A stretch of DNA of 47,975 nucleotides from Lenisia limosa (taxonomy: Eukaryota; Protista; Breviatea), in NCBI GenBank assembly GCA_001655205.1, contig LPNZ01007145.1, positions 1 to 47,975 of the forward strand, in the 5' to 3' direction. Positions 1 to 47,975 of this stretch are shown here, in pieces. The position numbers were made by a program, and so were the translations under genes. Under the pieces are notes generated by a model that saw nothing but the letters and a program-made list of their open reading frames with translations, was not told where the DNA came from and ran no database searches. The first letter of the stretch is position 1. Each line of letters starts with the position of its first letter.

Positions 1-3000
1 ATGACAGCCTGGGCCAAGTCAGTGTCACCGTCTCGCTTGTCTCGAAGTCTCACCCATATCAAAATGTGAGCCGAATGCAAGCTCGCAACCGCTGTGGACT
101 AACCAGTGTAAATACAACAGTATCCACAATGTGAAAATTAAACAATATGTGGCCTCTGGCTAATGCGAGAAATTCAGTGTATTTCCGACACGTTCCTGCG
201 ACTTTCAGTAGCCCCATAAACAAATTCATTCTTTCCCTTTGAAACATTAAAAACTCAAAGAGAAAGTAGCACCCATCACCCACTTTATCCTTAGACGTCT
301 TGACGGCCTTGAAGCCCATATCCAGAAGAGCCTGATAGCCCTTCAGAAAGAGCTCGCCCCTAGATGCGCACAGGAGCGACGGGAGGAGTACTGCTCCGAC
401 CTGCTTGAAACGCGCCTTCTTCATAAGCGCTAGGCCCTTCTCGTAGAACCCAGCCATGACCTGGGGGGGTTATTGCATGTACATTATGGATCTGAATATC
501 GAGGGGTTTCGAGATAAAATACAACATTTTCAGCTGCTGATCTCATGTACGATAATTTACCATTTGAACAGAAAGAGAGAGAAAAAAAGGGGGGTGTTTT
601 CAACTCCACTCACTCTGTCCCAATCTGAGTACTCGCCCTCAACTCTACGACTTGTTGTGATGGGACCGAGAAGTGCAGCGATAGTATCTACAAAGTCGGG
701 CTAAAGGGTGAGCTGTAGGCTTGGAGGTGAGCGTTGGAATGGGAAGGAAATTAAATGGAAAACTATCTTGTCTGACTATTTGGAAGCCTAAATAAAAAAT
801 CTTATTTGGAGAACAATCTTAGAAAAGTTGTATCGCTTTGTCACTGATAAACATAAAAAAAACTATCCTGAAATGACTTCTCCGCATCCCTACCAATAAA
901 TCTGCCTTTTCGGATATCCATCGATTAAAGATGGAATAGAGGTAGGTCATGAATTTCGACGACGACACCAGCTGAGACAGTGAGAAGGTGGAAATACTAG
1001 CAACTAGAAAATTAGGTTGCTTGCATTCATCATTAAGCAATTCTTAAAAAAAACATGAAAAAGGTAAAGGCATATCATATCATAATATCTTTACAGGCCT
1101 CAGGAACCTGGAAAACATTGGAGGTTATCGCAGATTTTTTGAGAAAATTAGCTTGAATTTGTCCGCGCGAGGATAACCCACATTTGGACCCGGGGAAATA
1201 TCCAGCGAAACTCTTCTCAGGGCCTTGACAATCGAAAGAAGAGCCACGTCAGACTACAGGTATCCGTTAAAAAGACCCAAAGATTTAGAAATCCCTTAGT
1301 TGAATAATACTTGCTTATCCCCATTCAATTCCATGGAAAACGGAATAAGAACAAGCCCCCCTCCCCCACGGCTTCCGGATCAGAAAGAGCCCGGAGGAAC
1401 CTGGTTGTAGTTCGTCGGAACCGAAGTCGGCACATCTGACCAAGGAGGCGCCGGACCTAAGGGGAGGGGTGAATGTATGTGGGTAGAAACACTAAGGCCC
1501 AGGCTAGGTGAAATGAGATACTAAAGAAGGGGTGAACTGTTGGAAAGGAAGCGGACGGGATCAAGAAAATAAGTGAAAGTACCCCTCCAACCAATGAAGA
1601 AACACGGACAAGATTGGTTTTGAGTGTGACGTCTCGTGAAGGATCCCGAAGAAGACTGGGTGGTTACGACGATTGCAAAAAAGAGTGGAACTATACTTCT
1701 AGAAAAAGTTGCATTTTGAGAAAACTCAACATATAGCGAAAGAATATATCGATAAAATAAAAAATAAAAATAAAATAGAACTCTCTGCTAAAAAATATAT
1801 GGACTGGATTGCTGATGGGGAATGCCTCAATTTTTGAAACCCAGTCCCACGCTTCAACAACAAAGAGCCGTGCGAAGGCAAAGTCAGCAAGACGGTTGGT
1901 GACCTCCAACGAAATTTCTGGATAGTCAGGAACGTGGTGTTTTTGTTGTTGGCGAAACAATTAAGAACTATAAAAACCAGTGATAGTGTTAAGACGTCAA
2001 CCCCTTTGTTACATGTTAAGTCTTCACTTTGGTCCTAAAAAGACCACCTCTATAACAATCATAGTAGTATCGATATTCTCCTGGTCGATTTCGGAAATAA
2101 AGAGTACCAAACCTGATTTTGAGGTAACTCGAGAGAGTAAATTGAGAAGAGCCTGGTTAGTCACGTGGTCAACAAGCATCTACATGGTGAAAACCGTCCA
2201 GTGTCTGTAAAGCACAAAAAATAATATCAAGAAGGGGGATAAATAGAAAGAATCAATAAACCAGCCCACGTTTCGCCTTTGCAGTAACAGAGAAAGGGCG
2301 ACTTCAACAAGGGATGCATCCGTAATGCCCAATGACTCTCTGGAACGATGAATGTGTGGAAATGTGAACATTGACCGGGGTTAGTCTTGAACAACATGAA
2401 TCATGTTATTTTAGAACATTCGGTCAAGATATTCACACGGTCAGTGTCTGTTGAAGATAATTAAGGTCTAGAAATCACTTTTGTCAAACAACTAAACAGA
2501 AACCGTCCATAAACATTAAATTATGCACTAAGGCATATTATATACTGCAACACACAATAATAATATATTAAGTATTAGTGAAAAAACCCATATGATAAAA
2601 CTTGTCAATCGCCACAACCCCACAATCTTGAAGTGGCTTCGGCAATGAAGTTGTCTCCATCCGGAGAGGTTGCCAGGTCGTGCCAGTTCAGAAGACCCTC
2701 AATAGTGCTTGATGGGTTGTGTTTGCCAAGTACTGCGAGGATACTACAGACTTAATGATATATATAATATACAAAAAACCATGTGGTATCAGACCCATCA
2801 TTATAAAGACACCCTGAATGTGTACATTGAAAGGATATAGAGAGTTCACCCCTCACGAAAGCCCTCTGAAATACTCCGGGTCGGAATAGGGGTCAAAGTA
2901 CTCCTCGAAGTTGATTTCTTCGGCCTGAAAAACATATCAAGTTTGACAGAAATGTGTGATTAATCAGTCCCAAAAGGGTAGGTAAAAGTGAGAGATAATG

Positions 3001-3306
3001 AAACAGTGGTCTGGAAGAAGCCAACGACATCAACATCATATTTAGAGACTGGGATTATATATTTAATATTTAATTGCCATGAGATGGATATGTGACATAC
3101 CGTGTGTAACTATTTACCCGACGATTAAGCCGGTAATTGCTTGAGTGCTGTTTGCTTACCGTTTCAACATCGTCACCTAAGAGCAAAGATTGAGCAAGAC
3201 CGATCCGGCTAGCTGTCGCGATTTTCTGGTCCGCTGGCGTCACAAATGTCAATAAAGCCTTTCCTATGCCTCCTTGAGGGAACGAGGCCCTGAGGGACGA
3301 GTTCAT
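1..3306 (-). CDS. Furry/MOR2-PAG1/Tao3-like cell-morphogenesis scaffold, N-terminal part (multi-exon, continues past window start)
   Basis: Exons read in the order expected for the MOR2-PAG1 N-terminal domain: VRRLLGQMCRLRFRRTTTRFLRAL (~1370-1455), SSSKFMTYLYSIFNRWISEK (~900-965), DTIAALLGPITTSRRVEGEYSDW (~625-690), AGFYEKGLALMKKARFKQVGAVLLPSLLCASRGELFLKGYQALL (~325-455, compare Furry LLCVSQKQLFLNRW). Start codon tentatively at 3306. Motif recall only. Confidence 0.72.
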
Positions 3307-3799
3307 GGTGATCACCCTCTACCTCCCTTCTGCCTTCACCCTCGATTCCTACTCTTTTTTGTAACTATATCACTGCTATATCAAAAAAGCTTGAATCTTC
3401 ACCACATTTAAAGGGAGAATTCGCAGGCCATGAACTTTCGTTATATATGTCGATAAAAATCGATATTTTATTTCGACACATTCCAGCAAATAATCCCTGG
3501 TACAAATTTATCTATACGATTTCATTCGAACGAAGTGCACTAAGGTAAGCAGGAGGAACAAAGAAAATCATTTGAAATGTTTAAACTTTTAAAGTTATAT
3601 CGTTCTAAAAAGGTTTAAGATCAAAAATATGCTTACATTGTACTTTTTTCCTAATTAGGCAAGTTACAGTTTCCTTTATCCGAACGAATTTGCAGGAATC
3701 TCCCCTTCTCATTTTATTGTTTTTAGCTCCTATCGAAAGTATTTTGTTTAGCTAAATTAGCTTGAAGGATTGAAAGAACAATCTTAAAAGCTGGCAAAA

Positions 3800-6700
3800 A
3801 TGAGAGTTCTTCTTTGGTCTATTCTCTGGCTTCTACCGTTTGCTTTGGCCGACCCCAGAAGTCCTACAAGCAAATGTGGTTATCACGAAGAAGTTTGCAC
3901 CATTTCAGGTCAACCATACGGTAAATCTTTTTTCTTTGATTTCACTTTTCAGAGCTGTGCTGTCCCACAAATGCCTTTTGCAAAATGGTATGCTGGGAAG
4001 AAGCTACCTTTTCAAAGTGATCGTTGAGCATGAAAATTCTTTTAATTTCTTGATAATTGCAGTTTTCCTTTTTGGGAATTTGTTAATTAGAAACTTTTAC
4101 TATTTCTAGCTGATGTAATTGTTTCTGAGTGTATTACAACACTACCAACACAATATCATCTTTGATAGTACCGATTTTTCTATGAGCCTCCGCTACCGTC
4201 CTTAGTCATCCCTTGTATTGTACCAAAGTCCTTCAGCTAATACTTTTAGATCGGCAAAAGTCCCACTTGTGCCTGTAATACAATTGGACATGTCATTTGT
4301 GATGGTATCTGTAGACCCGAGAGTTATTTCAAGGACAACAAGTATGAAGAATCAGAATAATAACTTTGATGAGTTAATTAATACTCTAATAACCTCATAC
4401 TTATAAGCATGATTGTGTGTACGGCTCAGCCAGATACTACCTGTCTTTATTTCCCATCTCTGCATACACACAGGATGGTGTCTCTGATCATTCTATGTTC
4501 CATTGTGGCAAGTGCAACAACCTCTGCCTTGGCAAGTGTGTTCATGGGGAGTGCCAATCCCACTGCGACGATAATGAGACTCAGTGCGGATTTCGGTGCT
4601 GTCCGTCTTACATGAAATGTCACTATGTGAGTGGGCACTTACTTTGGTCAACGTAAAATTCATGGAACAATATTTAATATTATGAAGTTAGAATAATTGG
4701 ATCGATTTTGAATTTCAAATTGCGTATCAAACGTACTTCTATTTACCACTACAGGGTACATGTGTCTGTAAGGACCCTCGGCTTGTCTCCTGCAAGGGCG
4801 TTTGTATTGATCCTTGGGTAAGCGATAACTAAGTATATTGACTTAATATCGTTTCACTTTAACCAAAAAGGATTTTGAAAATGATCAGTACAACTGTGGA
4901 AAGTGTGGTATCAAATGCGGCAAGAGTGAGATCTGTCATAATGGAAAGTGTATTTGTCTGGAGAGTGAGAAATGCCATTGTGACAAGGTATGAACACACT
5001 TTTGATAACGTGAATTCACTTGATAACTCCAATGCATTTTTTAATTGTACAACAGGGGGAGATGATGTGTGATGACATGTGCATCCCTATTTCCAACGAA
5101 AACTGTTATTCATGTGGCTACACCTGTCCCCCTGGAACATCCTGTCACAAGTACAGCAAATCTTGCAGTGGGTTTTCTACTTGTAGTTTTGGTTCAGCAT
5201 TAATGGACATAGAATGCAAAAACGGACATGATATGTGCGGGCTGGTCTGCTGTGAAGGTGACGAAAGGTCTGTTGGCTGACATGCCATTGTTTCCTAAAA
5301 CAACCCGATTGCGTTTCACGAGTTTTACTTTCTTCCTAAATACCCAGATGCATCAACGGGGTTTGTGTTGAAAACGCTTGTGAGTACAACGAGAAGCAGT
5401 GCGGCGCTGACCCCCTTCGTAGACCTCACTGTTGCCATGAATCCGAGGTTGGAAAGGCAATACTCTCTGGTAAAACTATATTCAATTTTGTAACAAACTC
5501 AGGAGTGTACTTTTGACCTTGCGTACAACCATCACCAGTGTGGATGCGGAAAGGGCAAAATCAAGTAGGCTGCGTCTCTTAAAACATAACAAATGAATGT
5601 GTCATAGATCTTGGATTTGAACATTATTATGAAAACTATAACAATGAAGGTGTAAGTCAAAGTGCATTGATGTTTCAACGGACAAGAAGAACTGCGGAAA
5701 ATGCAACAGGGTGGGGTCTTCACTCAAACTTTGATTCCAAGAATAAGATCTCTGAGAACTGATGGATTTTTGTGTTCGCACATTACACCATTTCCACTTT
5801 AATACTTCTCACAGAAATGCGGAAGTAAGAAGAAGTGTATCGCCGGTCACTGTGTGTCCGACAGTCTATGTGATGAGGGATACAAGAGATGCAAGAAGGG
5901 AAAGAACAAGAAGTGCTGCCGTAAGGACCAGGTATGCTCGTCATTAATATTGAAACCAAATTGACAAGTAATATCTCTTACTAATTTTTTAGTGTTGCCA
6001 TACCAAACGTGGAGAGACAAAATGTCGTTGCGGTACTATGAGGGTCGAATGTGATGGAATGTGCCGTCATGTTCACTCATTTTCACATGATAACCACAAC
6101 TGGTGAGGCTCTTGCGATATATTGCTGGGCTTTACATGTCTGCCTTGTGTAATGATGTAGTGGAGAATGTGGAAAGAAATGTTCCTACAACCATCTCTGC
6201 GTAGAAGGAGTTTGTAAGGAAATTCTCATTCCATGCCCAATTAAGAAGGTAAGAAATATTAACTGATTCAGTTTCATTAACTGTAGATCGAGGATGGCTT
6301 AAACCACTTGCTGCAACTGGATAAAGCCAACAGTCATTTCAACGACTATGAAGCCGTTTATGGATTCATCATTGAAGACATTGAGAAAACCGAGATCATA
6401 TTTGATGTTAGTTTGGATTGTAGTGTTTCCTACTATGCTGCCCATTTAATTCACCACCCCATAGTTCTGGGAAGGTCACAGCTGCAGCCCCCCTACTGTC
6501 ATTAGTACACGTTACCCTTCAAAGTGCAAGGTAGGAAGTTGTTCTCATGAGGGTCAAATAATTTTGTTGCTCTAATAGCAAATTTGAGTCAATGATATTG
6601 ATTGTGTAACAATCGCAGACATTGTACCAACTTAAGTACAACACAAGCACGTGTGGCTTTTCGCTAAGAGGAGGTACGTGGATATTTGCTTAAGGTAGTT

Positions 6701-9610
6701 GTTGAAGTGTCCCGATAATATTGGTAAAGAATAAAAGCTGTTATAAAAATTAAATTTGGGTAAGATGACGTTTCAAACAGTAACCGCCACTTTAGTTAAG
6801 TTTGGAGTTCGGCTCATCCATACTCCTACCGACAATGTCACATACCAATACTCAGCAGCCTTCATTGTTCAACACGATGTGCCTACAGAGGTGAGGCTCT
6901 TGATCAAAATAGGACATAAATTGTTTCATTTGGTTTTTATAAACAGTACCAATTCTTTCTAGACGACCTTCAGCGGAAGCGCCTTTGTACTGAGTGACAG
7001 CACCCACTCGAAAAGGGATGGCCATGAGGTGAGCTTATCAAAACCGTCCTTTATGCCATAGATTGTCAAAAGTTGGCTTGTGGAGAAGTCTTGGGAAGTT
7101 ACGGACAAGACGGGAACGTAGGCTGGGAATCATAAACATGCTTAACTCCTTCTCATACAATACAAGACTGCTCAACTATGGTCTCCCTGATGTTACTTTA
7201 ATCCAGAGCTCTTCTTCGCACACAGACCAACGAAGGCAATTACCTTGAACCGACATCCATATATGGTATGTGAAAAAATATGGATATGAAACGATTACAA
7301 ATACTTGAGGATTCTCAATTTCCCCCAAATCAATCATTAATGACCGACAAACAGGACCTATTGGCATCCTTGTTGATATTGAGGAGGACGAATCCCAGGC
7401 GGTTAACTGCGGTCTTGGAAGTGACAACTCCCAACCCTGCGTCCAAGTCTTCAAGGTTTGACAGAGGAGATCAAATCTAATTTCAATAGGAATTTTGACA
7501 TAGTAAGAATATATTATAGATGTCATGGACATATAATTTAAGGTTACACCTCCAAACCCATCATTACCCCCAAGGTCATGATTGACCCGAATTTGGAGTG
7601 TGGCTTCTCTGGCGACTACAGCGCTACTTTTGCCGTGTTCTGCAACGAGCATGACGAATACACCAACAACTGCAAGAAGGAGAATCCTGTCAGAGTAAGC
7701 ATTTTGGGCAGTGAGATAGCATTTATATACAGTGATTTGAAAAACAAGCTGAAATAATAATTTTGATGCGTCCCTAGTAATTTATTATTGTCATCCCTTC
7801 ATATACCTTCAAGTAAGACAAGTTACAAGAACAGGTTAAAATCGGCATTCTCAGTGACGACACGGTCTGTGCCGGCCTCGAAATTGCCGTGCATATTAAC
7901 GCTGACTTGACACATGTCGGGGACTCTTCCGTGGTTGCTGCAAACGAAATAGTCAAATTCAAGCTCAGCGTAGGCGACTTATATTATCATGCGAATGATG
8001 TTATGGTATCAACATATGTACCAGGTTCTAATCTATCAAGTAGCTCCACCCTCTCAATATAGTCAGGTTACTCAACATTTAGTCCAAAACGAATGATGTT
8101 GAAATTGAAGAGGTGACACCATTGCTCATCTCTATCAACTCCAATGGTTCAGACAAACTGCTTTATTCAGAAGTAAGCTTCAAAAGCACCTGGCTCAAGG
8201 ACCATTGTAGTCATTAACTAAAGTGACATCATTGTATTTGATTCTTCAATAGTTAACTATAAATTACCCAGGCCAACGGAGCAACAGAACTTGCTGAAGG
8301 TGCGGAGTGGGACCTTGACCTCTCAAATGCTCAACTTGGCCACTTTGAATTCTCCTTCAAGTAAGCCTATTTCCAAAAGTGTCTTATATAATTACTATCC
8401 TTCGACTCATCAAAATTTTTCTGTAAATATTCTTTTAACAAATAAGTTTGACTACATTATTCACCTTACAGACTTATTACAACCCCAAAAGACGATGCCA
8501 TTATTTACATTGAGAAAGGCAATAACACGCCCGTTGTGTTCGCCATGCACTGTACTTTCAAGTTAGGGGGTTTCAAAAGTATACTTACATATTGTATTAT
8601 TATTATTTGTTTATTTGCTTGTTAGCATGTAATTTGAAACAAAAGAGTAAACAATTTAGGATCACTTACAAGGATCTGAATGGCAGAAGAGAAGAGGTTG
8701 GTTGGGATTATGAATTATGTAAGAAGATTTAATTGTTAGACACATTGAACCAACTGATACCCTTGATTATCCAACATCAGGTCGTGGAGTCCGTTTCCGG
8801 AGGTGACAATGTTGAGCTGATGATTATTCCCGAGCCTTTGGCAGTAGGTGGTGATAATAGCGTGAATATTCAATTCCTAATTTTGATGGTGATTCCATAA
8901 AAATAAATATCACATCTTCAATTTTCAATATAAACAAAAATGAACAGCAATCTGTCTTGGTGATAGCGTCTGTGCAGAATTCATTCATATCAGGAATCTT
9001 GCCCCGATGACTACAAAGACCCTTGTCAGACAAACAACGGAGGCTGCAACACTGCTCCCTTCCTTGATTGCAAATCCATTTCATGCCTCGGTTTGAGTGG
9101 TGACAGGAGGCCTGGGAATATTTTGCGAATTGGTGTGACATATTTTATTATAATTTATTCACTATTCTCATCCATTCAGGTGACATTGTCTGTGACAAGT
9201 GCCTTGTTGGGGTGGAGGACGGCAAGTGAGCAGGTGGTTCCAAATATATCATTCTGGTTTTCTTATTTGTAAATTCTTACTTCATGGTGATATTTCACAA
9301 AAGCCGATGATATAAAACGTGGAATGCTCTTGTGGAAATGGAACCAGGAAAACGTATTAGTTGCGCACTAATGCTCCAGATGCGTGTCCGTCGCCAATTC
9401 CGAAGACAAGACTTTTGTTGAGGGTAAGGGGGTGAGTAGCAATTCCTTTGGATTGGATAATATGGTGAAATTTCAATTATTGTTGTAGAAAACACAACTG
9501 TGATTGCCGCTGGCGGTGGAGCAGTTGTTCTGGGCGCTCTGGTGTTTTCGATTATCAAGGCAAAGAAGAAGGCTGTCCCCACAAATGATATGAGTCTCGA
9601 GCAAATGTAA
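3800..9610 (+). CDS. Large secreted/type I membrane protein: signal peptide, Cys-rich Stig1-like repeats, beta-rich middle, EGF-like module, C-terminal TM helix (many small exons)
   Basis: Signal peptide MRVLLWSILWLLPFALA at 3800; repeats HCGKCNNLCLGKCVHGEC (~4500) and NDQYNCGKCGIKCGKSEICHNGKC (~4880); EGF-like DPCQTNNGGCNTAPFLDCKSISC (~9015-9085); last exon TVIAAGGGAVVLGALVFSIIKAKKKAVPTNDMSLEQM* with TAA at 9608-9610. GT-AG introns throughout. Confidence 0.75.
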
Positions 9611-9837
9611 AATATAATGTGTGAAATATTGTTCAGCTCAACAAAGAGAGACCTGTTGCAGCAATACCTCAAAAAAGTGTACACACGGTAAATATTCACA
9701 CAATTGGAGAAAAAAATCTGTTCTCACAGTTGTAGTAGAAAACAGAACATATCGATATGTATTTCATATGCGTCAAGAATCGGGAAACAGGAGTACAGCA
9801 AAAACAAAACTAAAACATGAAACCAACCACAACCATC

Positions 9838-12800
9838 TTATCTCCTTTGAAGCGCTGTACGCAATTCATTCCGAACAACTTCCAAGGGAGTAGGCACCTT
9901 TGAAATGAGAAATTCTCATGAGTAGAGCAAGAGTTGATTGTATTTCAAGAAAAGAAAGTTCAAAAGCGTACCTGAGATCCGACTTTCCTCGTTTTTACAG
10001 AGGGTTCGTCGTCATCATCATCATCGTCGTCGTCAATCACACGCCTGAAACATGAAACAATAATATAATCCAACATATGGGAGATACATTCTTGTTTTCT
10101 TCTAGTAAATGCCCTCATACACACTACTTGGTGGAACATACAAGACAACAAGTGCAAAATACAAAAACATGCCCTCTCCCCACTTTTGTCGTTTCCTCAT
10201 TCTCTTGGGTTGCACAGCTTCATTGACAACCACTGTGCGGTATACGACTTTCCTTTGCTCAGCTGCCTCGTTCTCTTTCGTCGGTTCCTGGGCGGTAATT
10301 CGGATTAGCTACCTTTAAAAATTCTTGCAGCACAACCTCTCATTTAAGACTAAATTCAATGAAGAGGAAGATCATACTATCTGGTTCTTCCGGAAGGGGT
10401 TTAACCCCATTAAATAAGTAACAAACTTTCAAACAGAGTTAGTGATTATCTAATAATCAAGATGAACTGTAATGCCATCCGACTCATACCCCCTTCCCAT
10501 CCCTTCTGCTTTTTTATGTACATAGTTTTCTACACACATACAGGTGTATCGATATAGGAAATAATATATTCTCAAATTATGTTATCTTCCAAAGTTCACA
10601 TTTCAAAACCCACTTTTCCATCTCCGGTGGTTCTCCACGGACTGTGTGTGCCCTTGTCAATGATGTGGTTCAGAGTGGCCATGATTTCCTGAGCTGAGGG
10701 GGTCAAAAATATCAGGCAAGTTAAAGCTATGATATATATACATGATACTATCACACATTAGAAGATTAACATGATTTACACTCCAAAAACCTTCAGTAGG
10801 TAAATGGCAGAACCCAGGAAGAATTCCCGGAATAGAAAGCATCTTGCGAAGCCAGTTCTGAATGGTTAGTTTATCAAAGGACTAGATTGAAGTCATAAAA
10901 TATGATTTTTATTGAAATGATAATATACAAAGGTAAACATGATAAGAAGGCATAAGTTTGATCAAAAAAAGGATAATAAATAAGTTCATCCTCAACCAAA
11001 ACCGCACATACAGCGAAGAACTTAGTATACGGGGGCTGGGAGGCGTGGACGACACCCGAAATAGCATGGCGAACAATAGTGTGATCCGTGGTGGCCGCTG
11101 ATGACTCGAAATAGGATAGTCCAAGATCAAAAGCTCTGCAATGGTGATAAAAACCTATGATACAGTCCATCCTTATCAGCTTTTCTGCATTCCGATACGC
11201 AAAAGTATTCGGTTTTCACCCGTCCTACCCTTGACCCATGCAAGCAGTGATTGCTGAGATAAAACGCTTCCTAAACTGTGAAAAAAGTGTCACTATCATC
11301 TTTACTATCTATGCCAAACAGAGGGGTGTTTGTAAATAAATCAATACACTTCCCATTAAAAACTATCAGCAAAGCCTTTGAAGTTACCATTGGTGTCTCT
11401 CAGACAATACAGATAAAAAACTAGCAAAATAATACGAACCATTTCACCACTATCCGCCATCCTCTCACTTCAGTCCGAGTGAAGTGGTTGGGTCAAGGCC
11501 GGGGTAGTTTGTGGAATACCCCTTAAACAGGATTTCCTACAAAATAATATTTGGAAGGTGAGACTTGTAAGCGGAGTTCAGCACTACCCTGTCTCACCAG
11601 AATATCTTGATGCAGCTGAGGGTGGTCACAGAGAAGGACCGTGATGAGATCGAGGAATAGCGGCGTCGTAAGCGATTGGGATACTAAAACGTCAGCTTAA
11701 ACACGGGGTATGTATGGTCTTGTATTTTTTTTCAACATTGTATCTGGATAAAGAGGATTACTGTCACAAATAAGACCGGACATATTGAGCGGTTATACCA
11801 AGGTTAATTGCAAGCTCACAGTTTCCGAAGTATCCTTCTTCTGAAAAGCGGTCAGTGATCCATGACAACAGGCAACGCGCTGGGAGGGGGTCCTGTGGAG
11901 GGGTGATGAGGGAAGATCTGGGGCTCTCACTCTCCAACACTCATATCAACACGGGACACAAGAGCCTACCTCAACCAATTCCAGAATGTTGTTGATATGG
12001 GGCTGAAGGGACGCCCCATCGGAGTGCGGGCGGAGGATTTTACTCAGTTTGATGAGCTTCGTCTCAGTGGCAGTGCGACTAAAGAGTGGTGAAGATGAAT
12101 AAGAATATGCAAATAATCAAAAAAAAAAAAAAAAAAAAAANNNNNNNNNNNNNNNNNNNNNNNNNNNNNNNNNNNNNNNNNNNNNNNNNNNNNNNNNNNN
12201 NNNNNNNNNNNNNNNNNNNNNNNNNNNNNNNNNNNNNNNNNNNNNNNNNNNNNNNNNNNNNNNNNNNNNNNNNNNNNNNNNNNNNNNNNNNNTTGAGTCA
12301 TGATTGACGAAACTCTAGAATGTAAAGGGTCTTTTCTGCTTCAAAGGAAACCATGAGGGCAATAATGCGAGGGCTACTATCTTTTCTACCCTGTTTTACT
12401 CCATATGCAGTTGTATAAGAGACAAGCACCCATAAACACCAACGATGAAGAAGGGTCGAAGATGGACTTGATAATTTGCTTGGTCAGAGAGCTGAACTTG
12501 AAGAGCGCTTTGCCTGAATAGGTCAGTTGTCAGATAAATATCGACTTTTTTGATGATTATTTCCTACATCATAATCCATTTCTCAATTATTAATTAAGAA
12601 TATGTTTATCTAGAGGATACAAGAATGTTATAAAACAGGTAGAGGAAACAAGAACAACTAAGTACATTGCATTTCAATATCACCCAGATATTTGATCTCA
12701 AAAAGCACAAATGAACCAGTTCCATAATAGATATTAATCAGCGATTCAACACAAAATTATAATTACAATTTGATGGTAAGAAACTCCTTAATAAAACCCA

Positions 12801-15662
12801 CATTCTTCAGCTGAGGTGTTTTCAATTTCATCTAAAAGAGGGGCAGGGATGGTCTCGTTCAAAACTATGAAAATAAATTTTAAAAGGAATATCTTTGTGA
12901 ATGATTGGTGATAATGATTCAATTAATTGTCTTCCGATTAGCTACATCACAAACACTTGGAATTGAGGGATGAGCTGACGGTCTTGGCGATTATCCCCGA
13001 ACGGCTACATAACTGTGAGGCCCACAGGCGGCCAAGAACGTCCGCATGTTTTCCTGCTATTCTTTCGGTGATCGACTAGACTATGAGAAGGGAATTCACA
13101 TTTTTAGGGACCCAAGAATAGAAATAAACTTGAATCATTGTGGAAAACAGAATGCTTCAAATCATCGGTCAAAACATTCAAAAGGAATTTGGAGGTTGTT
13201 ATTGGATTTGTACATGTAGTACATGTATTATATAAGCCAGAACCGTCAACACCCATCACCATGCTTAAAGAAATTTCAATTATTGGATTCGAGACTTGCA
13301 AGACAATCCCCCAACCTCGAGAGTTTTCATCAGGAACAGTCGCATGACTTCATTGTCATCCGCGTTCTCCGCTGCAATGCGCATGATACCGGTGAGGATG
13401 GTGTAGGACTAAAACGTCAAAAAATAAGCTGGAAATCATACTAGTGATAGTTTGAGAGCAAAAGTATAAAACCGATCACACGATATATACCTGGAATGTA
13501 TGAGACGCAAGGGTGCACAGGTGCTCAGTGTACACTCTGACGTTGTTGGATGTGTTAGATGAGAGAAGATGCCACAGTAGCACGTCAACTACTCTCTGAA
13601 GTGTTGAGCCTCGGAATTATGATACAAGAGTAAAAATTAAAGGTGAAAATGATCAATCAGTGGGAAGGAATCATTTTTGGTAATTATAGAAGAAATACTG
13701 AATCTGTGGCAACGATGATGATTAACAATTGAAACAATAGAGATCTATTATCCAGTCCCTGTACTTTGAAAGTGGCGAAGTCCACCACACAAGCCGGAGA
13801 GCAAATGATATCCGTCTAAACTGGTGAGGCACTGGACCTACTTGGTGTTTGAATTCACATTAAACGTACCACATTTCCTTCCTTTGCAATGGTTCTCAGA
13901 AGGAAAAGGAGTAGACTGCAGTTTTGAAACCTGGAAAGATAACTACTGCATTACTTCCAGCTGACAATTATTCACAATTCCTGTATCAAATATCACGCAA
14001 TAAACGACGTTCATNNNNNNNNNNNNNNNNNNNNNNNNNNNNNNNNNNNNNNNNNNNNNNNNNNNNNNNNNNNNNNNNNNNNNNNNNNNNNNNNGGTCAT
14101 TGGCAACACCCAGTTCGGCCTTTCCTACATACTTTAATACTGTTTGAAAAGACGAACAGATAGAAACGGAAGGATCGATCACAAATACTTTTCTTATTCT
14201 ATTCGACACAAAAACAATACGCGAAATGAGAAAAATTGTGTGACCTTTAGATCAGACCTTGGCCAAACTGAACAGTTTATCAGCTCTGATCGGCTCAAAA
14301 AGTCGGAACACCACAATACGAATGGCTGCATGTGACGTCTGCATCGTCAACAGACCGAAGGCACGGGAATGTTGATCAAATTCTTCATTTTCTACTCAGG
14401 AATACGACAAGCGAAGGACACCAAAAGCCCTTTGAGAGTACCCACCTTGTCTAAAGAGTCGTTTTCAAGACAAACAGCAAGATCTCCTAGCTCCTGCTGC
14501 AATACTATAACGTTATAGATTGACAGGTTGTCAAGAGGTTCACTCATGATGGGTGGAGATAAAGATACAGTAATAAAAGATAACAACTGTCAGTACAAAG
14601 GTATATTTTGTGAAATGATATTTACTCTCTTTTTAATAAGGTGGGAGAGAATGCTAATTAATGATACACATTCAATCTAATTGCACACAAACAATCCCTG
14701 CACTCCAAAATAGCTATTTCGCAGACATGGGATTCCCAGGGGCGAGTCATTGATATCTTTGGAGAAGTCTACTTTGGTCTGTTTTAATGCTGCACTGCAA
14801 AGATGAGAAACAAAGCTATTGATGCTTTGAACGCAAGCATTAAATACAAATTAAAAATGTTACTAAGGTGAAGGTGACATCTTCAACAAATACAACATGT
14901 TTGAGTGATTGAAAAATCAATTTACACTTAATCCCCCTTGATCTATGCTCAACAAGAAAAAGGAGGAGAGCCCCACAAACTGTTTCGCAAGCTCCTCTTT
15001 CTCCATTGCCAAACGCTTGGACTCCATGATCTCTTGATCCAGGTACTGAATGTGCTGTGTGATTTGCTCCAGTTTCTGTGCGTGATCGGCTTCCGTCTCT
15101 TCCGGCTCCATATCCGGCTTGGTGTCATCTTCAGCATCAGGGACTGGCTCGGGCTGCTGGGTGAGGCAATATCGCCAAAATGAATATTGTTTGTTTAACA
15201 AATATTTGAAGAGCAATGATATTTAAGGACCAAATAGCCTGCAATCAGATAAATCTCTAGAATTAACTTTCATATTCAAATGATTACGTTCAAACTATCA
15301 TCACCCAATGAATGCATACACATCGTCTTCCCTCCAACCGCTTCGTCCTTCTCATCCTCGAGGCTGCCTTGGAACATGCTGTCAATATCCATGTCGTCAA
15401 CATCATCAGTGGGGTACTCAAGGTCATCAGCATCACTATATGTTGGTGATGCGGGCGCGTAACTTGGTGACCCTGGTGCGTATTCGGGTGATCCAGGAGC
15501 ATATTCGGGTGATCCAGGAGCATATTCAGGGGAATTAGCGGAGTAGGTTTGATCCTCTGAAGGTGGCGAGGCAGGGGGGTATGTGGGGGATGGTGGGTTG
15601 TAATCATTATTAGCATCTATGTCTTCTGCTTTAGCAGCAGCAAGAAGGGAGTGGATGTCCAT
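9838..15662 (-). CDS. NELFCD: Negative elongation factor C/D (TH1-like) homologue with acidic, CTD-like N-terminal extension and low-complexity C-terminal tail
   Basis: Colinear matches to recalled human NELFCD: [22 protein letters not shown] (FDPRKADSIF/ETPAWLEQMI), [18 protein letters not shown] (HPDCLMLNFTVKLISDAG), [101 protein letters not shown] (DISLIRYFVTEVLDVIAPPYTSDF). Stop TAA at 9838-9840. Joining the 14950-15662 exons to the core is inferred from phase-compatible splice sites. Two N-gaps lie inside. Confidence 0.82.
15441..15602 (-). repeat. Coding 21-bp/heptapeptide repeat resembling the RNA Pol II CTD (7 heptads)
   Basis: [14 protein letters not shown] (SEDQT) [35 protein letters not shown] in ORF 15276..15662; the plus-strand unit tattcgggtgatccaggagca occurs twice exactly. 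Confidence 0.9.
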
Positions 15663-15914
15663 ACTCGCTAGTTAGAGGAAAATGAACCCTTCGGTTCACT
15701 TTTCCAAAATACCGGATACCAAATGATATAAATATGTGTTTTCACACGTTCTAAATACAGATTGGTCTCAAAGAGGTCGAGTAACAAATTACATTCTGAA
15801 AAGAGAGCTAATCAAAACTAATCCCAAATAAGTGAAAAGAAATATTAGTGGAATTTCGGAATTTCTGTACTTATGACTAAGTGGTTCGGGTATATATAGA
15901 TTGATCCCCTCAGA

Positions 15915-18900
15915 ATGGGGTCTGAAAGTTCCTCTAAGAATGACGAACTTTCCCCACCGGTATGCGATGCTCTATTCTCAACGTTTTTTTACCTGGTGTA
16001 ATAATATTAATGCTGATCAGAGCGGAATCTGACCGTTTTAGCCGGTACCAGATGTGGTAACCGAGCGGGTATTTAGTCGCTATTTGACCGTTCTTTTCTT
16101 TCTCTTTGTCTTTGTCTTGACGTTGGAATGTAAGCGTAATAATAATAATGGGAAACCATAGCCTATTTGACCAGTGGATGCGGAACTATATTGCCGCGGG
16201 AATCACAATGTAGCCATTTTACCGACGTTTGTCTTTGACCCTGAACGGACCAAAGGTGACACCGAAAAAGCTTCATCAGTGGGGTAATAATTCCGCATTG
16301 AGTGGTGTGGTGAATAATCATGTTCAAAAACTTCGGTTGTTTTTTTTCGTCCTCTGACCATGCCAGATTGAGCTCGCGATCACACCGCTGGACGAGATCG
16401 CAGTTGGTGATGTTCTATCTCGAAACGGCGTACCCCTCTCAGTAGGCCCTTACGGGATGGGGGGCTTCTTGGGCTTTATGTTGCACTCAAATAAACTAAA
16501 AATATCATTGGACAGCGCTTATTATCCTAAGAAAGCCATTAACTTCATGTATTCTTGTCTGATGCAGCAATATGCTAACATGGCAGATATGGTTGAAGAA
16601 CAGCGAAGGCTTTGGAGTGCCCAATGCAACCATCACCATATCTTCTGTTTTGGTGTCCCCGACCGAGATGACCCACTTGATGCTTTGCGGACAATTCAGT
16701 AGGAGGCTTCCTTGATCATGTGGCTGTATGTTATGGAACCATTTTTTTATTATTTTATTTTTTTTATGAACAAAGGCAGGATAGCTGCTTTGAATGATAC
16801 ATTTCGACAATTCAAGTACTTGAATCTTTGTGTATTTTAACATCCAAACATTGAGAAACCATATGTCCTTTCTGTTACATGAGCTTGAACATTTTCCCGT
16901 TACTTTTTCGAATCTATGGTGTGTGTTAATGTGTTGCCAAATTTGAAAGCTCACAGTCGTAGTCAACCAGCGCCTTGATAAATATGACCGAACATCTATG
17001 TCGGGATTCCAAGATACCTTTATTGACTTCTGCTCTTCATCCCTGCGAGGTGCTACCAGTGTCACTGACAATATTGGGGTCAGTGGCTTGATGTGCTCTA
17101 GGCCTTTTTGGGATTTTAAATCGTCGAATCAATACACAAAGTAGCTATTGCTGATTGAGTATCATGAATTGATAGTCTCTAAACAAGGTGTCAGTTAGAC
17201 CGATATAGTATATCGGTCTTTATCCAAGGGTTATCTGTCGACTGTTCTGAAGAGAATCACGTTTCACCCTTTAGTACGCTGAGTTCCCAGACCTTGTCTT
17301 TGAGTCGGGCGTTTCCGGCACCTATCGCCTGGAGCTGGAGACGACGGTCTCTACCATTGATCGTCCCTTAGCCGAGTTCGAAATTGCCCTCGGTATGCCT
17401 GGCTATGCACCACTTTGTACTAAAAGACAAGTGAAGTCTCGCGAGTGGGAGTTTCGAATGTATGACCCATGATTCACCATACACTGACACACGATTGTAG
17501 AATCGACAGCAGCTAATTTAGAACTAATAACTGATATCGACTTCAAGGGCTTGGATGTACCCGTCAAGCCCTTCAAGGTCAGATACTTTTTTTTGTTTTG
17601 TGGTTTCATCTTCGGGAACTTTATTATGCTACACTATACAAATGTAAATACAATATTCCATACTTACACATAACTATTCCTTTGGATTTGAAATAGCAAA
17701 GAAAAGAATCGTTATCATAACTTTACAACTTTCATGATTCTGATTAAGCTGCAGATGAAACTGAGCGACTCCTTCGGAATGCCCTTAGCCTACCAAGGCA
17801 TCCAGCTGGCAGCCTTGGTTGACTCGCTGGACACGGTTGTTGAGAGTATTCCTTCAACGGGTGGGTTGCAGGATCCGTTCCAAGATATGGAACTCGCTTA
17901 ACGCATCCAGGTACATGTATTGGTTGTTCAGCCATTACCAATAAAGATGGAATTGCAGAATTCACCAACTTCACAGTCACGTCCGCGTCTGGCCATTTTG
18001 TGGTGGGTCGAGGTCCAATGGATTATTAGTTTTCTCTTATTTTGGATGGATCCAGTGTAATACTTTTTTCGTGGATTCAATATTCCCCTAAAATTGAATT
18101 GATATTTATTATACTTAGTTTTAAAGAAGAGGCATGTTTAGTTGTGTTGATTATAGAGAGTAAAATATACAAATACATTTAGTACTTATAGTGCATACTA
18201 TGTGATATCAGAAGATATCAAACACATTGCAGTTTTAAAAGAGTTTGTCTACTGCTTTAGGCTTTTTCAGGGTTCTCAGGCCTGGCTATGAAGTCTTTCA
18301 TGCGTAATAGGTGAGAAGATTTGAGAACTGAAATATTTGGTGTGGATCTGTTTATTCTCCTCGTCCTTACGTACACATTTCATCACTTCAGTGAGACCGG
18401 TTTGATGTATTCCCCTGATAACAACATCTTCAAGGTTCCACCTAGAACATATAAGGTATGAGGGTCTTCAACCGATTTCAGTCAGTGTAGGATTTTTGAA
18501 GCCATATTAGTGAGATTAAGAACTTGTCTAATCCGTTAGGTCATTTTGAGTCAGCCTCCATCCTCAGTTTACGTTTATGAAGAGTTCAAACTCAAAGTTA
18601 AGGTATACATACACACAGGAAATATCACAAACTTGTCAGCAGTCGTATAAATATAACATTATTAAATACAACTACATTCTATGCTAAATAATATCATTTG
18701 ATATCATATCATATATAGTGTATATGTATATGATAGAGATTTTTTAAAAATATTATGATTAGTGTTTTATCCCTAACATCAACCGCTTTGATGAAACCAT
18801 TGATAGATTGAATGCTCTTTGGTCTTCTCAACTAATTTGGCAGATTCTTGACGAAAGCGACAAGCCTGTTTCTGACATTGGTTTTTTCATCGTGGATATA

Positions 18901-21900
18901 GGATTGGGTTGGCAAAGAACACCATAGTACATTGTGCGGTCTTTTTTATACCAGGTTTCTCAGGATTTCAAATATCTTTGAAATGAATGCTAACACCGCT
19001 ATAGAGAATGATGAGTTTGTAATAGACATGTTGTCTCTCTCACTGGACGATATGGGTGACCAAACTAAAGGAATAATGGTGGGTTGTTTCAAGGTTCCAC
19101 TTTGAGGATTTGGAATATGTTAGATGCTTTCTTTTTCTAGAATTCATGTTACATTCTCTCGTAGGTTTAATGAAGATTAAGTCTGTATTTAAGAAGCTGT
19201 AATTAGTATTGTTAGGGGGCCACCCGACTTCGAACTGACACAAACGGCGAAGCAACTGCCACTGTTCATTACGAGATTACTGGGTAGGTCGTCTTGTCCT
19301 CTACATTCAGAATAATAATATTGATAAGTTACAATTTAGTGGCTGATATATTATGTCTATAGTCTTGGTATTTAATTATGATAGGAGTTGTATATCCTTT
19401 CTTTACATGAAGCTGTGTTCCTCCTTTTCATCATAACCATTCCTCAATTGTTAACATAACTATTGTCAAGGCTGTTCCCCAAAGGGTTTTTTAAAAAATT
19501 GACTTCCCAGAATCCTGACGAAAAACACGATCCAAGCCTTCTGTCAAGGCTCCAAAAGTGCCGCTTATGAGATCCAGATCAAGAGTATCATTGACGAAGT
19601 TGGGGGGGGGGGGGNNNNNNNNNNNNNNNNNNNNNNNNNNNNNNNNNNNNNNNNNNNNNNNNNNNNNNNNNNNNNNNNNNNNNNNNNNNNNNNNNNNNNN
19701 NNNNNTCCCGCACTGAGATAGAAGGTAAGGAGAGTAGAGAAGAGATAAGAGGTAATGGCAAGTCTCACATGGATCTGGAGGGGGAGTAAAATATTGATGA
19801 TGAAGCCACATTGTCCATCATTTTCCATATTTGCTTCCTTTGTCGTTGTTAACACTGTATTCATTTCTCCCCCCCCCCCNNNNNNNNNNATTGTGGATGG
19901 CTCGGTTAAGTGCTCCGAGGATTTGGCTGATATGGTTGGTCATCCAAATGAAATAAAAATGTTACATTTTGAAGATTTGGGATCCTCGTACCACTTTTCT
20001 GATTTTATTCATGAATCGTGAGCTTTGTTGTTTCTCTGGCTAACTGGGTTTTATTACGTTTCCATATAAATCCTACGCGTTTCACCCTGCTCACACTTTC
20101 AGTCCCAAGATATTAGTGTCCATATGTCCACGTATTCCGAGAGCACACGTGGGAGAGGGCTGAAAATTATTATCATAGCCTCTTTTTTCAACTTAGTGTA
20201 TTAATATTTCAGTTAACGTCGGTTACCTTGAGGTTGACATCTTCCCGGATATCCCTGATGACATGTATCTGCAGAGGTACTTCATAAATGTGTGTTTGGG
20301 CTAAAATTCTCTTAATTAAAACTAATAATCATAAGAATGAACTAACATTATTACGAGGGCTTGACCAGGCAAAAAGTAATAGATTGATTCGGTCCAAATG
20401 AAACGGGGACGGGGGTTATAGGATAGAACAAAAATTTTGTGTCTTGATTATCTTTATGTCCCAGGCTCGATACACCAACGTTTTCGTAGGCAAGTACTTC
20501 AGTGACCATACACAATTCCCAAAGATCAGAGTGGGTGACTGTTTCGCTATCAATTACATAATCCAACATTATTCTAGTTTCCAATTGGGCACTTCAAGAT
20601 ACCATAGTTTTTCAGAGTTTCTCTCTTATTAATATGTTCTTGAGGTTTTAAAGACCTTTAATATAACCAGAAAGATGTTCATTGTTTTTTTTAATGTTTG
20701 TCAGTTTTACGCCAAAGTGGGAGACCGGATTGTTGGGTACTCTAAGTACATCCGAGCCAACTTCAAGAACGTGGTGGATGACGAGTAGGCGAAGTATTTT
20801 GTTTTTGGCTATCGTCGGCTTTTGAATACTTGTCAATTTATGGACAGTTATTTTTTATCGGGTATTTTAGAAAAAGCGCCCCAAGTGTGACAGTTTAGGT
20901 TTTATTTTCTGAATGTAACTGACCACGATAATCGCACTGTCTTTGAACCTCTGATGGACATGGATATTACTGTTGAAGTAAGCTTGGGAGTTGGATGAAT
21001 AAAAACACTGTATTCTCCACAAGATTTCGGGATCTCTCATGCCGCACTTTATCATATCGTTTCTCAGTTTGAAGGCACCCCATCATCTTGAGGACATTAT
21101 GTGTAACCTTTGAGAGCTATCCAACTGCTTCGATTATGCTTAACCTATTCAGCTCTACCAGCCAAATAGAACAACACCGGATGTTTTACTCAACCCTGTT
21201 CAGTTATACCCTTCTTACGACTTGCCTATAAGAGAGGTAATGTGTATTATATGTAGCTATGTATTATATATGTATACATTTTATCATATGTTTCTCATTT
21301 TATCTCACTTATACAAATTTAAAGGTTTTGTAATATGTCAGATATATACATAATATACTATGCCATATATTATATGCCAATTCTATGTTGAATTGAATTC
21401 CCTATTATACCTCTGACTCTCTAGGTAAGCGATAATGGATTGTGACTGTTGTCGTCAGTATGTTGTAAGAGGTGGATTATCACATTCAACCTCGTATTTA
21501 TTTCCTTTATTTCCTTTATGCAAAGTTGTATACTCATAGTTTATGGTTGTATTAAGCCATAATTTGAAGTGTCGGGAGGAAAACCATTTTGAACTTCCCG
21601 TGCTTAAGGTCAAAAGACCAAAACACCAGCCCACCATGGAGCCCTATTGTCAATTTATATCTCATAACAAGTTAAAAACAAGTTCGGGAATATGGAGGGA
21701 GGGGCTCAAAAAATTGACGATAGAGGCTCTAAACGTGAATATAGAAGTATAAATCAAAATAGGATGACTTGGATAATCCGTGAATTGATTTTTCGAAATA
21801 AGGGTTAACCTTATTTCTTATTATTTTGTCTCCACGCAACCTTTGTCTGGTATTTCTGAAATATAACCGTTGTTAAACACACTTCTGCATTTATTACTTT

Positions 21901-24800
21901 TTTTTTGTCTTCATGCACCAACAATCCTTCAGTTTTTATTATTATTATTTAGCTGTCAGCTACCTTTATTTTGGCCAGCTGCTTTAAGTTCTAACAACAC
22001 TCCTTTCTTATTTTCGTAGTCTTTGTATTGAACTATTTCCTATCAACATTCACGCTTCTAGCTGCTCTATGGTCTTACCCACTACTACTACCCTATTGTA
22101 ATGAACATTGAGCTGACCAACGTTAGGGGGTACTGTCTTTCCCAAGGACTTCACTGTAGTTGGAAATGTTGACATTTTTTCATGGTTTCCAAAGTGATTG
22201 AATCTCATGGTTTAGAAAACAACCCGTCTAAGCTACACTATGAATATTGGTAGGAGAGATGGTAGTAATGATTTTTGAGAATTTTATCGTATTACACAAA
22301 TTTGATGATATATTCGTATCACATTCTCCAAGAACAAAAAATCATCTCATTTCTCTAGCCTCAAGAGGTACCCCAAGTGTTCCCATGGCTCAAATTGCCT
22401 ATTAGTATGCGCATTACTTGACCACTATGTTAAAATAGACAGTACCAAGAACATCTCAAATTGAAAACCAAATTCTTTTAAATTAGTCTGTGTAGCAAAA
22501 CAGAAAGGTGGCTCTTTATACACTTATTATACAGTCTATTATAGCTTGTGTGTGATACATATGTATACATCTACATATCATATGTATGCATATTTACATA
22601 TGATGTAATTAGATGATAGAATACCCTCACCCAGTTACAAATCTTTATTGATAAAAGTAATTTTCAGTGTCGTGTCCAAGGGCAGCAACCCCGCACCTTC
22701 TATAGCAAAGTACTCTCCTCTTTCACCCTACGGTTAGCTTGAATTGCATTAATCTCCGCCATCGAAAAAAATCTTTCTCATGTTTTTGAGGGCTTTTTTT
22801 TTTTCACAAACCCACCATTGTTCATCAAGTGTCACCCCTCTCCCTCGACAGTCATTCACAAGATGCATAGACCTACTGAACTGCCTTCGTACAAGATCCA
22901 CCAGCCCACTGAAGTTTGGGGGAAATCAGCAAGACGGTACACTTTGCTTTGTGACTCGTTTAGAAGCTTCCTACCAATCAGTTCCATCAGATTCTCATTG
23001 AACAAACCAATCCGGGTAAGTTCCGTGTTAGATCATTTTCAAGCACAGTTTGCGTTTACAATGTTGAAGTAAACACATAAAAGACATGATATATTCAACT
23101 GTAAAACCACCAACTGATTTTATCCAACACATTAGATGCCGCTGTCGTACCAACACCAGTTCGTGTTGAACAATATGTTGTCGCAAAATATGGCTCGTAA
23201 GTAGTTGTATTCATTTTTCAGGCTTGAGCCCTCTTGTGGTGATTTCTGTTTTCCCTAATTCTGCTAATGCAAACAGAGCAAACTTGTCAGCATACACTGG
23301 AAATACCCTCAGCGGCATTGACCAGCCATCCCACGTCTTTACTGGCTCTTCTGTGAGATTACTGGGCTGCAGGTTTAATGATAATGCTAGAGCTCACCTA
23401 TTTAGACCAACATCACCGTTGGATTCAAGCCAGGTCTCGACTCTATTGTCGGATGTCTCGTGTATATTGGGTCAAATATCATGTATGATGGGACGTGATT
23501 TTCATGACTTAGCTTGATTGCATTTTCCTTTCATTGTCATTATCAAGTGTGACTTAGAATTTGACGTATTATTGTAGAACAATCGAATTAGAGTTCTACA
23601 GTGAGGACATCGCCCTTTCCAACTTCAGTCCGGTATGTGGAGTGTGTATAGTTGCATTCCCAGTTTAAGAGGATCCGATTTAATAGACTTGTTATGAGCG
23701 AAGAAGAATCCCTGTTTAGTGTTATTGATAAAAAAAAGCATTAATAAAGCTGTAGCTTGGGGTCACCTTACCTTATTTGGAGTCAAATTACACGTCTGAA
23801 TTCTCCGTTGACATCACCACAACATATGACAAAAACGATGTCATTATGCCATACTGGGTAAGATCATGATTATGTGGTCTTTTAGACAATTGCATGTTTC
23901 TGCTCAACTGTCTTCAATTGCACCGGTACTACACGCATATTATTATTATCACACCTTCCCTTTTCACATTCAAGGCGATAGCAGTTGCTGAAGACAAGTC
24001 ACATGAAGTCTTCTTCCAGGTGGGGGCTTTTCCATATCAGGAAGCCTCACTTTTTTGTTTAAATTGGAAGTTGCAAGCCAAAGTTACCTAATTAGGCAAG
24101 TATCAATGCAACCGAAGGAATTCTTTCCATCTATAGGCAAATGAGCCCCATTAGCATTGGTGTATTTGTAAGAAGGTTTTGGCTTGATCAATACAAAATG
24201 TAATTGAATCTTGACAATGTGACATTTTAGTATCATCTCTATGGAATGGAAGGCGGTCTGAGGAGCTCAGCTGAGCCGCTCGAACGGATTGATATGAATG
24301 CCAACTTCACAGCTCGGAGTTTACTGTATTCAAACTTTGTTCAACTTCCCACAGGGTTTGCTTTGCTTTTTTGGGTAACAGATAGTGTATTTGTTATTTA
24401 AATCGAAGCTTTTTTCTTCTTGTCCACCCGCACCCCCTATTCCACTCACTTCATAGACCCGGAAACTCCCTCCAAGTGCTCCCATCTACACCCGAATTTG
24501 AAGTTTTCTGTAGAGAGGCTACAAACCCAGGTATGTTGCAACATATTATACTACATAGTTTTAATCAATACCTAGTTATATTTGAGAATATTGCGCAATC
24601 CCTATTGCTTACATTTTAGCTTATAATTGTCCAAGCAACTTATTAGAAACTGAGCTGTCCATCGAAGCCGAAATCGTAGTTGATGACAGTACACGTTAGC
24701 TTTGATAACTATTCTATAACTACATATTGTCTGTCTTCATATCGTAGCACTTTATTAATTGATCTTTTTCATTAGTTTTGTTCTAGAACTGCAATAAAGC
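15915..24800 (+). CDS. Large multi-exon membrane protein with Ig-like (Big_1/invasin-type) repeats; may be two adjacent genes split near 22700-22800
   Basis: ATG at 15915, hydrophobic anchor YLTVLFFLFVFVLTLE (~16080-16130), repeat motifs WQIWLKNSEGFGVPNATITIS (~16580), YAEFPDLVFESGVSGTYRLEL (~17275), LQMKLSDSFGMPL (~17750), AITNKDGIAEFTNFTVTSASG (~17930), VILSQPPSSVYVYEEFKLKVK (~18540), TM segment LIFVVFVLNYFLSTFTLLAALWSYP (~22010-22085). The 3' end is uncertain. Confidence 0.55.
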
Positions 24801-24876
24801 CCTGGTGATTAAACCATCATTATATGATATTTGTTTATTTCGCAATTGCAGTTTTCTTATATGGACGTTTAATCGT

Positions 24877-26537
24877 CTATGGAGAAGCCATCGCAAACGA
24901 CGGGGTGAAAGTCGGCATGCCATTACTGACATTCCCAAAAGTAAGAAGGGCTAACTTCGGTTTTTCTGTGCTGATAATCTTATATAACTGTAGGCTATTC
25001 TGGAAGGCAAGTACAACATGGGCTTCCGCTTTAGCCACATCAAAAATGAGTACATTGGTGGTAACCCTGTCGCTCTCGACCTTCAGGTTTGTCATTTTCT
25101 CTGAAACGTTGGTGGAACTCCCTCCAGTGATTTCGCACATCCCCCTTTTTATCTTTGTTAATTTAGTAATATTACGGTCTTGACCCAGACCTGCTGTGGC
25201 ACAAAAGTTTTGAAGGAACGTAAATATGTGATTTTTCATGGAACCATCTTTCCCAAACGTCGTACGGCCCGAAACGCTCGTATACATTTCTCGTCACTAA
25301 ATGCTTACAGTACCAAATGCATAAATTACCAAATGACAGTTCATTCTTCAAAACCCTATTAATGAAGGCGTAGCCACTCTGTGTCAGTCTGGTGAGTCTG
25401 CCTTCATAGCATTCGATCATCTGAAATATAAGAAAGAGGAAGAAAATAAAGGTAACAAACTTTGAGGTACTCTTCAGCATCCTTTCCAGCCCCAGTCTCC
25501 TGAATGAAGGCAGCATTGCCTTTGGTGGTAACGCTGACCCAGGAAGAAACGACCCTACCCGTCAGCAGCGTGAACTATGACAACTTTCTTAGCAGCAATA
25601 GCAGCAACATTGATCTGCCACCACCGGTTGTCCTAGTCCATGTTTGTGAACAAACAGCTCAAATACCTGGGGACAATAATCGTAAAATGTGTGATAAACT
25701 CAACTTGGTCCCACAAATGAGCGCACTACATTCCCAAGTAGAGAGGCGGCTTGTAATCCTGCTGAATTAAAAAACTCTGTTGTAGTCTGCGGAGAAGATA
25801 AAAGGAAACCGGATTCATAATCCTGTTGAATAATGACATGGCAAAACAAAACAAAATAACTTCAACTAACTTACATTTGAAATGTGTGACGGTAGCAGAG
25901 ATTGCATGGTTTCAATATCGAGAATTTGGTTCCCAATCTACGAGATAAACTGTTTAGAGTAGCTTGTGTCCCGGATGAGCATCCTCCAAATTTTCATCAT
26001 TCAACTACCATGTTGGCATCGAATGTGTTATCAGTCATGATCCACGCGAGTACCTTAAGTTTCAACTCGCAATAGAATCAATTGAAAAGAGGGCATATGA
26101 TAAACAGGGTATTTTTGCCTTAATAATAGATTGCGAAAAGATTAAAAGTGAATTACAGTTGCTAACACAGCTGAAGCTGATGATAGTCTGTAAATGGGGT
26201 GAGGTTTTCAGCCTTGGCTTCCTGAAGAGATTTAACAACACAAATTTACTTGTTTAAAACGTTTAAACACAAACCTCTGCCGCTTCTACCCGTTGGATGG
26301 CGTTGTTGGGGGGGGGGGGGTTNNNNNNNNNNNNNNNNNNNNNNNNNNNNNNNNNNNNNNNNNNNNNNNNNNNNNNNNNNNNNNNNNNNNNNNNAGTGTG
26401 AAAACAAAACGATGTAATAACAGGAACAGCAAACGAAAACATCACAAGGCAACTTTACACTCATCTTGCTATTGTATAGGTAACCCTTTTACTACTTTTG
26501 GCACTCCCAGGTGACGGGCAAGGGGGCTGAGCTTCAT
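24877..26537 (-). CDS. Hypothetical multi-exon protein, no family recognised
   Basis: ATG at 26537 (MKLSPLARHLGVPK); exons DNRWWQINVAAIAAKKVVIVHAAD, SVTTKGNAAFIQETGAGKDAEEYLK, MIECYEGRLTRLTQSGYAFINR; last exon ...NGMPTFTPSFAMASP* with stop at 24877; GT-AG boundaries. Confidence 0.5.
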
Positions 26538-26889
26538 TTTTAAACGCAAAGAGGGCAAAAATATACAAAACGCCAAAGATTCAAAGACCTAATTTTTTTT
26601 TTTTTTGGGGGGGGAGTTTTAGAACGCAAACCATGGTATTTTAAACAACTAAATTATTCCACCACCCAATAAATAAAAAAAGAAAATACCACGATTCAGA
26701 ATAAAATGTAAAGATACAAATTCATCTAATATTTACCAACCAAGTCTTTGCATATTTGTTCAAAATATCATTTTTGTTTGGAAGTAATGTTACAGCTAAA
26801 CATTCAGCGAGAAGAGATAAATCTCTTTTCAGAGCCACTGCAGCCTCTTGAAGTTTTTCTCTAAAAAATATTTTCAAATAAAGTTCCAT

Positions 26890-29800
26890 ATGGGCGTCTC
26901 TATCAATAGTGATAACACCATTCGATTAAGCAATCTTGATCACAAGCCGCAAATCAGTTAAAAACTCCTGTGGCGGTATCGAACAGAATCAAAAACCTTC
27001 AAAAATGAAGACATTATTCTGAGATTGCTTATTTATTCCACCCTAAATTAACTCACGTTTGTCAAGAGCTGCAATGATAGCTTGCACAACGTAAAATGAT
27101 GAAACGTAAAAACTCCAAAACGAAAGGGAGTTATGTAAAAGGGCAACTCTGCATTCACGCCTGGTCTGGGCCTCTCTTGGTAAATTGAGGACTATTTCAG
27201 AAGCTGATTTGAGTAAACAGCTTTCTGGTTGAACGCTGGATAGGTAAGCAAACGCACCAATTCCTTCCACATTACATCGTCCCATTCCTTCCACATGACA
27301 TGGTCCCAAAACACTTGCAAAAGAGTAAATCACAATAATTGAAAAAAGGTAAAGAAAATGTTACTGCAAGCCTCAAGGTAGCTCTTCTTCTGAGCTCTCT
27401 TCTGACTGAGGCACTAAAAGGTGATTGTACCTTTGTGGACTCTGTTCATAACAGTCAAGCGGAAGGGATCTTGACTCTGTTCATTATAGGAGGAAAAGAC
27501 CACACCTGGTAAACGAGGGACTTTCCGTGCCCAGTTGGAATGTTCAAGCAAACCGATTCCCTTCGGTTGACATGGTGCGCTGCCCTCTTTTGCTGATGGG
27601 CCAGCATTGAATGACTCAAACGTGGCATGAGCTTTGGATACTTCCACTAAGAGGGTGGAGTGCCTATCCTTTTCTAAAAAAAATTATAAGGGATGGTCCC
27701 TCTGGCTTCCATATTCTTTGACGAGTATCGGTTGTCCAAAGCCGTGATTACAGCAGCCTCAGCCCTCTTCCAGTCACGTCACTAATAGCAACCGAAATAA
27801 CAGAACAACTAGCTGCCCAGTCAAAGAAAAACATTCCCCGCACCGTGTGTTCCCAAGTAGGGTCTGGGAGTATTGGGTCCAAGTCTTTTGAGACGGAGGT
27901 AACGTATATTGGAGGAGGCAGATTGAATTTTTCGTGGAATTGCACAAACAACACCTTCGGATGAAAGAGATGTCACCTTCTTTTCCATCTTTGGTACTGA
28001 ATGGTAAGAAAAAAGCGCATTTCAGTTAAGAATTATCTTATTCCAACAAACATTTTGTATGTTACCATATGCCCAAGACCCTGATCCTTAAGATACTCCT
28101 CGAATTGGGCGTCTTTATTGCCCGCTTGTCTCAGAAATCTGAGGTGTAAATAAGATGAAAAGTCAAACGCCTTTTCGTCGCTTTGTCTTGCAGAAAAGAC
28201 CTGTCATTTATATTAGAAGATACCCAATATCATATCAGCTGTCGGTTACATAATAAATTAATATATACTGTATGCATTTGATAATCAAAAAAAAGCAATT
28301 CCCAAATACACCTCGTATCCCTTTCTTTATCAGTGTAATGAACAAGGGTGTGGAGGGGGTCATATGGGCAATAAATTGGTTTAAAACTTGTCGATTGGTC
28401 ATTGTTATGAATTTTTGAACTGATTCTTTTGTTATTCTCAGTTCTCCCTAGCAATGTGGAATTGCATTTTTCTTATTGTCTCACAGGTATCTGCTGACAA
28501 GCTCAGTAACACTGATATAACTTCCATCTACAGTATGGGGAGAGGCTTTTCTATCATTGGCGGTGGAAGCACATTGTGTGATCTTGTCCACAGGGCTTTA
28601 TTTCCCTTAATGTTCACCTGGTTTCACTCTTGCGCGCGTTTACGTTGATGTAGCGGATAAGGCGGTGTACGTTGTCGGCGTCATGGAGCTTCAGGTGTTC
28701 CTCAAAGCCAGTTTAGTGAGCAGGGGGGGGGGATACTTGACCTTAATGAAACCAGGGAGTGTGTCATTGGAATTTGTATACGCCAGGTACAAATGCAATC
28801 ACTAAGTGTTAGTCATGACCAATTTTCTGAAGGGAAATATGAAGTCAAGAGAGTATATTGTATCATATACTATCATATGAGATAAAGGTATTATTCAAAG
28901 AAACGCGCTGCGGATTCCCTGTCTAACGATATAGGAAAACGGTCTCATGGCTGCGCCAGAGAAAGTGATACTGTCTGTCCTTCCTGCAACTGAGAAAACT
29001 GAGGTTAGACTTAGATCTATACATACATACATATTTATTAACCAATTTTTTGAGAAATCCATGCTTGGGACCACTTGAGAAATCCATGCTTCGTTGAGTT
29101 TTATCACAGCAGCTTGAGATTTTTACCACTTAGGAGTGTAAAGCGTGTTTGAATCAAAACTCAGTAGCTGATCGTTGGGGGGGGGGGGNNNNNNNNNNNN
29201 NNNNNNNNNNNNNNNNNNNNNNNNNNNNNNNNNNNNNNNNNNNNNNNNNNNNNNNNNNNNNNNNNNNNNNNNNNNNNTTTACATTGTAGCCAGCTTGGAC
29301 AGTGTAGGCGTTTGTACGCTGGCCTGCTCCAAAAATAAAAAATGTAAGAACGAGGCAGAAGGTGGTACGTACGTCCATATTCCGTTTGGTTTAATACTCT
29401 AGGTTTAATCTTTTACTCTTGTAATCCAATACCTCTTATAAGCGTGAATGTGTGGACATCTTCAGCCAGATACATCCTTATTTTGTATTTCTCATTGCTA
29501 TAATTATAGATGTATCATATGTACTTATAGAACATATCCACAAGTGCCTTGATTGTAATGACATCCAAGTGGGAACGTCTGCGTCTCTCATTTGGGAGTC
29601 CATATTGTCCATGTCCGTCACTGCTCTTGCCATAACAGGAGGAGAGGATGGTATGGGGGTCTCTTTACTTCGCGCAATTCAATTCCAATTGAATAATTCC
29701 AATTAACGGGGATAAGTAACGAAGATGTCATAAATGAAGGGCTGCTGAAACTAACAACCAAGGGTTCTACTATGTCAAATATCAAGCTCCCAACACTGAA

Positions 29801-32800
29801 GCCTTGTGGGGAGTGTGGCCATGTAGAAGAAGCGGGTTTCATTCAATGTAGCTCTGTGGCTTAAAAATGTCCCCAATATTGTATTGTGAATGTCTTCTTT
29901 TGTGGTCCTGACGCTGTAGCTCGAACGACTTTGAGATTATCAACCCGCTCGTCAACGTTACGATTATAACACAACCACAAGGAACTGCGGCCAAATCGAT
30001 CGGAAGTAACTCTGATGGCGTGGGGGGAGGGGTATCATGAGATGATATATATACTACATGTAAATATTGACATACTAATCAACTCTATCATAAACTATAT
30101 CATATGATAGAATATATACTATCTAGACATATCATAGGATATAGTATAATGCTAGACTAATACTAATGATATATTTTCTTTATAGCATCATTTCAATACC
30201 ACACCTTGTTTTTTTTTTTGTCCAAAAGAGATTCTGGCTTTTTCTTCTATAAACTGTCATTTTTACTCCGTATAGGACGGACTTGAAACTCACGTCCAAC
30301 TTGTGGCAGGGGAGAACGCCTATATGGTTCAGCCTGAAATACAGGTCTGCTGTGTATTGCCGATTCGTTGAGTAATCCTATGATCTGACGAATTAATCTA
30401 CAACCTCCCGAGATTGGATTACCTGAATTTACCGCATTATCCTCCAACTCTTGCAGGTGGTGTATGACTGGGACAAATTGGCCGCCAGGGGGAGGTCTGA
30501 TATTACACCCAACATGGTCAATCGTCAGCTTCCCGTCAGCATCGTCGTTTTGGAAATGGTATGACTACGGCTGGGTCTGTTTTGGAAATGGTGAGACTTC
30601 GGCCGGGTCTGTTTTGGAAGGCTCTGGGAATGCATGATTGTTTTGTGAATTTCCTGTTCACAATTTCAAAAGCAATTTGCTCTTTTATCTATTCATATCC
30701 CCCCTTCCATAGGAGAAAGGCAAGTGGGTGACCTCAAGCGCAACAGTAGAGTTCCAGGATGCGTACACAGACAAAAACGGCCATTTGCAATTCGCAGACT
30801 TCCGGTGTGCTGGTGATGGATGGTGATAGGAGATATTATGTACATTTGAGACGTAATAAGAAACCTATCCACATCAGGTGCCTCGAGAGAATCATTGATA
30901 CTAAAGGGTCTCCATGTAATAATGGAGTTTTTTCTGGCCTCACCCCCCACAGATTCACAAGTGGAGTCACGGGTGATTACAAACTGAAGTATGATCGATA
31001 CCACAACTTGCCTTTATCACCTGCTTATCCCATAATAACACTTACACTTCATACTATTTTTATATCATATACGTGGAAAAGGAAATGAGCTTCAATTTCC
31101 TGTTTTCAGAAGAAATAACTATTAATACCATATACTATATGCATATATGTATATATATTTGCATCATATAATGGGTTTTGTGTGCTTTTAAGCATAAAAT
31201 GATAGTTTTCATTAGATGCGATTATGTGATTGTATTAGGTACTGTATTTATTTTATAATCATAGTAATAGTCTGACATAATACCAACCTCTCAGGTTTGT
31301 TGTTGCGGGAATTGAAAGTGCTGAAACCCCTGTCATTGAGCTCTACAACCCGAACATCCCAATCCCCGTCAACTTAGGTGTGATTTCGTTAATGTTTTAC
31401 TGATACACCAATAGTAATAAGCAATATATTATACATAGTAAATATGAACGGCAGTTTTCACAATTCACAGGTGACGTCACCAACGCTCTCATTCTAAAAA
31501 GCATCATAAGCTTTTCTATCTTTTTTTGTAACCGAGCATTCCCAAACTACCGCTACTTCTTTGGCCTTCCAGAAATATTGGTGGTTTTTGTCTACATCGT
31601 GCTCGTGTTATTCATGTAAGCTGTGTTTTGAGGACTATTAGTTCTAAATTCAGTATCAAAGGGCAGGAGGAAATTGCAAGTTTTTGAAACCGCAAATATA
31701 AGTCACCATTTCAGCAAAAGCTACAGTGATAAGTACATGTACTTCTTCATGCACTTCTTCCTGTGTATCTGCCTGTTGATACTGCCAAGTCTTGCCTTCT
31801 CACTCTCCAAGTGGATTTGGCTCATGAAAGTTGGCCCATTTATTTCTAACATTGCTCTCCATCTATATACATGTATATTACACTATTTTACATAACTAGA
31901 CGTATCCTATGATAGAGATTGATTTTCTTATGAGCTCACTTGATATGATATTTGATTTGATGCTCTCTAGGAATACTATTCTTGCTCTTTTCCTTAACCT
32001 TGCAGGAAAAGAAGTCCTACCGAGGCTGCCTGGTGCGTAGGGCTCACTTGGGTCAAGCGTAGCATACATAGATTTTTCATATGAAGCGGGTTTTTATTGT
32101 ATTAGTCATTAACCCTTTTAATCAGCCCTTCTGTTACCCCAATTAATATGTAACCCTCCACAGTTGCAGCACCCCCCGGTCTCCCAGTTCTTTGAAATCA
32201 ACGAAACAAACGACTATCGGGTGTGGATGGCTGAGGGCGATGGGTTGATGATGAGGTCGTTGCTACCACCACTCTGTTCCAATTTGTAGAAACATTCAGT
32301 TCTATTTTTGAACCATTCTGCCCACTCTGTATTTGATACTGTATTTGTTACATCTCACCCGCCTTGTGAATCATGATTACGAAATATACAATACCCCATG
32401 GTCTTCTCCTTTTCGACATCTTTCTACTTTTCACTTGGTAGAACAAAATGTTCCTCTACCGCGACCGAAGAACCCCGGTTCCCAAGGCTCCCATCAATAT
32501 CACTCGAATCCTGATATCCAAATTTGTAGCCCCCCCTCCCTCAGGGTTTAGGAAATTCAGAATGTAAGTTTGGCACATGGGTCAACACCTTTCAATGTTT
32601 ACCCCCGAAAACAACTCCTCACCCCCAGGAACCTCCTCAAGAAACTGGGTCTTGAGAAGACCACGAGGAGAGAGGACCAGAGAATCAAACAGAGGCGCCT
32701 TGCAAATGAAAATGTTTGGGGGGCGGTAATGTTTAGGGCGGTAATTGTACATAATTACCACTTAACACTTTTTCTGGCCAAACCATTGGGCAAAATTTCA

Positions 32801-35800
32801 ATAGTTTTGCAAGTAAAAGTGTTGAGGGTTTGTTTTTTTTTTCTTATATTGTTTGTTTACTTAGTGTTACGACGACTTCCTGTGGCACCAGTACGTCTTA
32901 ATTTCTTGATAACAACACCTCAATATTGATAAATTATGGTTCTAACCTTACTCAGGACCCCATGCACCAAATGTGTGTTCTGACCTTACTCAGGACCCCA
33001 TGCACCAAATATGTGTTCTGACCTTACTCAAGACCCCATGTACTAAATGTGTGTTCTGACCTTACTCAGGACCCCATGCACCAAATGTGTGTTCTGACCT
33101 CACTCAGGACCCCATACACCAAATGTGTGTTCTGACCTCACTCAGGACCCCATGCACCAAATGTGTGTTCTGACCTCACTCAGGACCCCATGCACCAAAT
33201 GAACGTGTTCGCCCGGTTGTGGCTGACCCTCAGATGGTCCGTTAAGGACAAGGTCAAGGCCATTCTATGTCCTGCGGAAGAGACCCCTCCGGTAGGGTGG
33301 GGGTAGTTTGACACACAGGTATATTTGTTTGATATTTCTATGCCCATACATCACACGTTCTAATTCCCCAGACATCACACGTAAGATATCGCTACCCTCA
33401 GAAGCTACTGGTCACAATGGCTATTTCACTCTTCGTAAGGGGGGTATGAAGGCATGAATGACTTCGGCTGATACTATAATCAATATCCCTTATAAAAGCG
33501 GTGGTTTGGAGGACTTCGGCCTGGTACTCTATTTCCATGTCACACTGTCCAAAACATTCCATATCGTTATATCACTTGTAAATGCGATGGCATGACATTC
33601 TCTCATTTGACATGTTGAAATATTCCTATCTGAGCTCCCAAATCTCTTCACGTTCGTAGTTAACGGTGGTGCTGGGGATGGTTGTCTTCTGCGGTCTGGA
33701 TTGGTTCTCAATCTCAATGGAAAAGTTGGTGGGGGTAACGGGTACCTGGTTGAAAAAAGTGATCGGATTGATGCTCGAGTTACATTGAACTGAGGGCTGA
33801 ATCGGGCTTCTTTTTCAGTCTTTATATGGAGTGCAAGAAATCATACTAAAATTGCTTTATTCTTTAGTGTTCAAAGACAGTTCCGAAACAACGTTATGCT
33901 TCTCACTGTTCTAGCGCTAAATACACGGCAGTCAACTCTGCAGTGCAAACAAAGGCCTACATTAATGATAATGAGAGGCTTATTGGTGGGCTGGGATTGG
34001 TGAGGTCTCTGATCTGATAGGTGTGGACGGCTTTGCTCATATGGCTTTTTTTTTTCTCTTTGTCATTTTTGGATTATAGTCTCTCACCGCCATCTCCAGA
34101 CAACACAATCACAGCAACAAACAGTACCAATGAGAAGACTGAGTCAGCATCGGGAGTTCCAACTGAGTCTTATGTACCGCTTATGGGACAGGTCGGGTGG
34201 TGGTGAGAGTGTGGTGGTGAGAGTCGGGTGGTGGTGAGAGTTGGGTGGTGGTGAGCTTTGAGTTCATTTCCTTGATAGATTTTTTATGAATTTATTTACA
34301 ATATCCACACTTAATATGAAAAACCATTAGTACAAATCAACGCTATATACTTTCTCATGACCGTTACAGACGGCGTCCTCTCTACCAAGCATTTTAGGGG
34401 GCAGACAGCTGAACTCCACCACTCTACTTGCCATTGCACATGCAACTCAGCATGATGTGAGCGGTTGGGATCATCAAACTTAGATATGTGTTGGATTAAT
34501 GAAGGATATCGCATGTTGGAGTAATGGTATCCAATGATACTGGCTGGTTTTGTATTTTTGTTTTTGAGATTTTTATCTTCTCACAACGTAGTCCTCAGAC
34601 TTCCTGGATATGATTGAGGACAAAGTCATAAGAGGCATCACGTACGCCTTCATTTTCACCTCTATGGTCACCTTAGTCATTTGGTGGTTGATTCTGCGCA
34701 ATGCAAAGAGAAAGGTCCGAATTGGGGCTATCTTATCTGATCAATTTATAATTCATGTAAGACATCAGTATTTTCTTAAAATGAATAAGATGATCAACAT
34801 TACTATAACCGTGATGCTATGAACGGGTTTGACCAGTACCCTGTATTATTACTCTAACCTATTATACGATGATTTTAACGCTGTTCAGTCTATGGACCTT
34901 CGTTTGAGGAAGAAATGGTACCAAGACAGGTTGGAGAGGGGGGGGGGGGNNNNNNNNNNNNNNNNNNNNNNNNNNNNNNNNNNNNNNNNNNNNNNNNNNN
35001 NNNNNNNNNNNNNNNNNNNNNNNNNNNNNNNNNNNNNNNNTTATCTATTGAGCCTTCTCAAATGTTTCATTGACCCTCCAGAGCGCTCTTTCCACCCCAT
35101 ATTGCCCTCAAATACACAGGGTATCAATGCGGCAACATTCTCGTGTTCCAGGTGGGGTCAAGTGTCCCTGTCTCGGGGTTAATTTTGATATTTAGCTCTA
35201 TTCCCTAGGGATTATTATCCAAATTCCAAAGGTTTCAAGGCAAAATAATCTCTGAGTCAAGTAGTGTTAATGAGACTGTAGTTTCTGCTGCTCTTCGTAT
35301 CCAGCACCGTGATTCTGGCCTACCTCTTCCTTCCCGATAAGTACATCCAGGATGCAGTTGACCGGGCTAAGGACCTCATATGGCTGCTTTGTGGGGGGGA
35401 TATGAGAGGGTAGATTAGTGTGTGAAAAATAAAGGGTGACTCTGTTGATGGGGTGAACGTCCAATTATGTTCAGGGATGAATTAAACAGATTAACTGCTA
35501 ACAACTCAGTATCGCTCACGCTGCTGTACCGAATTCTCCTGTTGATACTGGGCCGCTTCATTGCATGTGACGGCCATGAACGAATCCGAAGGTAAGTATT
35601 AGGAAAATAAACCACACTTTTTAATACTCTTGATGGAGTTTAGCATGACATAATGTTGGTTTTGGGATTCGGTACGTAATATTATATCTTTGAGCTATGT
35701 ACACATAATTAAGCATAAACCCTTTCGAAACAGCTGAAAAGCACATGGCCATTCTAGTGGCCTTACCCCTCCCCCCACAGGCCGCAGCTGTACGTTATTC

Positions 35801-37263
35801 TCGAGTACCTTGGAGTATTCTTCAACTTGGCGGGAGGAGTGATGAAGGCCATTGTGTCGTTCATTGTCAGTTTCCTTTTCGTTCGCTGGGTTTTGCCTCT
35901 GTTTTGTTGGTTGAAGATGAGACCCAATCAACCAAATAATGTTACTCTTAGCGTTGATTTGTTTTCACCCCTCCCCCTCCTTTTAACCTGGTAGTTCTTC
36001 CTGTCATTCCCTCGATTGGACCTGCCAAAAACAACCTTCCAAACGAATGATGGTGTCCCAAAGCTTGATATGGGCTTTAAAATATGTAAGAGGATAATTT
36101 GGTACTATATTCTTGAAGCCCCGCCAAAGATTCATTAAGCATAGCTGTATATGATTTAGTCTTGGGGTTGGGGTGGCAGTATTTTGATATTTATGGAGTA
36201 CATACATGTATTTGTCCTGAGAGGCTAAGGGAATTGGTATTACGCTTTTGAGCGTATAATGAGCACAAATGAAAACTCCATGTGTCCCCGTTTGGCCAAT
36301 TGCTGACAGCCTTAGTCATGGCGCTCGTGGCTGCCCACCATCGCTACACTCACCCCATTGTGGTGTCGATTGTACACATCCTTGCCAAAGGTTGGATATG
36401 CTACGATTTAGGCTTGGGTGTAAGAGAATTTTTGGGGCTTAAAATTTTTACAGATATTCTTTCGGCTTTCCTTTTCTCATTTATTCCCATTCAATATCAT
36501 TTCTTTGTAATAGGGCATTCACTTCGGTACGAAAAAGACGGGTAAAATATATACTGCTTACCTCACCAACGTCAGAAATGTACTACGCCCGTGACTCAGG
36601 GAATGAGATGAAAAGCCTAGATTGTGACGACTCGTTCCAAAGAGCAAGGAAAAGGTGACTTGGCATGGGGGCAATTCCCTTTTCGCAAAACCTTCAGTGA
36701 AATTTCCTAATTCCCGTTATGCCTTCTTCGTCACGCCTACATCATTCAATCCCCATCGCTCACTCCCTTCCCCTCTGTTCACCCTCCAGATGGCAGAAGC
36801 TGTACACAATGGTGAGGAACCCCTCAGTTGCTGAGGCCTCGAAAACCAACATTGGCTTCACGGAGTACTGGGCCAATCCAGAGGACACCTATGGTGAGGG
36901 GACATACCAACATTTTGCTATCTCAAACAGAGGATTTGAATGGAAAATGCAGGCAGAACTGAGCTCCTCTTAATGCTAAAGCAGTTCCGTTTTCTTTTCT
37001 TTTACCCCTCTAGCTGTTGAAGAAGAACTTGCACGCATTGGCAACCATCATCGAAGGTGTCATGATGAAACAGGTATACGTCTTTGCTATTGGAAGGCAA
37101 ACACTTTCTGTCATCATCAACTAATCATCCAGATCATGAATTCACCAGCGATTTTGTGGAGTTTGAAGATGATGATAATATTAAGGTGAGGCTGGTGTGA
37201 CTGATCTCTTGTCGTCCTGCACTTTACACACTGACCATTCTGTAGGGTAATTCCAGAGTTTAG
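26890..37263 (+). CDS. Ig-like repeat ectodomain fused to a STRA6-like (RBP_receptor-type) multi-pass membrane domain
   Basis: Ectodomain motifs VNVTIITQPQG (~29955), AYTDKNGHLQFADFR (~30760) and FTSGVTGDYKLK (~30955); TM exons from ~31450; STRA6-type motifs RYRYPQKLLVTMAISLF (~33385), RPQLYVILEYLGVFFNLAGG (~35780), FPRLD (~36010), HHRYTHPIVVSIVHIL (~36340), QRARKRWQKLYTMVRNPSV (36640-36650 joined to 36790-36830). Probable stop TAG at 37261-37263. The 5' start is tentative. Confidence 0.7.
30547..30620 (+). repeat. 32-bp x2.3 tandem repeat spanning a 5' splice site
   Basis: gttttggaaatggtatgactacggctgggtct / gttttggaaatggtgagacttcggccgggtct / gttttggaag. Confidence 0.85.
32940..33201 (+). 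repeat. 38-bp minisatellite, 7 copies, made of a branch point, 3' splice site and exon start
   Basis: Unit ttctgacctyactcaggaccccatgcaccaaatgtgtg starting at 32940, 32978, 33016, 33054, 33092, 33130 and 33168 (last copy truncated); no spacers. Confidence 0.95.
34192..34256 (+). repeat. ~17-bp x4 G-rich repeat starting at an intron donor
   Basis: gtcgggtggtggtgaga units begin immediately after exon end ...GGACAG. Confidence 0.8.
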
Positions 37264-37321
37264 TTTTCTGTATTTTTGAAAGTAGTATGTTGTATAGTGT
37301 ATCAATTAAATATAGACATGT

Positions 37322-40300
37322 TTACCCGAACAAAGAAAAGAAACAGTAAATAGTAACCATAAGAACAAGCCAGCTCCACGCGAGGCCTAGTTCATCTTGA
37401 TAGAGTGTTTGGAAGTGTCTGATTTGGTGCGGTTTGACGCGACGTCAGAAAGAGAAAATGCGCCTGGGTGGTAACAAATGGGCGGGAAGGCATATCGCAA
37501 TTTTTGTGATTACAAAATGAAACAATACACACGTAGAACATCTATTTTGGCACACTCTCCCACGTTTCCAGTCCTGTGGTATTGAAACTGGCTCCATATT
37601 ATCCGTGTGTCGCCCGAAGTTGCCGTAGTTCGACCTGGTGGGGTAAGTTTAAGTTTCAAGAGGGGAGTAAAACGAAGGAAGTTTCGATGAAGAATATTGG
37701 CGTAAAGGTGCTAATCACGAACTAATCACGAACCGAATAATCTGAAGCTCGAAACAAACAAAAAAACAATAACACGAGCAACCAACGCTAATTTCAAGAG
37801 GGGTGAAGTTCTGCAATAGAAAATACACGTGCCCCACCAATTGGTCCTAGACCGAGACGTTCCACTTGAATTAGCCCACCACGATGCACCGGTCGATGCG
37901 GCTACCAAGTCAAAGTGAAGGAAATAAAGGGGTACGTTGCTTGCCCCAACAAGACTCATATAAACCTACTCAAAACAACAAAACAGGTAAAATATGCTGG
38001 CCATGAGCAATTTAAGTCTCCCATCCAAATAGGGTCTACTATTTGCCCTGTCCCCATCAATAATCGCCCCACCAGGCGTTATGCCGAAGCGAGTCTTGGA
38101 AACGCCTTCCTCAAATAGGGGTATGAGGTCCACAAGGCCGTTGACGATGACCTCGGATGTCGCCGATTGTGAGGCAATTGTTTCCAAGTGGTTTCGGGCT
38201 GAAATGGTGAGCCCGTGCATTCACCAACAGGTTTGCTATGAGCACTGGGACAAAAGAATATGTCTTCACTATCATCTCACTAAACTTCCCCTCAAAATCG
38301 TTCACTTTTGAACAATTCGGATCTGCATGTCTTGCTCTCTTGCTCCATACCCCCATTCACCTTGAATATGCCTCAGGTCAGTGGCGTCCTTATCGAGGTC
38401 CTCCGCAAGGGCCAGTCGCATGAGCTGTCGGAGGGAGTGTATCGAGGGGTGGGCCCTTTGAGAAGTTAATTTGTGTGTTAACTGACGCTAAAAGAAGATA
38501 TTCTCTGTATTATCTCATATGATCCTGCTGGGTTGAATCCCTTTTTCATTGGTGCTGTATTGAGCTTCACTTCTTTTCGAAAAAGACCATAAAATATCGA
38601 TAGTTTTCGAGGATTTATCGAGAAATTCAGTCTATTTTCGAACCGAAGTGAAGCCCTACTGATGTAAAGGCATCGAAATGAATAGGACCCAGTCCGTGTT
38701 CACAAAGAGCACATTACCATACCAAACACTCGAATAGCCTGCTGTTCCCCTACCAAGCACTCGAATAGCCTGCTGTTTCGGTCCCATTGGGTTGCATCAT
38801 GGTTGTCGAGAGGGGAGTGGATATCTAAGATAATAAAAGGATAAAAGGATGATGGATGATAAAATAATATAATAGAATGTTAGAATGCTGCACTAGTAAC
38901 ACTAATGTTATGTTGATATCATGTGATATGTAGGACTCATTAATACATTGGGAGTTTATAATAAGTGGACCAATAGGAGTTCCCCTCAGCCCACAAAAGA
39001 CGTTCCAGTAGTGTTCATTAGGATGATAGGCAGTCCCGCGGCCAAGGCTTCAGCCGCTTCCGAAGGCCATCTAAACCCTGAGTTACGTTCAAGACTTGGC
39101 AAGATGAAGTAAAATATGATACTATGAACATTTCTGACACAATGTACATGTGTCTTTTTGACACACTGAGTATTTATGGGTTATATCGCCATCCCCATCC
39201 CTTTCCACATATTAACCCCAGAACAATCATCTCATCACAATATACCGGGGTTATCTTCGAACAACGCATATCACGATCAGCACAACATACCTCATTAAAA
39301 CCGAATGGAATGGAAATATAAAGAAACACAGAACAGCCAGTACACAGAGGCAAACAATAATAATCAATGAAGGGCATAAAGATGGTAACATTCCCGAACA
39401 TCCCAGCTCAACATACCCTGATCCGCGGTTCGGAGCAACAAAACTGTCGGCAGCGGCGTAGACCCTGCCAGGTGAGGAAAGAGAGGAAAAGAGAGGAAAA
39501 GAGAGGAAAAGAGAGGAAAAGAGAGGAAGAGAGGAAAAGAGAGGAAAAGAGAGGAAAAGTGTGAAAATGAGGAAATGTGAGGAATAAAGGGTGAAGGGCA
39601 ACTATTGGGGTGTGAGGACAAAATAATCTTCGGGGACGTACTAGAAACTAAAGGGAAGACTCCTTCAAAGTGGATGCTTACCTTGGAACGGAAGACCGGG
39701 GAAGAGTTGAGCTGATCAGGCGAATGGTGGGAACTGAGGACTGGGGAATATCTGCAATCGTCAAAGGCTCTCAGGTACCATAATGAAGGTCTTGATTGCA
39801 AACAAATCTTAAGACAAAACATCCACCCAAGCAATACCACATCCCCCTCTTACCATGCATTGAGATGATGGAGTTTAGCGTAGTGCCGTACTCCATTTCC
39901 TCCTCATCTGTCATTTCCGACCTGAAAGGAATTGTTAAAGAGGAATGATATTCATCCCTTCTTTTGATTAGCCACTCTTTCCCTCTGTCCCCCACAGCTT
40001 ATCCTGTTAGAGTTGATAGCTGCATAGCATTGACAAAAAGCAAGTTACTATATCCGGCTGAAACTATCAACATCATTAAACGTTATATATTGTGCTCAAT
40101 TCCATCTTTCTCGGAAGCGAAGCAATTGCCCCAATCCTTCAAACACTATCATGACCCCCCCCCCTCCAACATTATAACAAGCTCAGCGCTGTCATTGGAT
40201 GAAAATTCCTGTATAAAAGCCTCCAACAAAGCGTCAAAACCACTTGAGGATCCTGTGTGTTAGGCTGGGCATAGTGGAATAGTCTAAAGTTACTTCAACG

Positions 40301-43300
40301 GGTGTAAGTAGGGCTTCCCTGCGGTCAGAAAAAGACCGTCAAAATATCGATATTTATCGAGGATTTACCAGGTTCAGTCTTTTTTGGGACCTTAGGGAAG
40401 CCTAAGGCATAAACCATCCACATCACGTTTGAAAGGGGTAATAATGGTATTGATGAGCCTTATTCATCCGAACACACCCCAGGGTCAAAAACACACCCCC
40501 GGGTCCACAACACACCCCAGGGTCCAGAACATACCCCAGGGTCCAGAAGAGAGGAACATGAAGCTTGATGTCTTGCGAAGGGGGGCTGCCGACCTGAGAT
40601 GAGCATTAGGGGGTGGCTGACATTAATAGGTGAGTTTATGTAGACAAAAAGGACAATACCTCACTAACAGACAACCATAATTACTCTCACATACTTATAT
40701 AATCATTGTTTTTCAAGGTACCTCTTTAATCGTAGCAACCCTCACCCACCCAGGTCTAAACAGCTCAATGTCAACAGGAGGCGGCGCAACAACATAGCGG
40801 AAATCAGACTTGAGATGTTCGAGGAGGTTCGTTGGGTGCAGCGATGAGAGAACCACTGGGGGATGGGTGATCTTTATATGACTGTCAAAGACATCTTTAA
40901 GTTGATGCGATGAACAGCTTAACTTCACTCTGGTGATTTTTTGATTGAGAGGGTGAAGTTCACACACTGTGTTATATAATTGGAGGTCTTCTATGATATA
41001 ATAAACTCACCCCCCCACCCAGATCAGCCTCCCGAAGAGCAAGTCGGTCCGATGTTTTGATATCAATCGTGTCAGGCTGGGAAATAAAACTGAGCTCAGA
41101 TGCAGCATACAGAACTTCGACTTTCCGAAAATTGTGGGTAAGATGTAATCCATATCACTGGGGAAAAAGAAGCACAATGAAAGTGCAACTATGTAACTAC
41201 CAACTGTCACTGCATCTCCCAGGCCTAACCTGATAAACAGTCACTGCAGCTCCTATTTTGCCGGCTAAAAAGTGAAATAGAACAGAGGAGGGGACGTACT
41301 TATAATAATAGTACTGCACATTATTATAAGGAGCTTTATGAGCGAAGAAACACAAGAAAGAAGGGGTAGAATTGTGAATATACTCAAAAAGAAAGAGGAA
41401 CAACAACGCTGGCGGGCGAACATGATAGAGAAGACGACACCCTCACAGCTTCGGAGAGGAAAGACGGGCCACTCAGTGATATCACAACCTTGACGAGTTA
41501 AGAACCATCAAAGGTGTAATATCCATGTTTCTTGGTAATTTCGCGAGATTTTCAGTTTGCACGAAGTGATATCTTGCTTCACTTGAGCTAGGTTGTCATA
41601 AAAACACTACTAAAGTCATATTCTATAATAGGATTCTAAATCCTAATGCTGATCCACATATAGTATATCCGTTTATAAAAAAATAATATAGAAATACATA
41701 TTATTACCACAGCACATACCACGGTTTGCTCTGACGGGATGCGGACCGAAAGGAGGCGCATGACCAGTGCATGGTCTGCGGCTGGGAGGCCAGAAGCATG
41801 CAGCACTGCCGGGCAAATGTCAGAGTCTGACGCAATAACCTGGGAGAAGGGTCGGAGGAAATTTAGATGAATATTATGGGAAAAGTGCTAGTATGAATAA
41901 TATGAGACTTCAACACAAACAAAAAATAAGAGCAGAACATATTAAAACTAGAAACAAACCTAACAACATATTTTAACAGTAAAAGGGACAGAGATCGCTT
42001 GTGCTCAGCCTGTCATATTACCATACCTTGATGTTAACTGCGCCGTCGAGGGCCTTGATGTACTGCACCGACTGCAGAATTGAGCGTGTTCGAGTCGCTA
42101 CCAAGATGTGAGAAACATAAAGCAATGAGAAATAAAAAATAAGGTTGTATCTGGCCAAAGCCGTCAACACCATCACATTTACAATTGATAGAATGTTTAT
42201 CATGGGTCGCAACAGTGAGAATAGGGGATACATCATAATCGTGTAACCCCCCCCCCCCAAAAAAAAAAANNNNNNNNNNNNNNNNNNNNNNNNNNNNNNN
42301 NNNNNNNNNNNNNNNNNNNNNNNNNNNNNNNNNNNNNNNNNNNNNNNNNNNNNNNNNNCTCCAAGTAAGATGGAACCATGGGACGGGGTACACCCATCTC
42401 CAAGTAAGATGGAACCATGGGCGGGGGTATTTATAGAATCTCCTTTGATTGTCTTCCCTCAACACCCCAACTGACATTTTTTACAGTCCATGAAGAGCAG
42501 AGCGGTGATGTTGGCCAAACGCGGTTCAAGAGCTTCGGTGTAGGTCGAGTGGAATATCGACGCTTTCCTGTATGTGTCAAATGGCTAATTACATGTTAGA
42601 ATAGCTAAATAAAGAGGAAAAAAACAGAAGACAATCAATCATATTATGTGTGCCTGTACTGAAGCAACTATTTTGAAAGAGTAACATCACATGGATTACT
42701 TAACATATATTTTCCATTGCTCTTTTCAGTTTCCATGAGTATTTACAACCTTAAGAAGAAAGCAGTTCCCACTTACTCGCGAGCAAAGGCATCAGGGAAT
42801 ACCGTGGAAAGGTCTGAAGTTATCAAAATTGGGCCAAATTTTCCATAAAAAGCCTATGAAAAAAAAAAAAAAAAAAAAANNNNNNNNNNNNNNNNNNNNN
42901 NNNNNNNNNNNNNNNNNNNNNNNNNNNNNNNNNNNNNNNNNNNNNNNNNNNNNNNNNNNNNGAAAGGAAAAGCCTTGATTAAGGAAATGGATAAACATGA
43001 GCGTTATCAAAGCGCTAGCTTTCAGTCCAAATGAGCAAACTCGACAGTATAATTTCCTCTTAAGATGCAATATAGCGAATTATATGATGTACGTCCTACC
43101 TTCACTACCAGGGTGGACTGTCAAGGGGATATCTGCAATACTGATCTGGACTGATTAGACAAAAATACGGAGCTTCCAAGAGCTACAAAGAGCATTATGC
43201 CGATTAGATTATTATCCCCATCACCTCGTCCGGTCTGACACAGGCAAACAAGTCCACTGCTGCGAAAAGACTCGAGGAATGGGCATCCAATGTGTCTATG

Positions 43301-45469
43301 AGGTCAATTCAGGGGGGATTAAAACCAAATATACTCTGTGTTATGGTTGTTGGATGAGGGGATTGGTGCTAAATATTGTGGTTCAACACAAATCACATTC
43401 CACACCTAGACAGGGAACTATTTTTTCGACCTTCATCAACAACCCATTGAGGTCCAAAGCAATCAGCCTGTCACTTTCTTCAACGGCGATGTACTGTGGT
43501 AGTCCTGGGTGGTCATACAAATCACACATAAATGTCAGCCATGCGGGACAACCAGGGTGAAAGTATATATTATATATGATATCTGCAATCTATAATATAT
43601 AGTAATATATGGTATGTGATACAATTGCGCTGTCTCTACGTAAGGTTTGGATGAACACTTGCTTTGAACAAATATTTAGGTGGAGTGAGAGCTTCACATT
43701 GGTTCACATCGTTCAAAGAAGAGTATCACAACAAAACCATAAACTATCAATATTGTTCTGAATACACAATGCCAAACAAACCTTGGCTCTTCCTAAAAGG
43801 CTCGAAAGGGTTCAGTTCGGCCGGATCGGAGGGCAGGAAGCCTGTTTTGGTGCTGGACAGGCCCACTCGCCCCACGTCCACGCCATGACTGTAAATTGTA
43901 CCGTCGGCTGAAATGAGCTGGGGGGCTGCGAAGCCCTTGGAGTCTAGGTCAAGTTCGAAATCTAGCTTTGACTGGGGGGGGGGGGGNNNNNNNNNNNNNN
44001 NNNNNNNNNNNNNNNNNNNNNNNNNNNNNNNNNNNNNNNNNNNNNNNNNNNNNNNNNNNNNNNNNNNNNNNNNNNNACGAAGGAAATTTCGATGAAGAGG
44101 GGTAGTGGTGAATTTGATAGACATTTAAGAAACAAAATACAGCAAACAGCTATTATTTTGCAGAGGGATATCTTTTGATTGTTACACAGAAAACGCCCCT
44201 GAGGATCCCCCCACGGGAATATCCTGTCACACACCCCACCAGCGTATCCTGGGCCGGGGCAGCCTGATCCGACAAGAGCCACACGGCGCCCTCCAAAGGG
44301 CCCTCCTGCCACGCTAGAACGCGCCTCACGCCCGACGCGAATCCTGCAGGAACGCTTGTTGACGTTTCTATGTCGTGACGGGAGGCGGGAAATGTGAAAA
44401 AAGTGAAGCTGATTGAGCCAAAAATAATCAGCCAAAAGATGTGTAAATAATATACCTAAAAGATTATGTTGGGGCCCAACTGGGATATTGTTAAAACTAA
44501 AGAGGCAAAGAAAACCGATATAGACGTCAGCCATAATCTGTTTATGCTGTGACGTTCTTTATTGAGAACTATATAAATAGCACGAGAAAAGAAAACCAGG
44601 TGTTAGTACAAGGTGGTCCATGTCCAGCACACCATAAACAAGGGCGTCAATGTCCAGCCCACCATAAACAAGGGAGACGGGCACGTCAGACGGCCAATTA
44701 TCGACCAAACTATCGAGGATACTCTGTTCCAACACGGCTCCAATGGCAACAAACGTCACCTACAGCATGAAAAGGGATTGTGGATGTGGGCATGCTGGTG
44801 CTGCGGTTCACATACATTCAAAGAGCTGGGGAAGTTTCAGTATGTATAAATGAGAAAACACGTTCACAAATACAATGATTCGAATAGAGTCACCTTTATT
44901 ATTACAATGTAATTCATTGTTCTTTTCCTCAATTTCTTCAACTTTAATAACATCTTACACCTTTCTGCACTTAAAATATTAATTAAAATACAAGCAAAAT
45001 GTACAAATGGGCTGGATATCTTCCATTTCCAGTAACCCATCAAACCGATTCAACTGATTTGTCGAAGTTGATCACTGAAAGGAGTGAGCTGTAAAGCAGA
45101 AGGCAGCCTGCTGTGTTGTCACCACAAGTTGCCACTATAGACACTCCTGAAGCTATTGACAGAAGAGCCAGCAGCGCAACAATGCGACTAACAGCAGAAA
45201 TCATTGTGATCCAGAGTGGCGTCTTTGTTCTCTCCTTCTGCTTCCTGTCCCTTCTTCCTTCTTTTCTTACTGCAGTGTCTGGCAGTTACGCACCAGTTAC
45301 GTGTGTCAGTAATGTGAACTTTGAACTTAAATGCATCAATAATCTGGGGGTGTACACAACCCAGGAAACAGAAGTCTCACACACAAACCCTCCGTGGTTG
45401 TGTGTCAGTTACCAGGAGGAAACTGGAGGTGTATAGTATATAAATACACCGGAAAAGCGACGCTCTCAT
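37322..45469 (-). CDS. Tandem GT2-like (GT-A fold) plus GT4-like (GT-B fold) glycosyltransferase-family protein with degenerate catalytic motifs
   Basis: GT2-like: VTFVAIGAVLEQSILDSLVDNW (~44700-44759), PAGFASGVRRVLAW...AVWLLSDQAAPAQDTL joined in phase 0 to SKLDFELDLDSKGFAAPQLISADGTIYSHG, then LFAAVDLFACVR. GT4-like: VVAPPPVDIELFRP, FMFLSSGPWG/SSSGFDALLEAFIQEFSSNDSAEL, VYAAADSFVAPNRGSG/WPSEAAEALAAGLPII, WAHPSIHSLRQLMRL, SARNHLETIASQSATSEVIVNGL. Start (MRASLFRFLL at 45469) and end are tentative. Confidence 0.72.
38560..38658. mobile_element. hAT-like MITE copy 1 (intronic)
   Basis: Imperfect terminal inverted repeats ttgagcttcacttc..ttcgaaaaagac / gtctattttcgaa..gaagtgaagcccta; 8-bp flanks gtgctgta / ctgatgta (6/8 identical); core aaaatatcgata shared with the other copies. 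Confidence 0.65.
38720..38781 (-). repeat. 31-bp tandem duplication spanning a 5' splice site
   Basis: taccaaacactcgaatagcctgctgttcccc / taccaagcactcgaatagcctgctgtttcgg on the plus strand. Confidence 0.85.
39475..39559. repeat. (GAGAGGAAAA)n 10-bp microsatellite; pyrimidine tract upstream of a GT-gene acceptor on the - strand
   Basis: About 8 near-perfect copies are directly visible. Confidence 0.9.
40309..40405. mobile_element. hAT-like MITE copy 2 (intronic)
   Basis: TIRs tagggcttccctgcggtcagaaaaagac / gtcttttttgggaccttagggaagcctaa; flanks ggtgtaag / ggcataaa (5/8, mismatches are transitions). Confidence 0.65.
40471..40546 (-). repeat. 19-bp x4 tandem repeat spanning a 5' splice site
   Basis: aacacaccccagggtccag-like units at 40471, 40490, 40509 and 40528; the functional donor is inferred at 40534. 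Confidence 0.9.
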
Positions 45470-45899
45470 GGCACTCCGCTTTTCCTTTTTGAATCTCCAA
45501 TTCTCAACGTTTTTCAACCATCACAAATGGCAGCAGTCAGCACAGTGAAGAAGACCATTGATTCAAATGCAATTCAAATGTCTACTGTGGAGCATCGTAA
45601 TAATTGTTATTCAAGAAGTACTAATTGTACAGAGCCCAAGCAAAATCGGAACAAATAATTCCCTCACTAAAAAAACAAAAAAAAACGAACCACAGTGTTG
45701 TAGAACTAATCAGCTTTATCTAACCAATATACACAGTGTACNNNNNNNNNNNNNNNNNNNNNNNNNNNNNNNNNNNNNNNNNNNNNNNNNNNNNNNNNNN
45801 NNNNNNNNNNNNNNNNNNNNNNNNNNNNACTAGGGCTGAATTTTCAAACGTATTAACTAATAAAAGAAGGCTATCAGAAGCAGTAGAACGCGAGGTACA

Positions 45900-47975
45900 T
45901 GTTAAGAATACAAAACAAACAATCAGCCATAATTCCCACCTTCGCCTGTAGTGTGGTCGATGTTGATGGGAGCGGTGCCATACTCTGAGGGGGTCTGGTA
46001 CTACAATGTCAGCGGCATCGGAGAGGAAAGGAAAAATTGTTGAAAATACCCCCAGATCAATTGTCCGCAAAACAGTTCATAAACCCAAGAGTTGAAAACA
46101 ACAAAAACAAAGGATAAGCCTATCGCTTCTGTGCATTAGAGGGGGGGCAAACAACACAAACAGAGTTGACCCCCCCCCCCTGACCNNNNNNNNNNNNNNN
46201 NNNNNNNNNNNNNNNNNNNNNNNNNNNNNNNNNNNNNNNNNNNNNNNNNNNNNNNNNNNNNNNNNNNNNNNNNNNNNNNNNNGGGTGGGTCTCCGAGAGC
46301 CTCTACGTCTCATGCTCTCCTGGCCGCTATCGGCGTCATAACCGTCTTCCTCCTGGTCCTCATATTCGACCTCGGGTTGCGTGAAGCGCGAGTCTTGACG
46401 GGTGGATTGACTGCAAATTGGTGAGACGGTTCAATGAGGTCAATGCTCAACGAAAGCCATGATATTGCCGCGGTTTTGCCAGTTCTTGAGAAGAACCCCC
46501 CAACCTGGAATACACATCTGGGGTGGCCTCAACAATCTCAAATTTGTTTCTTCTCAACTTGCCGATAATGACCTTGAATGGTGAGAAGAGTGTAGAGAAC
46601 CATGTTTTTAACAGGAAAGTCTGGCTAACCGTTGCACCAAGAGGGGCATGCACAGCCCTCTCCTGAAGAACAGGCCTCTCAGTGCCATTGGGAGAGATTA
46701 CCCATGATTTGCCACGAGATTGCGCAACCACGTCAGCGCCACCTTGCGGATGGGGTTTGATCTGGGGGGGGGGTGAAGATGGAAAATTTATGAGACCAAA
46801 AAAACGTAACTTTGTTGGCTGACNNNNNNNNNNNNNNNNNNNNNNNNNNNNNNNNNNNNNNNNNNNNNNNNNNNNNNNNNNNNNNNNNNNNNNNNNNNNN
46901 NNNNNNNNNNNNNNNNNNNNNNNNNNNNNNNNNNNNNNNNNNNNNNNNNNNNNNNNNNNNNNNNNNNNNNNNNNNNNNNNNNGAAGGAAGTTTTAAATGT
47001 GAACACTCGGTGTAACAAAGGTACGGCCCTCAAACGAAGACATGGCGCCTTGATATGGCGTTGTCACCGAATTCATTGTCGTCTTCTTCGGTGAAGAGCT
47101 GCGGAGTCAGAGGAGGACGAGATAAATATCCATATTTTACCCGTCTTTTTCGAATTGAAGGGAAGCCTTATAATATACTATATGTATATACATCACAAAA
47201 AAAAAAAAAAAAAAAAAAAANNNNNNNNNNNNNNNNNNNNNNNNNNNNNNNNNNNNNNNNNNNNNNNNNNNNNNNNNNNNNNNNNNNNNNNNNNNNNNNN
47301 NNNNNNNNNNNNNNNNNNNNNNNNNNNNNNNNNNNNNNNNNNNNNNNNNNNNNNNNNNNNNNNNNNNNNNNNNNNNNNNNNNNNNNNNNNNNNNNNNNNN
47401 NNNNNNNNATAAGGCCATCGAACGTGATGTTATAACACAGCCCCGATTGAGGACCCGAGATAACCTGAAACATGAGATTTGAACACGGTCAATGACGTAT
47501 AAAAGAAGTATTCCCCAAAAGGCACGCACCTTCAAGGCGAACGCGTCCTGTCGCGTCATAGCCAGGTCAGCCTCGTCGTCCTCATAATCTACATTGTCAA
47601 CGGCACCCTTGGCTCCACCAAACACCCAGAATAATTCACTACACACACACCCAATATAATGCACACCAAGAATAATTCACAATTCCCTATGGTCCGAAAA
47701 GACCGTCAAAATGTCGATATTTCTCGTAATTTATTGGGGTGATTTCGTCTTTTTTGGGACCGTAGAGAAGCCCTATTCACATGACCCCCTTCGGACCTAA
47801 AAAAGGCTCGTTAGCAGTGGCGTTGGGATCATTCTTGCGCTTCTTCTTCGAGCTGGCTCCGGGTGTCTCCGTGAAGTATCCTCCTCCCTGGTCGGTGTAT
47901 TCGGGCATGTCCGACTACGGGGGGTAAAATTGGAAAATTTATGAAACAAAAAAGCCCAGATCAACTCTGTTGGCT
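45900..47975 (-). CDS. FHA-domain protein, partial (5' end beyond the window; 3' end uncertain)
   Basis: Exons SDMPEYTDQGGGYFTETPGASSKKKRKND (NLS-like), AFALK/VISGPQSGLCYNITFDGL, FGDNAISRRHVF/IKPHPQGGADVVAQSRGKSWVISPNGTERP, VIIGKLRRNKFEIV give the FHA pattern (L-V-x-GP..G, D..ISRRH, NGT); acidic exon EVEYEDQEEDGYDAD follows. Confidence 0.7.
47683..47775. mobile_element. hAT-like MITE copy 3 (intronic, left end eroded)
   Basis: ttccctatggtccgaaaagaccgtcaaaatgtcgatattt...gtcttttttgggaccgtagagaagcccta; flanks ttcacaa / ttcacat. Confidence 0.6.

Follow-up and report, generated by a model that had tools for sequence, protein, structure and literature searches.

The negative elongation factor (NELF), which stabilises paused RNA polymerase II, has NELF-C/D as its core subunit. 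The Spt5 CTR, the NELF-E RD repeats and the NELF-A tentacle are targets of P-TEFb that control pause release. NELF-B and NELF-C/D are of ancient origin and occur widely, and NELF-E and the Pol II-binding domain of NELF-A are later additions (10.1101/2023.02.19.529146); NELF is a target of P-TEFb (PMC4830430). In the CTD of Rpb1 (heptad YSPTSPS) the essential positions in fission yeast are Tyr1, Pro3, Ser5 and Pro6, and the essential role served by Ser5-P and Pro6 is the recruitment of the capping enzyme (PMC8051263). P-TEFb phosphorylates Ser5 in vitro, also in heptads with S2A, and the negative charge of pSer7 stimulates it (PMC4081074). The gene described here very probably encodes a NELF-C/D orthologue, and seven CTD-like heptads lie close to the N-terminus of its product. 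No NELF-C/D carrying such a heptad array was found in the literature searched.

The window analysed was a stretch of 47,975 nucleotides from Lenisia limosa (assembly GCA_001655205.1, contig LPNZ01007145.1), to which all coordinates refer. With high confidence the locus is a single 25-exon gene on the minus strand, on which all features below lie. The full model comprises 777 codons, with one 2334-nt open frame across all exons. RNA data were in the form of assembled contigs at ∼9-18x depth from one small library; parts of the gene lie on three contigs, none of which covers its full length. RNA contig 3 (831 nt, poly(A) RNA assembly) joins 15749-15339 to 15153-14981, 14794-14727, 14504-14446, 14338-14258 and 14124 onward, with GT..AG present in the genome at each exon 1-6 junction. 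RNA contig 2 contains exons 9-14 and RNA contig 1 contains exons 15-25; the junctions 6/7, 7/8, 8/9 and 14/15 are predictions. The initial annotation had proposed that the heptad exon is in frame with the NELF-C/D core and that no further start separates the two. Both proposals are upheld by RNA contig 3, which joins exon 1 directly to exons 2-6. The junctions had been placed less accurately (splice sites are marked here by a slash). The exon 1 donor was correct (DEA/GT), but the acceptor, given as DEA/QPEPVP, is really 3 nt further at a NAGNAG site (cagcag/CCC), yielding DEA/PEPVP. The second junction had been read as AKH/INSF and is in fact AK(H)/AALKQ.

Exon 1 (15339-15662, 108 codons, RNA) carries the start ATG and encodes the heptads and an acidic stretch as well as a short segment at the N-terminus. 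The 5′ UTR is at least 89 nt long (15663-15751, the RNA contig reaching about 15751) and has an in-frame TAA at 15674-15672, just upstream of the start ATG. The start ATG has A at −3 and G at +4. The array follows the first AUG, and an upstream ATG was absent from the 5′ UTR scanned. Intron 1 (15154-15338, 185 nt, GT..AG) is defined by the RNA joint 15153/15339, whose shorter flank measures 173 nt. Exon 2 (14981-15153) encodes an acidic stretch and a helix-like segment of 16 residues and, like exons 3 (14727-14794), 4 (14446-14504) and 5 (14258-14338), is delimited by RNA joints. NELF-C/D similarity becomes detectable with exon 5, which falls in the alignment to human 122-165.

Two assembly gaps lie within the gene. 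The gap at 14015-14094 was spanned with 71 real bases by an independent ENA contig (L001) and by the contig of the DNA run, and contains the 3′-terminal 44 nt of exon 6 (after 14124-14095), the donor AAG/GT and a 13-G run. Exon 6 (74 nt; RNA joint at 14124; L001 8539-8612) was placed at 14051-14124, the low coordinate being nominal since the gap, entered as 80 nt, has a true length of 71 nt. Exon 7 (13870-13930), which lies outside the RNA contigs, was predicted from phase and GT..AG, with the ungapped human alignment continuing across the exon 6/7 junction, and exon 8 (13765-13837) was predicted from phase and GT..AG only. Exon 9 (13491-13609) has its donor placed by RNA and a predicted acceptor. 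Exons 10 (13316-13408) and 11 (12955-13075) were taken from RNA contig 2, and exons 12 (12802-12864) and 13 (12444-12513) were assigned by RNA depth and length bookkeeping. The gap at 12141-12292 is bridged by no contig. L001 enters this gap by 169 nt, comprising 47 nt of exon 14, the donor, an 11-G run and then poly-T. Exon 14 (69 nt; 12246-12314, low end nominal; L001 10340-10408) consists of 12314-12293 plus these 47 nt, with the donor GA/GT before 11 G and an RNA loose end 45 nt into the gap. Past the gap the window sequence picks up again within poly-T, and the unread part is therefore most likely intronic. RNA contig 1 starts at 12024 within exon 15 (11970-12078), whose acceptor after the poly-T is predicted and whose phase closes. 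Both gaps conceal an exon end, a donor and a G run, and the frame closes across both. The two independent DNA assemblies were identical base for base.

Exons 16 (11820-11892), 17 (11598-11683), 18 (11469-11536), 19 (11229-11270), 21 (10791-10857) and 22 (10614-10693) are delimited by RNA joints. Exon 20 (11012-11135; …TDHTIVRH…QPPYTKFF) is the most conserved. The last three exons were placed by RNA: exon 23 (10184-10287) encodes a tail with the basic stretch KRMRKRQK, resembling a nuclear localisation signal, exon 24 (9972-10044) encodes a run of nine Asp, and exon 25 (9838-9897) ends with the stop TAA at 9840-9838. The 3′ UTR (9772-9837, RNA) extends to the end of the RNA contig.

Judged by sequence comparison, the 777-residue product is very likely to be a NELF-C/D (TH1 family) orthologue. 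Seven segments of human NELF-C/D, checked against PDB chains, were aligned locally to the spliced model. Four of these matched significantly and kept their human order, in agreement with the earlier view that the downstream exons are colinear with NELF-C/D. Human 122-209 aligned ungapped with model 217-278 (exons 5-7) with a score of 94 against 31.3 ± 4.6 in shuffles (Z 13.6). The score of human 525-549 against model 625-649 (exon 20) was reached by 0/3000 shuffles and that of human 416-455 against model 516-557 (aligning at exon 16) by 11/3000. For human 338-364 against model 451-477 (exons 13-14) the values were 41/3000 over the whole model and 4/5000 in the expected place. The human segments 40-83, 166-209 (tested alone) and 267-310 gave no significant individual match to the spliced model. 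When single exons were submitted to Pfam, TH1 (PF04858) matched exon 20 weakly (11-11.5 bits, E 0.12-0.17) and was the sole Pfam match in the core, the other exons being below the length that HMMER's filters let through. The match covers profile positions 515-552 of 579, which is the expected place, with a per-family P of ∼5e-6, given that the family had been specified beforehand.

The seven heptads reported in exon 1 at 15602-15441 were confirmed as Y-x-P-x-S-P-x units; the array is not unbroken as first described, being divided into 2 + 5 units around the 5-residue spacer SEDQT. Units 1-2 (residues 21-34, 15561-15602) are YNPPSPT (15602-15582) and YPPASPP (15581-15561). Units 3-7 (residues 40-74, 15441-15545) are contiguous and consist of YSANSPE (15545-15525), YAPGSPE twice (units 4-5, 15524-15483), YAPGSPS (15482-15462) and YAPASPT (15461-15441). 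Tyr1, Ser5 and Pro6 are invariant (7/7) and Pro3 is kept in 6/7, as originally noted, and the replacement of Ser2 mostly by Ala also holds (Ala in four of the seven units, Ser in one). Thr4 is present in none of the units and Ser7 in one. Glu7 occurs in 3/7 units, at the position where a negative charge stimulates P-TEFb. Seven Y...SP matches were never reached in 100000 residue shuffles of exon 1 (maximum 4), so the array is not due to chance. Codon comparisons between units gave 28 identical, 50 synonymous and 6 non-synonymous pairs at positions 1, 3, 5 and 6, and 6 identical, 8 synonymous and 49 non-synonymous pairs at positions 2, 4 and 7. The retention of Tyr1, Pro3, Ser5 and Pro6 despite many synonymous changes, with positions 2, 4 and 7 varying, points to maintenance of the four key positions by selection. 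Apart from the heptads, the N-terminal extension is unremarkable acidic low-complexity sequence. The extension precedes the conserved, presumably helical core and is acidic, proline-rich and probably disordered. Pfam RNA_pol_Rpb1_R (PF05001) scored 8.8 bits against the exon 1 array, under the cutoff of 20.3. Assignment of the array as a CTD proper was rejected because it sits at the N-terminus of NELF-C/D and not at the C-terminus of the largest subunit; it is therefore described as CTD-like.

YAPGSPE units also form the C-terminal tails of RPB2 and RPB1 on giant-virus contigs (metagenome, IMG/VR GVMAG; L003-L018), and the unit is therefore used elsewhere as a polymerase tail. The 55 viral units have A2 in 36, G4 in 37, S5 in 44 and E7 in 18. 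No description of these tails was found in the literature searched. The viral loci examined contain no NELF-like sequence, and the NELF-C/D gene here contains no RPB domains.

Taken as a whole, the reading of the locus as a NELF-C/D gene with CTD-like heptads that act as a kinase- and reader-linked module is modestly favoured. The function of the array as a kinase switch or CTD-reader target is put forward more tentatively. The array would form a flexible 'tentacle' that offers its Ser5-Pro6 sites to CDK7 and CDK9, the kinases of the CTD; the phosphorylated array might be read by, or might repel, factors that read the Ser5-P CTD, and the binding or release of NELF would in this way be timed by the CTD cycle of the polymerase itself. 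By its structure the gene places a short polymerase-tail-like module on a factor that holds the polymerase back. Counting against a CTD-like function, viability of fission yeast requires more than 8 CTD repeats (PMC8051263) and the array here has seven, interrupted.

The heptads may instead be nothing more than low-complexity Ser-Pro/Tyr sequence within a disordered tail, extended by 21-nt slippage and providing at most generic proline-directed kinase sites unrelated to the CTD code, which we consider less likely. Slippage has happened, as two units are identical in DNA and Tandem Repeats Finder gave a 21-nt period over 15443-15527 with 90% matches. The plain acidic low complexity of the rest of the extension and the sub-cutoff Rpb1_R score fit this explanation, as does the N-terminus of human NELF-C/D, which is also disordered and acidic without a known CTD-like role. 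However, outside the single pair that is identical, most synonymous sites vary between units with the key residues kept (50 vs 6), which is not the pattern of recent neutral expansion. A specific module is also favoured by the strict register of 7 residues and by the occurrence of identical units in giant-virus polymerase tails. These identical viral units could also be explained if exon 1 or its heptad segment had been captured from a giant virus, possibly as a recent passenger that is not integrated in NELF function. Short DNA matches are consistent with capture (97% over 30 nt, 90% over 48 nt), but they extend to at most 53 nt, as expected from shared codons for one peptide. Exon 1 matches the other exons in GC content (0.51 vs 0.49), nothing else virus-like flanks it and the synonymous divergence among units argues for age in place, and we regard capture as very unlikely.

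An improbable alternative is that the array would mainly engage the capping enzyme or further readers of Ser5-P, either as their landing pad or as a decoy, tying the capping checkpoint to the paused complex or titrating factors off the polymerase, with NELF release not controlled. The array keeps just the Tyr1/Pro3/Ser5/Pro6 set, and Ser5-P/Pro6 recruit the capping apparatus in fission yeast (PMC8051263); Ala2 and Gly4 may however remove reader contacts, and seven units set against the polymerase's own CTD are an unfavourable stoichiometry for a decoy. That the fusion is an artefact of a chimeric RNA contig or mis-assembly, or that the heptads are left untranslated through use of a downstream AUG, is highly improbable. 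The low depth of the single small library, its assembled contigs and the two gaps in the locus speak for an artefact, but every junction of the RNA contig is GT..AG in the genome and the independent DNA assemblies agree. The first AUG is in good context with none upstream and an in-frame stop just before it, and the frame is open through all 777 codons.

The preferred reading, a NELF-C/D bearing a CTD-like module, was compared with known systems. Metazoan NELF-C/D (TH1L; PDB 5L3X, 6GML, 7YCX) is colinear with the model from human 122 to ∼550 with an offset of +95 to +113, is similar in core length, shares the motifs F-x-P-x-x-A-D, W-R and PPYT, and also has an acidic disordered stretch ahead of the core. 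The human N-terminus is short and acidic, whereas ∼95-110 extra residues including the seven CTD-type heptads are present here, together with a 78-residue C-terminal tail containing the basic stretch and nine Asp; overall identity is low, at ∼27% in the best block. The giant-virus tails have the consensus Y-A-P-G-S-P-E in common with the array (here YAPGSPE x2, YAPGSPS and YAPASPT), are of similar size (2-9 units) and are likewise carried by a part of the transcription apparatus that is not cellular Rpb1; they differ in that the carrier is a polymerase subunit, the array is C-terminal and the viral context is intronless. The Spt5 CTR, NELF-E RD repeats and NELF-A tentacle are comparable as disordered repeats or tails on elongation and pausing factors, but none shows CTD-heptad mimicry, and the repeat chemistry of the Spt5 CTR (TPAWNSGSK or GS-R/Q-TP) and of NELF-E (Arg-Asp) is different. 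With the Rpb1 CTD the array shares the period of 7, Tyr1, Pro3, Ser5 and Pro6, and Ser-Pro sites that suit CTD kinases; in contrast to the CTD it lies on another protein, is N-terminal, has 7 units with a break, and has Ser2, Thr4 and Ser7 mostly replaced (Ala2, Gly4, Glu7).

Exon 1 (15662-15339, minus strand) opens an ORF that starts with ATG and extends over 15662-15276. The seven CTD-like heptads claimed in the initial annotation were recovered as seven Y-x-P-x-S-P-x units at residues 21-34 and 40-74 of the translated exon (15602-15441, minus strand). Their composition was also reproduced, with Tyr1, Ser5 and Pro6 invariant (7/7 units), Pro3 retained in 6/7 and Ser2 mostly replaced, by Ala in 4/7; Glu7 was found in 3/7. 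Units 2 and 3 are split by a 5-residue spacer, SEDQT, absent from the earlier account. None of 100000 shuffles of the exon-1 residues contained seven Y...SP matches, the maximum being 4. Tandem Repeats Finder reported a 21-nt period at 15443-15527. Two units were identical in DNA and the remaining units diverged at most synonymous sites, with dS at or past saturation for most pairs. Pairwise codon comparison at heptad positions 1, 3, 5 and 6 gave 28 identical, 50 synonymous and 6 non-synonymous pairs, and at positions 2, 4 and 7 gave 6 identical, 8 synonymous and 49 non-synonymous. Such counts are typical of an old array with Tyr1, Pro3, Ser5 and Pro6 held by selection.

Searching the ESM Atlas with exon 1 returned low-complexity clusters only, all unnamed. 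With the exon-1 ORF as query, a protein search matched just the ORF as called from the window itself (P0003) and a fragment of a viral RPB2 tail (P0004). P0003 is the public ENA gene call for exon 1 (7001-7468 of L001, an independent ENA contig of the locus), in which TGA is read as Trp to give 155 residues in place of 128; the prokaryote-style annotation had thus applied to this eukaryotic contig a genetic code that does not suit it.

The locus is represented in two libraries from a single study, one of poly(A) RNA and one of DNA, whose contigs were placed on 9750-15749. RNA contig 3 (831 nt) runs from ~15751 through exon 1 into exon 6, with joints at 15339/15153, 14981/14794, 14727/14504, 14446/14338 and 14258/14124. 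RNA contig 2 (436 nt) reaches from the last part of exon 9 to exon 14 and stops 45 nt into the second of two assembly gaps, and RNA contig 1 (923 nt) extends from 12024 to 9772 with ten joints. GT..AG borders were present at every RNA joint on the minus strand. The heptad exon had been proposed to splice in frame to the downstream exons, and RNA contig 3 bears this out, since exon 1 ends in …DEA in phase 0 and exon 2 starts with PEPVP. At this first junction the proposed donor (DEA) was correct, and the acceptor, a cagcag site, falls 3 nt beyond the proposed position to give PEPVP and not QPEPVP. The second junction, predicted as AKH/INSF, reads AK(H)/AALKQ in RNA contig 3. The intron 1 acceptor is a NAGNAG site (cagcag, 15154-15159) of which the distal AG appears in the RNA contig; use of the proximal AG would add one Gln, as in the initial annotation. 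The 5′ UTR is free of ATG and contains an in-frame TAA nine bases ahead of the start codon, whose context is A at -3 and G at +4. Exon-exon junction sequence, used to look for a cDNA contig among JGI contigs, gave no match.

A gene model of 25 exons (2334 nt, 777 codons, one open frame, stop TAA at 9840-9838) was assembled from the RNA joints and from four junctions predicted by phase and GT..AG (exons 6/7, 7/8, 8/9 and 14/15). No one RNA contig covers the whole gene. For exons 1-6 the RNA shows the fusion to be real, and the rest of the gene is consistent with it.

Both assembly gaps were examined using L001 (NODE_227 of the ENA metagenome assembly ERZ3820729), which was reached via P0003 and matches 10 kb of the window at 100% identity. 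Gap 1 (14015-14094, 80 N) corresponds to 71 real bases in L001 (8569-8639), and a contig of the DNA run also has 71 letters at this position; the sequence completes exon 6 with its final 44 nt, after which come a GT donor and a 13-G run. Similarity in a 12-residue stretch after gap 1 was first read as coding; with the true gap sequence it is out of frame and intronic. Within gap 2 (12141-12292) L001 extends for 169 nt (L001 10362-10530), in which 47 nt of exon 14 are followed by a GT donor, an 11-G run and then poly-T. The window restarts within poly-T at 12140 and the gap is not physically bridged; since poly-T lies on both sides, the missing part is most likely intronic homopolymer. The reading frame closes across both gaps. 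Both coincide with introns starting with GT followed by 11-13 G, and the gap-2 intron also carries poly-T of >50 nt. G-rich donors occur elsewhere in the gene, several as GTGGGG and GTGGGT.

The identity of the core was analyzed with Pfam on 27 exon or ORF pieces, exons of 20-40 residues being too short to pass the HMMER filters. Exon by exon, the sole core family was TH1, matched by exon 20 at 11-11.5 bits over profile positions 515-552 of 579. This is weak as a blind match; the per-family probability is ~5e-6 (~1e-4 corrected for 27 pieces) and is the relevant figure because TH1 had been named in advance. PDB phmmer searches with three single exons gave no match. The 41-residue exon 20, compared with 1.84 billion representatives, matched two unrelated repeat proteins, with no close relative and no spliced product of the gene itself in the library.

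Seven human NELF-C/D stretches of 44-45 residues, each confirmed against PDB chains (e.g. 7YCX_g), were then aligned locally to the model using shuffles of each stretch as control. Human 122-209 (two stretches joined) aligned ungapped to model 217-278 with a score of 94 versus 31.3 ± 4.6 (Z 13.6), and the alignment is gap-free across the predicted exon 6/7 junction. Human 338-364 aligned to model 451-477 (41/3000 shuffles over the whole model, 4/5000 in the expected place), human 416-455 to model 516-557 (11/3000) and human 525-549 to model 625-649 (0/3000). Human 40-83, 166-209 (alone) and 267-310 gave no significant alignment to the model. The claimed colinearity of the downstream exons with NELF-C/D thus holds for four significant segments, which follow one another as in the human protein, offset by +95 to +113. 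Exons 5-7 contain the strongest block, and exons 5 and 6 are on RNA contig 3 together with the heptad exon. Identity of the core as a divergent NELF-C/D is well supported by these alignments, the profile test covering single exon or ORF pieces. Compared with human NELF-C/D the model has ~95-110 extra N-terminal residues and a C-terminal tail of 78 residues. This tail (9972-10287), beyond the TH1-like core, contains the basic stretch KRMRKRQK, resembling a nuclear localisation signal, and directly after it nine consecutive Asp.

Metagenome and viral contigs were scanned with exon 1, giving 16 loci in which the same heptad forms the C-terminal tail of long intronless RNA polymerase genes. In most of them the carrier is an RPB2 with Pfam Rpb2 domains 1-7 on a giant-virus-like, AT-rich contig (L003 3966-8867, L007 3600-8444, L008 3978-8852, L010 3948-8363, L011-L014, L016 and L017), several being giant-virus MAGs in IMG/VR. 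One is an RPB1 on a GC-rich contig (L009 4953-8345), and heptads were also present on fragments (L002, L005, L006 and L018). Each polymerase tail has 2-9 CTD-like heptads, and the consensus over 55 such units, Y-A-P-G-S-P-E, is identical to the commonest unit of the exon-1 array. As the scan pattern chose the motif and not the carrier, its recurrence on polymerase subunits is independent support for the YAPGSPE heptad working as a polymerase-tail-type module. The scan revealed no NELF-like locus, and comparing residues 109-777 with every fetched locus by tblastn yielded no meaningful match. A full-text literature search for heptads on giant-virus RPB2 returned nothing relevant, and in the literature searched CTD-type tails of the second-largest subunit seem undescribed.

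The most economical reading makes the heptads a putative module for phosphorylation and docking that would serve CTD kinases and Ser5-P readers. The segment 1-130 resembles a tentacle, disordered and acidic, on which five contiguous heptads would provide two to four binding units of the size used by CTD readers. Through such a module the CTD cycle would be coupled to the binding of NELF or to its release. Of four rivals the weightiest is that the heptads are a neutral low-complexity tail; synonymous divergence with the four conserved positions held argues against it. Next in weight is a role for the array as a capping-enzyme pad or decoy. Capture of the array from a virus ranks third and has no good evidence, as DNA similarity to exon 1 extends over ≤53 nt, and the GC content of exon 1 equals that of the other exons. 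An artefactual fusion carries the least weight, given that exons 1-6 are joined in RNA contig 3 with GT..AG at every joint.

A full-text search for NELF-C with heptads or CTD-like arrays returned nothing relevant. NELF-B and NELF-C/D are widespread and probably the ancestral core, NELF-E and the Pol II-binding domain of NELF-A having arisen later (Chivu et al., 10.1101/2023.02.19.529146). In protists the core could accordingly carry regulatory handles of other kinds. Occurrence of the same unit on giant-virus polymerase subunits suggests that the module is portable and recognised by conserved machinery, and makes the question wider than one protist. A broader proposal, considered rather unlikely, is that YAPGSPE heptads are a distinct, portable ‘Ser5-only’ dialect of the CTD code. 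Here it would sit on a NELF core, so that CTD kinases, phosphatases and capping machinery write and read the pausing factor itself, where animals have the NELF-A/E tentacles. On RPB2 or RPB1 of giant viruses it would plug the viral polymerase into that machinery. The heptad-bearing NELF-C/D would in itself be a natural case of the minimal essential CTD grammar (Tyr1, Pro3, Ser5, Pro6) placed on the factor that holds paused polymerase. With it one could ask directly if regulators, too, are acted on in trans by CTD kinases and readers, and it bears on pausing control before NELF-A and NELF-E existed.

As a signalling platform the Rpb1 CTD is generally regarded as unique. Compared with it, the array is under the Pfam repeat cutoff, is without Ser2, Thr4 and Ser7 and is N-terminal on a different protein, which places it outside formal membership. 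P-TEFb in vitro phosphorylates Ser5, also in heptads with the S2A change, and pSer7 stimulates it (PMC4081074), so that heptads with Ala2 and Glu7 would, by analogy, be plausible substrates. In the fission yeast CTD Tyr1, Pro3, Ser5 and Pro6 are essential and Ser2, Thr4 and Ser7 dispensable, the essential job of Ser5-P/Pro6 being recruitment of the capping apparatus (PMC8051263); the array keeps exactly this essential set.
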